From the NCBI GenBank assembly GCA_012031215.1, contig JAAUUB010000001.1, positions 34,395 through 98,394 of the forward strand: a stretch of DNA of 64,000 bases. The letters run 5' to 3'. Below are positions 1 through 64,000 of this stretch, piece after piece. This stretch comes from Microscillaceae bacterium (GTDB lineage Bacteria > Bacteroidota > Bacteroidia > Cytophagales > Microscillaceae). Both the position numbers and the translations under genes were made by a program. Under the pieces are notes generated by a model. It had not been told where the DNA came from, did no database searches, and was given only the letters and a program-made list of their open reading frames with translations. Position 1 is the stretch's first letter; each line of letters starts with the position of its first letter.

Positions 1-1070
1 CGGGTACTTTCATTTTGATGCACATGGGTCGTCCCTGGCTGGCTTACTGGGCCTTACCGCTTCCCAATACTTATGGTTCACTTTGGGTAAATTTCAATTC
101 ACCCCTGGTTTGGGATGTTTTTGCCATCAGTACTTACCTGACAGTCTCGCTGGTCTTTTGGTACATTGGATTGATTCCTGACTTGGCCACGATTCGTGAG
201 CGGGCCAAAAACCCCGTGGCACGCTTTATCTATGGTTTATTGAGTTTTGGCTGGGACGGTTCGGCCAAGACCTGGGCCAGGTATGAAATGGTGGCCCTTG
301 TATTGGCAGGTCTTTCTACTCCCCTTGTGCTCTCGGTGCATACCATTGTAAGTTTTGACTTTGCCACTTCGGTCATTCCTGGCTGGCACACGACTATCTT
401 TCCTCCCTATTTTGTGGCGGGCGCTATCTTTTCTGGCTTTGCGATGGTACTTACCCTGATGCTGGTTACCCGTTACGTTTTCAAGCTGGAACCCTACATC
501 ACGCTGGGCCACATTGAATCAATGAATAAGATTATTCTTTTGACAGGTTCTATTGTGGGGATTGCCTACATGACGGAATTTTTCATCGCTTGGTATTCCG
601 GGGTTCCCTATGAGCGCTATGCATTTATCAACCGGATGTTTGGGCCTTACTGGTGGGCTTACTGGTCAATGATGACTTGTAATGTGATTTCGCCCCAGTT
701 TTTCTGGTTCCGGGCGATGCGTCGCAACATTTACGTAACTTTTGCTTTGTCTATTGTGGTCAATATTGGGATGTGGTTTGAGCGTTTTGTGATTATTGTT
801 ACCTCACTGCACCGTGATTACATTCCCTCGAGCTGGACGATGTTCTGGCCTACTTATGTAGATGTAGGGGATTATCTCTTTACCTTTGGCTTCTTCTTTA
901 CGGCATTTTTGCTTTTTGCGAAGTTCTTGCCAGTGGTGAATATGGCCGAAGTGAAAGCGGTATTGAAGTCATCTAATGAAGATTCAGCGAAACACTACAT
1001 TGAGGAAGTGCCTGCCAAAGAAGAGGTGGTCAATTCATCGCTGAGCAGTGAGAAAACCGAAGAAAGATAA
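1..1070 (+). CDS. actC: Alternative complex III subunit ActC (NrfD/PsrC-like polytopic quinol-oxidising membrane subunit). It is 5'-partial; the gene continues upstream of the window.
   Basis: ORF 15..1070 is open to the window edge. The protein is highly hydrophobic and multi-TM, with the aromatic-rich NrfD-like composition. It is followed in order by the ActD, ActE and ActF equivalents. Confidence 0.75.
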
Positions 1071-1094
1071 ACAAAACCTAAAGCCCGAAAAGAC

Positions 1095-1634
1095 ATGGCA
1101 CATAGTAAAGAGCCAAAAAAATTCCTGGTAGGCATCTTCGATGATGAAGATGTATTGATTCCTGCTGTCAAAAAGCTTCGCGCCAGTGGTGTAAAAATTC
1201 ACGAGGTTTATACTCCTTATCCGGTGCACGACCTGGACGTATATTTGGGCTATAAGCGTTCGCGGCTGTCCAAAGCGGCCTTTATCTTTGGGGCAACGGG
1301 TACTTTGCTGGCTATCTTGATGCAGTCGTTCATGCTGGGTTTTTCCTGGCCAATGAATATCGGAGGCAAAGATCACCTGGCTTACCCTGATTTTGTGCCC
1401 GTAACTTTTGAGCTTACGGTACTGCTCGCCGCTCTGGGCATGGTAGCTACTTTTTTGATTTCCAATAACTTAGGTCCGGGAAAGCAAGCCCTGATGTTTG
1501 ACCCACGCAGCACAGACGATAAATTTGTGATGGCTATTGAACTGGAAAAAAACCACCAGTTTACCCAAATGCAAATTGAAGAACTGCTCTTGCAACATGG
1601 CGTTTCAGAAAAGCCAAAAGAAAAAGAAGTCTAA
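1095..1634 (+). CDS. actD: ACIII subunit ActD (DUF3341-type small membrane subunit)
   Basis: 179 aa, with a soluble N-terminal domain followed by two TM helices. It lies between the NrfD-like and cytochrome c genes, as in canonical act operons. Confidence 0.7.
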   Translation: MAHSKEPKKFLVGIFDDEDVLIPAVKKLRASGVKIHEVYTPYPVHDLDVYLGYKRSRLSKAAFIFGATGTLLAILMQSFMLGFSWPMNIGGKDHLAYPDFVPVTFELTVLLAALGMVATFLISNNLGPGKQALMFDPRSTDDKFVMAIELEKNHQFTQMQIEELLLQHGVSEKPKEKEV

Positions 1635-1651
1635 CTCTCAAATCAAAAAAG

Positions 1652-2368
1652 ATGAAACCTTATATTGTTTTACTGTGCTTAAGCATCTGGGTTTTGGCGG
1701 CTTGCCAACGTGACCCCAATGACCCAGGTACGGAGTTTGCTCCTCAAATGTATTTGTCCAAGTCCTATGAACCTTACACCCAAACGGAAGCCCACAAAAT
1801 CAACCCGCTGGGATTAAATATGCGTGAGCCTGCCCCCAATACTGTTCCACGTCGCCGTTTTGACCCTGTCTTTGAGTCTAAGGATTCTACGGGTAAAATG
1901 ATTCGCCGGGTGGATGTGATGGCTTATGACATTCCGCGCGATGATGCCGGGCGTGAACTGGCGGACAAGATACTCTTCAATCCTCTACCGGTCAATGAAG
2001 TGGTATTGGCCGAGGGCAAAGTACTTTATGAGCGTTTTTGTACCGCTTGCCACGGGGCCGAAGGCAAAGGTGATGGAAAAGTGGCGGCCAAGTACAAAGG
2101 AGTGGCCAATCTTACCGGAGCAGCTTATGCCAATCACAGTGCCGGGCGCATTTTTCATGTCATTACCAATGGTAAAGGACTGATGTGGCCGCATGGAGCG
2201 CAACTTAATCCCGATGAACGCTGGAAAGTGGTGCATTATGTTCATAAACTGATGGGTAAGCTGCCTTCAAGCGAAGATAAGGTTGCACCTACGCCTGCCG
2301 ACACAAGTAAGAAGACGGAAACGGGCGCGCAGGCCGCAAAGAAAATAAGCAAAGGCAATCAATCCTAA
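1652..2368 (+). CDS. actE: ACIII monoheme cytochrome c subunit ActE (lipoprotein)
   Basis: Lipoprotein-type signal (LLCLSIWVLAAC). Single CXXCH motif (CTACHG) about 40 aa before a conserved Met region. Position is right after actD. Confidence 0.75.
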   Translation: MKPYIVLLCLSIWVLAACQRDPNDPGTEFAPQMYLSKSYEPYTQTEAHKINPLGLNMREPAPNTVPRRRFDPVFESKDSTGKMIRRVDVMAYDIPRDDAGRELADKILFNPLPVNEVVLAEGKVLYERFCTACHGAEGKGDGKVAAKYKGVANLTGAAYANHSAGRIFHVITNGKGLMWPHGAQLNPDERWKVVHYVHKLMGKLPSSEDKVAPTPADTSKKTETGAQAAKKISKGNQS

Positions 2369-2413
2369 GAACATTTCTGAAATCAAAAACTGATAAACAA
2401 AGCGCTTACTTTT

Positions 2414-3739
2414 ATGGCGGAAGGACCAAAGCTTACTATTGCAGATGAGAAGATGCAGTTTGAATTTACTCCCAGACTGCGTCGTAAAATATTTACTACG
2501 CTGGCTTTTGGCTTGGTGTTGTTATTGGCGGGCATTGGCCTGGAAGCCGCTGGGGTTTTTGCGGGAGGGCATGGTGCTGAGGAGCACGCGCTCTTGGGCG
2601 GGGGTGGAGATGCTCATGGTCACTATCACTGGACAAAGCGTTTGTGGGCTAATCTCTGGCTATGTTGTGTGTATTTTACTGGCATCGCCCTGGCAGGGGT
2701 TTTCTTTGTTTCGGTGAATTATGTAGCTTGGGCAGGCTGGTCGGCCCTCATCAAGCGGGTTCCTGAGGCCTTCGGGGGCTTTTTGCCTATCACCTTCGTT
2801 TTAATGCTGATTTTGTTCTTTGTCGCAGGCCACGATTTATTTCACTGGACCCACGAAGGTATTACCGACCCTAAGCATCCAAATTACGATGCTATTATTG
2901 CTAGCAAAGCAGCTTATCTGAATGTACCTTTCTTTTTAGGAAGAACAATCGTCTATTTTGGCCTTTGGTACTTGCTTTTTGCCTATTTCCGTAAGCTCTC
3001 TAAAAAAGAAGACCAGGTATCTGATTACCGGGCTTATCTCGAAAATCCAACTACTTACAATCGCCGGGTGTACTTTTCTGCGGTTTTTTTGGTAGTCTTT
3101 GCCGTTACCACGTCTATGGCGGCCTGGGATTGGGTGATGTCTATTGATACTCATTGGTTTAGCACTATGTTTGGGTGGTATAACTTTGCCAGTTGGTTTG
3201 TAGCGGGAATGGCTACTATCACCCTGGCCGTGATTTATCTGAAAGAATCTGGTTATCTCAAACTGGTCAACCAGCACCACCTCCATGATTTGGGCAAGTT
3301 TATGTTTGCTTTCAGCATTTTTTGGACATATATCTGGTTTTCACAGTTTTTACTGATTTACTATGCCCACATTCCCGAAGAAACTTTCTATTGGGAGCCG
3401 CGTCTTTTTGGGCATTATCGCGAGGTGTTTTTCCTTAATCTCTTTGTGAATTTCACCTTTCCTTTTCTGGCTTTGATGACCAAAGAATCGAAGCGGACAA
3501 CTATTTTCCTGAAAATTGCGGCCATTGCCATTTTGATAGGACATTATCTCGATTTTTATATGATGATTATGCCAGGCACAGTAGGCGATAACGCCGGGTT
3601 CTTCCTGTTGGAATTTGGGACATTGTCAATTTTTATAGCCGTATTTATTTTTATGGTGGCGCGTGGATTGGCCCAATTACCGCTGATTCCTAAAAATGAC
3701 CCTTATCTCAAAGAGAGTATATATTTTACCCAATTTTAA
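2414..3739 (+). CDS. actF: ACIII subunit ActF (second NrfD-like polytopic membrane subunit)
   Basis: 441 aa, 10 or more predicted TM helices, and an NrfD-like W/F/Y-rich pattern. It is the last gene before the oxidase genes, as in Rhodothermus/Flavobacterium act operons. Confidence 0.7.
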   Translation: MAEGPKLTIADEKMQFEFTPRLRRKIFTTLAFGLVLLLAGIGLEAAGVFAGGHGAEEHALLGGGGDAHGHYHWTKRLWANLWLCCVYFTGIALAGVFFVSVNYVAWAGWSALIKRVPEAFGGFLPITFVLMLILFFVAGHDLFHWTHEGITDPKHPNYDAIIASKAAYLNVPFFLGRTIVYFGLWYLLFAYFRKLSKKEDQVSDYRAYLENPTTYNRRVYFSAVFLVVFAVTTSMAAWDWVMSIDTHWFSTMFGWYNFASWFVAGMATITLAVIYLKESGYLKLVNQHHLHDLGKFMFAFSIFWTYIWFSQFLLIYYAHIPEETFYWEPRLFGHYREVFFLNLFVNFTFPFLALMTKESKRTTIFLKIAAIAILIGHYLDFYMMIMPGTVGDNAGFFLLEFGTLSIFIAVFIFMVARGLAQLPLIPKNDPYLKESIYFTQF

Positions 3740-3802
3740 AAACATTCTCGGACAACAAGTTCTTAAGTTTAGACAATTAAGGACTTACAAGCAATTATCA
3801 TT

Positions 3803-4861
3803 ATGAGTGGATTAATCATTGGTTTAGTAGCCGCCCTGATTTTGGTGATTTTGTTTATGCTTTTTCGCATTCAGGCACTTATCACAATTGCGAAAGGTGG
3901 AGATAGACCAGTAGGGACAAGTAATAAGGTAAATGGGGCATTGATGCTCATTGTGCCTATCGTATTGCTGGCACTGGTTGCCTGGTATTCGCCCATTGCG
4001 GCCCGCAATTTTTTGCCTGAGGCATCTTCTGTACATGGTGTAGTAACCGATAATTTGTTTTGGGTTACCATCACCGTCATTTCTTTGATGTTTTTGATTA
4101 CTAATGCCGGGCTTTTCTGGTTTGCTTACAAATATCAATACAAAGAAGGTCGTCAAGCAAGTTTTTTTCACGATAATACCCGCCTAGAAGTATTTTGGAC
4201 TATTGTGCCTGCCGTGATTATGGCACTCTTGGTTTTCTTTGGTTGGAAAGCCTGGTCGGATATAACTTCTGAACCTCCAAAAGAAGCAATGGTAGTAGAA
4301 ATCATGGGTAAGCAATTTGCCTGGCAGGTGCGCTACCCTGGCGTGGACAAGCAGCTAGGTAGTTATGATTTTCGCTTGATTGATGATGTTGCTGGCAATG
4401 AATTCGGGATTGATTTTGAAGATAAAAAGGCTGAAGATGACTTTCTGGCCCGGGAAATGTATTTACCTAAGGGACAGCCAGTTTTGTTTAAAATTCGTGC
4501 CCGAGATGTATTGCACAGTGTTTTTGCCCCCCATTTTCGCCTAAAGATGGATGCTGTCCCTGGCATGCCTACTCAATTTCACTTTGTGCCTACAAAAACC
4601 ACTGAAGAGATGCGCTCTCAGCTCAACAATCCACAGTTTGATTATGAAATTGCTTGTACGGAAGTATGTGGGCGGGGACATTTCGCCATGAAGTTTAAGA
4701 TAGTGGTGGTTGAGCCGGAAGAATACAGGAAGTGGTATGCGGAACAACCTACTTTCTTGGAGCAAAATCCACAGTTTAAGGGCAAAGGCTTGTCCGATTT
4801 GCGCAAGAAAAACCTTGCAAAGCGGAATGCTGAGCAGATGAAAGAACAGGCAAGTTTGTAA
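3803..4861 (+). CDS. coxB: Cytochrome c oxidase subunit II (CuA centre; no fused cytochrome c domain)
   Basis: Two N-terminal TM helices. CuA ligand motif H...C-TEV-CGRGH-F-AM near the C-terminus. No CXXCH motif. Confidence 0.9.
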   Translation: MSGLIIGLVAALILVILFMLFRIQALITIAKGGDRPVGTSNKVNGALMLIVPIVLLALVAWYSPIAARNFLPEASSVHGVVTDNLFWVTITVISLMFLITNAGLFWFAYKYQYKEGRQASFFHDNTRLEVFWTIVPAVIMALLVFFGWKAWSDITSEPPKEAMVVEIMGKQFAWQVRYPGVDKQLGSYDFRLIDDVAGNEFGIDFEDKKAEDDFLAREMYLPKGQPVLFKIRARDVLHSVFAPHFRLKMDAVPGMPTQFHFVPTKTTEEMRSQLNNPQFDYEIACTEVCGRGHFAMKFKIVVVEPEEYRKWYAEQPTFLEQNPQFKGKGLSDLRKKNLAKRNAEQMKEQASL

Positions 4862-4900
4862 ATATAATCTTGAGTTTGAAATCTAAATTTTTTCTATACA

Positions 4901-6784
4901 ATGGCAACAGAATTTAACTTGACTACGCACGTAGAAGTGGATCACCAACACGACCACGACCACGAGCACCACGAAGAAGGGTTTATTCGTAAGTACATCT
5001 TCAGCGAAGACCACAAGATGATTGCTAAACAGTTCCTGTTCACGGGTTTGTTGTGGGCTTTTTTGGGGGGCGCTATGTCAGTAATTTTCCGTCTCCAACT
5101 GGGTTTTCCTGATTTAGAGCTTGGTTTTTTGAAGCCAATCCTCGGTAGTTGGATTGATGAAACCAATAAACTTGACCCTAATTACTATTTAGCCCTAGTT
5201 ACGATGCACGGAACCATCATGGTGTTTTTTGTGCTCACTGCTGGTCTAAGTGGTACTTTCAGTAATTTTCTTATACCGCTACAGATTGGAGCACGGGATA
5301 TGGCTTCTGGCTTTATGAATATGCTTTCTTTCTGGTTCTTTTTTGCGGCCAGCTTGGTCATGTTTGCTTCACTTTTCTTAGAAACTGGACCAGCCATGGG
5401 TGGATGGGTTGTGTATCCTCCTTTGAGTGCTCTGCCTGAAGCCGTTCCGGGTTCGGGTTCGGGGATGACCTACTGGCTTATCAGTATGGCTTTGTTTATT
5501 ATTTCTACGCTTCTAGGTGGTATTAATTACATCACTACTGTTATTAACATGCGTACGAAAGGAATGTCTTTCTCACGCTTACCTCTGACAATTTGGGCTT
5601 TTTTCCTAACGGCCATTATAGGTTTGTTGTCTTTCCCGGTATTATTTGCGGCGGCTCTTTTGTTGATTTTTGACCGCAGTTTCGGCACAAGTTTTTATCT
5701 GTCAGATATTTATATTGGTGGAGAAGCTTTGCATCATCAAGGAGGTTCAGCGATTCTGTACCAACATTTGTTTTGGTTTTTGGGTCACCCTGAGGTATAT
5801 ATCGTACTATTACCCGCCCTCGGAATCACCTCAGAAATTATTGCTACCAACTCACGCAAGCCTATATTTGGCTATCGGGCAATGATTGGCTCTATGATTG
5901 GCATCGCAATTTTGTCTTTCATCGTTTGGGCGCACCACATGTTTGTAACCGGGATGAATCCCTTTCTGGGTTCTATCTTTATGTTCCTTACTTTGATAAT
6001 TGCCGTTCCCTCGGCGGTAAAAGCCTTTAACTACATTACAACCTTGTGGCGTGGAAATATAATCTTTACTCCGGCTATGTTATTTTCCATCGGCCTGGTA
6101 TCTGTATTCATTTCAGGTGGGGTAACGGGTATTGTATTGGGCAATAACGCGCTGGATATCCAATTGCACGATACTTATTTTGTGGTAGCCCACTTCCACA
6201 TTGTGATGGGAAGTGCTTCATTCTTTGGCTTTATGGCGGGTGTTTATCACTGGTTTCCCAAAATGTTTGGCCGGATGATGGATGCAAAATTGGGTTATAT
6301 CCATTTCTGGCTCACTTTTATTGGGATTTATCTGGTATTTTTCCCAATGCACTACATCGGAATTGCCGGTTTCCCTCGTCGTTATTATTCTTTTACGAGC
6401 TTCCAGGCTTTCAATACTTTTGCCGACCTGAATATGTTCATTAGTGTTGCAGCTATCCTGACTTTTACGGCCCAAGCTATTTTCGCCTTCAATTTTGTTT
6501 GGAGTATTTTCCGTGGCCGCAAAGCTCCTTTGAACCCTTGGAACGCAAATACTTTGGAGTGGACTACTCCTCGCCTGCCTGGACACGGCAATTGGCCAGG
6601 TAAAATTCCCCATGTATATCGTTGGGCCTATGACTATAGTAAGCCCAATGCCGATAAAGATGGTTTTACAGATTTCATTCCCCAGCATATACCGCTTTCG
6701 CAAACTCCTCACTCAAACCTCGAGTATGAGAACGAATTGATGCAGAAGCAGAATGTTACGGATGATTTGAAAGTGAATGAGTAA
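4901..6784 (+). CDS. coxA: Cytochrome c oxidase subunit I (heme-copper oxidase catalytic subunit), with a His/Asp-rich N-terminal extension
   Basis: 627 aa, 12 or more TM helices. Carries the canonical HPEVY, WAHHMF and VVAHFH motifs (heme a/a3 and CuB ligands). Confidence 0.95.
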   Translation: MATEFNLTTHVEVDHQHDHDHEHHEEGFIRKYIFSEDHKMIAKQFLFTGLLWAFLGGAMSVIFRLQLGFPDLELGFLKPILGSWIDETNKLDPNYYLALVTMHGTIMVFFVLTAGLSGTFSNFLIPLQIGARDMASGFMNMLSFWFFFAASLVMFASLFLETGPAMGGWVVYPPLSALPEAVPGSGSGMTYWLISMALFIISTLLGGINYITTVINMRTKGMSFSRLPLTIWAFFLTAIIGLLSFPVLFAAALLLIFDRSFGTSFYLSDIYIGGEALHHQGGSAILYQHLFWFLGHPEVYIVLLPALGITSEIIATNSRKPIFGYRAMIGSMIGIAILSFIVWAHHMFVTGMNPFLGSIFMFLTLIIAVPSAVKAFNYITTLWRGNIIFTPAMLFSIGLVSVFISGGVTGIVLGNNALDIQLHDTYFVVAHFHIVMGSASFFGFMAGVYHWFPKMFGRMMDAKLGYIHFWLTFIGIYLVFFPMHYIGIAGFPRRYYSFTSFQAFNTFADLNMFISVAAILTFTAQAIFAFNFVWSIFRGRKAPLNPWNANTLEWTTPRLPGHGNWPGKIPHVYRWAYDYSKPNADKDGFTDFIPQHIPLSQTPHSNLEYENELMQKQNVTDDLKVNE

Positions 6785-7891
6785 ACGTTCTTTCTTTACA
6801 AATAATAGTGCGGTTATCTTCAGGAATCTGGGGATAACCACTATTTTTTCAGTGTATCTCTTGATTTTGATTGGCGGGGTAGTGCGGAGCACTGGTTCAG
6901 GAATGGGTTGTCCGGACTGGCCCAAATGCTTCGGACAGTGGATACCTCCCACGGAGGTTTCATCTTTACCCCTGAATTATAAAGAGATATACGCCCAAAA
7001 GCGGAAAGAGAAAAACTACCGACTGGCTACAATGCTGGAAAACTGGGGAATGAAAGAAACGGCCCAACGCTTGCGAGGAGACGCACAAACCTATGAAGAG
7101 GCAGATTTTAACGCCCTTAAAACTTGGATTGAATATATCAATCGACTGGTTGGGGTGCTGATTGGCTTTTTTATATTTCTCACTTTTCTCTTTTCTTTTG
7201 CTTACAGGAAAACCCGCCCGCTTGTTACTTGGAGCAGTTTTTTGGCTTTTGTCTTGGTAGGGGTGCAGGGCTGGATTGGGTCGGTGGTCGTTTCTACCAA
7301 TTTATTGCCTGGCTTGATTAGCTTGCACATGCTTTTGGCCATTGTGATTGTTTCTATTTTGATATATGCCGTTTTGCAGGGGCAACCCCCCCTTAGTGTT
7401 TCGCCAGATTCTCACCCCGCAAGGTTAAAAAAAATATTGCTTGTGGCGATGGCTTTGACCCTGGTACAGGTATTGATGGGTACACAGGTACGGGAGGGAA
7501 TTGATTTGGTGGCCAAAACGATGGGATGGGAAGCCCGCGCCCAGTGGGTCTGGCAGATAGGAAGTATTTTTTACGTGCATCGTTCTTTTTCTTGGCTTTT
7601 GCTTTTGGCACACGCCTATTTGATTTGGCAGGTATTTAAAGCTCCCGCTGTAAAAGAGGCCTTATGGCTAAGGAAAGGGCACTTTGGATGGGATTTTTTA
7701 TTTTTTTAGAAACCTGCATTGGCATCGGGCTTGCATATCTTGGTATGCCCCCTTTCTTGCAACCATTGCATCTACTCGTTGGGGTGATGATTTTGGGCTT
7801 ACAGTTTGCCAGTTGGATTCTTTTGTCATCGGCTCAACTAAACGAAACCAAATTAGTTTATAAAAGCAGCAACTCTATTGCCATCCAATGA
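6777..7891 (+). CDS. ctaA: Heme A synthase CtaA/COX15. An apparent frameshift near 7660-7700 splits it into ORFs 6777..7709 and 7664..7891.
   Basis: Multi-TM protein with a CPDWP-type Cys pair (GCPDWPKCFG). The downstream 75-aa ORF is a hydrophobic CtaA-like C-terminus (HLLVGVMILGLQF) and overlaps the ctaB start by 4 nt (ATGA), which indicates translational coupling. Confidence 0.7.
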
Positions 7892-8796
7892 ATACAATTG
7901 CCTCCGAAATTAATAGAAATGAGCTGGAACGAGTATCGCAGATGCAAAAAGCAAGGCAATACTTTGTATTGTTGAAACCCCGGCTTTCTTTTTTGGTTGC
8001 TTTTTCAGCGGGTTTTGGCTATCTATTGGGGGTAGAATCAAACTGGGCCTGGCTTAATTTCTTTGGCTTAATGCTGGGTGGTTTCCTCATTACCGGGGCA
8101 TCGGTGATTATTAACCAGATTTTAGAAAAAGATTTAGACCGATTGATGCGTCGCACGGCCCGCCGCCCATTGCCTGCCCAAACGCTCACCGTTTCCGAGG
8201 CCTCAAATTATGCTTTGTGGGTAGGTTTGCTGGGTTTTGTGTTGTTGATGGTTTTTACCAATTTGCTGACGGCTTTGCTCGCCTTATTTTCAGTTTTTTT
8301 GTACGGATTTATCTACACGCCTTTAAAACGCATGGGACCTATTGCGGTGATTGTGGGAGCCATTCCGGGTGCTTTACCCCCTGTATTGGGTTGGGTGGCT
8401 GCCACTGGCAAGTTAGGTTTTGAAGCTTTCATCCTTTTTACATTGCAGTTTGTATGGCAATTTCCGCATTTTTGGGCCATTGCCTGGGTTGCCGATGAGG
8501 ATTACCAAAGGGCAGGGTTCCGGCTTTTGCCTTCGCAAGGGGGAACTAATTTTAATTCCGCCTTCCAGATTTTTTTGAGTGCATTGTTTTTGATACCGGC
8601 AGGTTGGATGCCTTACCAATTAGGGCTCACAGGCTGGGCTTCGGCTTGGGTGGCTACCCTGGCAGCGGTATTATTCTGCTTGCCAGCTCTTTATTTACTC
8701 AAAACAAAAAGCCGAAAAACGGCTTTGCAAATTATGTTTGCTTCTTTCTTGTATTTACCCATTATTCAGATTGCATTTCTCTGGGACAAACTTTAA
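7888..8796 (+). CDS. ctaB: Protoheme IX farnesyltransferase (heme O synthase)
   Basis: UbiA-family prenyltransferase pattern (…NQILEKDLDRLMRRTARRPLP…) in a polytopic membrane protein, inside the cox cluster. Confidence 0.9.
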   Translation: MNTIASEINRNELERVSQMQKARQYFVLLKPRLSFLVAFSAGFGYLLGVESNWAWLNFFGLMLGGFLITGASVIINQILEKDLDRLMRRTARRPLPAQTLTVSEASNYALWVGLLGFVLLMVFTNLLTALLALFSVFLYGFIYTPLKRMGPIAVIVGAIPGALPPVLGWVAATGKLGFEAFILFTLQFVWQFPHFWAIAWVADEDYQRAGFRLLPSQGGTNFNSAFQIFLSALFLIPAGWMPYQLGLTGWASAWVATLAAVLFCLPALYLLKTKSRKTALQIMFASFLYLPIIQIAFLWDKL

Positions 8797-8799
8797 AAG

Positions 8800-9396
8800 A
8801 TGATGTTGGAAAGCAATTATACAATGGCCGAAGAGGCCCGCGAAACCCTGGCCATGCATCCGCAAAAATTTGCGATGTGGCTGTTTATTGTGAGCATTGT
8901 GATGCTTTTTGCCGCTTTTACCAGTGCTTATATCGTGCGGCAGGCCGAAGGCGACTGGCTTTTTTTTGAATTGCCTTCTCTTTTCTGGAGCAGTTCCTTG
9001 ATTTTGATTACCAGTAGTGGGACAATGCATTGGGCTTTGGTGAGTGCGCGAAAAGATAACCTGGGCACGCTCAAACTAGCCATTAGCTTGACTACGCTGT
9101 TGGGGCTGGGTTTTTTGGTGATGCAGTTCCTGGCCTGGAAAGATTTGGTAACCAACGGAATCTTTTTTGCTGGAAGCCAAGCAAATCCTTCTGGTTCGTT
9201 TTTGTATGTTATCACCGGAGTACACGGCTTCCATCTCATCAGTGGGCTTGTTTTTTTGTTGATTGCGCTCTACTCGGCATTTACTTATAGGATTCATGCC
9301 AAAAATCTTACCCGAATAGAGATGTGTGCCACATATTGGCATTTCTTAGACATTCTTTGGTTATATTTGTTCGGGTTTTTATTATTGAACAATTAA
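8800..9396 (+). CDS. coxC: Cytochrome c oxidase subunit III family protein (short paralog)
   Basis: 198 aa, 5 TM helices, subunit III-like conserved His and Trp positions (HGFHLISG, WHFLDILW). Confidence 0.8.
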   Translation: MMLESNYTMAEEARETLAMHPQKFAMWLFIVSIVMLFAAFTSAYIVRQAEGDWLFFELPSLFWSSSLILITSSGTMHWALVSARKDNLGTLKLAISLTTLLGLGFLVMQFLAWKDLVTNGIFFAGSQANPSGSFLYVITGVHGFHLISGLVFLLIALYSAFTYRIHAKNLTRIEMCATYWHFLDILWLYLFGFLLLNN

Positions 9397-9457
9397 GCAC
9401 CTTTTCTTAGGTTTGCAGTAAATTTTTTATTTTACATTTAAATCTGAAAACACGATT

Positions 9458-10224
9458 ATGGCAACTGTGGCTAGTTCAGAAAAAGGCATTGATTGGGGAG
9501 GTGGCAATATTCCTCTGCGGGCCAGTTGGGGTAAACTGATGATGTGGTTTTTTTGCTTTCTGACGCATTTAGTTTTTCTGCCCTTCTCATTTCTTATGGT
9601 TTGATACGCTACAGCCATCCGGCCTATGCGGGTGATGTAGAAGCTTTCAAGTTTTCGCATGAATATTGGCCCATACCGGAGAAAGTTTTTGAAGCAGTAC
9701 CTTTTCTGCACGGCATTGAGCTGCCCCTGGTCTTTGTAGGGATAATGACCTTCATCCTGATTATGAGCAGCGTAACAATGGTATTGGCAGTAGAAGCCGG
9801 CCATCGGCGCGACCGGGCCGACGTAGAAAAGTGGATGCTCTGGACTATTTTAGGCGGCATTACCTTTCTGGGCTGCCAGGCTTGGGAATGGACGCACTTC
9901 ATCCACGGAACAGACGGCGGAGGGGCCAAAGATTTCTACGGGAATGTGATTTATGGGGCCAATTTGCTCCAAAATCAATACGGTCCTACTCCCTTTGCCA
10001 ACCTGTTTTTCTTCATCACGGGCTTTCACGGTCTGCACGTTACCAGCGGGGTGGTGTTGAATATCATCATTTTCTATAATTCTGCAATGGGCATGTATGA
10101 CCGTCCGAACCGTAAAATTGATGAAGGTGCTGAGCCCTACGAGATGGTTGAGAAAGTAGGCCTTTACTGGCACTTTGTCGATTTGGTCTGGGTATTTGTA
10201 TTTACATTTTTCTACTTGGTTTAA
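9458..10224 (+). CDS. Cytochrome c oxidase subunit III family protein (second paralog). Frameshift in a T8 run near 9549-9556.
   Basis: N-terminal 30 aa (MATVASSEKGIDWGGGNIPLRASWGKLMMWFF) in one frame is continuous in sense with ORF 9544..10224 (LLSDAFSFSALLISYG…). Subunit III motifs FFFITGFHGLHVTSG and WHFVDLVW are present. Confidence 0.75.
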
Positions 10225-10243
10225 TTTCTAACCTATTGATACT

Positions 10244-10570
10244 ATGGCTGACGTACAACCGATTTCTAATGCCAATACGCCCCAGGAGATAGCCAAGCCT
10301 AACACGGCCATCATCTGGAAAACATTCTGGATTTTACTGGGCTTGACCGTACTGGAATTTATCATTGCTTTTACCTTGCCTGCTAATACTTTTCGGGTAG
10401 GTATCTTCGTAATCCTGACCATTGCAAAGGCCGCCTACATTGTAGGTGAGTTCATGCACCTGCGCCACGAGGTCAAGTTTTTGATTTGGACTATATTACT
10501 GCCGATGATTTTTGTGGTTTGGTTGCTTATCGCGCTTATTGCCGAGGGTGCTTCTATCTTCTTTGCCTAA
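10244..10570 (+). CDS. Cytochrome c oxidase subunit IV (caa3/aa3 CoxD-like small 3-TM subunit)
   Basis: 108 aa, three TM helices, positioned immediately after the subunit III genes. Confidence 0.65.
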   Translation: MADVQPISNANTPQEIAKPNTAIIWKTFWILLGLTVLEFIIAFTLPANTFRVGIFVILTIAKAAYIVGEFMHLRHEVKFLIWTILLPMIFVVWLLIALIAEGASIFFA

Positions 10571-10598
10571 TCATTCTGGGTATAAAACATTCATTTTC

Positions 10599-10636
10599 AC
10601 GGTTAGTTTATATATAATAAGCTAACCGTATTTTTT
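10599..10636 (+). terminator. Intra-operon hairpin plus T-run between coxIV and the SCO1-like gene
   Basis: ACGGTTAG-(15 nt)-CTAACCGT followed by T6, ending at the ATG. Confidence 0.4.
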
Positions 10637-11362
10637 ATGAACAAGTCGCGACAATTGATTATGCTTAGCTTCTTGGTGGTGTTTCCTATTCTGGTGTTTG
10701 TTTTCTTGCAAAGCTTTGGCACCAACACCTACCCGCTCCAGGTTTTCCACACCCAATGGATTGAAGAAGTGCAACTGGAAGGGCAAACCTTGCGCGATAC
10801 CGTAGAGGATGCCAGCCTGCTCAAAGGCAAGAAGATAGTTGATACAATCTATCATCGTATCCCCAACTTTAGGCTTACCGACCAGTACAATCGCCCTTTT
10901 CAAAGCAATCAGTTGGAAGGAATGATTTATGTGGTTGATTTTTTCTTCACCCGTTGTGGCAATCCCTCGCTTTGCCCTCAAATGAGCCAGGAACTCAAAA
11001 GGGTGCAGGAAAATTTTAAAGACCAGAAGGCCCTTAAATTACTCTCTTTTACGGTTGACCCGGACCACGATACCCCGGCAGTGCTCAAAGAATATGCCGG
11101 ACGATATCAGGCCCAGGAGGGGAAATGGTTCTTTCTTACCGGAGACAAGACAAAAATCTATGACCTGGCTTTCGAGGGCTTCAAGGTAAATGCAATGGAG
11201 GAAGAGGCCGTGGTGAAGCCCGACTTTTTGCACGCCATCAAGTTTATTTTGGTGGATAAAGAAGGTCGGATTAGGGGTTATTACAATGGTACGGAACGCG
11301 AAGAAGTAGATAGACTGATCTTAGAAATCAAAATTCTGTTGCACGAATACAAACAAGTTTAA
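10637..11362 (+). CDS. SCO1/SenC-family copper chaperone (thioredoxin fold)
   Basis: N-terminal TM anchor. Thioredoxin-like domain with a Cys pair (CGNPSLCP) and a conserved downstream His. Cox-assembly context. Confidence 0.7.
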   Translation: MNKSRQLIMLSFLVVFPILVFVFLQSFGTNTYPLQVFHTQWIEEVQLEGQTLRDTVEDASLLKGKKIVDTIYHRIPNFRLTDQYNRPFQSNQLEGMIYVVDFFFTRCGNPSLCPQMSQELKRVQENFKDQKALKLLSFTVDPDHDTPAVLKEYAGRYQAQEGKWFFLTGDKTKIYDLAFEGFKVNAMEEEAVVKPDFLHAIKFILVDKEGRIRGYYNGTEREEVDRLILEIKILLHEYKQV

Positions 11363-11376
11363 ATCCATAAGTTGTA

Positions 11377-11932
11377 TGATTGCCGAAAACCAAATTGCTG
11401 ACAAAACCAACCGCTTTTATCTGATGCTTATTGGCGTGATTTCCGTGCTGATTCCGATTGTGGTGGCTTTTTTATTTTTGGGGGAAATAATTTTACCCGC
11501 ATTGAAGGCTTGAAAGTTACTTTCCTGCCACACCTCAATGCCGTACTCAACACAGCCACTTTTATCTGCCTGGTCTTGGGAGGATGGATGATTCGTCAAA
11601 AAAAGATAGCCTGGCATCGCACCTTTATGATGTCGGCTTTTGTCCTTTCCAGTATCTTTCTGGTTTCTTATGTGGTGTATCACAACAACGCCGAAAGTAC
11701 CCCTTTTGGCGGGCAAGGGCTGATTCGGTACGTTTACTTTTTTATTCTGATTAGCCATATTCTTTTGGCAGCCGTGGTTGTGCCTTTTGTGCTTACGGCC
11801 CTTTATTTTGCTTGGACACGTCAAATCGCCCGGCATAAAAAAATCGTGAAATGGACCTATCCCATTTGGACATATGTCGCCGCTACTGGGGTCCTTGTGT
11901 ATCTAATGATTAGCCCTTATTATAATTTCTAG
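11377..11932 (+). CDS. DUF420 membrane protein (commonly in cox operons). Probable frameshift near 11500.
   Basis: The upstream 45-aa ORF (MIAENQ…FYLMLIGVISVLIPIVVAF…LPALKA) supplies the missing first TM helix. ORF 11510..11932 starts at TTG and carries the DUF420-like LPHLNAVLN and His/Arg pattern. Confidence 0.5.
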
Positions 11933-11937
11933 GCGAG

Positions 11938-12210
11938 ATGAAAAAATTAATCAGTTTTTTTTTAAAAATAAGTGTTGCCCTGCTTCTTTTGGTGATGCTG
12001 GCAGCCTCGGCTTCGGCGCAGTGTGCGATGTGCCGGGCAACAGTAGAAAACAGCATAAGCAATGGCAGTGGGCTGGCCGCCGGCCTTAATGCCGGGATAT
12101 TGTACCTGGCTTCGGTGCCCTATCTGATGTTGGCCGGGCTGGCTTATTTTTGGTACAGACACAGCCGTCGTCAGCGAATGCTGAACCAGGGCCTTTCTTT
12201 TCGGGGGTGA
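11938..12210 (+). CDS. Small membrane/secreted protein (hypothetical)
   Basis: 90 aa, signal/TM segment, and a second hydrophobic helix. Only evidence is cluster context. Confidence 0.35.
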   Translation: MKKLISFFLKISVALLLLVMLAASASAQCAMCRATVENSISNGSGLAAGLNAGILYLASVPYLMLAGLAYFWYRHSRRQRMLNQGLSFRG

Positions 12211-12212
12211 AG

Positions 12213-12728
12213 ATGAGAGGCATATCCTTGTTTCAATGCCTGTGGGGAGGAAGCTGGTTTTTATTGATTTCCTGTGGAAGCCTGCCCGGAACCGAAAGAG
12301 GCGATTTGGCTCCTGATTTCAAACTTATGGACTTAGACGGAAAACCACAAAAATTGTCGCAATACCAGGGCAAAGTTGTTTTATTGCATTTTTGGACGGA
12401 TTGGTGCAATGCCTGCCGGGCGGAGTTTCCCCGAATTCAGGAATATTACGACGACCTCAAGGGCGAAAATTTTGAATTAATTGCCGTCAACGTAGGGCAG
12501 CCTGCCGCCATCTCACAAAGCTTTCGGCAGGATTTTAAGGTCAGCTTCCCAATGTGGCTCGATGCTCAGAAAGCCGTAGCCCAGATTTATAAAGTAGAAG
12601 GCTATCCTACAAATTATTTTATTGACCCCAAAGGTAAAATAATTAAAAAGTATCTGGGATGGGTCAGCCGTCGGCAGGTGGAGGTCATCATTCAACAACA
12701 TCAGCGCCCCCTGGCTTCTACCCCATAA
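12213..12728 (+). CDS. TlpA/ResA-like periplasmic thiol-disulfide oxidoreductase
   Basis: Signal peptide. Thioredoxin fold with a WCNAC active site (CxxC). Cytochrome-maturation type. Confidence 0.8.
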   Translation: MRGISLFQCLWGGSWFLLISCGSLPGTERGDLAPDFKLMDLDGKPQKLSQYQGKVVLLHFWTDWCNACRAEFPRIQEYYDDLKGENFELIAVNVGQPAAISQSFRQDFKVSFPMWLDAQKAVAQIYKVEGYPTNYFIDPKGKIIKKYLGWVSRRQVEVIIQQHQRPLASTP

Positions 12729-13088
12729 CCCTGCGCCTCGGCTCAGGGGTTGGGAGAAGATTTGGAGGCGTATTTTGCCATTTTTTTGCATCTCGCCTAG
12801 TAAATAAAACTTCTCATCCGAAGAAAGCTGGTCATCGGCATATACCATTTTGTTAAATTTGACCTGAAAGCTATGCTCCTGCGATTTGGCAATGCTGTCC
12901 AGTATGGTTAAATAAAATTCAAACATAAATTGTTACTTATAACATCAGCAAAAACAGTGGCAAAAAACTGCTACCAAATATACTTGTTTTTATGCGCTTT
13001 GGTTCAGTTAAGATTAAAATAAGGTTAATGGGATTACAGAAATGGGTCGTTTTTTTTTTAACTACCTTTGGGAGCTTTGAAAAATGCC

Positions 13089-14247
13089 AGGATGCCACAC
13101 ATAGAAATATACAATTACCAAAATCTTGATAGTCTGCAATGGGAAGAAATAGACGAGGCTTCTTTTTTGAAGCCGGTGCTGATACCTATGGTCAAAAGCG
13201 GCAGCGGCGTTTTTGTCAAAACTCGGCCCACGAGGTGCAGCTACTACGACTTCATCAAACGGTTTTCCACTATTGCTGGGCAACCGCCATCCCCAAGACC
13301 CTACCTATCTCAGTTCTCCCTTAGTCCAGTATTTTGATCTGGCCCGCGAAGAAATAGAAATAGAGTTAAAAGGCAAACAGTCTTGGCGGGCTTGGGTAGC
13401 TCCTTCGGTTCTAAGTCTGATGCGTCGGCTTTTTGAGGCTTTGTCTTTTGAGCGGGTGGTGTTTGTCAATAATTGGCTTTTATCCACCAATTTGTACCCT
13501 GTTTTTGAAACTTCGCTCCTGTCGGAGGCCCTAACCAAATTGGTGAAGGCTTTTCCTCATCACGCCATTGTTTTCCGGTCGGTCAATACACAAACAGAAG
13601 CCGATATTTTACAGGTCTTGCTCAGCCTGGGATTCAAAGCCGTCATTAGCCGCCCGGTATTAATGTTGAACCCTCAGGAAGGACAGCATCGTAAAAAGCG
13701 GATGTTTAAAATGGATGAAAAACTATGGGCCAGGCAAAACGAGTATTATTGGGAACCTGGACAAAAAGTGAAACCCGCTGAAATTCCTCGCATATTGGAT
13801 TTGTATGAGGCACTTTATCGGCATAAATATTCTGCCTACAACCCCGCTTATCGAGGCGAAATGGTTGCCACTTGGCTTCGTTCAGGAATAATGGAATTTC
13901 AAATATTACGTCGGGAAGGGGAAATCTATGGCTTTACGGCCTTTTGGAAAAGAAAGGGAATACTCACTACCCCCTTTATTGGTTATGATGCGACACGGCC
14001 CCAACAAGAAGGCTTATATCGGTTTGTTAATTTGCGCCTCATGCAAGAAGCCATTCAGCAGAACCTCTGGCTCAATATGAGCTCTGGCGCGGCCCACTTC
14101 AAAAGATTGCGCGGTGGCCAGCCTTGCCTCGAGTATAATATGGTATATACAAAGCATTTGCCCCTTCACCAACGTCTGCCCTGGGAATTGTATAGCCAGA
14201 TTTCGGAAAAAATCGCCATTCCGGCCATTCAAAAATACAATCTCTAA
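13089..14247 (+). CDS. Hypothetical protein, possibly a GNAT/FemAB-like acyltransferase fold. The 5' end is unresolved, with probable frameshift(s) between 13140 and 13330.
   Basis: Protein-like sequence appears in two frames ([25 protein letters not shown]… and …[21 protein letters not shown]…). The long ORF is 13213..14247. Confidence 0.4.
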
Positions 14248-15098
14248 GCCAAACCAATGGTCAGCACGGGCGCAAGGGCAGCATTGACCACGCCTTCGCT
14301 CACACTCCCCCCCAGCAAACGGGCAAAGCCTCGCCGCTTATGGGATACCACCACAATCAAATCTGCCCCGATGAACTCAGCATAGTGGTTGATGCCATCA
14401 TCTTCTACAAAATCACAATATATATCAAAAGTATAGGGCGCGAGGGCATGATTGAGCGCAAAATCCGTCGAGGATTTGAGCAAGTCAGCAGTACTGGTAA
14501 AATGTGCGGGCGTATTGACGTGTACCAGATAAAGCTCAGCTTCAAACAAGGTGCGTAAATCTTTGAGATAATCCAGCGGCAGGGTTTTGCTGCGGCTGAA
14601 ATCTCCAGCCAAAACAATTTTTTTCAAAGTAATGCTGTCTGGATTGTCGCGCACTGTAATCACAGGACAAGGAGCCAAGCGCACGACTTTTTCTGCATTC
14701 GAGCCCACAAAGAAAGCATCGTAATTACTTTCGCCTTGGGTTCCCATAACTACCAGGTCAATGTTCAGCGATTCGATATGGTTGACAATGGCCTGGCTGA
14801 TATTACCCGAAGTAATATGGTAAGTGATGTTCTCGAGGCCAAGACGGGCAATTTTGGCCTCCATATTGGCTTTTACCTTCTGGACCACCCCGCTCAGGTA
14901 TTGGCTTTCGGAAGTGCCACTGATATTGATGCCCGAAGGCCCAGCTTCTATGCTGGTGTGGTCGGGTGTGAGCATCACATTAAGCAAGACAATTTCTCCG
15001 CCTGACTTTTGGGCAATGGCGTGTGCATAACGCAGGGCGCGGTCAGCGTGAGAAGAAAAATCTGTGGGAACAAGTATTTTTTTCATATTTGAGCGCAT
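14244..15098 (-). CDS. Universal stress protein, tandem UspA domains
   Basis: 284 aa. Two Usp domains, each with a G-x2-G-x9-G(S/T) ATP-binding-like tail ([10 protein letters not shown] / [10 protein letters not shown]). Confidence 0.85.
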
Positions 15099-15165
15099 TT
15101 GGGTTGCAAAAGCAATTTAACAAAAAAACAGCAGAAAGTGCACATTTTGCCTAAGCGAAAATGGC

Positions 15166-16333
15166 TCAGGGCAATTGGCAAAGAGCCTGCTCAAGGTCGG
15201 CAATGAGCAAATCCGGGTCCTCGAGGCCGATGCTCACCCGCACCATATTCCAGGGCAGGTCAGGGCTTTGGTAAATTTCCGAAGCATACAATGTACAAGC
15301 CGGAAAAATGAGCGATTCGTAGGCTCCCCATGAAACCGCCAGCAGAAAACGCTGAAGCGCATCGCAAAATCGCTCAACCGCCGGAATATCCGGAGCCTTC
15401 ACGACAATGCTGAAGAGGCCTGTGCCTTGGCGCAATTGTTTTTGGGTGAGTTCGGGCTGGGCATAGCCCCGGGCAAAAGGATGATACACCCGCTCCACCT
15501 TAGGATGATGCTCCAGAAAATCGATGATTTTAGTGGTGCTTCGGCTAATATAATCCATCCGAACGGGCAAAGTACGCAAACCTCGCAGGAGCAACCAGGC
15601 GTTGAAAGGTGAAATCACGCCCCCCAAGGTCATATATTCGGAAGCAAATAATTTGCGTATCATCGCCTGACGGCCACACACCACCCCCGCAATTGTATCG
15701 CTATGGCCAGCCATATACTTGGTAGCCGAGTGCGCCACTAAATCCACGCCCATCTCCAAAGGATTTTGGTACAAAGGCCCGGCCCAGCTATTGTCCATCA
15801 CCGTAACTAGCTCGTGTTTTTGGGCAATGGCCACAACCGCCGCAATGTCCTGCTGCTCAAAAGTCCAGGAGTTAGGGCTTTCAAGATAAAGCAGTTTGGT
15901 GCTGGGACGCAGGGCTTTTTCATAGTTTTGGGCCTCGTGGCCATCCACCAGGGTAGTTTCTATGCCAAAACGTGGCAAAAAAACCGTGAACAATTTATTG
16001 GTCCAGCTATAAGGTTTGCGCACACTCACCACATGGTCGCCAGCTTTGAGATGCACCATCACGGCGGCCGCAATGGCCGCACTCCCACTGCTGAAAATCA
16101 GCGCATCTTCCGCCTTCTCGAGCGCGGCTACTTTTTGCGCAAATATCCGTAGTAGGGTTATTGCCCCGGGTATAAAAAGGCTGTTCCGCTTCGCGACGAA
16201 GCAGCTCGCGCATCTCAGCCACACTTTCAGAACTGAACATGGCCGTTTGAAAGATAGGCGGCACAACCGAGTGAAGATACGATTCCCGTGCTTCGCCCCA
16301 CTGATTGAGAATAAAAGATAAATCGTCCATCAT
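15166..16333 (-). CDS. PLP-dependent trans-sulfuration enzyme (cystathionine gamma-synthase/beta-lyase/methionine gamma-lyase family). Frameshift near 16145-16155.
   Basis: The N-terminal ORF 16007..16333 has YTRGNNPTT (the YSR-GNPT motif). The body has the SATKYMAGHSD lysine-PLP motif. A T-run length change joins the frames. Confidence 0.8.
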
Positions 16334-16432
16334 ACTTGATACAGCAATTGAACTGAGAAAAAGGCCTGACCTTGATTAATTTTCTTAAATTTGTGCGAAT
16401 ACCCAAACACTACACACTAATACGAAAGGCTT

Positions 16433-17236
16433 ATGCGGCCCCATTTATCATTGTTTTGCGCTATTTTGCTGGGGTGCGGGCAATTTTTTTTGCCTGTGCA
16501 GGCCCAGGAAATCTTGCTTCGGCCCGTTGAAGTTGATAAAAAAAACAAGCTTATTTATATCCCCTATCAGCTCCGCGATGAACGCCCCCTGATTTATGAA
16601 TACAACATCCGCCTTTTTTACTCGCAAGACAACGGGCGGACCTTTCAGGGGCCATTGCAATACCTGCAAGGCCATAGTGGCCCCCACATTTTGCCAGGCG
16701 AAGATAAACTGATTGTGTGGGAATACCTCAAAGATAATCCGCATTTTGACGGACTAAACCTCAGGTTTAAGGTGTGGTCTGTTTTTGAAAAAAGTGTGAT
16801 GAATCTGGCCGGGCCCGAAGCAGCCCTCCATAACTTTTATCTGCCGGGTAAAGGCAATGCCAAAGTGCGTTTTCTCAAACATACGCACCGCTGGCTTTAT
16901 CTGACGGGCTCGGTGGCCGCTCTACTGGGCGGAGGAATATGGTTGCGCACCCGGGCCGACCAGCACTACCAGGCCTATTTGCAGGCCCCCAATTTTGCTG
17001 AGGCCGACCCGCTTTTTGCCAAAGCAAGGCGCGGCTATGGCTGGGGCAATGCCCTTTTGATGGCGGGCGGAGGTCTTTGGCTGGGCGATATTTTGCAAAC
17101 CGTATGGCAAGGCATCCGCAATCTTAAGAAGCAAAGGCAAATTCAAGAAAAAAACGCCCCGCTGCCCATAACTTTTCGCCTGAGTTATCACCCCCGGCAG
17201 GAAAATCGTGCGCTATCGCTGGGCTTTAAATTTTGA
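16433..17236 (+). CDS. Hypothetical secreted/membrane protein
   Basis: 267 aa, N-terminal signal peptide, and a late TM helix (LYLTGSVAALLGGGIWL). No recognisable domain. Confidence 0.5.
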   Translation: MRPHLSLFCAILLGCGQFFLPVQAQEILLRPVEVDKKNKLIYIPYQLRDERPLIYEYNIRLFYSQDNGRTFQGPLQYLQGHSGPHILPGEDKLIVWEYLKDNPHFDGLNLRFKVWSVFEKSVMNLAGPEAALHNFYLPGKGNAKVRFLKHTHRWLYLTGSVAALLGGGIWLRTRADQHYQAYLQAPNFAEADPLFAKARRGYGWGNALLMAGGGLWLGDILQTVWQGIRNLKKQRQIQEKNAPLPITFRLSYHPRQENRALSLGFKF

Positions 17237-17246
17237 AAGAATTGTA

Positions 17247-17953
17247 ATGACTTATCTCAAAAAAATTATACATCGCTTTGAGCCTGCTCATAAGCTTGTG
17301 GGCTTGTGAACTGGGAAATCCCCCGGAGCGGCAGTTACTCTTGCGCACCGGAACTGTGCTCGACCTTAGTTTTGAGGCTGCGCGTATTCAGGGCGAAATA
17401 GTTGATTTACCCAATGGGATGAGGGTAGAAGGATACGGACATTGCTGGAAAGCCGGCCTTGAGCTGCCCACGCTGGCGGATAGCCTGACCGATTTTGGCC
17501 CTCGTGACCAACCGGGAAGTTTTGAGAGCCAGCTACCAGGCCTACGGGCCAGCCAAAGCTATCAGGTAAGGGCTTACATACGATTGTTGACCGATACCAT
17601 ATATGCCGCCCCATTTTTGCTCCAAACCCCCGCCAATCCCAACCTGCCCGTTTTTGGGCTATGGGCCATTGACAATATCTCTTCGCAAAGTGCCCAGGCC
17701 AAAGCCCAGGTGTATTTTCCTGGATTAGTAACAGTGTTGCGCTATGGCCACTGCTGGAATACCCAAGCCCAACCTACCATTGACCAGTTCCGAAGCATCT
17801 TCACGGGCAGCCTGCCCGGATTATATACCAGCGACGTTACCCAGTCTCAGCCCCAGTACCCCGTATTTTGTGCGGGCCTATGTTGAGATAGAAACAGGCG
17901 GGGCTACGCAGGTGCTCTACAGCAATGAAGTTAATTTTTCCACCGCAAATTAA
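17247..17953 (+). CDS. Lipoprotein with two about 80-aa internal repeats (GYGHCWK / RYGHCWN motif). Two homopolymer frameshifts: an A-run near 17262 and a C-run near 17850.
   Basis: The repair MTYLKK-LYIALSLLISLWAC gives a lipoprotein signal. The repeats end in …SYQVRAYI and …PYFVRAYVEI. Confidence 0.45.
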
Positions 17954-17962
17954 ATCCCGAAA

Positions 17963-20755
17963 ATGCGCTTGCTCAAATTTATCCTCGGATTTGGCATCCT
18001 GCTCCCGCTCCGGCTGTGGGCCATCGATACGGTGCAGAATGGCAATTGGAACAATCCCGCCACCTGGCAGGGAGGCCTTGTGCCGGGCACCAATGCCGAA
18101 GTACGCCTTTTGCACGTTGTCCAGCTTAATGTAAATGCCACTACGGGCAACCTGACCGTAGAAACGGGCGGCCAATTGATTTTGGTGGGGGGCAATTTAG
18201 AAGTCAATGGCCTTTTTCGGCTCCTGGGGCAGATGACCGATGGCAATGGATTGGGACAATTGGTTTTTAACCAGGATTTTCGAGTAGAGCCTTCCGGCAA
18301 TTGCACCCTTAATTTTCAAACCCCTCTCACTTTCCGGGGGAACTTGGAAAACCGGAATGTTTTTCGTCAGTTTGGCAATGGCACGGTGCTATTCAACGGG
18401 GCTAATCCACAGCAAATCAACCCGGTTGCCGATACCGAGTTCCGGGCCGATATTGTGCAAATTGCCCAGCAACTCACCATACGCAACGGAGCCGCACTTC
18501 GCTTTACACTGGGCAATACTTTTGAGATTTTTAGTGGGGCCCGTCTCTTGAATGAAAACCAAAACCTCTTGCGCATTGATGGCCATCTCACCGGAGGAGG
18601 TTTGCTGACAAATGCCGCCTTGGCAATTTTTGAATATCAAAACCCGCTTGCGCCTCAGGTTAATATGGAAGCCAATGCTTCGCAAAATCAGGTGATTTAT
18701 CGTGCTAACCAAAACCAAGAATTGGCCGCTACCACCTATTTTCATCTTATTCTGCAAAATATCGGAACCAGTAATCAGGAAAAATCCCTTGTGGGCGAGA
18801 TGCTCGTGGAGGGCGACCTGACCGTGCAAGCGGGCTTGCAGGGGCAAACCCTCCTCAATCCCGGGGCTTTTGGCTGGGTGGTCTTGGGCAATACTCTTTT
18901 TGAACAAAACACGGCTTTTGTGGACAATGACCCCTCCGGGCTACTTGATTTTCAGGGAGAATTGCGCCTTATTGCCGGGGCCGTTTTTTTGCCATCGGTG
19001 CCCGTCGAAATCACGATTCGGGGAGATTTTTTTCAGGGGGGGGCCTTTGCCCTTCCGGCGGGCTCTTTGTTGCGCTTGCTGGGCAACAACCGCAACATCT
19101 TTCCCCAGGCAGAAATCCGAACCGCCGGAAGCGTGGAAATTGAGGGACAGCGAACCCTCCAGGCCGGGGAATTGGTTTCCTGGGAAGGTCCGGTCATTTT
19201 TCAAACTAATGCCGTCTTGCGCAACCAAAACCCCAATGGATTGCTGTTTGGAACGCCTATCAATGCCAATGACAATACGGCAAGCCTGGTAAATGAAATG
19301 GGTGCAGTCATTTTTTTTCGCCCGGAGGGCCTCCCTTTCAGCAATCTCAATACAGATTTTTCGGCCCCCGGCAACATAGTGGTCTATGACCGCCAGGAGG
19401 GCACAGGCAATCAGACCATTGCTCCCACCCAATACCAAAACCTTCGCCTCGCCGGAACAGGCACAAAAACCCTGGGAGGAGCAGTAACGGTCCATGGCTT
19501 ACTCACCAGCGAGCGTCAGTTTGATGTAAGCCCGGCAAATTACCCCCTCACTTTGCAGGGCAACTGGCAAAACGAAGCCGGGTTTGAAGCCCGACAAGGC
19601 CGGGTAATTTTCAGTGGAAGTCAAGACCAGCAACTCACAGGCATTCCTTTGCAGTTGTATGAGGCCGAGCTACAAAAAAATGGCGGCACACTTGGCCCGC
19701 AGGTACTTGTAGAGATTATCGGACGGCTCTTTCTGAGCCAGGGTTTTTGGGAGAGCCTTGCAGCCCAACCCCTTACTTTTCGGGAGAATGCCACTTCTGA
19801 CCCTGGGCAGGCCTCGGCTTTTGTGCGTGGGCCCATTACCAAAATCGGAAGTGCCGATTTTATTTTTCCACTTGGGGCGGGCAGTGTTTCAGCACCATTG
19901 GGCTTGCGTGGGCTTAATCAATCGGGTAGTTTTACGGTGGCGTATTTTCGGACGGCTCCCCCCACAGCAAACCTGGCTCCGGCACTCGTTTTTTTGAGTG
20001 CGGTAGAATACTGGCAGGTGCAAAGCAACACGCCCGGGCTTTCGGCAGGGCTAGAGCTCTTCTGGACAAATGGTGCGGCCAGCGGGATTACTGACCTCAC
20101 GGACTTGAGCGTGGCTCAACTAAGCAGCGGCATCTGGAACGAAGTAGAGAGTCAGGCCTCGGGCAGTGTCGCTTCGGGGCAGATTCGCTCGACGAACAAT
20201 TTAAGCAATTTTGGAGATTTTACTTTTGCTTCGCGTGAGGCCCGGAATGCCTTAGGCAATACCGACCTGATACCCTCCGCTCCCGAATGGGGCGAGGTGC
20301 GGGTAGAGGAATCAGGAGCTATACAAGTGCGCTGGGTGGACCTGGCAAGCCAGGAAACGGAATACATCGTGGAGCGGGCCACAGGAAGTGAGCAAAACTT
20401 TTCGGTATTGCAAACCCTGCCCCGTAACCAAACCGAACTATTGGATACTACTCCCATTGCCGGAACGCCTTATTTTTATCGGGTGCGGGCTCAAAATCCC
20501 TTTGGAAGTGCCATCAGTGAAACAAGGGGGGCCTTAGTGGGAGTGCTTGGCAATCTGCCCTCTGGAAGCGCGCCTCTTTTAAAAGTATATCCCAATCCCA
20601 ACACAGGGGTTTTTTGGGTAGAGGGGGCAGGCCTGAGGCCCGAAGACTGGATAATCCTCGATGGCCAGGGCCTTTCTGTGCCTTTTGCAAGGCAAGCCAC
20701 GCCGCAAGGCTGGCAAATAAAACTGCTGGGGGGGGAGCGGGGCGTTATTTTCTGA
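17963..20755 (+). CDS. Large secreted protein with an FN3-like domain and a T9SS type-A C-terminal sorting domain (Por_Secre_tail)
   Basis: 930 aa, signal peptide. C-terminus is KVYPNPNTGVFWVEGAG…IKLLGGERGVIF. An FN3-like segment (…YFYRVRAQNPFGSAISE) precedes it. Confidence 0.75.
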   Translation: MRLLKFILGFGILLPLRLWAIDTVQNGNWNNPATWQGGLVPGTNAEVRLLHVVQLNVNATTGNLTVETGGQLILVGGNLEVNGLFRLLGQMTDGNGLGQLVFNQDFRVEPSGNCTLNFQTPLTFRGNLENRNVFRQFGNGTVLFNGANPQQINPVADTEFRADIVQIAQQLTIRNGAALRFTLGNTFEIFSGARLLNENQNLLRIDGHLTGGGLLTNAALAIFEYQNPLAPQVNMEANASQNQVIYRANQNQELAATTYFHLILQNIGTSNQEKSLVGEMLVEGDLTVQAGLQGQTLLNPGAFGWVVLGNTLFEQNTAFVDNDPSGLLDFQGELRLIAGAVFLPSVPVEITIRGDFFQGGAFALPAGSLLRLLGNNRNIFPQAEIRTAGSVEIEGQRTLQAGELVSWEGPVIFQTNAVLRNQNPNGLLFGTPINANDNTASLVNEMGAVIFFRPEGLPFSNLNTDFSAPGNIVVYDRQEGTGNQTIAPTQYQNLRLAGTGTKTLGGAVTVHGLLTSERQFDVSPANYPLTLQGNWQNEAGFEARQGRVIFSGSQDQQLTGIPLQLYEAELQKNGGTLGPQVLVEIIGRLFLSQGFWESLAAQPLTFRENATSDPGQASAFVRGPITKIGSADFIFPLGAGSVSAPLGLRGLNQSGSFTVAYFRTAPPTANLAPALVFLSAVEYWQVQSNTPGLSAGLELFWTNGAASGITDLTDLSVAQLSSGIWNEVESQASGSVASGQIRSTNNLSNFGDFTFASREARNALGNTDLIPSAPEWGEVRVEESGAIQVRWVDLASQETEYIVERATGSEQNFSVLQTLPRNQTELLDTTPIAGTPYFYRVRAQNPFGSAISETRGALVGVLGNLPSGSAPLLKVYPNPNTGVFWVEGAGLRPEDWIILDGQGLSVPFARQATPQGWQIKLLGGERGVIF

Positions 20756-20917
20756 CCATTCCCGGCCATCCGCGGGCATACCCAGTATTGTTTTTTCCCT
20801 GAGGCTAAGTTGATTGGGAATTGCAGGCATCCCTACTTTGGCCATAAGTTTGGAAAGAAATTTACAAATCCGTAAATTTAAATCGGGTTTAAGAATGAAG
20901 TAAAACCCTTTGGAAAA

Positions 20918-23900
20918 ATGTGGAAAAAACTTTGCTGGATAGGAATGCTAATTTCGGGGCCGGTTTGGGGGCAAGCCACTTATACCGAATATTTTGAAGC
21001 CGATAGCCGATTTAGCCTCAATGGCTTTGTAAGTGCCGAGGATACACCTTTGCCTGAAGCCGGGCAAGGCCATTATCTGGGCTATGGGGGCTGGCTTAGC
21101 GAAACAGGTGGGCTTGAGGTTCAAGCTGGCATAGGACGCAATGGCTCTCAGGGTGTGAGCAATTCACCCAATACCGATGATAAAACTCTTTTTTCGCCCC
21201 TTTTTGAGATGGAAGCAGGCCAATCCTATTCCTTTGGCTTTTGGTATGCCAAAAAGAATAGTCAGGAAGCCATCCTTCGTCTTGAGATTGACCTGCCCGA
21301 TGAAGAAACAGGCAATTACCAATTGCTGGCCGATATAGAGATTAACCAGGTCAATAATGAATATGTTCTTTTTGAAAGCACTTTCATTGCCCCTAGCGCG
21401 GGGCGGGCCCGCTTCCGATTTAGCTTTCTGAGCAGCGCAGGCGGGCAACGTATTTACCTGGATGAGTTTTTCTTGGAAAACACTACTTTTTTCCACTTTG
21501 CCTGTAATCCTAATAACCCTCCCTTGGTCCGTTTCCGAAAACCTACCCAGATACCCGTTTCGGAAGACCAGGAAGCCCCCGTTACACTCACGGCCTATCG
21601 CCTGGGATTTATCAGCTATATCACCGAGGCCCGAATTGAGTACAGCGGCGGAAGTGCAAGCCTTAATCTTGACTTTGTGCGCTCCATCCCTTTTCCGGTG
21701 TTTTTATTATTCAATGGCAATCAGAATGAAATTACACTGGCACTGGTAGAGATGGTCCCCGATGCCCTGCCGGAGGAAAATGAAACAATTATTTTTCAGA
21801 TTATTTCTCAGGTAAATGCCGCTACCGATGCCCAAAGCCAGGCAACGCTGATAATTTTGGATACTACCGAAGAAAATCTCTTCTCTCAAAATGATTTTTT
21901 TACGCTAAGGGAAGATACGCCCCTGGAAGTGCTCTCGCCCGGGTTTTTAGCCAATGACGATGTCTCGGATGAGGAGCCATTGGATATCGTGATAAGCATT
22001 CCGCCCCAGTTTGGCAATCTTAGCCTAAGCGAAGCGGGTGGGTTTACTTATACCCCCAACCCCGATTTTTTTGGAGTAGATAGCTTTGAATATGTGCTTG
22101 TTCAGGAAAATCAGCAATCTTCTCCGGCTACTGTAACGCTTACGGTACTTTCGGTCAATGATGCGCCTTTTTTTGAAAACCTTCCCGAAAGTCTTTCTTT
22201 ATTTCAAACTGAAACCCATATGCAAGTGGTTTTTCAGCTTCATCCCGGGCCCTTCAATGAAATTGAACAGCTACTCGCGCTCACTATGGCCCTCGAAAAT
22301 GAGAACCTTTTACTGGACTATACCCTGACTTATTCCACTGAGAACCCGCTGGAAGCAATTTTGACCTTTATGCCCAATCCTGACCTATCGGGGGAAGTAT
22401 TTTTCAATTTTAGCCTTCAGGATGACGGCGGGCTGGACAATGACGGCCAAGACCTGACTACGGCAACTTTGAAAGTGGAGATTTTGCCCGTTTTAGCACC
22501 TGTTGCCGCAGCTGATTTTTTTCAGACTTTTGAAGACGCCGTTCTTGATGTATTGTCAGAAGCCTCTGTTCTCAATAATGACCAATTGGGGACTTTGGGC
22601 ACTGGCTTTGCACTGGAATTATTAAACGCTCCCATTCACGGCAATTTGATCCTGAATGAAGACGGTACTTTCCGATACCAGGCTGAGGCTGATTTTTTTG
22701 GGGAAGATACCTTTGCCTACCGTTTTTTTGATGGGTTTTCCTTTTCCCCGCCCGCGACGGTCTCCATCGATGTACTTCCGGTCAATGATGCCCCTTTTTT
22801 TTCCAATTTGCCCGACACCCTGCGCCGCTACCAAAACGAGACCCTGGGGGAGGTGTTTTTTGAGGCTTTACCCGGACCCGTCAATGAATTTGAGCAATTG
22901 CTGACGCTATCGGTGGATACTGAAAATGAATCGCTTTTACAAAATTTTGCTCTAGATTTCCCTTACACTGGCCCTAATGAAGTCAGACTTTCATTTTTGA
23001 CCCTGCCGGAGATTACCGGGCGAATACTTTTCCTATTGACCCTCCAGGATGATGGAGGACAGGAAAATGGAGGCCAAGACCAAGTAACTGATTCACTATG
23101 GCTGGAAATTTTACCTGTTTTGCCCCCTCAGGCCGAAGCCGATTTTTACGAACTCCGGGAAGACACGAACCTGGAGGTAATGGCCGAAACGGGTATCTTG
23201 GCCAATGATGTGCAAGGCACTTTTGGAACTCTTTTTGAAATTGAAATCTTAACACCGCCGATGCATGGCCAGCTTACCCTCGGGAGTGAGGGGGCCTTTT
23301 CGTATCAGCCCGGGGAAGATTTCTTTGGTGAAGACACATTTGTGTATCGTTTTTTTGATGGGCAGGCCCAGAGCGGTCCGGCCACGGTAAGCCTTAAAGT
23401 GCTTCCGGTCAATGATGCCCCCTACTTTGTGAATTTGCCTCAAAGTCTTAGTATTTCCCAAATTGCAGACAGCCAAACCCTGGCAATCCCCTTTTTGGCG
23501 GGCCCCGAAAACGAACTCGCTCAACAAACCAGCCTGAGCGTGGAAGTGGAAAATGGGTCGGTGCTGGCCGATTATTCCTGGACAGTGAACCAAAACAACC
23601 CTCCCGAACTGGTTTTATTCTATGTGCCCGATCCAGAGAAAGACGGCCAAGTAGTGTTTAGACTACATCTTCAAGATGATGGGGGCCTTGAAAATGGTGG
23701 ACAAGACCAAACCCTGGAGGTCCTAAACCTCGAGGTCATTCCTTTTGAGCGTCCTAACGCCATTTTGCTGCCTAATACTTTTACTCCAAACGAAGATACC
23801 CGCAACGACCGCTTTGTGCTGCGTTCGCGGAATCTACAAGCGGTAGAATTTATTGTTTTTGACCGATGGGGAAAAACCGTCTATGACACACGTGACATTG

Positions 23901-24028
23901 CCGAGGCCACTCAGAGAGGCTGGGATGGCAAAGACCAACCTACGGGCTTGTATGCCTGGAAAGTGAAAGCCGTATTCAATGACGGGGAAGTGCAGTCCGC
24001 GCAAGGCCGGGTATATTTGGTGAAGTGA
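20918..24028 (+). CDS. Giant secreted adhesin-like protein with three about 210-aa tandem repeats and a T9SS type-B (gliding-motility CHU_C) C-terminal domain
   Basis: Signal peptide. Repeats are marked by VNDAPFF/YF…QDDGG(L/Q)(D/E)NGGQD, starting near nt 22150, 22790 and 23410. C-terminus is FTPNEDTRNDRFVLRS…FIVFDRWGKTVYD. Confidence 0.8.
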   Translation: MWKKLCWIGMLISGPVWGQATYTEYFEADSRFSLNGFVSAEDTPLPEAGQGHYLGYGGWLSETGGLEVQAGIGRNGSQGVSNSPNTDDKTLFSPLFEMEAGQSYSFGFWYAKKNSQEAILRLEIDLPDEETGNYQLLADIEINQVNNEYVLFESTFIAPSAGRARFRFSFLSSAGGQRIYLDEFFLENTTFFHFACNPNNPPLVRFRKPTQIPVSEDQEAPVTLTAYRLGFISYITEARIEYSGGSASLNLDFVRSIPFPVFLLFNGNQNEITLALVEMVPDALPEENETIIFQIISQVNAATDAQSQATLIILDTTEENLFSQNDFFTLREDTPLEVLSPGFLANDDVSDEEPLDIVISIPPQFGNLSLSEAGGFTYTPNPDFFGVDSFEYVLVQENQQSSPATVTLTVLSVNDAPFFENLPESLSLFQTETHMQVVFQLHPGPFNEIEQLLALTMALENENLLLDYTLTYSTENPLEAILTFMPNPDLSGEVFFNFSLQDDGGLDNDGQDLTTATLKVEILPVLAPVAAADFFQTFEDAVLDVLSEASVLNNDQLGTLGTGFALELLNAPIHGNLILNEDGTFRYQAEADFFGEDTFAYRFFDGFSFSPPATVSIDVLPVNDAPFFSNLPDTLRRYQNETLGEVFFEALPGPVNEFEQLLTLSVDTENESLLQNFALDFPYTGPNEVRLSFLTLPEITGRILFLLTLQDDGGQENGGQDQVTDSLWLEILPVLPPQAEADFYELREDTNLEVMAETGILANDVQGTFGTLFEIEILTPPMHGQLTLGSEGAFSYQPGEDFFGEDTFVYRFFDGQAQSGPATVSLKVLPVNDAPYFVNLPQSLSISQIADSQTLAIPFLAGPENELAQQTSLSVEVENGSVLADYSWTVNQNNPPELVLFYVPDPEKDGQVVFRLHLQDDGGLENGGQDQTLEVLNLEVIPFERPNAILLPNTFTPNEDTRNDRFVLRSRNLQAVEFIVFDRWGKTVYDTRDIAEATQRGWDGKDQPTGLYAWKVKAVFNDGEVQSAQGRVYLVK

Positions 24029-24058
24029 TTTTTTTGCTGTGATTATACACAAACGCAA

Positions 24059-25600
24059 TTGATGAAGCATGCTTGGGTCATTTTTGTAGGGTTGATGCTT
24101 GGTATGGAGGGAAAACACCTGTTGGCCCAGGATTTGGCTTTCTCTCAGTATCAAAATCATCCCTTGCTTCATAATCCGGCGGAGGTGGGCTTAAAGCACC
24201 GGGGCACACTAAGCCTGGCCTATCGTCGCCAGCCAATTGCTTCGGGGGCCTTGCTTTCTACGCCAGTTTTGGAAGCCAGCCTGGCCCTGATACAAAAAAA
24301 CCGCTTGGCCCCTTTTGCGGGCTTGGGTTTGTTGATATTGCGCGATGAAGCCGGAGATTTTCTGACTACACAAGGCTTGGCCATTGCGCTTAATCCGCAA
24401 TTTCACCGGGGCTTTCATCATTTCAGCCTGGGGGGGCAGTTAGGCTGGTTTCAGACCCGGTTTTCTTCCGACAATGTGACCACGGACAATCAATATCGCT
24501 TGGGATTTTTTGACCCCGAAGCCGACCTCAATGAAGCATTTGATAATCTGCAAATTGGTTTTTTGACCTGGCACTTAGGGTTTCGCTGGACCTGGACAGA
24601 TGCCCAGGGGCAGGAAAAAGCTTTTCTGGGCCTTTCGGGGCGCAATCTCAACCGTGCCCCGCTCGAGTTTACAGCCGGGCAGGCAGCGCGTTTGCCGGCC
24701 CATTTTCAATTGAGTGCTGGTGTCTCCCTTCCCTTCTCACCCCGCCTCACTTTGGCCCCACAAGTGCGGGCAACTCACCGGGCTGATTTTAATTTTGCCA
24801 CTTTTGGAACCTGGTTGCATTATAACTGGGGTCTTTATGAGAAGGCCCAGCTACTATCGGCAGGAGCGGGCCTTCATACGCAAGGGGCGGCTTGGGTGGG
24901 TTTGGAATGGCAGGCAAATCGTTATCGCCTGAGTCTGGGCTATGATTTGCCTTTGCGCGACCAAACCAATGTATGGATGGGCAATGGCGCAACGGAGATA
25001 GGCTTTACTCTGTTTTTTCCGCCCCACCTTCCTAAGCCAATGCCTCCGGTTCCTATTTTGGATGAGTTGCCCGAGGTAGCGTACCAGCCGATACTCGTTT
25101 CCTTACCCCCTTTTTCAACAAAGGCAGATAAAAAGGATTTGCCGCGCCCAAACCAGCTTAGAGAAGTGCAAAATAATACTCAAAACTCCAAAGTCCGCGA
25201 AATAAGCCGGGATTTACCTACGGAGATAAAACTATTGCACGCCCGGAGTGTGCAGTTTGCTTTTCGCCAGGACACACTCAGCCCGGCCTACCAGCAATAC
25301 CTTGACCAGGTTTATGGGGCATTGCAAAAATACCCGGAGGTCAGGCTAGTCGTATCGGGACATTCTTGCGATATTGGGCTGCCCGAGGAAAATTTGCGCC
25401 TCTCACAAGAGCGGGCCAATTTTGTCAAGACCTATCTCACCCGTTTGGGCATTGCCCCCGAAAGAATTATTCCAATTGGCCTCGGCGACCGCCTGCCTCG
25501 CTTGCCCAATATCAGCGAAGGCAATCGTCAAAAAAACCGGCGGGTAGAGTTTGAGTTTATTTTTTCGCCCGAGGCGGAGGAGGCTTCCCCAGAAGAATAA
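24059..25600 (+). CDS. T9SS PorP/SprF-family outer-membrane protein fused to a C-terminal OmpA domain
   Basis: Signal peptide and an N-terminal beta-barrel region typical of PorP/SprF (QDLAFSQY…). C-terminal OmpA-like peptidoglycan-binding domain (VSGHSCDIG…NRRVEF). Lies immediately downstream of the type-B cargo gene. Confidence 0.75.
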   Translation: MMKHAWVIFVGLMLGMEGKHLLAQDLAFSQYQNHPLLHNPAEVGLKHRGTLSLAYRRQPIASGALLSTPVLEASLALIQKNRLAPFAGLGLLILRDEAGDFLTTQGLAIALNPQFHRGFHHFSLGGQLGWFQTRFSSDNVTTDNQYRLGFFDPEADLNEAFDNLQIGFLTWHLGFRWTWTDAQGQEKAFLGLSGRNLNRAPLEFTAGQAARLPAHFQLSAGVSLPFSPRLTLAPQVRATHRADFNFATFGTWLHYNWGLYEKAQLLSAGAGLHTQGAAWVGLEWQANRYRLSLGYDLPLRDQTNVWMGNGATEIGFTLFFPPHLPKPMPPVPILDELPEVAYQPILVSLPPFSTKADKKDLPRPNQLREVQNNTQNSKVREISRDLPTEIKLLHARSVQFAFRQDTLSPAYQQYLDQVYGALQKYPEVRLVVSGHSCDIGLPEENLRLSQERANFVKTYLTRLGIAPERIIPIGLGDRLPRLPNISEGNRQKNRRVEFEFIFSPEAEEASPEE

Positions 25601-25731
25601 CAGGAGCAGGTAAGAGGAAAAAATCTCAAAAGCTGCTGAGCCCGAGAAAAATCTACGAATGGCGAAAAAGTTTAATTTAATCTAAGGTGTATTGAGCCTA
25701 TACACTCGAGGCCGATTTTAAAAAGAATTGG

Positions 25732-26355
25732 ATGGCAAAAAAGGAAAAGTTTTATGTGGTATGGCAGGGGCGAGTGCCCGGTCTCTATCTTAGCTGGGCC
25801 GAATGTGAGGCTCAAGTGAAAGGTTTTGCAGGAGCGACCTACAAATCATTTTTAAATCGGGCCGAAGCCGAGGCGGCACTGCACCAAACGCCTCCAAGTT
25901 TTAAACGGGCCGCATCTACCGGAAAGACACCTTCAGAGCAATCGCCCCGCCCTTTCTTGGAGGCACTTTGTGTGGATGCGGCTTGTAGTGGCAATCCAGG
26001 CCCTATGGAGTATCGCGGCGTAGATTTACAGACCGGAAAAGAGGTCTTTCACCGGGCCTATCCATTGGGCACAAACAATATTGGCGAGTTTCTTGCCATT
26101 GTGCACGGCCTGGCCCTGGTAGTTCAGGCGCAAGTGAGCTACCCCTTGATTTTTACCGATTCCAGAACAGCCCTGGCTTGGGTAAAGGCCAAAAAGTGTC
26201 GTACGAAACTGAAAGCTTCTGCCAAACTGGCCACTCTATTTGACCATATCCAACGTGCGGAAAAATGGCTGGCTGAGCATAACTGGGCGACCCAACTGGC
26301 CAAATGGGAAACAGAAAAATGGGGAGAAATTCCGGCAGACTTTGGCCGGAAATGA
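25732..26355 (+). CDS. rnhA: Ribonuclease H with an N-terminal hybrid-binding (caulimovirus ORF VI-like) domain
   Basis: N-terminal KFYVVWQGRVPGLY…SW.EC..QV.GF..A.YKSF. C-terminal RNase H catalytic motifs (DAACSGNPG…E…TNNIGEF…D). Confidence 0.8.
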   Translation: MAKKEKFYVVWQGRVPGLYLSWAECEAQVKGFAGATYKSFLNRAEAEAALHQTPPSFKRAASTGKTPSEQSPRPFLEALCVDAACSGNPGPMEYRGVDLQTGKEVFHRAYPLGTNNIGEFLAIVHGLALVVQAQVSYPLIFTDSRTALAWVKAKKCRTKLKASAKLATLFDHIQRAEKWLAEHNWATQLAKWETEKWGEIPADFGRK

Positions 26356-26403
26356 AAAAAGCCGCGCAGGCCGCCCGGCTTCTATGCAAATGAGCTATCC
26401 CTT

Positions 26404-27069
26404 TTATAAATTCGTCAGGTTGTTTAAGTCCAGGCTTTCAACCGGTTTTTTGCCACCAGTGCTTGTTTTAGAGGCTTTTGGCCCCTGATTACCCTGAATG
26501 AGGTATCCAAAAATACCGCCGCAAATCCCGCCAATAATGTGGGCAAACTGCGAAATCTGATCTTCCTGTAAGGCATTATAAATTTCCTGGCCCAAATAGA
26601 GCAAAGCAACCAGCACAAAGGTCAGCGGTATGGTGCCTTTATTGGAGTTGGCAAAAGAAACCAGCAAAATCATCATAAACACAATGCCACTTGCTCCCAG
26701 CAAAGCATTGTTAAAAAACAGAGCATTCAGAATGCCGGTAATAAAAGCCGTAACCAAGATAAGGCTGGCCAGCATTTTAGTGCCATATTTCTCTTCCAAA
26801 ATAGGCCCAATCAGCAAAATAAAGCTAAAATTACCCACCAAATGCGCCCAACCGGCATGACCCATACAGTGTGAAAAGAAACGAAAATAAGCCAGCGGGT
26901 CATCCAGGCTCATAGGAGGAGTGCCAAATGGGTAAACAGTGAACAAATAGCGCGAAAGAGAGCCAACATTGCCGCTGGTGTCAATGAAAATGGTAGTATC
27001 CAGGGCCGTGATGAGTACACAGATAAGGGTGTAGCTCAAAATCAGAGGGGCGTTATAGGTAATTCGCAT
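26404..27069 (-). CDS. Rhomboid-family intramembrane serine protease
   Basis: 6 TM helices. GASG active-site serine motif (LLGASGIV) and a downstream His in a TM helix (AHIIGGICGG). Confidence 0.85.
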   Translation of the reverse strand: MRITYNAPLILSYTLICVLITALDTTIFIDTSGNVGSLSRYLFTVYPFGTPPMSLDDPLAYFRFFSHCMGHAGWAHLVGNFSFILLIGPILEEKYGTKMLASLILVTAFITGILNALFFNNALLGASGIVFMMILLVSFANSNKGTIPLTFVLVALLYLGQEIYNALQEDQISQFAHIIGGICGGIFGYLIQGNQGPKASKTSTGGKKPVESLDLNNLTNL

Positions 27070-27113
27070 ATTTGTTTTTTTCTAAATGTAGCATAAAGTT
27101 AAGCAAAACAATC

Positions 27114-27755
27114 TTAATTCAAAACTAAAAAACGCTCTACTTCGGTCCAGGTCATTCCTGGTTTGAGCTTGGGGTGATAGAGGCTACGAATGAGCCATCG
27201 GTCAATGGCAGCCCAGGATTGGGTGTGTGTCCAGCCCTGATAAAAAATGCTTTGGGGGCAATGCCAGGAATCATTGACCAGACCCAGGGCTTGTGTCAAT
27301 TCTTCGCGCAAAAGGTGTGCCTGGAGGGCATTCAAGGAGGATGTTTGGGCAGCAATAAAAATCAGGCCCTGCTCTATGGCATAGTCTGGCCCCAGGCGAA
27401 GATAAAAAAACCTTCATTTTTGCCCAGTTTGGAGGAAGGGAGGGCACTACGGCGCAAAAATTCTTCTCTATCGCCTACGAATATCCACAAATTGGCGGGT
27501 TGGGAAGGTTGGCAAAAAGAAAATGGAAAGCCTGCTCAGGTCTTCCATTTCTTTGATTATTTTTTGCAGGGTCGGGCGGGCACTTTCGGCAAAGGGGCCT
27601 TCCAGTGCAATTCGGATAGGCTTTTGCCATTTGCTCAGTCTTTGAAGTCCGGGTCTCAGTTCGCTTTCAAACACAATCTCTTTAAAGTAGGCAGGAGGAG
27701 AAAGCACCCAAGCCCACGATACCAAGCCCCATAATGCCCATAGTGCCCAAATCAT
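27114..27755 (-). CDS. Hypothetical protein, fragmented over at least 2 frames
   Basis: Two minus-strand ORFs (27468..27755 and 27114..27335) have protein-like composition with an uncovered gap between them. The overlapping plus-strand ORF 27174..27734 looks like an antisense artefact. Confidence 0.3.
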
Positions 27756-27758
27756 CGT

Positions 27759-29005
27759 TTACAATTGCCTAATCTCGTTAATCAATTGCTCAATCATTTC
27801 CGTGTCCGATTCTTGTTCTTGGGCGGCTTTTAGGGAGGCCTGTGCGGAAGCCAGGGCCTTTTCTTTCTGGCCCAGTTTCTTTTGCAAAGCAGCCTGCAGG
27901 TACAGGTTAACAAAGGTTGCCTCGGTTTGGACCGAGGTTTCAATCCAGGCCAGCACTTTGCCCAGGTACTCCGGCTTATCTACATTGAGGTAAAAGTTAT
28001 AGGCCGTTTTCATAAGCATCTCAAAATCATCTTGCCCATATTTTTCCAGGAAATCAAAGGAGACCTCGGCAAAGCGGGGCCAGTCTTGAATGGCTTCCAG
28101 ATAGCTCCCCAGCGAAAGCTGCTTCATGCGGGTGGCTTCTTCGGGGGCAATCAGGGCCGGAATTTGGTCGAGCAAGCCATTGAGTTCCATTAACTTTGCC
28201 TCCGATTGGGTTTCAATGGCTTCATTATAGAGCGCATCCAGGGCATTATAGGCAGGCGTTCCGGCTTTGTCTTCAAATTTTCGATAAATTTGGCCAGGTG
28301 CTCAAGATAATACAAAAAGGCAGGTGCGGCGGGATTACGGACATAAGCCGCCAAAAGGTCAAAGTTTGCTTCTTCCAGCAGGGCTTCCGGGGCGAGCTTG
28401 GCAAAATATTCATCGGCAACTACTTGCCTTAGCGGGGAAATATTTTCGCGAAAAGCCAAAAGGTATTTTTGAATGAAAGTTGGGCTGCGGTCGCCGGATT
28501 GGTATTGTTTTTCCAGATTGGGGATCTCGAGGGCGTTCTTGCCTAGTTCGAGAAAAGCTTCGGCATCCATGGCCCCGGTTTTCCGAAAAACAACCGTTTC
28601 GGAGGCATCCACAAAGAGATAAGTAGGCATGGCTTCAATTTCAAAATTAACCGCCAATTGCTCTTCCACATCTACATCGAGCTTGTAATTGATAAACTGC
28701 GCATTGAAGTAGCGGGCTACCTCTGCATCGGTAAAGACGTATTTGTCCATATATTTACAAGGCCCACACCAAACCGCATACGCATCCACAAAAAGGACTT
28801 TGTTTTGTTTTTTAGCTTCTTGGAGGGCTTCTGGCCAGGTACCTTTAAAAAAGGTCAGTTCTTCATTGAAGGCAAGGGCAGGCCGAGAAATCACCCACCC
28901 AAAAGCCACCATCAATACTAATGAAGAAAAAATGGGCTTTCGGAGATTTTTTAATCGCATCTTATACATTTTTAAGGATGAGTAAAAATATAGATAACAT
29001 CGCAT
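27759..29005 (-). CDS. Secreted thioredoxin-domain protein with a helical (TPR-like) C-terminal region. Frameshift near 28270-28280.
   Basis: Signal/TM. WCGPC thioredoxin active site. ORF 27759..28190 continues upstream in-frame without an ATG (…YNALDALYNEAIETQSEAKL-MELNG…), joining ORF 28190..29005 near an A/T run. Confidence 0.75.
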
Positions 29006-29140
29006 TAGGGCGTTTTTTGGCTTATTTCAAAAGCTTAGGTACCTCCGGTGGCGGCTGTCATGCTAGCTAACAAACGTAGTTTTTACCTAAAAAAGCCTAA
29101 ATTTGCATAGCTAATTTATAATTTTTTTTAACATACATCT

Positions 29141-29704
29141 ATGGCTACTACATCAGATATTTCGAGAGGAGCTTTTTTGCGTATCAATGGAGAGCTGGGG
29201 ATTGTTCTTGACTATGAGCACGTTACCCCCAACAAAACCCGGGCGATGTATCATGTAAAACTGCGCAGTCTTCGCACAGGCAAAATCATTGAGCATCGAT
29301 ATCGCTCCGGTGAAACAGTTGATTTGGAACGTGTACAAAACAAAGAGATGCAATTCATCTATCGGGAAGGAGACAACCTGACCGTAATGGACAATGAAAG
29401 CTATGAGCAAATCCTGATTGATGCCCGGCTCTTGGGCGAAAGCATCGTTTTTTTGAAAGAAGGGATGAATATTACCGTAGGCTTTGATTCAGAAGATGCG
29501 CCGGTATTTGCCGAAATGCCCAACTTTGTAGAACTGGAAGTTACCTACACCGAGCCCGGCCTGAAAGGCGATACCGCCACCAATACCCTCAAACCGGCCA
29601 CCCTTGAGACAGGAGCCGAAATAAAAGTGCCGCTTTTTGTGGATAATGGCGAACGCATCAAAGTAGATACCCGCAATGGGAGCTACGTAGAACGGGTAAA
29701 ATAA
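29141..29704 (+). CDS. efp: Translation elongation factor P
   Basis: 187 aa. Shows the KOW/OB pattern (GAFLRINGELG…VKLRSLRTGK…) typical of EF-P. Confidence 0.95.
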   Translation: MATTSDISRGAFLRINGELGIVLDYEHVTPNKTRAMYHVKLRSLRTGKIIEHRYRSGETVDLERVQNKEMQFIYREGDNLTVMDNESYEQILIDARLLGESIVFLKEGMNITVGFDSEDAPVFAEMPNFVELEVTYTEPGLKGDTATNTLKPATLETGAEIKVPLFVDNGERIKVDTRNGSYVERVK

Positions 29705-29732
29705 AATTCCTTTTTAGAATTTGTGCTCTACA

Positions 29733-29769
29733 CCTTTGTCGGTACTCTTGTGAGGCAAAGGTTTTTTTT
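29733..29769 (+). terminator. Rho-independent terminator after efp
   Basis: Hairpin CCTTTG-(17 nt)-CAAAGG followed by T8. Confidence 0.6.
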
Positions 29770-29787
29770 AGCCCAGGTTCCTATTTG

Positions 29788-31020
29788 CTATAAGCTATAG
29801 CCCAATAAAATGCGTGTACCCAGGGTTTGAGCCAATTGGGGGTTGCCAAGGATATGACGAAAATGTGGTTCAATGGCAATCTTCCAGCCCGGGGCGGGTT
29901 GCCATCCTATCCCCATATTCAACAGAAGCCCTACCCGCAACTGACGGCTGGCTTCTCTTTCCTGGGTTGTATTCTCAAAATTAAGTCTTTGGCCATTAAT
30001 GGCATCTACCAAAATCTCAGAAACGGTATATTCATATTTTTCCTCCAATTGCAAATTCAGGCCCGCCCCTGCGCCAGCATAGCAATAAAAATTGCGCCCC
30101 AAAGGCCTTTCGTATTGTAAGACAAAAGGAATTTCCAGCTCCCGCATCAAAAGGGCTTCCTCCCGCTGAAATTGAATGTTGTTTAAAATCCGGTCGGGAG
30201 CGGGCTGAATGGTGGTGATTTGCACGGCCACATTGCCAGTGTTTTGTAAATCAACCTTTTGGCGTAAATATGCCATTCCGGTTCTTAGCCGCCAATGTGG
30301 GCTCAGCGCATATTCAAGCCAACATTGCCCACTAGACTGAGGAGACATATCGAGAGCCGTAGGAGCATAGACCCATTCTGGGCCGCCTCCCAGATATACC
30401 GACCAGCGTCGTGAGCGTGGTTTCACAACCGGAAGTCTCAAAGAATCTATCTGGAATTGCGGAAAATGAACGTCAGGTAGCACCACCGGTAATGAGGTCA
30501 AAGAAAGCGGGGGGAGCGGTTCGGGAGGCTTGGGCTTCGCTGCCAAAGAAGAAGATAGAAGTGTTTCAGAAGCAGGGCTTGTGGGCTTGGAGAATGCTTG
30601 CACCGAATTATGTGCCGGATTCATAGAAAAAAGGCTTACTTTTTGACGAAGTTTACTTTCTTCATCCTCTTCTTTCAAGGATTTTGCCGGAGCGGGGGGC
30701 GTGTTTTCCGAATAGTTTTGAGGCCTCCCAGGGAAAAAGCCTTCTTCCGAAGAGCCAAAGCCCCAAGAAATAGGGGATGATGTCGGTGAAGGCTCAAAAT
30801 TGGCAATCATCACGCACAGCCAGACCAGCAAGCAAAAGCCCAGAAGCAATTGCTTTTGATAGCGGCGCAAAAAGAACTGCCAGGATTTTTCTACCCGAGG
30901 GGGCTTTTCATTCAGACGGGCCTCCATTTTTTGCCAGAGGGCCTCCTTAAATTCAGGGCGAAGCTTACCTAGTTCTTTGCGTAGATGTTCTTCAAATTCA
31001 GCTTCTTCTTCCCAATCCAT
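29788..31020 (-). CDS. Putative anti-sigma factor with a C-terminal outer-membrane beta-barrel-like domain
   Basis: Its start overlaps the stop of the upstream ECF sigma gene (ATGG). It has a charged N-terminus, a single TM, a Pro/Ser-rich linker, and a C-terminal region with alternating beta-strand character ending in …LLGYSL. Confidence 0.55.
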   Translation of the reverse strand: MDWEEEAEFEEHLRKELGKLRPEFKEALWQKMEARLNEKPPRVEKSWQFFLRRYQKQLLLGFCLLVWLCVMIANFEPSPTSSPISWGFGSSEEGFFPGRPQNYSENTPPAPAKSLKEEDEESKLRQKVSLFSMNPAHNSVQAFSKPTSPASETLLSSSLAAKPKPPEPLPPLSLTSLPVVLPDVHFPQFQIDSLRLPVVKPRSRRWSVYLGGGPEWVYAPTALDMSPQSSGQCWLEYALSPHWRLRTGMAYLRQKVDLQNTGNVAVQITTIQPAPDRILNNIQFQREEALLMRELEIPFVLQYERPLGRNFYCYAGAGAGLNLQLEEKYEYTVSEILVDAINGQRLNFENTTQEREASRQLRVGLLLNMGIGWQPAPGWKIAIEPHFRHILGNPQLAQTLGTRILLGYSL

Positions 31021-31571
31021 TAGCTTATTCTCTCAATCAGTTTTAAGCGTTTTTGGAGCAAACGCCGGGCTTTGGCCAGGTTCGACTTTGAGGTGCCTAC
31101 CTGAATACCCAGTTGGGCCGCAATTTCTTCGTGCTTGAATCCCTCCATCACAAACAAATTAAACACCATGCGATAGGCCGGGGGAAGGCCTTGCACCAAT
31201 TCTAGCAGTACTTTTTCATTCATCTCTCCCCAAACTGAGGCTTCTACTGCGGGGGGGAGGCTTGTGTCTAGTGAACTGGTGGGGGTTTGTCTTTGATGAC
31301 GACGAAAATAGTCGATGGCGGTATTGATAAAAATCCGACGTAGCCAAAGCTCGAAAGGCTTTTCCGAATCATACTTATCAAGTTTGGTAAATACTTTTAA
31401 AAAGCCATCATTGAGCATTTCTTGTGCCTCTTCCAGATTGGCGGCATAGCGCAATGCGATACTCATCGCCAGGCCAAAAAACTGCTGATACAATAACTTT
31501 TGGCTTTGTCGGTCGCCTTGGCGGCAACCCAGGAGTAGTTTTTGCAAAAGAACAGGGTCGAGCTTGGCCAT
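31020..31571 (-). CDS. ECF-type RNA polymerase sigma-70 factor
   Basis: Sigma-70 region 2 (FFGLAMSIALRYAANLEEAQEMLNDGFLKVF) and region 4 HTH (YRMVFNLFVMEGFKHEEIAAQLGIQVGTSKSNLAKAR). Confidence 0.85.
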   Translation of the reverse strand: MAKLDPVLLQKLLLGCRQGDRQSQKLLYQQFFGLAMSIALRYAANLEEAQEMLNDGFLKVFTKLDKYDSEKPFELWLRRIFINTAIDYFRRHQRQTPTSSLDTSLPPAVEASVWGEMNEKVLLELVQGLPPAYRMVFNLFVMEGFKHEEIAAQLGIQVGTSKSNLAKARRLLQKRLKLIERIS

Positions 31572-31696
31572 GCTGTCTAGAGTTTGGCGAATGAGTAAAC
31601 AATGATGTAATTTTATCAAAGTTAGCGAAAAGCTACAAAATTTATCCACAGGCTAGGATTTTTATATTGGAGTAGCCAATAATTATTCCGGCCGAT

Positions 31697-31954
31697 TTAG
31701 TCTTGCAAAGCCTTTTCAGGAGGCTGAGGGAGAGGATACTGTCGGCGGAGTTGATTGAGTAAAAATTTTTTTTGGGCCGTAAAACTATTGGGATGCACTT
31801 CGTCGAAGAGTGTCCTGAGGGATGCCCATTTTTTCGGCTCAGCCTGTTGGAAATCCTGGGCCGAAATTTTTTTTTCATTCAAATACTGCTCAAAACTTTG
31901 CATATACTTGGTAAAGGAAGCGTGCTTTTTTCTTAATCTACAAAAAGAGGGCAA
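31697..31954 (-). CDS. Small hypothetical protein
   Basis: 85-aa ORF between divergent genes, charged and helical. Weak support. Confidence 0.3.
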   Translation of the reverse strand: MPSFCRLRKKHASFTKYMQSFEQYLNEKKISAQDFQQAEPKKWASLRTLFDEVHPNSFTAQKKFLLNQLRRQYPLPQPPEKALQD

Positions 31955-32076
31955 TTATGACAAATTTTCTTTGCCAAAGCGAAGGTTCGTCCTAATTTTC
32001 ATTGTATTGTTAAATGCAATCTTTAATTTGTTATATTTGTTCGAAAATAGTTCAGACTTTAAAAATTGAGCAGGCA

Positions 32077-33045
32077 ATGCTGAAAGACAGAATTTTAATC
32101 ATTGGGGCATTTGGACAGTTGGGCACGGAACTTACCCAGGTTTTGGGCCAGCACTATGGGTCGGAAAATGTGGTTCTGGCCGATATTCGCAAGCCTGCCC
32201 TCTCAAATGGGCTTGCCTCTATGCATCCCTTTGAACCTTTAAATGTAATGGAGAACAAACAGCTGGGGCAGGTAATTGAAAAATATCAGATTACGCAAAT
32301 CTACCATTTGGCCGCCGTGCTTTCGGCCAGTGGTGAGCAAGACCCTTTTTTGCCTGGCAACTCAACATGGACGGAACCCTTAATGTGCTGGCGGCCGCCC
32401 TGGAGAAAGGGGTGCAGAAGGTGTTTTTCCCTAGCTCTATTGCAGTATTTGGTCCCACGACCCCGCGCCAGCATACGCCCCAGTTTACCATTATGGAGCC
32501 TACCACGGTGTATGGCATTAGCAAACAAGCAGGCGAACGCTGGGCCGAATACTATTTTCGGCGATATGGCCTGGATGTGCGAGGCCTTCGCTATCCTGGA
32601 TTGATTAGCTATAAAACCCCCCCCCGGAGGCGGCACCACCGATTACGCGGTGGCCATATTTCACCAGGCTTTGGCAGGAAAGCCTTTTCGTTGCTTTTTG
32701 GGGCCAGAGACGTATTTGCCTATGATGTATATGCCCGATGCAGTGAGAGCCACTTGTGAATTGATGGAGGCCGAGGCTTCCAAAATACAGGTGCGGAGTG
32801 CTTATAATTTAGGGGCCTTGTCTTTCTCTCCCCGGGAAATTTCTTCGGCTTTGCAGCATCATTTTCCCGATTTTGAAGTGATGTATGAGCCAGATTTTCG
32901 CCAGGCCATTGCGGATAGCTGGCCACAAAGCATTGATGACAGCAGGGCCCGCCAGGATTGGGGCTGGCAACCAGCTTATGACCTGGATGCCCTCGTGGAT
33001 GATATGCTGGCCCATCTCCGGAAGGCCTCTGTTGAGATGCTTTAA
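32077..33045 (+). CDS. tdh: L-threonine 3-dehydrogenase (NAD-dependent epimerase/dehydratase-family type). Two frameshifts: a T-run near 32345 and a C9 run near 32625.
   Basis: N-terminal Rossmann GAFGQLGTEL. Three consecutive ORFs read continuously in sense (…ASGEQDP|AWQLNMDGTLNVL…YGISKQAGE…|PGGGTTDYAVAIFHQAL…). Confidence 0.8.
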
Positions 33046-33064
33046 ACCTTCCTCTTCCATAAAA

Positions 33065-33092
33065 AAAGCCCTTGCGCTGGCAAAGGCTTTTT
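33065..33092. terminator. Bidirectional hairpin terminator between convergent tdh and the OmpA-family gene
   Basis: A7 - AAAGCC…GGCTTT hairpin - T5. Sits between a plus-strand stop (33045) and a minus-strand stop (33118). Confidence 0.45.
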
Positions 33093-33117
33093 ATTGTGTA
33101 GGTCAAATCAAAAATGA

Positions 33118-34866
33118 CTATTTCAGTATCCTAAACTCCGTGCGTCGGTTGAGGGCTCGATTGGCCGGTGAATCATTGGGCACAGAAGGTTCCGTGAAGC
33201 TATATCCTTTTACCTCAATGCGGTTAGCATCTACGCCGCGCTCAATCAGGTAGTTGGAAACAGCCTTGGCCCGACGCTCAGAGAGGGCCTGGTTGTAGGC
33301 CAGTGAGCCAATGTTGCAGGTGTGGCCGCCCAGTTCAATGCGTATCTGTGGGTTGTCGGTCAGGAATTGGTATAGATTATTGACAGATTCCTGGGCATCA
33401 GGGCGAAGATTGCTGGCATCAAAATTAAACAAGACCTTGAAAGCAAAATTAGGAGTAGGTACTTCCTGAATCCGGGCCGAGGGAGGTGCTGTCAGGGTAA
33501 GGCCCGAAAGGTCGAGCGGGTCAAGGGAACGTTTGGGCGCAGAGAGGGAATATATATCCTCAAAACCATAGCCGGTGGGGTCATCAGAAACATAAAAACC
33601 TTTGCGGTTGTCTTCGGTAATGACCAAGTGCACATCATCATCAGGGCCATTGATAGGAAAGCCCATATTTTCTGGTTCGGCCCATTTATCGCTTCCAGCG
33701 CGATTGGCCTTGAAAACATCATATCCACCCATTGTGCTATGGCCACGCGAGCTAAAATAAAGGGTTTGCCCATCTATCGAGATAAATGGCGCATCATCAT
33801 CTTCGGGGGTGTTGATAGGCTGGCCGAGGTTTACGGCTGGCCCCCAGTTTTCGCCGTCGGTGCGCTCACTTTTATAGATATCGAGGCCACCAAGCCCGCC
33901 AGGGCGGTCGCTGGCAAAATACATGGTTTTTCCATCGGCGGAGATAGAAAGGGAGGTTTCCTGATATTTGGTATTGATATTTTCATTTAGCTTCACGGGC
34001 TCTTTCCAGGTTTGTGTGGCGGCATCATATTCCGAGACGTACAAATCGCCCTGGGTTTTGCGGTCATCACGATAGAGATAAAGCTTTTTACCATCCGAAG
34101 AGAGGGCCGCGCCCGCATCGTGATATTTGCGATTCAAGTTGAGTTGCTGAGAACCAGTGTATTTGCCTTGATTGTAGGCCGCCTGGTAAATATCTTCATA
34201 AAAGAAGTCGTCGCCAAAATCACGTCTTCCACCCGTAGTGCCTTCTTTTCGAGAGGTATAAACCAGGAAAGAAGAATCGCGTGGGATAAGCGGAACATAA
34301 TCGGGCTGGTCAGAATTAACTTCCGGCCCCAGGTTCTCGATAAAAGCATTGACAGGCTGTTGTTGGAAAGCCAGGCCATTTTCACATTCTTTGATTCTTT
34401 TGTCGGTCAGACTGAGCATTTCGGTAGTACGGCTGAGTTGGCGTTGTTTTTCCTTTTCCTTCATGTTTTCGCTCCCAATCCGGCTCTTTTCCTGCTCATA
34501 TACCCCTTTTGATTCCTGGTAATACTTCTTAGCCGTTTCGAAATCGCCCCTAACGTGATAGGCCTGGCCCAGGCGATATTTTAAGTCGGCATTGTAGCTG
34601 GGATTGGCATCGTGCACCTTTGTAAGATAAGGCAGGGCTTCCCGCTTGCTGGCCGAGTTGAGGTAACAGACCCCAATCTGAAAATTGTATTCCAGATTAT
34701 CCGGGTAAGACTTAAGCAACTGTTGATAAATCTCGATGGCTGTTGCATACTCTTTATACTTCATCGTGATTTTGGCATCCCGCGCCAGTGCTTTTTCGCT
34801 CTGGGCTTGTATCAAGGATGGCCAAAGAAGACAAGTAATATGAACCAAAAGAAGAAATTTTTTCAT
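33118..34866 (-). CDS. OmpA-family outer-membrane protein with N-terminal TPR repeats and a TolB-like (PD40) beta-propeller
   Basis: Signal peptide. TPR-like helices in the first 150 aa. WD40-like/PD40 repeats (…DGK.LYF.S.R…). C-terminal OmpA domain (…ELGGHTCNIGSLAYNQALSERRAKAV…NRRTEF). Confidence 0.8.
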   Translation of the reverse strand: MKKFLLLVHITCLLWPSLIQAQSEKALARDAKITMKYKEYATAIEIYQQLLKSYPDNLEYNFQIGVCYLNSASKREALPYLTKVHDANPSYNADLKYRLGQAYHVRGDFETAKKYYQESKGVYEQEKSRIGSENMKEKEKQRQLSRTTEMLSLTDKRIKECENGLAFQQQPVNAFIENLGPEVNSDQPDYVPLIPRDSSFLVYTSRKEGTTGGRRDFGDDFFYEDIYQAAYNQGKYTGSQQLNLNRKYHDAGAALSSDGKKLYLYRDDRKTQGDLYVSEYDAATQTWKEPVKLNENINTKYQETSLSISADGKTMYFASDRPGGLGGLDIYKSERTDGENWGPAVNLGQPINTPEDDDAPFISIDGQTLYFSSRGHSTMGGYDVFKANRAGSDKWAEPENMGFPINGPDDDVHLVITEDNRKGFYVSDDPTGYGFEDIYSLSAPKRSLDPLDLSGLTLTAPPSARIQEVPTPNFAFKVLFNFDASNLRPDAQESVNNLYQFLTDNPQIRIELGGHTCNIGSLAYNQALSERRAKAVSNYLIERGVDANRIEVKGYSFTEPSVPNDSPANRALNRRTEFRILK

Positions 34867-34967
34867 AACCTAAAATTATTTTGGACAATTCGTATGTGAT
34901 TAAGTCTGCCAACAAAAACAATAAAACCTCCGCAAGCCCTGCTTGGACAAGCTTTTGGCACTCAAGG

Positions 34968-36016
34968 CTAAAACCGACTTTTGTATCGGGGATAGCGCTT
35001 AGTGGTCAGGATATAGTTTAAATGGAACCCGGTTACGATATACATATCATTTTCGGAAGGCGTGTTCCCCCTAATCTGACCCCTCAGCCCATAGCTGGCC
35101 CAGCGGGTAAAGCCCGGAAAATCGGCCAGGATAGATTCATTGCCCTGGTCAATGCCATAGAGCGAAGTAGCAAAACCAGTGGCTGCGTTGGGGGTGCGGG
35201 TGTCCCCTGTCAGCACCCCTACGGATTCGGCGGAGCGGTCATACATCGTCCGGGCCAGGTCGCTTTCCAAATCGCGAATATCGGGATAACGCCCTCCCAC
35301 ATCATCGATATGGTCAAAAAACAAAAGGCGAAAAGCCATTTCAAAAGAAAGGTCGAGGCGGTCGCTGAGGCGGAAACGTACCCCATAGCCCAAGGGTACG
35401 GCCATCTGAATAAGCGAATACTGAGAGTCGTATTGGGTGCCCGCATCAGGGCCAAACTGGCGGCTAAGCCCCTGGCCTTCGGTACGAAGGGGGCGTAGGT
35501 TACCCATTCGCCAGCTTCGGGACCGTTGAAAGTATCGGGCACTTTGCCCTTTGGATTGTGATAGAAACCACCGATTCCGGCCAAAAGATAGGGAGAAATA
35601 TAGCGACGACGATAGAAACGGCCCCGGCTAGGCAAGAACTCATAAATCAACACCGCAGATAGCTCATATACATCGTTCCGAAAGGAAAGATTGCGCCCCC
35701 AGCGGCCAATGCTTTGTTCTTTGGCTGGGTCGGCGGCTTCATTGTCGTCGCCTTTGAGGCGGCCATAGCTGAAGGCCCCCCGTAAATGAAAACGAGAACC
35801 TATTTTTTTGCTTACCTCAAGGCCAAAATTTGGACGGGTAAATTTGATTTCGGTACTGAAGATATTGGTGAGCGGGGCCAAATCACCAAAATAATTAAAG
35901 GTATTGAGCGATAGCCCGACCGACCAGTAGTTATCCCGGCGTGAAGGCTGTGCACTAGCCACTTGGATAAAAACAAAAAATACCCCGAAAATTACCAAGA
36001 GTCTAAATCTTCTCAT
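34968..36016 (-). CDS. Outer-membrane beta-barrel protein (DUF6089-like). Frameshift in a G/C run near 35505-35515.
   Basis: Signal peptide. Alternating amphipathic strands with Y/F-G motifs in both ORFs (35219..36016 N-terminal and 34968..35507 C-terminal). Confidence 0.5.
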
Positions 36017-36364
36017 GTTCCGATTGTTTAGATAAATGCTTGAGATAATTACAAAAACAAGATTTGGCGTAAAAATAAAAATATTTTCAATGATACCGAC
36101 TGCCTTAAGTTAATTTTGCGCTATGCCAAACTTGGATTAAACATCAAAAAAAAGCTCCTACAAAAGAAAATTGGGCCTCAAACCTAAACCAATGTTACAT
36201 AATTGCACACAAATTCTTGCTTTCGGGTGTGCTTTGGTTCTTTTTTATCAAAGAATAATTTTTCAAAAAAAGTAATATTAACAAAAAAATAATCTTGAAT
36301 TCACCACCGGGTGATTCTCTGTTAAGTTGCTTTTTTTCAATCAAGACGCTGAAATCTTTTCTTA

Positions 36365-37549
36365 ATGATGCGCAATTTAAATGACCTTTGTCGTATTTCC
36401 CAAAAAGATTCCTTGTGTATTTTGGGTTTGATGTCGGGCACTTCCCTGGATGGCTTGGATTTAGCCCTTTGTCATTTTGCGGGATGGGGCACTTCGCTAT
36501 CCTGGCAGGTCGAGAAAGCAGTCACCATTCCCTATCCGGCTGAGATACAAACCGAATTGCGGACGGTATTTGCCCAAGCCCAGGCCGGTTTGGAGAAAAT
36601 CTGTTTATTGCACGCTCGCTTAGGTCAGTGGTATGCCCAAACGGTAGGCGATACCCTGGCGGCTTGGGACATTTCTCCGCAAACCCTGGATGCTATTGCC
36701 AGCCATGGCCAAACCATTTATCATGCGCCCTGCCATCAACACGGCCAGCCCAAGCAGCCAAATGCCAGCCTACAAATTGGCGATGCCGACCGCATTGCCT
36801 TTCAAACCGGGGTCATCACACTGGCTGATTTTCGCCAGAAACACCTGGCTGCCGGCGGGGAGGGTGCCCCCTTGGCCGTTTATGGCGATTATCACCTTTT
36901 TTTTAGTACTTCGGAAAACCGGTTTTTGCTTAACATAGGGGGGATTGCCAACTTTACCTATCTGCCCGCCGGAGGAAAACCCACGCAAATTCAGTACAGC
37001 GATACGGGCCCCGGCAATACACTCATTGATGCCGCCATGCGCAAATGGTTTGCGCCCAGCCAATATGACGAAAACGGGCAAACGGCCCAAAGGGGCAAGA
37101 TAAATTTACCTTTGCTGGCCCAGCTCAAAATGCAGCCTTTTTTTGCCAAACCGCTGCCCAAGACTACCGGGGGGGAGGTTTTTTATCTGCAATGGGCCGA
37201 ATCACAAGCCCAGCGCCTCAGCCTTGGCCCAATTTTGCCCGAAGACTGGGTGGCCACTTTGAGCCAGTTGACCATAGAAACCGTGGCCCGGGCCATCCAA
37301 GAAACAGCCCTCCAAGGGGCAGTCTATGTGAGCGGGGGGGGAGTACATAATCGTTTTTTGATGGAAGGCCTGCAAAGGGTTTTGCCTGATTTTAATATCC
37401 GGCCTCTGGAAGCCTTGGGGGTATCGTCGGAGGCCAAGGAGGCTTTGCTTTTTGCTTTTTTAGCCTATCGTACAATCCGGGGCGATGCCACCGATTTTGG
37501 CTTGGGTTTGCCTTCGGTCAGTTTTGGCAAAATTTCCCTGCCCTATTAG
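36365..37549 (+). CDS. anmK: Anhydro-N-acetylmuramic acid kinase
   Basis: GLMSGTSLDGLDLAL N-terminal ASKHA motif and the overall AnmK length/pattern. Confidence 0.9.
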   Translation: MMRNLNDLCRISQKDSLCILGLMSGTSLDGLDLALCHFAGWGTSLSWQVEKAVTIPYPAEIQTELRTVFAQAQAGLEKICLLHARLGQWYAQTVGDTLAAWDISPQTLDAIASHGQTIYHAPCHQHGQPKQPNASLQIGDADRIAFQTGVITLADFRQKHLAAGGEGAPLAVYGDYHLFFSTSENRFLLNIGGIANFTYLPAGGKPTQIQYSDTGPGNTLIDAAMRKWFAPSQYDENGQTAQRGKINLPLLAQLKMQPFFAKPLPKTTGGEVFYLQWAESQAQRLSLGPILPEDWVATLSQLTIETVARAIQETALQGAVYVSGGGVHNRFLMEGLQRVLPDFNIRPLEALGVSSEAKEALLFAFLAYRTIRGDATDFGLGLPSVSFGKISLPY

Positions 37550-37550
37550 T

Positions 37551-38189
37551 TTAGGATTCGGCTTCGTAGGTTTCGGGATTTTCCAATTCAGCCAGGCAGG
37601 TTTTCATTTCGTCGAGGTAGCGGCCGTAGAGTTTTCGCAAATACCATTTTAGCAAAGGATACAAGAGGCCTGTGAGCAAGAGAGCCGTCAGTCCGGCAAT
37701 GAGCATGATTTTCCAATCGTAGGCTCTTGAAAGCTGATTTTGCGGAGTTTGCAGGGTAAAGCCGTAGTAAAAGCCAATCAGCGCGCCGATGGGAGCAAGC
37801 CACATATTGCCATACATATAAATTTTGAGATAGCGTTCCAGGGTGCGGATGAGTAATTGCAAGGATTCGCGCAGATTTTGCCCATCCAAGCCAATGCTTG
37901 ATAATTGGCGGTATTTGGCTCCGTAATACAAACCCGATAACAAAGCTACCAACAACATAAAGCCCATAAAGAGGTGCTGAATAGGGTCGTGATAAAAGAA
38001 AAAAAACAGCCCCAGGCCCAGGGTGGCCAGCAGTAACAGGCCGCTTTCCAGACGAATGCTTCGTTTGATGCGGTTGAGGGCCATTTGGGTTTTGCCTCGC
38101 AGAGCAGTCCTGATTTCATCCGGGGGCAGGATATGGTTTTGGTGGAGGGCATTCCAGGCCGATTTAAGTCCTTCTAGTTCTTGCATCAT
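37551..38189 (-). CDS. Membrane protein, possibly an anti-sigma-like partner of the upstream ECF sigma
   Basis: 212 aa. Cytoplasmic N-terminus, then 4 TM helices. Translationally coupled to the ECF sigma gene (overlap at 38186-38189). Confidence 0.5.
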   Translation of the reverse strand: MMQELEGLKSAWNALHQNHILPPDEIRTALRGKTQMALNRIKRSIRLESGLLLLATLGLGLFFFFYHDPIQHLFMGFMLLVALLSGLYYGAKYRQLSSIGLDGQNLRESLQLLIRTLERYLKIYMYGNMWLAPIGALIGFYYGFTLQTPQNQLSRAYDWKIMLIAGLTALLLTGLLYPLLKWYLRKLYGRYLDEMKTCLAELENPETYEAES

Positions 38190-38670
38190 TGCTTGGTTAA
38201 AATCTTTTTGAGTTTATTGCGAATTCGATTCATTTTAACCCGCACATAATTTTGGGTAATGCCTATGGTTTCAGCGATTTCAGCATATTCTTTGTCCTCA
38301 AGGTAGAGCATCATAATGGCGCGCTCTATTTTGGTAAGCTGCTCGATGGCTTGCTTCAGGAAGCGGATTTTTTCTTCATACTCATAATCATAAGGCCGGT
38401 CTGGAATCTGTAAAGAAGCATCAGAAAGGCTCAGACGGGCAGGTTTTCGTTTTTCTTTTCGGAAGAAGGAAATGGCCGTGTTGAGTGCAACCCTATACAT
38501 CCAGGTAGTGATTTTGGCCTCGCCCGAAAGCGTGGATAAGCCTTCCAGAGTTGTATAAGGATTTCCTGAAAAAGGTCGCGGCGTTCTTCTTCATTGTCCA
38601 CATACATCGTACATACCTTGTGTACGATGCCCTGATGTTGGCCAATCAATTCCACAAATTGCTTTTCCAA
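38186..38670 (-). CDS. ECF-type RNA polymerase sigma factor. Frameshift near 38530 (G-run).
   Basis: Region 2 is in ORF 38431..38670 (GIVHKVCTMYVDNEEERRDLFQEILIQLWKAYPRF). Region 4 is in ORF 38186..38500 (…MMLYLEDKEYAEIAETIGITQNYVRVKMNRIRNKL). The two join as PRF-RGEAKITTWMYRVALN. Confidence 0.8.
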
Positions 38671-38713
38671 GATTTGTTTCTTTTTTTGTACGGTCTAATG
38701 GTCGCTTGGACGC

Positions 38714-40519
38714 TTGTTTTGTTACATATCTTGGCCGGGATTTTTTATGAGCATAAGCTATTCACAACTATTTTGGGCCGGGGCACTGGCCTGGTTTCTC
38801 TTCTGGCCTGGCCCTTTGGCGGCCCAATGGCAAACTCGCTTCGAGCAAAGCGAAGGCCGCCAGACTGTAAGCTATGCCGAAGGAATGGACTTTTATGAAA
38901 AACTGGCCCGGGCTTATCCTCAGACCATTCGCTTGGTACCTCAAGGACTTACTGACAGTGGATTGCCTTTGCATACAGTCGTTTTTTCCTATGATGGCAA
39001 TTTTGACCCGGCGCAGGTGAGGGCGCAAAACCGCCCGGTCTGGCTGATAAACAATGCCATTCACGCAGGGGAGCCTGACGGGGTAGAGGCTACCCGCCAA
39101 TTGATGCTGGCCCTGGCTCAAAACCCGGAACTGGCCCGCCAAACGGTGGTGGTGGCCATCCCATTTTATAACATCGGGGGGGTGCTGAATCGTAACCAAA
39201 CTACCCGGGTCAATCAAAACGGGCCAGAAGCCTATGGCTTCAGAGGCAATGCCCGCTACTATGACCTGAACCGGGATTTTATCAAGGCCGATTCTCGCAA
39301 TGCCCTGAGCTTTGCCCAAATCTTCCATACCTGGCAACCCCAACTCTTTCTGGATACCCACGTGAGTAATGGAGCCGATTATCAACACGTCATGACCTAC
39401 ATCGCTACCCAGGCCGACAAGCTGGGCGGCCCGATGGGGCATTATTTGCGCCTTTTCTTTATCCCACAATTAGAGCAAAAAATGGCCGACCGCCAGTTTC
39501 CGATGTGTCCTTATGTGAATGCCTACGGACGAAACCCCTTTCCCGATGGATACCCCCAGTTTTATGATTTGCCACGTTATTCTTCGGGCTATGTCGCTCT
39601 TTTTGCCTGCTTAGGTTTTATTGCCGAAACCCACATGCTCAAGCCTTTTGCCCAAAGAGTAGCCGCTACCTATGCCCTGATGCGCAGTATGTTGGAAATG
39701 AGTGAGGCCGAAGGCGCAAAACTGACCGACCTGCAAAAAAAACAGTACCAAAGCCAGGCACAAAAAGATTCGCTGAAGCTGGACTGGGAAGTCCGTAAGG
39801 ATACGGCTCGCCGCATTGCCTTTGCGGGCTATGCTTCGCGCCGGATTCCCAGCCGGGTAACCACCGGAGAGCGGCTCTTTTATGACCGTACCCAGCCGGT
39901 GCAGGGCGAGATTCCTTTTTATGAGTTTTTTAGCCCTATCCGCCCGGTGCAAAAGCCGATGGCCTATATCCTTCCGCAGGCCTGGACCGAGGTGCTGGAG
40001 CGTTTGCAAGCCAGTGGAGTGCAGTGGAAGCGCCTTCGCCAAGACCAGGAAATACCAGTGGAAGTATATTTTATAGAAAATTACCAAACCCGCACGGCCC
40101 CTTTTGAAGGACATTACCCGCATTTTAATACAGAGGTGCGTTCCGAAAAACAGTTGCTCACCTTTCAAAAAGGGGATTATGTGCTTTGGGTCAATCAACC
40201 CGCCGGGCGATATCTGGTAGAAACCCTGGAGCCCACCGCCCCTGATTCCTTTTTTAACTGGAATTTTTTTGACATCATCTTGCAACAAAAAGAGGGCTAT
40301 TCAGACTATGTTTTTGAAGACCTGGCTGAGCAGCTTCTGAAAGAGGATGCCTCTCTCCGGACGCAGTTTGCGCGCAAGATGCAAGAAGACCAGGCTTTTG
40401 CCCAGAACCCCGAGGCGCAATTGGACTACATTTACCAGCATTCTGTGTATCGCGAGCCAGGCTATAGGCGCTATCCTGTTTTCCGGCTCCATCAGGAATT
40501 GCCCCTGGCCACCGAATAA
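38714..40519 (+). CDS. Secreted M14-family zinc carboxypeptidase-like protein
   Basis: Signal peptide. HxxE zinc motif (IHAGEPDG), with a downstream His and an N/D-rich substrate pocket region. About 600 aa. Confidence 0.55.
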   Translation: MFCYISWPGFFMSISYSQLFWAGALAWFLFWPGPLAAQWQTRFEQSEGRQTVSYAEGMDFYEKLARAYPQTIRLVPQGLTDSGLPLHTVVFSYDGNFDPAQVRAQNRPVWLINNAIHAGEPDGVEATRQLMLALAQNPELARQTVVVAIPFYNIGGVLNRNQTTRVNQNGPEAYGFRGNARYYDLNRDFIKADSRNALSFAQIFHTWQPQLFLDTHVSNGADYQHVMTYIATQADKLGGPMGHYLRLFFIPQLEQKMADRQFPMCPYVNAYGRNPFPDGYPQFYDLPRYSSGYVALFACLGFIAETHMLKPFAQRVAATYALMRSMLEMSEAEGAKLTDLQKKQYQSQAQKDSLKLDWEVRKDTARRIAFAGYASRRIPSRVTTGERLFYDRTQPVQGEIPFYEFFSPIRPVQKPMAYILPQAWTEVLERLQASGVQWKRLRQDQEIPVEVYFIENYQTRTAPFEGHYPHFNTEVRSEKQLLTFQKGDYVLWVNQPAGRYLVETLEPTAPDSFFNWNFFDIILQQKEGYSDYVFEDLAEQLLKEDASLRTQFARKMQEDQAFAQNPEAQLDYIYQHSVYREPGYRRYPVFRLHQELPLATE

Positions 40520-40620
40520 CCATTTTGCAGAAGGCCTGCTGCCCGACAAGTTTCAAAAGGATACAAGCAGACTTGGCAGCCTGGCAAATTCTTGCTATTT
40601 TTATCAAAATGCTCAAAAAA

Positions 40621-41336
40621 TGGATGTAAACCCTAAACCCTGGCAAGATGTCTGGCGAGATTTACAGGATGTCTGGAAACGCAATGTGGAAGACAAGGAC
40701 ATTTGGCAAAACCTGAACCAGGAGTGGCGGCGCTTGTTTGCGCCGGCGCAACAGTGGTGGGATGGTCTTACGCCGGTCTGGAAAACGGCATTGAAAGCCC
40801 AGCTTCATATTTTTGATGCCGGGCATACCCCCAGTGAAGAAGAGCTAAAAAAAATAATGGCTTTGCAAAAGCTTCATCTGGCTGATTCTGAAATCAATGA
40901 TTTAGTACCTCTGAAGCCATTGCGCTACCTCCAATACCTTGACCTGAGCAGTACGGCGGTGCTAGACCTGAAACCGCTGGCCCTCTTGCCCAGTTTGGTG
41001 CATATAGAAGCAGCCAATACCCGTATTTATGACCTGAAGCCGCTCAAAAAGCTCAAAAACCTGCGTTATCTGGAAGTGAGTATGACGGATGTGGAGGATT
41101 TGGCTCCGCTCAAAGTGCTGGCACAACTGAAAGCCCTGCGCTGCAACCATACCTATGTCCGAAGCCTGAAGCCCCTCTATGGCCTGCGCAAGCTCGAAAG
41201 CCTGCATTGCCAAAGCACGCCTCTTACAGCGCGGGCAGTAAGGGCTTTTCAGCGGCGATTTCCCCAAGCAGAATTGGTCTTTCATTTTGAAGAGAAAACC
41301 CGCTCAAAACCCTGGTGGCGGTGGTTGGGGATTTAG
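40621..41336 (+). CDS. Leucine-rich-repeat protein
   Basis: At least six 22-aa LRRs (LKPLxxLxxLxxLDLSxTxVxDLxPL). The upstream part of ORF 40347.. overlaps the peptidase gene and is excluded. Confidence 0.6.
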
Positions 41337-41397
41337 TGCAAGCGATAAAAATTATAAAACTCAGTAGAAATTAATTTGAATCAGTAAACTCACGAAG

Positions 41398-42588
41398 ATG
41401 TCCCATAAACACGCTTCAAAAAAACCTTATAAAATTACAACCGTCGAGCAGGCAAAAAATGTTGCCTCTGGCTTTCTCAAAACAATACAACTTGACAAAG
41501 CCGTAGAGTTTGGCTTGCCAGAAATAGACGATCGTTATCACATTTGGCGTGTGCCATTAAAATCAAAAAACAGTGATAATATAGGAGAAATAGTTATTGA
41601 TGCCTACACAACACTTATTGTGGAAAGAAAAACAACCAAAGCGGAAGTATTGGAGGCCCGGCTTTTAGGAAGAAAATTGCAAGCCACTGGGATGAAGAAA
41701 GAATCCATCTTACCAAAAATATCCACTCTTCGAAACACCATTGGTCTGGGCGATGCGGAGTTACTTTTGCAAGAAATTCCCAATGAGTCTATTGACCTGG
41801 TTTTCACTTCACCGCCTTATTACAATGCGCGTCCCGAGTATGCCGAATATCTCAGTTATGACGAGTACTTACTTAAAATAAGGAAAATAATTCATCAGGC
41901 ACATCGGGTTTTGGGCGAAGGGCGCTTTTTTGTGATGAATGTATCTCCGGTGCTTATTCGAAGGGCCAACCGCAATGAGGCTTCAAAAAGAATTGCCGTT
42001 CCTTTTGATTTTCATAGAATTTTTGTGGAAGAAGGATTCGATTTCATAGATGACATACATTGGGTAAAGCCAGAAGGGGCAGGTTGGGCCACTGGTCGGG
42101 GAAGGCGTTTTGCCGCTGACCGCAATCCTTTGCAATACAAACCTGTTCCAGTTACAGAGTATATCTTAGTGTATCGAAAACAAAGCGATAAGCTTATCGA
42201 CTGGCATATTCGCAAACATCCTCAACCGGAAATAGTAGAGGCCTCTAAAATCAAAGATGGGTACGAAGTAACTAACCTTTGGAGGATTCATCCGGCTTTT
42301 CACAAAGAACATCCGGCCGTTTTCCCTCTTGAACTGGCCGAAAAAGTAATTTTGTATTATTCCTTCAAAGAAGATGTTGTTTTAGACCCTTTTGCAGGCA
42401 CTGGCACAACAGGAAAAGCCGCAGTTAAAAATGGGCGCAGGTTTGTACTTTTTGAGCAGGATGAATCTTTTATGAAGATTATTAAGGAGGATGTATTTCA
42501 ATGGCTACAAAAAGATGCCGAGAAAGTCAATTGGTTAAATACACCTCCTCCTACAAGTACTCAACAGTTTATAGGTTTTTCTGAGTGA
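41398..42588 (+). CDS. Type II DNA methyltransferase, beta-class (N6-adenine or N4-cytosine), with a 130-aa N-terminal extension
   Basis: Motif [11 protein letters not shown] precedes motif [14 protein letters not shown]. This is beta-group order. Confidence 0.85.
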
Positions 42589-42591
42589 GCG

Positions 42592-43680
42592 ATGAGCAAA
42601 CAGAAGCGATTATCAAAGCAAATTCCTGAAATAGGGCGAAAGCTTGCCAAGTTTTCTGGGCGAGAACTCCTCCAAAGAGTTGGCAAATCTGTCCTCAATC
42701 AAGTAGTAACTTCCATTCTTTGCGGGGGAAATGTGAGGGCTTTGACAGAAGGATTAACCCAACGCAGGGTTTTAATTTCTAATGCATCTCTTTTTATAAC
42801 CTATTTAAAAGGAATGAGCCTTTTCAAAAATTTTGAAGAAGAATGCAGTCAGATTATTTTGAATGAATTGAGTCAGGGTTCGCTAAGTGGGGAAGAAAAA
42901 ATTTATCTACAATGGCTTATTGGCCTGACAAGTAAAAACTTCCAGAATGTATTAAGGAGCAATCCAGAGGATTTGGAACGACATTTAGAAGAAATGAAGG
43001 ATGGCTTAAATGAAGTTCAACTAGCGATGCAGCAGGCGTTTGGTAGCTTAGAAGCCAGCATTCAGGTCGGAGCGGAAAGCTACATAATTCGCTGGCCTTC
43101 AATTTTGCAAATTTTTTATGCTATCGGAACTCAAACTTTGGCGATAAGGGGCAGTGAAAAATCTATGTATGGCAAACTGTTTGAAAAGCTTATTTTAGGG
43201 TCTTTGCTTACTATCTTGGGCTTTAAATTGATTGAGCCATCTCAAAGCGATAAAGCCAAGATGGTTTTTTGGCTTACACAAAGGGAAAATAAGAGAGAAA
43301 GCGATGCTACTATCCTATTAAAGCCTGGGGTGGGGGCAAGATTCGATATTGGGTTTATAGGGCCGGGAAATAGCGAAATTTCTCTGGACAAGGTATCCCG
43401 GTTTGAGAGAGAAATGAATTATGGCCGTCAATTACATTATATGTCCACAATCATCTTGGTGGATAAGATTGGAGAACAAAGTAGGATTGCAGCGTTGGCC
43501 GATGAAATTAATGGCACAATTATTCAAATGAGCATGACTTACTGGGTCAAAGAGGTCGCGGAGATACTCAATCAAAAAATGGCATTTCGACATCCTCTAA
43601 TCAAAATGAAACCTGATGAGAGCCTGGATTTTATCCGAGAAAAAATGCAAAGTGTTGATTTAAACCAGTTTATACAATAA
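42592..43680 (+). CDS. Hypothetical protein; candidate cognate restriction endonuclease
   Basis: Starts 4 nt after the MTase stop. Lower GC than its neighbours. No recognisable catalytic motif could be assigned by eye. Confidence 0.45.
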   Translation: MSKQKRLSKQIPEIGRKLAKFSGRELLQRVGKSVLNQVVTSILCGGNVRALTEGLTQRRVLISNASLFITYLKGMSLFKNFEEECSQIILNELSQGSLSGEEKIYLQWLIGLTSKNFQNVLRSNPEDLERHLEEMKDGLNEVQLAMQQAFGSLEASIQVGAESYIIRWPSILQIFYAIGTQTLAIRGSEKSMYGKLFEKLILGSLLTILGFKLIEPSQSDKAKMVFWLTQRENKRESDATILLKPGVGARFDIGFIGPGNSEISLDKVSRFEREMNYGRQLHYMSTIILVDKIGEQSRIAALADEINGTIIQMSMTYWVKEVAEILNQKMAFRHPLIKMKPDESLDFIREKMQSVDLNQFIQ

Positions 43681-43691
43681 AAATCAAGTTT

Positions 43692-44399
43692 TTGGAGCCT
43701 TTCTTCTTTCACCCCGACTTGTCTTCGCCCACCCTGGTCTTAGACCCAGAAGAGGCCCATCACGCCCTCAAAGTAAAGCGGAAAAAGGTGGGCGACTTGC
43801 TTTGGCTCACCGATGGGGCCGGGCATCTGGCCAAAGCCATCATTGCGCACATTTCCAAAGAGCGCTGCGAAGTACGTATTCTCGACCTTCAGGCGGCTTC
43901 CCGGCCAGTCTGGGGCATTCACCTGGCCATTGCCCCACCCAAGCACCCCAACCGCCTGGAATGGCTTGTGGAAAAACTGACCGAAATAGGGGTAGGACAA
44001 ATCACCTTTCTAAAAACCCACTATACCGAAAAATTGGGTCTGAAGTGGGAAAGGTTGGAAAAAATTGCCCAAAGTGCACTCAAACAATCTCGCCAGGTGT
44101 GGCAGCCAGCTTTAAAACCTATGGCTGAAATAGCGGCTTTTTTGGAAGAAATGGGCTCATTTAATGGGCAAAAGTGCATCGCCTATGCCGCCGCACAAAA
44201 TTCGCCCCTGGCGCAAATCCTCCAAAAGCAGCAAAGTGTTTGTATCTTGGTGGGGCCGGAGGGAGACTTCCATCCCCAAGAAATAGCAATGGCACAGGCG
44301 CAAGGCTTTCTGGGCGTGCGCCTGGCCGAGTCCATTTTACGCACCGAAACTGCGGGGCTGGTGGCTTGCCAAACCGTGCAAATTATCAATCAAATTTAA
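43692..44399 (+). CDS. rsmE: 16S rRNA (uracil1498-N3)-methyltransferase RsmE family
   Basis: N-terminal PUA-like region and a C-terminal SPOUT knot (ILVGPEGDFHPQEI…LGVRLAESILRTETA). Confidence 0.85.
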   Translation: MEPFFFHPDLSSPTLVLDPEEAHHALKVKRKKVGDLLWLTDGAGHLAKAIIAHISKERCEVRILDLQAASRPVWGIHLAIAPPKHPNRLEWLVEKLTEIGVGQITFLKTHYTEKLGLKWERLEKIAQSALKQSRQVWQPALKPMAEIAAFLEEMGSFNGQKCIAYAAAQNSPLAQILQKQQSVCILVGPEGDFHPQEIAMAQAQGFLGVRLAESILRTETAGLVACQTVQIINQI

Positions 44400-44403
44400 A
44401 AAA

Positions 44404-45075
44404 ATGAACCATGAAAAAATTGTGTGGATAGTCTGGCTGCTTTGCTTTACCCTTGCTCCGGGTCTCAGGGCCCAAAAAGCTACCTTGCGCCTTGGCAAGC
44501 TCAAGTATAATGGCGGCGGCGACTGGTACGCCAACAAGACCTCCCTCCCCAATCTTATTCAATTTTGTAACCGCAACCTGGGGCTAAACCTGGCCCCCGA
44601 GGCAGAGATTGTGGAGGTAGGAAGCCCGGATATTTTTGCCTATCCTTTTATTCACATGACCGGGCACGGCAATGTAGTCTTCAGCGAGGCCGAAGCCGAA
44701 AACCTGCGCCGCTACCTGATTTCGGGCGGATTTTTACACATTGACGATAACTACGGCCTGGATAAGTTTATTCGCCCGGAGATGAAAAAGGTTTTTCCAG
44801 AGTTGGAATGGGTAGAATTGCCTTTCTCGCATCCCATTTATCATCAGAAGTTTGACTTTCCCAATGGCTTACCCAAGATTCACGAGCACGACGGCAAGCC
44901 CCCCCAAGGTTTTGGAATTGTGTATGAAGGACGTTTGGTCTGTTTTTACAGCTATGAATGCGACCTGGGCAATGGCTGGGAAGACCCCTCCGTACACGGC
45001 GACCCGGAGCCTGTTCGCCAAAAAGCCCTGCAAATGGGGGCCAATATCCTTAGTTATGCTTTCACGAGCTATTAA
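44404..45075 (+). CDS. DUF4159-domain secreted protein
   Basis: Signal peptide. Conserved LKYNGGGDWYAN…HMTGHGNV…GGFLHIDDNYG pattern. Confidence 0.6.
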   Translation: MNHEKIVWIVWLLCFTLAPGLRAQKATLRLGKLKYNGGGDWYANKTSLPNLIQFCNRNLGLNLAPEAEIVEVGSPDIFAYPFIHMTGHGNVVFSEAEAENLRRYLISGGFLHIDDNYGLDKFIRPEMKKVFPELEWVELPFSHPIYHQKFDFPNGLPKIHEHDGKPPQGFGIVYEGRLVCFYSYECDLGNGWEDPSVHGDPEPVRQKALQMGANILSYAFTSY

Positions 45076-45080
45076 ACAAA

Positions 45081-45105
45081 AAACCGGCCCAGGCCGGTTT
45101 TTTTG
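45081..45105. terminator. Bidirectional rho-independent terminator
   Basis: A6-AACCGGCC-CA-GGCCGGTT-T7, between convergent genes. Confidence 0.7.
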
Positions 45106-45107
45106 AT

Positions 45108-45992
45108 TTATTTATATTCCCCTTGCCAAAGGTTGCCTCTCAGGGCGGTATTTTTCATCTTTAGCTTGTTCTGGCTGGTGCTGAGGTAGTTGGCCGCATT
45201 GTATTTGATGGTGCAGTTGTTCAGGCTCGCATTGGTATTGTTGAGCAATTGAAAAAGGGCATAGGCCGAATAATCTTCCAGACCGGTCCGGTTTCCCTCC
45301 ACGACACAGTTTTCAAAAACTACTGAAGGGCAATTGTCCAGGACAATCAGGTCAAATTCCTGGTTATCGTGAAAACGGCAATTTTCAAAACGAAGATTAT
45401 TGCTGCTCACCATTGTCATAATCCCATACGTACAGCCCCGGATGGCGGTGTTTCGGCAGGTAAGATTTTCCACATTGCTGGCATTCAGGCCCTCAATGCC
45501 ACTTCCATACAGGTCGCAGTTGGTAATCGTAATGTTCTGGCAGTTCTCAAACTTAAACACCCCACCAACACAGCCCCCTTTGGAGGCTCCGTGGCCAGCT
45601 TCCAGCATGTCGAGGGTGATATTCTGGCAATCTCGAAAAACAATCACGTGCCCATAGTCTGGCTGGGTAATCAGTTCGGCCCGCTTTTGGGCATCTGCGC
45701 TTTTGAGGGTGAGGTTGCGCACGCCCGTTAGCACCAGTTCGCGGCCATCATACACTTCCTCGTAGCTCACCGCGCCTTCGTACATTTCCTCAGTCGATAC
45801 ATCAAAGGTTTCGCCTGCCGATAATACCAGCACCCGGTCCGAAGCCAGGTTCCGCACCAATTCCTCAGTGGTTTTTACATTGATGGTTTTGACTTGAGCC
45901 TCGACAGGACAAACTAGCCCTCCCAAATAAATCATAACAAGGAAAATTCTTTTCATGTGGTCGGTATAGTTTGGTTTAAACTCGAGGTCCAA
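45108..45992 (-). CDS. Secreted right-handed parallel beta-helix repeat protein
   Basis: Signal peptide. Repeated (N/D)CxNITI(T/D)NC…G turns typical of pectate-lyase/NosD-like beta-helices. Confidence 0.7.
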   Translation of the reverse strand: MDLEFKPNYTDHMKRIFLVMIYLGGLVCPVEAQVKTINVKTTEELVRNLASDRVLVLSAGETFDVSTEEMYEGAVSYEEVYDGRELVLTGVRNLTLKSADAQKRAELITQPDYGHVIVFRDCQNITLDMLEAGHGASKGGCVGGVFKFENCQNITITNCDLYGSGIEGLNASNVENLTCRNTAIRGCTYGIMTMVSSNNLRFENCRFHDNQEFDLIVLDNCPSVVFENCVVEGNRTGLEDYSAYALFQLLNNTNASLNNCTIKYNAANYLSTSQNKLKMKNTALRGNLWQGEYK

Positions 45993-46053
45993 TTACGATA
46001 TTTTTTTTGGGAATTTTGGCCCTTGTATAGCCACTAAAAATAAATTTTGGCAA

Positions 46054-46467
46054 TCAGTTTTCTTCCACCCTGTCCAAAACCATCCAACGCCGTGTTTGAG
46101 AAGGCATAAAGCCATATTTGCGATAGAGGTTGGGGGCATCATTGGCTACCATCCAGTTTGAAAAGCCCTGTAAATCTGGATGATTGATAATGTACTCAAT
46201 GAGTAGATTGGCCAGGCCCCGGTGGCGGTGGGCTTCTTCAATGTATAAATCTGCGATATAGCCAAAGGTGGCGTAGTCTGTAATTACACGGGCAAAGCCT
46301 ACTTGTTGGTTTTGGTAGTAAATGCCAAAACAGGCCGAATGTTCAAGGGCTTTTTCAAATTGTGTCCGGGTAAGGGCAGGATTCCATTCAGATTGGAGCA
46401 ATACTTCGTAAATCCATTCTTTTTGAAGCAAAGAGGCTTCATTAGAAATTTTGTAACTACTTTTCAT
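46054..46467 (-). CDS. GNAT-family N-acetyltransferase
   Basis: 137 aa with the acetyl-CoA-binding motif (…HRHRGLANLLIEYI…). Confidence 0.8.
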   Translation of the reverse strand: MKSSYKISNEASLLQKEWIYEVLLQSEWNPALTRTQFEKALEHSACFGIYYQNQQVGFARVITDYATFGYIADLYIEEAHRHRGLANLLIEYIINHPDLQGFSNWMVANDAPNLYRKYGFMPSQTRRWMVLDRVEEN

Positions 46468-46814
46468 GCTTTAAATGTAAGGTATGCCTGGGTTTTTTAA
46501 AAATAATCGACAAAGATTTTGCAAAAAAATAAAGCTAAAAAAATGGCTTTTCTCCTGATATTTCTAAATCAGTTTTGGACTTTGGGAGAGAAAAGAGGAA
46601 TATGGGATAAGGTCGGGATAGGAAATTACCCCGGAGGCTACCCAGGCCACAAATTATTTTTCTTGAAAAAATGATGTTTTGACTTACTAAGCCACTTTTT
46701 GACCTGCTTAACACGTTAATTCCCTGGTTTGGGTCCAAGCTTTCAAAATCTGACATAATTTTTGTCTTAAACGTACGTAATTTTTTTAGTCAAAATACAT
46801 TTCAACAAAAAAAC

Positions 46815-48849
46815 ATGAACCGCTTTGCTTGGCACCAATTTTTGATTTGGTTCCATTTTCTCTTAAACCCCTTCCAGCCACAATTTGGGAATGCCCAGTG
46901 TATCCCAACCGGATTAAGCGAAACTGTTACGACATCAGGTACTGTACTTAATAGTTATTATCCCGGTGGAGCAAATGTAGATGCTGGCCAAAATATGATT
47001 ACCGTGGGCGCACGGCGGGGAAATTTTGATATAGCTGAGGGCGATTTGCTACTCATCATCCAGATGCAGGGCATAGAAATCAATACCACACTTCCCGATA
47101 ACATCATCAATGGTGATTATGCCGACGGTCCGGGCCTCTTGGACCGCCAGGGCCACCTCAATACGGCCAATAACCGTGCGGGGCAATACGAGTATGCCGT
47201 AGCCAATGGGCCTGTTTCCTCTGGAAGCCTGCCTTTGAAAGCCAATCTTCTCAACAGCTATCGCCATTCGCTTACGCCTTCGGGAAATTTGGGTGCCCAA
47301 ACCTTTCAGGTGGTTCGGGTAGCCAACTATCTCAATCTGACGATTAATAATGGGGCTAGTGTAAGTGCCCTTCCCTGGAATGGCCGAACCGGGGGCATCG
47401 TGGCCATTGATGTAGCCGGGAATCTTACTATTGGAGGGTTTATTGATGTCAGTAATCAGGGCTTCCGGGGTGGTGGGCGGCGAGCCAGTGAAGTGGTCAA
47501 TAATTTGCCTGGGCATCGTGGCGAGGGAATTGCCGGAACCCCCCGCTTGGTTTATGACGGGCTTGCTATTGCGGATTTAGGCACCTTTACCTATCCGGGA
47601 ACCGTCTCGGGCGATTTTGCCCCCGACCGTGGGATAGGGCCCCCGGCAATGCGGGTGGTTCCAGTGTGCTGGATGGCGGCGGCGGCGGCGGAAGTAATGG
47701 CGCCAATGGCGGTAATGGCAGCCTGGATGATGCGATTAATACGGGCAACAATTCCAAAGGAGCCATTGCCTTGAATATTTTGGGCGGAAATCGGCTCTTT
47801 ATGGGCGGCGGCGGCGGAAGTGGAGGCAGAGACGATGACCCCGGCGATAATGATAATGCCAGTAGTGGGCAGCCCGGCGGTGGTATTATCCTGATTAGAG
47901 CAACCACGCTGACAATTCCCGGAACGGGGGTGCGAGCTTTGCGGGCCAATGGCCGCAACGGCGGAACACAGTCTTCGGAAGGCGCGGGCGGCGGGGGTGC
48001 GGGCGGCACAATATTGGTCTATACTGAAAGCGATAATTTATTTGGCCTTAGTATAGAAGCCAGAGGAGGGAATGGCGGGAGTACTACATTGTCGCAAGAC
48101 GGGGGCGGCGGCGGCGGCGGCGGCGGTTTTGCCTTGCTCACTCGTATTGGCGGCGGTTCATTCTTTGGATTACCCAATATTAATGTTTCTGGAGGGCCCC
48201 CGGAACCAGTGGCCCCAATACAACCGCCGCAACCGGCGGCACAGGTGGTTTTTCCACGGGTACTTTGCCTGGCAATGCCTTTACTTGTGATTTGTCTATC
48301 TTGCCCGTTACGCTTACCTTTTTTGAAGCCTATGCCCAGGCCAACCAAACCGTCCGGCTGGTATGGGAAACCATTCTTGAAGTAGATAATGCCTATTATG
48401 TGCTGGCCCGGGCAGGTCAAGACCTTCACTTTGAGACCATTGCCCAGATAGAAGGGGCCGGGCAAAGCCAGATTCCCCTGCTTTATCAATGGATTGATAC
48501 GGAACCATTTTCTGGCATCAATTATTATCGCCTCCAGGCCATTGATATCTATGGTGAGGTAAGTGATACCTTTATCACCTCGGTAGTGATGGAGACTGAT
48601 AGCCCTTATCATCTTTATCCCAATCCAACACCCGATTGGCTCTATATGAAATGGCAATTAGGGGCATCACCCGTTTCAGTATCCATACACAACATATCGG
48701 GCCAGGAATGGATACTATCCCCCCGCCAACAATTAGAACCTAATAAGACTTACGCCTGGAATTTAAAATTTTTACCGCCCGGACTCTATATCCTCCAAAT
48801 TAAAACTGAGCAAAGGCGCTACGTGGAGAAAATAATTTTGCAGCCCTGA
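46815..48849 (+). CDS. Secreted Gly-rich repeat protein with a T9SS type-A C-terminal domain. Two homopolymer frameshifts (near 47640-47665 and near 48195-48205).
   Basis: Signal peptide. Central GGxGGxG repeats encoded by (GGC)n tracts. C-terminal HLYPNPTPDWLYMKW…LYILQIKTEQRRYVEKIILQP sorting domain. Confidence 0.6.
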
Positions 48850-49148
48850 TGCCGGCATTTGAAAGGCAGACATAGCGACCTGCAAAAGGGCAAATCCCTC
48901 TAAGCCCGGGTGAATGCCCGCCATGTCTTTTCATAGGAATGATGCAGAAGAAAGGGTTGAAATTACCGAATTGAGAACCAAAAAGGGTAGGCAAATTGCC
49001 TGGGAAACAGGTAATTCCTAAAATATCCTAAGGAGAATTTGAAATTCTTATTTATTTTTGATGTTCAGACATAGACCAAATCTCCAAGTTTAAAAACCCT
49101 CTAATATGCTCATAATCAGTTCGTTCAGTGCGATAACTTTTTTTTAAT

Positions 49149-50933
49149 TTGCTACAATTAGGCCTTTTCGCCCAACCTACCGAGCGATGGCAACAAAAGG
49201 TTGAATATATTATGGACATAGATTTTGATGTCAAAACGCATCGTTTTCTGGGCCAGCAAACGCTGACGTATTACAACAATTCACCCGACACACTTCTACA
49301 AGTGTTTTATCATTTGTATTTCAATGCCTTTCAGCCCGGCAGCATGATGGATGTTCGTTCGCGCACCATTGCTGACCCCGACCCCCGGGTAGGCAATCGC
49401 ATCGCCAGCCTTTCACCCGAAGAAATTGGCTTTCAAAAAGTCAAAAGTCTTACCCAGGATGGGCAGGAGGTCGTTTTCGAAACAGTAGGCACCATTTTAG
49501 AAGTAAAGCTGGCCCAGCCCCTGCTCCCGGGCCAAAAGACGGTACTTGCTATGCAATTTGAAGGCCAGGTACCTGTACAAATCCGCCGCTCGGGGCGAAA
49601 CAGTGCCGAAGGCATCGCCTATTCTATGACCCAATGGTATCCTAAGCTCTGTGAGTATGACTACCAGGGCTGGCACGCCAATCCTTACATAGCCCGCGAA
49701 TTTCACGGGGTTTGGGGTGATTTTGAGGTGAAAATTCAGATAGACCCCAACTATATAGTAGCTGGTACAGGTTATTTACAAAACCCCAATGAGGTAGGCT
49801 ATGGCTATGAAAGCCCAGGCACTACCGTCAAAAAGAACAAAAAAAGTAAGCTGACTTGGCACTTCAAAGCCCCCCAGGTACACGATTTTGCCTGGGCCGC
49901 CGACCCGGATTATGTCCACGACATTGTGTCTGTGCCAGATGGGCCTACCCTGCATTTTTTCTACCAAAACAACCCAGACTATGTCAAAAATTGGAAAGAT
50001 TGCCAGCCCACTATTGTCCGGGCTTTCCAATTTATGAATCAGCGGTTTGGAAAATATCCCTATGCTTCCTACGCTGTGATTCAGGGCGGCGACGGCGGTA
50101 TGGAATACCCCATGTGCACCCTCGTAACGGGCAATCGCTCTACCAACAGCCTCATTGGGGTCGTTGTACATGAACTGATTCACAGTTGGTATCAGGGAGT
50201 ATTGGCTACTAATGAAAGCCTTTATGCCTGGATGGACGAAGGATTTAACAGTTATGCCGGAAATTTATTTAACGGCGGTGATTTTCCGCACGAAGGCAGT
50301 TATAATTATTATTTCAATATTGTAAAAAGGAAAATTGAAGAGCCACTTAGTACCCACGCCGACCATTTTGAATACAATTCCGCGTATGGCATGGCCGCCT
50401 ATGCCAAAGGTTGTGTTTTCTTGGCGCAGTTGGGTTATGTCATTGGGGAAGAGGCCCTAGCGCGGACGATGAAACGCTATTATGATACCTGGAAATTTCG
50501 CCACCCCAATGACAATGATTTCATCCGTATTGCCGAAAAAGAATCCGGGCTGGAGCTGGACTGGTACAAGGAATACTTTGTTTACACGACGCATACCGTA
50601 GACTATGCGCTGGAGAAAATCGAAGAAGTGGATGGTAAAACCCAAATCACGCTCAAACGCCTGGGTCGTATGCCTATGCCCATTGAGCTGCTCCTTACAC
50701 CCAAAGAGGGCCCCACCACACTTTATTACATCCCGCTGGAAATGATGCGCGGCCAAAAGCCAAAAGAGGATGCCAACACTGCCCGTGAGGTATTGGCTGA
50801 CTGGCCCTGGACCCACCCTACCTACACCTTTCAGGTATCGATACCGCTTTCAAAAATAAAAAAAGTGGAGATAGACCCTTCTCTGCGTATGGCAGATACC
50901 GACCGAAAAAACAATGAAGCTGTGCCAAAATAG
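49149..50933 (+). CDS. M1-family zinc metallopeptidase (aminopeptidase N-like). The true start is probably at ATG 49106, with a T-run frameshift.
   Basis: HELIHSWYQG…WMDEGFNSY (HExxH + E) zinc-binding signature. Upstream, MLIISSFSAITFF in another frame gives a signal-peptide-like start. Confidence 0.8.
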   Translation: MLQLGLFAQPTERWQQKVEYIMDIDFDVKTHRFLGQQTLTYYNNSPDTLLQVFYHLYFNAFQPGSMMDVRSRTIADPDPRVGNRIASLSPEEIGFQKVKSLTQDGQEVVFETVGTILEVKLAQPLLPGQKTVLAMQFEGQVPVQIRRSGRNSAEGIAYSMTQWYPKLCEYDYQGWHANPYIAREFHGVWGDFEVKIQIDPNYIVAGTGYLQNPNEVGYGYESPGTTVKKNKKSKLTWHFKAPQVHDFAWAADPDYVHDIVSVPDGPTLHFFYQNNPDYVKNWKDCQPTIVRAFQFMNQRFGKYPYASYAVIQGGDGGMEYPMCTLVTGNRSTNSLIGVVVHELIHSWYQGVLATNESLYAWMDEGFNSYAGNLFNGGDFPHEGSYNYYFNIVKRKIEEPLSTHADHFEYNSAYGMAAYAKGCVFLAQLGYVIGEEALARTMKRYYDTWKFRHPNDNDFIRIAEKESGLELDWYKEYFVYTTHTVDYALEKIEEVDGKTQITLKRLGRMPMPIELLLTPKEGPTTLYYIPLEMMRGQKPKEDANTAREVLADWPWTHPTYTFQVSIPLSKIKKVEIDPSLRMADTDRKNNEAVPK

Positions 50934-51071
50934 CCGCTACTGGAGGGCCTTTACCCAAAATTTTCCGAATGGCTTCTGGCTTCTTTCTCCCCCAACCGGC
51001 CTTTCTTTTTGAAGCCTGAACCGAAGTATTCTCCTCCTGGTTTTGGCTTCGCATAAGTTTGTCCTTGAGGA

Positions 51072-51572
51072 GTGAAATTCTTGAAAATAACCTGGCGGAT
51101 GCAAAAAATAGAAGACAAATTGGCGCAAAAAAAATTTCAGAACGAATGGCATAAACTTCGGGTCAATTTGCTGCATACAGCCAGTTGGCTCAAAAATGAA
51201 GTGGCCGATTTTTTGGCCCCTTATGGCATCACCCAGCCCCAGTTTAATATTTTGCGCATTGTGCGAGGGCATCACCCTGAACCCTTGAGCACGCTCCAGA
51301 TTCGGGAGCGGATGATTGACCGCATGTCAGATACTTCCAGAATGGTGGAGAGGCTTGTAAAAAAGTCTCTTTTGCGCAAAGAACCTTGCACCCACGACAA
51401 ACGCCTGGTCAATATCTACATTACTGAGGCAGGCTTGAGCTTGCTTTTCCTTATCGACCAGAAAATGCCCCAGCTAGATGCCGTAACCCAGGGCCTGGAT
51501 GAAGCCGAAGCCCAATTGCTCAATGCCCTTTTGGATAAACTGCGAGTAGAAGGGGAAGTCCCTTTTGGTTAA
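51072..51572 (+). CDS. MarR-family transcriptional regulator
   Basis: Winged-HTH pattern (…ITQPQFNILRIVRG…LSTLQIRERMIDRMSDTSRMVERLVKKSLLRKE…DKRLV…). Confidence 0.8.
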   Translation: MKFLKITWRMQKIEDKLAQKKFQNEWHKLRVNLLHTASWLKNEVADFLAPYGITQPQFNILRIVRGHHPEPLSTLQIRERMIDRMSDTSRMVERLVKKSLLRKEPCTHDKRLVNIYITEAGLSLLFLIDQKMPQLDAVTQGLDEAEAQLLNALLDKLRVEGEVPFG

Positions 51573-51767
51573 TTTTTTTGAAAATAATTTCGTTAAATTT
51601 TTTTGTTTCGTAAAAATAGACCAATTTTGTAGTCCATAGCTGGTTGAAGGATATTGGAGGTTAAGTGGACAGCCCCGTTCACACCTCCAATTATCTTTTT
51701 TAGGCCTTCCCAAAAGATTTTCCCATTAAAAGTAAACCCCGGCCCTTTCCTATTGGTTTTTGAGGGC

Positions 51768-53248
51768 ATGGTTCCGGTAGAAAATTCTTTCTGTAATGTA
51801 CTTTGGCTTAAGCGTGATTTAAGAATACGCGATCATGCGCCTTTGCAAGCCGCCCTCCAGACGCGCCTTCCCCTGATGCTGCTCTACGCCTGGGAGCCTT
51901 CCATTCTGGCCTATCCAGATTGGGACGTGCGCCACGGCCAATTTGTGTGGCATTCCTTACAGGCACTCAACCAAAGTCTGCGTCCTTATCAGGCCGAGGT
52001 GGCCCAGCCTTACGGCCATATTTTGGATATTTTTGCTTGGATTAGCCGTTTTTATCGCATCCGGGCCGTTTATTCTTACCAAGAAACGGGCCTGAGAGCT
52101 GGCTACGACCGCGATCGAGCCGTAAAAAAATACCTGGCACAAAGGCAAATCCTTTGGCATGAGTTTCAACTCAATGGGGTAGAAAGAGGAAGACACAACC
52201 GGGCTGGTTGGGACGAAGCCTGGGAAAACTTCATGAAGGCCCCTCTCCAGCATCCAAACCTGGAAGCCCTCCAAACCCTGCCCCTCACCTGGCCAGCAAA
52301 GCTGCAAATGCCTCCTCACCTGGCCAAAGAACTGGCGCAATATCCGTCGGCTTATCAACCTGCCGGCGAAAAATACGCCTGGCAATATTATCGTAGTTTT
52401 TTGAATCATCGGGTGGCCCATTACAACCGCCATCTTTCCTTACCCGAACCGAGCCGAACCAGTTGCAGCCGCCTGTCTCCATACCTGGCCTGGGGCAATC
52501 TGAGCGTTCGCCAGGTCTATCAGGCATATCAGCAGGTTTTGGGCGAAAGTCCTTATTCATTTCAACTCAAAAGCTTTCGGTCCCGCCTGCAATGGCGTTG
52601 TCATTTTATACAGAAGTTTGAAATGGAAGACCGGATAGAATTTGGACATCTCAACCGGGCTTATACCGATTTGGGGCAGGAATTAAAGCCGGAATGGATA
52701 GAGGCTTGGCAAGAAGGCAAAACGGGGTATCCTTGGTAGATGCGGCTATGCGTTGTGTGCGGGCGACGGGCTATCTTAACTTTCGCCTGCGGGCGATGGT
52801 GGTTTCTTTTCTCACGCACTTACTCTGGCAGCCCTGGCAAAGCGGGGTACATCACCTGGCCCGAATGTTTTTGGACTATGAACCGGGTATTCATTTTTCT
52901 CAGTTTCAGATGCAGGCGGGCGTAACGGGCATCAATACCATCCGGGTCTATAATCCTACCAAGCAGGCCCAGGAAAAGGACCAAGAGGGCGTATTTATCC
53001 GCAAATGGGTGCCCGAACTGGCCCGATTACCGCAGGCACTGCTGGCGCAGCCAAGCAAAATGACAGCCTTTGAGCAAAATCTGTATCGCTGCCAATTGGG
53101 AAAAGATTACCCTCATCCCCTGGTGGGTTTTGAAACAGCCTACAAAAAAGCCTCGAGCCAATTGCACTCCTTGCGAAAAAGGGAGGAAGTTCGTCAGGAA
53201 AATCGAAGGATTCTACGCCGACACGTACGCCCAAAACCGGAAGAATAA
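51768..53248 (+). CDS. Cryptochrome/photolyase-family flavoprotein. Frameshift in a T-run near 52730.
   Basis: N-terminal alpha/beta domain ([16 protein letters not shown]). C-terminal FAD-binding domain in the second frame (…[16 protein letters not shown]…W…[31 protein letters not shown]). The frames join as GKTGYP-LVDAAMR. Confidence 0.8.
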
Positions 53249-53303
53249 AAAAAGCCGCATCTTTGGGCTAAAAAATGCGGCTATTCCAAGGAAAATGATG
53301 AGT

Positions 53304-53516
53304 TCAATCAGAGAAACGTGAATTACGCTGGTGATACTTTTCCAGAAGGGCCTGAATACTAGACACACTCTGGGCAATGTCAGCATCAAGGTCGCCGCTA
53401 TGAATGAGGCCTTTGCGAATGTCATCAAAGAGATAATTCTCCGATTTGATCAACATGTTGGAGGTGTAATTGTAGCGGCGGACGCTGTTGGCGTACTTAA
53501 ACTTTCTCTCAATCAT
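53304..53516 (-). CDS. Small hypothetical protein
   Basis: 70-aa ORF in an otherwise gene-free 430-nt gap. Weak support. Confidence 0.3.
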   Translation of the reverse strand: MIERKFKYANSVRRYNYTSNMLIKSENYLFDDIRKGLIHSGDLDADIAQSVSSIQALLEKYHQRNSRFSD

Positions 53517-53676
53517 AATTTTGAAATTTTGTAAATTAGTAACACCCTAATATACAGCCTTTTTCTTAGTTGACAAAACTTAGTAGTACATTTTTGAAAT
53601 TATTTACAAATAATTTATGTTATGAGAGCCTTTCTGCTAAATTTTTGTTCTTTTTGAACAAAAAGCCTGTACTTTG

Positions 53677-54570
53677 CTAAGTTTTGCGGAAACGCAGGGC
53701 CACCCGACTGGCTTTTGGCCCGCCACTATAGTCATAAAAACCCATTCCAGACTTCTGGCCCAGATGCCCGGCGGCAACCATATTGATGAGCAGCGGGCAG
53801 GGGGCATACTTAGGATGGCCTAATCCCTGGTGCATCACCTGAAGTATGTCCAGGCAAATGTCAAGCCCTACAAAATCGGCCAATTGCAAAGGACCCATAG
53901 GGTGGCCCATCCCCAGTTTCATCGCCTGGTCTATTTCTTCTACCCCCGCAATGCCTTCATAAAGGGCATAGAAAGCTTCATTGAGCATAGGCAGCAAGAT
54001 GCGATTGGCGGCAAAGCCGGGGTAGTCATTGACTTGCACGGGGATTTTGCCCAACTGCGTAGCTAATTGCACAATCGCCTGGCTGGTAGCGGGGGCGGTA
54101 GCATAGCCATTAATTACTTCTACCAGCTTCATGACCGGCACTGGGTTGAAGAAGTGCATTCCGATTACATTTTGGGGCCTCTGCGTGGCAGCGGCAATCT
54201 TGGTGATGGAAATGGAGGAAGTGTTGCTGGCCAATAAGGTATGGGGTGGGCAAAGTGAGTCCAGGTCGGCAAATATTTTCAATTTTACGGCCAGGTTTTC
54301 GCTGGCCGCCTCAATGACCAGGTCGGCTGAGGCCACCGCCTCTTGAAGGTCAGTAGAAAGTTGGATATTGGCCAGGGCCTGGTCTTTTTGTGCCTCGCTG
54401 AGTGTAGCTTTTTGGATTTGCCGCTCTAGGTTGGCCGAGATGGTCTGTAAGGCTTTTTGCAAAGAGGCCTCAGAAATGTCCATCAAACAAACCGAAAATT
54501 GATTTTGGGCAAAAATGTGGGCAATGCCATTTCCCATGGTTCCCGCGCCAATAACGGTGATGTGTTGCAT
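53677..54570 (-). CDS. hbd: 3-hydroxybutyryl-CoA/3-hydroxyacyl-CoA dehydrogenase
   Basis: N-terminal NAD Rossmann ITVIGAGTMGNGIA and a C-terminal dimerisation domain. Confidence 0.9.
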   Translation of the reverse strand: MQHITVIGAGTMGNGIAHIFAQNQFSVCLMDISEASLQKALQTISANLERQIQKATLSEAQKDQALANIQLSTDLQEAVASADLVIEAASENLAVKLKIFADLDSLCPPHTLLASNTSSISITKIAAATQRPQNVIGMHFFNPVPVMKLVEVINGYATAPATSQAIVQLATQLGKIPVQVNDYPGFAANRILLPMLNEAFYALYEGIAGVEEIDQAMKLGMGHPMGPLQLADFVGLDICLDILQVMHQGLGHPKYAPCPLLINMVAAGHLGQKSGMGFYDYSGGPKASRVALRFRKT

Positions 54571-54737
54571 ATCAAGCGTTTTGAGATGAAGACTTAGGCC
54601 AAATTTAGGCGTTTTGCCAAAAACATTTAGCCTTTAAAGTTACTTTCTCAAGATTATTTCTCATTTATAAGGCAATTATTCGTTTATTGCGTAAATTTAG
54701 CTTTATTCAATGCCAAAAGAAGGCAAGGCCTACTTTT

Positions 54738-55205
54738 ATGAACAAACTGATTCGGATTCATCTGACCAGTATCCACGAGTTAAAAAACTTGTTTAATCAT
54801 CTGGCGGAAGGGCTTTGCTCAGCCCTGGCATTGCCTTTTACAATTGAGCCGGGTTATTTTGCTATCAAAGAGCAAATCCGTTATTTTCCCTCCAAGATGC
54901 CCGAAAGCGAAGTGCAGCCATATATTATGTCTATCTCCCGTACTTTTGCCCAAGAAGGGCACGTCATCCGTGTGGAGCGCAACCTGAGTTATTGGAATGA
55001 AGAAGAACTCAACGATGCCGAAGTAAAGCTGAGTCTCATCAAAAACCAAGACCAGGAGTTTGTTCATATTTCTGGCACAGATCGGGAGGGTATTTTTTAT
55101 CAGGGAGTACGAATTTTATCGCAGGGCCTGGATGATGAGGCCTGCCAAACGGTATTTAAACTGCTCTTGCAGATATTGGATTACAAAGTGGTAAAAGTCG
55201 TTTGA
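54738..55205 (+). CDS. Hypothetical protein, possibly a DUF1987/SiaC-like partner of the downstream phosphatase
   Basis: About 155 aa, with no TM. Linked by position to a SpoIIE/PP2C gene, as DUF1987 genes commonly are in Bacteroidetes. Confidence 0.35.
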   Translation: MNKLIRIHLTSIHELKNLFNHLAEGLCSALALPFTIEPGYFAIKEQIRYFPSKMPESEVQPYIMSISRTFAQEGHVIRVERNLSYWNEEELNDAEVKLSLIKNQDQEFVHISGTDREGIFYQGVRILSQGLDDEACQTVFKLLLQILDYKVVKVV

Positions 55206-55565
55206 AATACAAGCCAGAGAAAACATTTTCCGAAGTGTTTCAAAGATAATAACCTTGTTTTCGGTTTGCTTTTTGCACCCATCATGAACAAGCCAAGTTT
55301 GTTTGCCCAAATATATTCTTGCTTCAAATTTTACTGGGGGTTTGAATTGAATACCCAATGACGATGCTAATTGAGGAATGTCTCTGGAATTATCCTGGCA
55401 TAGCGGCCATTATTTTGAAAATAAAGGTTTACGAGCCCTTATTCGTCTGCCTGGGGGGGGCTGGGACTCAGCTTTTGGAACTGGCAGTTTTGGGCGAGGC
55501 CTCTAGCCAAACGATTTAAACAACTCAGGCGCGAAAACCTGCACCTACAAAGACAAAATGCCCAA

Positions 55566-56606
55566 TTGCAAACCCAATTGCAAACCCAAAAAACTAAAAT
55601 TGTCCATCTTCAGCAGACGGTAGAAACGCTCACGCAAAATTTTTACAATGAAGAACCAGAGGTCGAGGCCAAGCTTATTGCTCTAGGCCCAAGAACTCCC
55701 CTCAAAGCCAGTTTTCAAGCCTCAAGCCAGCCAGGCCTCCGCGACCCCGAGGCTCTTTTGACCAGCACCACGGCCGTTCGCAAAAACCGAGACACCCTGG
55801 ACAGCATCTTGTATGCCCGCCAAATTCAGCAGGCCTTGCTCCCCCAGCTAGATGTGATTCAGTCAGTCTTTGCCGAATCTTTTGTGCTTTTTAAACCCCG
55901 GGATATGGTAAGCGGGGATTTTTATTGGTTCAACTCAAAAAGCCACCTTTCGGTCATTGGAGCCGTTGATTGCACCGGCCACGGCGTTCCGGGGGCTTTC
56001 CTAAGTATGATTGGCAATGAATTGCTCAATAAAATTGTCATTTTTAAAGGTATCAGTGAGCCTGACCGAATTCTCAATCAGCTCCAATTAGAGATGCGCA
56101 ATACCCTCAAGCAAAAAGAAAATGGCAATGAAGATGGTATGGATATTGGCCTCTGTACGCTTCACCTGGTTCCCGAAGACCGACAGGAATGGTTTGGGCC
56201 GCCTCGTCTCGAATTTGCCGGCGCGCGCAATCATTTGATTTATATCCAAGACCAGCAACTTAGGGTCATCAAAGGAGATAAAATTCCGATTGGCGGTTAT
56301 CTCTATCAAGAAGACCATAGCTACACCCGACACGTTGTGCCCCTTCATACCTCTACCCGGATTTACCTATTTTCGGATGGCTTTGCTGACCAATTTGGAG
56401 GGCCGGAAAAGAAAAAATTTATGATGGGACGATTTCGCGAATTGCTCTTTTCTATCCATCAGCGCCCTATGCCCGAACAGAAAGAACTCCTAGACCAACA
56501 ACTTCGGCAATGGATTGGCACTGGGCCACAAATAGATGATGTCTTGGTGATGGGTTTTTTGATAATCCCTCCGCCTTTGAAAAAAAATAGTGAAACAGAG
56601 AGTTAG
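55566..56606 (+). CDS. SpoIIE/PP2C-family serine/threonine phosphatase with an N-terminal Q-rich coiled coil
   Basis: GDFYWF…GAVDCTGHGVPGAF…SDGFADQFGG metal-binding Asp motifs of PPM phosphatases. Confidence 0.8.
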   Translation: MQTQLQTQKTKIVHLQQTVETLTQNFYNEEPEVEAKLIALGPRTPLKASFQASSQPGLRDPEALLTSTTAVRKNRDTLDSILYARQIQQALLPQLDVIQSVFAESFVLFKPRDMVSGDFYWFNSKSHLSVIGAVDCTGHGVPGAFLSMIGNELLNKIVIFKGISEPDRILNQLQLEMRNTLKQKENGNEDGMDIGLCTLHLVPEDRQEWFGPPRLEFAGARNHLIYIQDQQLRVIKGDKIPIGGYLYQEDHSYTRHVVPLHTSTRIYLFSDGFADQFGGPEKKKFMMGRFRELLFSIHQRPMPEQKELLDQQLRQWIGTGPQIDDVLVMGFLIIPPPLKKNSETES

Positions 56607-56671
56607 ACATTACCTTTCCGCCCATTTCTTCGTAATGTTTGTTATAGTTTGGACACCATTTATCAAAGCCC

Positions 56672-57389
56672 ATGCGCCTACGCTTACCTATCTTAGCCTT
56701 TGGCCTTATTTTTTTTGCTTGTACCCAGGAAAAAGAACCCACCCAAAAAGCACCGGACACCTCTGCCGAAGCGGCGCCTTCTTCAAACCAAAATCCCTCG
56801 GCCACCATTAACCAGCCAGCTTCGCTGGCTCGCAAAGATTCGGCCCAAAAAGCTTCCCCAGGCCCAGACGAAATGGCCAAAAACACAAGCTTGCCCCTGA
56901 ACCCAGTACAGGCCCTCCTGCGAAGCCTGGATACGGGCCGAAAAGTGGAGTTTGCCCCCCTCGATTTACAAGTCTTGCGGGAAGATACGCTCATCAAAGC
57001 CCGCGCCGGCCTTTTTGAAATCAGTTTTGCAACCGACTGCCTCAATGACAGCCTCATTGCCCAGGAAATGTTTGACTATGGCGGTACGAATACCAAAAGT
57101 TATCTCATTTCGCACAATTATAAAACCAATATCGCCATCAAAAAGATGGCCGCACCCTGGGCCAGCAACTCATCAAAAAAGAAATTTTTAAAGGACAATT
57201 AGACCCGGGCTTCCTGGCCAAATCCATTCTCAAACACCCACAGTTTGTCCGCTTCGACGAAGAAAAAAACGAAGCCATCTTTGAGTTTATCATCGGAATT
57301 CCTAATACCGACTGGCTTGTGATTGCGGGGGTAAATCTCAATGAAAGGGGCAAAGTGAGGGTTATTGACATCGTAATGCCCGAATTATA
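56672..57389 (+). CDS. Lipoprotein (hypothetical). Frameshift in an A-run near 57175.
   Basis: Lipobox (LIFFAC). The C-terminal 62 aa continue in another frame up to TAA at 57389. Confidence 0.45.
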
Positions 57390-57392
57390 ACC

Positions 57393-59321
57393 TCACTTGA
57401 TAAGCGAAACAGTGCCCCGGTACACCTCATTGAAATAATCAATGTAATAAAAATAAATGCCGGGAGGAAAATCGCCCCCATCCCAGGCAAAATTGCGGTC
57501 CGTAGAACGGTACACCAAGCTTCCCCAGCGATTGTAAATCTCAATGCTGCGAAACCGAAAACGGCAGTTTTCTTCGGGTAAATTAGGTATCTGAAAAGTA
57601 GGATTAAAGCTATCGCCATTGGGCGTGAAAGCATTGGGCGGAAGAAAGCCCTCTAAGACAATGGGCTTGTCGAGCAATACGAGCTTCACACAAACCTTCC
57701 GGGTCTGGTCCTCGCAAAAGCCCTGGTCTTTGACCAAAAAATCAATCACAAATTCATTGCGGGCATCGGCCACCGCCCGGCAATCACTGCTCCACGTGAA
57801 GCGCGACTGCACCGCTCCGAGGCCACTGACCGGAGTAAACTGCATGCCGTAGTCGGCCAGTTGAAAGCCCCGCCCCTCAGCACTCAGCTCAAGGAAATCA
57901 TTGTCGAGCAGGTCTTGGGCGAATACTTCAAAAGTAAAAAGTTCTTCTACTATTTTCTCGAGCAAATATTCGCAGTTTGTATCTCCGGCGGGGGCATTGG
58001 TGCTTATCACCGGGGGGTTCTCCACCACCGGCAGGGCCACCAGGCGTACCCGGAGCGTATCTTTATCCGGGGCCGGGCAGCGATTGTCGGCCACAATCAG
58101 GTCAAACTCAAAAACACTGAGCGAGCCGCCTGGCATCATCTCCGAAAAAACGCAAGCTGGCCAGCAAAACTGCACCCTCAGGCTATCGTTAGGCCCATTG
58201 ACCACTCCCTGCGAGAGCGAGAGATAATTTCCCTGGGCCACAAAATTGCGAGGCAGGAGCGAAAGTCGTAGCAATTCGTTGGGGTCGGGGTCTTTGAGCC
58301 ATATATCAAAACAAAGATTGCCCGTGCTGGCATCGAGCGATATAGTCTGGCCGGGTTCATAAAAAACGGGGGTATTGCCACTCTGCCCGGTTTGGGCTTG
58401 CAGGCTGGGGGCATTGTTTTGGGGGCAGTCTAAAACCAAGAGCTGAAAATCGCGCCTTACTTCCCCTATCTTTACTCCATTGCGAAACTCCTCGCAGCGC
58501 ACCGAAAACACAAACAAACCTTGCTGAATGGGCACCACCGAGAGCAGACCCGTTTGCGCATTGACCTGAAACTGATTTTGAGGAAAGGCCACGTCGTGGG
58601 GGATAGCCGTTTGGGCATTATAGCCCGGCAGCCATTGCACCGGGGCATAAGGCCCCGCCGCCGGAGGGGGTATAATCAAATCTGGGTCGGGGCCGCTATT
58701 GCCCGCCAGGGGAGTGGCCAGCGAATATACCAGTTGGTCGCCGTCGGGGTCGGTGGCCCCGAAGGCAAAAGACACGGGCTCATTGAGGCAAAGATAATCT
58801 CCTACCGGAATAGCAAAAACAGGAGAAGAATTAAAAAAATTACTGCCGTTTTGGCGCACCGCCGGGAACTCCAGGTAAAAAGCCATGCCCACATCGCCAG
58901 GGCTAACGATATTGCTGATGGTGCCATTGCGGCAACAACGCTCCCACACAACATAATATCCGGTGCTTTGGTTGTAGATGCTGCCTTCCAAAATCAGGCC
59001 CCGCCCGTAGCGAAGCAGGCGGGTGCGCAACTGGCCATTGGTGCAGCTAGGATTGGTATAGGGAACCTGGCTCTCGCTGAGCTTGGGCAGGAGGATACTT
59101 GAAATAAGCTGGTTATTGGCTTTTGAATAAATATAGGCCTGAATTTCTGGGTCTTCGGCATCAGGGTTGCCATTGACATCATCAAAATACAGATTCAAAA
59201 ACAAATTGTACTGATTGCCCGATAAATGGTCAAGCTGAAACTCTCCCCCCACAATGTGGGTGGCCTGTGTGGTGTTGACCCAAAGCCCCATCACGCAAAT
59301 CAATGCCCTAAATCTTTTCAT
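57393..59321 (-). CDS. Secreted protein with a T9SS type-B (CHU_C/gliding-motility) C-terminal domain
   Basis: Signal peptide. C-terminus is FTPNGDSFNPTFQIPNL…IEIYNRWGSLVY…YFYYIDY. Confidence 0.75.
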   Translation of the reverse strand: MKRFRALICVMGLWVNTTQATHIVGGEFQLDHLSGNQYNLFLNLYFDDVNGNPDAEDPEIQAYIYSKANNQLISSILLPKLSESQVPYTNPSCTNGQLRTRLLRYGRGLILEGSIYNQSTGYYVVWERCCRNGTISNIVSPGDVGMAFYLEFPAVRQNGSNFFNSSPVFAIPVGDYLCLNEPVSFAFGATDPDGDQLVYSLATPLAGNSGPDPDLIIPPPAAGPYAPVQWLPGYNAQTAIPHDVAFPQNQFQVNAQTGLLSVVPIQQGLFVFSVRCEEFRNGVKIGEVRRDFQLLVLDCPQNNAPSLQAQTGQSGNTPVFYEPGQTISLDASTGNLCFDIWLKDPDPNELLRLSLLPRNFVAQGNYLSLSQGVVNGPNDSLRVQFCWPACVFSEMMPGGSLSVFEFDLIVADNRCPAPDKDTLRVRLVALPVVENPPVISTNAPAGDTNCEYLLEKIVEELFTFEVFAQDLLDNDFLELSAEGRGFQLADYGMQFTPVSGLGAVQSRFTWSSDCRAVADARNEFVIDFLVKDQGFCEDQTRKVCVKLVLLDKPIVLEGFLPPNAFTPNGDSFNPTFQIPNLPEENCRFRFRSIEIYNRWGSLVYRSTDRNFAWDGGDFPPGIYFYYIDYFNEVYRGTVSLIK

Positions 59322-59762
59322 ACCAATTAGCCCAATTTTTTGAACCTAAAAATACATTTTTTTCCTCAAATTATGCCCCTTGTTTTAAAAATCCTGGACT
59401 GTTCAGTCGCCAATACCTACAGACTAAGGAGCAGACCTCGGGGCACTCTTTTTGATTTATAACATATTTTTGGAAGAAACTTACTAACTAACTGATTTAG
59501 GTGAATTGATATTTTATTTCGGTGAGCGTCTATTTTTAATAGATAAAACGCATTGCCCGCACGCCAAAAGACCCCTTTTCTTAGCTCTCCGTCCGAAATT
59601 ATTACTTTCATCGTGAACCTAAGTAAGCAAAAAAGGAATTTCCTGGGCTAATCCCTCAAAATCCTACCTGCCCGCCGCAGGGCGAAGGCTGTCATGTTCC
59701 TACCCCGGGGAAGCACCTCCGTAAGAAGCAGTATTCCTCACACCCTTTATCTTAAAAAGACT

Positions 59763-60194
59763 ATGGTAGAACTACATAAGAGCAAGTATTTTCAGGTTTG
59801 CTGGGAGGCCCCCCAGGAACTGTTTTATTATGTTTTTAATGAACAAACCAGTGACATGTGTGCCGAAGAGTATATAGACGAACTAAGGGCGTTTATCCGG
59901 CTGGTCAAAAAATATCAGCCCCGGTATGTCCTCGGCGATATGGTGGATTTTGGCTTTGTCATCACGCCCGACATACAGGAATGGGTCAACGAAAACCTGT
60001 TTACAGTCTATCAGGAAATCGGATTTAAGAAAATTGCCATTCTGATGAGCAAGGAATTTGTGGCCAGCCTTTCTATTGAACAAACTATGGAAGAAAACCG
60101 AAGCAATAGCTTTCAGACGGCATTTTTTGAAAATGAAAAAATGGCCCGGGCCTGGCTGGAAGGCAAGGTCAGCCTTCGAGAAGTCTATTGCTGA
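59763..60194 (+). CDS. Hypothetical cytoplasmic protein
   Basis: About 143-aa ORF, followed by a strong terminator. No recognisable domain. Confidence 0.45.
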   Translation: MVELHKSKYFQVCWEAPQELFYYVFNEQTSDMCAEEYIDELRAFIRLVKKYQPRYVLGDMVDFGFVITPDIQEWVNENLFTVYQEIGFKKIAILMSKEFVASLSIEQTMEENRSNSFQTAFFENEKMARAWLEGKVSLREVYC

Positions 60195-60215
60195 CAAAAA
60201 CAGCCGCATCGCGAA

Positions 60216-60252
60216 AACCCTCCTCACGAAAAAGCTGGGGAGGGTTTTTTTG
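60216..60252 (+). terminator. Rho-independent terminator
   Basis: CCCTCC-(loop)-GGAGGG followed by T7. Confidence 0.7.
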
Positions 60253-60436
60253 TTTTGCTCCATAAGCCCGATTCCTGCTTTAAAACTATTTTCCTTTTGG
60301 GCCTTGATTTGCACTTTCTCTCAAAAAAACTTAGCTTGCCCTTCTTAAAAGGATTGTTTTGCGGAGCAAAGACAGGACGCTTGGGGCCGCCCCCGTCCAC
60401 CCGATGCTTATGAAAGAGGCTACAAAACCTATCTAA

Positions 60437-64000: not shown

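Follow-up and report, generated by a model that had tools for sequence, protein, structure and literature searches.

We identified a two-gene type IIP restriction-modification (R-M) cassette of the CfrBI/StyI family, which has very probably been acquired horizontally by the chromosome of a Microscillaceae bacterium and is located between an LRR protein gene and rsmE (the window hereafter is the whole 64-kb stretch of DNA that was analysed, and all positions are given in it; Table 1). The cassette consists of a DNA methyltransferase gene (M) followed by a restriction endonuclease gene (R). Both ORFs proposed by an earlier sequence-only reading of this DNA (396 and 362 aa) are there, co-directional and 3 nt apart, the junction reading TGA-GCG-ATG. 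Neither ORF contains a frameshift or an internal stop, and in full-length alignments of 39 REases and 36 MTases (the window proteins included) every invariant column keeps the shared residue; at the sequence level, both genes are intact. The description of the module as an "orphan" in the earlier reading does not hold, since M and R are both present.

Table 1. Features of the CfrBI-like cassette in the window (residue numbers refer to the encoded proteins).
Feature	Position	Strand	Description
Spacer, presumed promoter and leader	41337..41397	+	61 nt, AT-rich, from LRR gene stop to MTase start
M gene	41398-42588	+	396 aa; ORF call
N-terminal MTase domain	41425..41670	+	about residues 10-91; helix, three strands, helix
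MTase motif IV SPPY, catalytic	41809..41820	+	residues 138-141; S138, P139, P140 and Y141 invariant in 36 homologues
MTase motif I DPFAGTGT, AdoMet binding	42385..42408	+	residues 330-337
M-R junction TGA-GCG-ATG	42586..42594	+	3-nt spacer
R gene	42592-43680	+	362 aa; ORF call
Predicted REase catalytic core, strands 2-3 and next helix	43294..43407	+	E236, D238, D252, E262, D266 and K267 invariant

The product of the R gene, in which the sequence-only reading had seen no recognisable family features, is a type II REase of the CfrBI family, a family that is already well known. It matches the Pfam model RE_CfrBI (PF09516) with 57.3 bits (E 1.9e-15; the curated gathering cut-off is 25) across residues 33-270, corresponding to model positions 2-242 of 257, and it matches the PADLOC REase_II model from end to end (3.2e-66). 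A search of 5.8 billion proteins returned 2,322 homologues, and PF09516 was found in 120 out of 120 matches listed; the identical sequence, encoded on a 98-kb contig, is already deposited in NCBI under a CfrBI-family name. In addition, a tblastn search against plasmids revealed 15 small mobilizable enterobacterial plasmids that encode a "CfrBI family restriction endonuclease" (38% identity, 95% query coverage); for example, the REase of pO26_3 is 38% identical over residues 18-362, and its cognate MTase gene lies next to it. It is hardly credible that the partner of the MTase is instead a novel nuclease outside all families, or another MTase-coupled effector: no NCBIfam model matched the REase, and no sequence relative was found in the PDB with either the single sequence or a 39-sequence profile, as such a protein would lead one to expect, but the significant Pfam and PADLOC matches, the thousands of homologues, the existing NCBI name, and a fold that matches type II REases all speak against it. 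The proposal of a candidate novel type II REase thus survives as far as an R-M system with a nuclease partner is concerned, and fails on novelty, since PF09516 describes the family and its prototype has been cloned, purified and mapped (PMC6556831). This removes a false lead: the "uncharacterised nuclease" has thousands of sequenced relatives, and the prototype of its family has been purified and mapped.

The closest known systems are CfrBI from the Citrobacter freundii plasmid pZE8, together with its isoschizomers StyI, Eco130I, EcoT14I, BssT1I, and ErhI, as well as the homologous pair carried by Mob plasmids of enterobacteria, pO26_3 of E. coli (NC_013363) among them. They have in common with the window cassette a RE_CfrBI (PF09516) enzyme and a beta-class SPPY MTase with a like N-terminal domain. 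The REase and MTase are 362 and 396 aa long in the window vs 355 and 376 aa in CfrBI/pO26_3, and they share 38 and 60% identity, respectively, with the enterobacterial pair. The window and CfrBI systems both lack a C protein, and the predicted target, CCWWGG, is the same. They differ in location (chromosomal in a Bacteroidota MAG, whereas CfrBI and pO26_3 reside on small enterobacterial plasmids) and in gene layout (see below).

A fold check on the 362-aa protein, as the sequence-only reading had proposed, gave the result expected of a nuclease: the model contains an alpha-beta-beta-beta-alpha-beta core resembling those of solved type II REases, and a PD-(D/E)XK fold is predicted. The nearest solved fold is that of BsoBI, for the window REase and CfrBI alike, although BsoBI (C^YCGRG, as AvaI; PDB 1DC1) shares only 9% identity with the window REase and no detectable sequence homology, and the inner bases of its target differ. 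Structural similarity to Cfr10I, NgoMIV, Bse634I, SgrAI, AgeI, Ecl18kI, PspGI, EcoRII-C, and PfoI is much weaker than to BsoBI, and this CCGG/CCNGG/CCWGG group of PD-(D/E)XK enzymes shows no sequence similarity to the window REase.

Comparison of the 39 aligned REase homologues revealed invariant charged residues at E189, K190, E198, K199, E236, D238, D252, E262, D266, and K267; those in the predicted catalytic core are also kept in the plasmid enzyme that shares 38% identity. Strand 2 carries D238; strand 3 carries D252, reads D252-I-G254, and contains no canonical (D/E)XK. The catalytic triad of BsoBI is D212/E240/K242, and it has no obvious linear counterpart on strand 3 of the window REase. 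The invariant K267, K190, and K199 are candidates for a relocated catalytic lysine, and the invariant core residues may have catalytic roles. To our knowledge, the CfrBI family has no solved structure, and its active site is non-canonical. Similarly, a preprint on CfrBI places BsoBI among the best structural matches and describes a catalytic centre that "deviates from the usual motif" (bioRxiv 10.64898/2025.12.04.692298).

The non-canonical motif, and the origin of the sequence from a MAG in which errors are possible, could also be read as signs of a decaying or inactive remnant, in which the REase would no longer function and the MTase would act alone as a true orphan methylase. We consider this very improbable, since both ORFs are full-length and undisrupted with all family-invariant residues kept, the non-canonical motif is common to the family of the active prototype (bioRxiv 10.64898/2025.12.04.692298), and the avoidance of CCWWGG by the host (see below) argues for past or present cleavage pressure.

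The product of the M gene is, judging from its motifs and relatives, a predicted beta-class DNA methyltransferase of the N4-cytosine type (M.CfrBI type). As the sequence-only reading had recognised, it is a beta-class SPPY enzyme: motif IV lies ahead of motif I, which is the beta-class order. The Pfam model N6_N4_Mtase (PF01555) covers residues 132-364 (8e-44), and the PADLOC model MTase_II (PDLC03246) matches residues 9-365 on model positions 10-365 of 376 (6.8e-146). The S-P-P-Y form of motif IV is typical of N4-cytosine enzymes, and the best relatives in the PDB are TTHA0409 and the N4-cytosine enzyme M.PvuII, along with other cytosine-N4 MTases.

The PDB relatives align to the MTase only from about residue 106, and together with the start of the Pfam match at residue 132 this delimits an N-terminal extension of about 105-130 aa. 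The "unusual 130-aa N-terminal extension" of the earlier reading is therefore real; it is not unusual, being conserved across the M.CfrBI-like family. The MTase shares 60% identity with the 376-aa MTase of pO26_3 over residues 11-364 (the N-terminal 130 residues included), and more than 100 homologues (383-430 aa, 68-81% identity) cover 94-100% of the query. Since the extension is aligned throughout these homologues, the pO26_3 MTase included, it is a trait of the whole M.CfrBI-like family and no peculiarity of the gene in the window.

The extension contains a folded domain (Table 1), modelled by AF2 with pLDDT values of 81-90 for residues 11-90; the values drop to 28-39 for residues 91-120, and a low-confidence linker (residues 92-122) follows the domain. 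The AF2 model of the MTase is poor overall (pLDDT 59), with only the N-terminal domain confident, probably because the alignment, at 69-80% identity, was too shallow. A Pfam search with the N-terminal 110 aa of the MTase gave nothing, even at E 10, and a scan of 1.84 billion representative proteins found the domain in only 151 proteins. In nine of ten hits checked, all nine at least 200 aa long, the domain is followed by PF01555; the tenth is a PKD-repeat protein. Many of the remaining hits are far shorter, most likely fragments of genes. The domain thus looks specific to this MTase family. The CfrBI preprint notes a flexible N-terminus and speculates on a role in DNA recognition (bioRxiv 10.64898/2025.12.04.692298). 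As a side observation, four stretches at residues ~898-965 of a 1401-aa PKD_6/T9SS-tail protein (P0364) show a weak match to the N-terminal domain (E 7e-7, 25% identity); although this is the sole non-MTase hit, it is probably noise from beta-rich repeats.

CfrBI recognises CCWWGG and cuts C/CWWGG, and M.CfrBI produces m4C at the outer C (PMC6556831). We used site avoidance as a proxy for the specificity of the window system. CCWWGG occurs 28 times in the window, compared with 97 expected from dinucleotide shuffles, 93 from an order-2 model, and 45 from order-3/order-4 models, and of the 32 XY(WW/SS)Y′X′ patterns it shows the strongest depletion. When cassette carriers were compared with non-carrier Cytophagales loci, CCWWGG ranked first for depletion among 175 palindromic hexamer patterns (the window makes up half of the carrier DNA in this ranking): carriers contain 38 sites vs 132.6 expected, a ratio of 0.29, vs 0.67 in non-carriers (z -5.4). 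The five other cassette loci, pooled, contain 10 sites vs 39-46 expected, and four of the five have 0-1 sites vs 6-10 expected; the exception is locus L083, with 8 sites vs about 9 expected. A generic compositional effect was considered as an explanation for the deficit and could be rejected only in part, as related Cytophagales loci without a nearby cassette have a baseline deficit of their own (the pooled ratio of 0.67), and carriers lie well below it (the window with P about 8e-7, the other carriers with 3e-4).

Other palindromes are also rare in the window, including GGATCC (0 observed vs 12-15 expected under low-order Markov models, as for all that follow), AGATCT (0 vs 9-11), TGATCA (1 vs 13-18), GTATAC (0 vs 4-12), CCGCGG (1 vs 15), CTGCAG (1 vs 15), and GGCGCC (3 vs 24). 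This suggests further R-M pressures in the genome, for example from a GATC-specific system encoded elsewhere.

Because L083 is not depleted and other palindromes are avoided as well, the avoidance evidence for CCWWGG as the predicted target is supportive rather than decisive. As the REase shares only 38% identity with the closest relatives of the characterised enzymes, its specificity could have drifted. The tandem clade of Bacteroidota might then share the family and mechanism and recognise a sequence other than CCWWGG, in line with that low identity, with the normal CCWWGG count in L083, and with the depletion of further palindromes in the window. We regard this as improbable, given that the 60% identity of the MTase extends through the region between motifs VIII and X, where the TRDs of beta-class enzymes lie, that CCWWGG comes first of 175 patterns in carrier-specific depletion, and that four of the five other carrier loci contain next to none of the expected sites. 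Retaining CCWWGG as the predicted target, we infer from the prototype, and from the 60% identity to the pO26_3 MTase, that the MTase would place m4C at the outer C of this site, and the cloned enzyme would probably turn out to be one more isoschizomer of StyI/CfrBI.

The base composition of the cassette sets it apart from its surroundings, as the sequence-only reading had observed. Its GC content is 40.2%, vs 47.8% in the remaining window, and it is the lowest-GC stretch of its length (2,283 bp; 0.16% of such windows are equally low); GC3 is 0.35 for M and 0.38 for R vs 0.57-0.59 in four neighbour genes. The cassette is surrounded by an M14-peptidase-like gene and the LRR protein gene on one side, and rsmE, a DUF4159 gene, and a beta-helix protein gene on the other. 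The flanking genes had been named as rsmE and cox; rsmE is there, starting 11 nt after the R stop and encoding a protein with Pfam Methyltrans_RNA and PUA_4 domains, but the ORFs scanned from 33 to 59 kb include no cox gene.

Five other Bacteroidota genomes carry the same M-then-R cassette, each in a context unrelated to the others: all flanks differ, and the GC content of the cassette is 0.34-0.40 whatever that of the flanks or host. In L082 the cassette adjoins a tyrosine-integrase gene, and in L084 the RT of a group II intron. The cassette is absent from all 80 related rsmE/DUF4159 Cytophagales loci returned when genome contigs were scanned with the neighbouring DUF4159 protein. In about 45 of these 80 loci rsmE lies next to DUF4159; none of the ~45 has the LRR or M14 genes upstream, and RsmE identity does not exceed 44%. 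Scanning metagenome contigs with RsmE gave no relative, and no empty-site relative was found either among genome contigs (via DUF4159) or among metagenome contigs (via RsmE). The cassette itself is not bordered by direct or inverted repeats in excess of chance, and the site has neither a tRNA nor a mobility gene next to it. Because the composition is foreign, the 80 related loci lack the cassette, and the same cassette occurs in unrelated contexts, we conclude from composition and distribution that it was very probably horizontally acquired, which agrees with the insertion suggested by the sequence-only reading.

Two annotation details of the flanking genes may be added. The LRR ORF as called mechanically (40347-41336) overlaps the 3′ end of the M14-peptidase-like ORF (38714-40519) by 173 nt, and the LRR gene probably starts further downstream in reality, at an ATG inside this ORF. 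In the region 43680-44403, the rsmE gene has a TTG start at 43692. In the region between R and rsmE no terminator-like site was found in our scan, the counts of which were at the level of shuffled sequences; read-through from R into rsmE is possible, and the inserted cassette may drive or disturb transcription of rsmE-DUF4159.

The window cassette differs from its prototype in gene order. In each of the six Bacteroidota loci that were compared, R follows M in tandem, the gap ranging from -4 to +4 nt. In C. freundii pZE8, the CfrBI genes M and R are divergent, and the short promoter region that they share contains one CfrBI site; methylation of this site turns M down and R up (PMC6556831; bioRxiv 10.64898/2025.12.04.692298). 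The same divergent layout is found in pO26_3, with CCATGG in the spacer; the shared promoter region of the prototype and pO26_3 is 76 bp long, whereas the window genes are in tandem with a 3-nt spacer. There is no CCWWGG in the 61-nt spacer upstream of M, or anywhere between 37439 and 44490 (the nearest sites are at 37434 and 44490), so the cassette is flanked on both sides by about 800 bp or more without a site. Since the genes are in tandem and no CCWWGG is near the promoter, the methylation-dependent promoter switch of CfrBI cannot operate in the window cassette.

No C-protein gene is present upstream either, as the 61-nt spacer between the LRR gene and M contains no ORF. In the closest homologous cassette (L086, REase 69% identical), an 86-aa HTH_3/HTH_26 gene at 3567-3827 overlaps the MTase start and looks like a C protein; one cassette having such a gene and the other lacking it, regulation varies within the clade. 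A sigma-70 promoter scan gave counts at shuffle level, for a promoter type that is not valid for Bacteroidota. The tight spacing, taken by itself, suggests that translation of R is coupled to that of M.

These observations document a sub-clade of CfrBI-like systems that is widespread in Bacteroidota and in which M and R lie in tight tandem. We tentatively raise the possibility, which we hold to be rather unlikely on balance, that this clade, lacking both the CfrBI site in its promoter and a C protein, relies on a form of establishment control not yet described for the family, or has a shifted specificity or an atypical catalytic arrangement. As part of that possibility, control may be exerted by obligatory translational coupling of R to M, or the N-terminal domain of the MTase may serve as a DNA-binding autoregulator, like M.SsoII or M.EcoRII. 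The remaining threads (regulation in the tandem clade, the N-terminal domain of the MTase, and the non-canonical active site) concern the family as a whole and are not specific to this locus.

Under our preferred reading, a horizontally acquired R-M system of the CfrBI/StyI type, the cassette would work as follows. From the anatomy of the locus, and as the most economical arrangement, a single promoter upstream of M would transcribe both genes, and R would be translated by coupling or re-initiation at TGA-GCG-ATG, such that no R would be made without M. By analogy with the prototype, and in keeping with the site avoidance, the MTase would methylate the outer C of CCWWGG on both strands with AdoMet, giving N4-methylcytosine; the REase would act as a Mg2+-dependent homodimer that cuts unmethylated C^CWWGG in incoming DNA.

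Elsewhere in the window, a photolyase-like ORF (51654-52739, forward strand) breaks off within the FAD_binding_7 domain, of which it covers model positions 1-56 of 203, and its end is overlapped by an ORF in another frame of the same strand (52694-53248); the region 51654-53248 has the look of a photolyase gene that is frameshifted or split, or of an error in the assembly.
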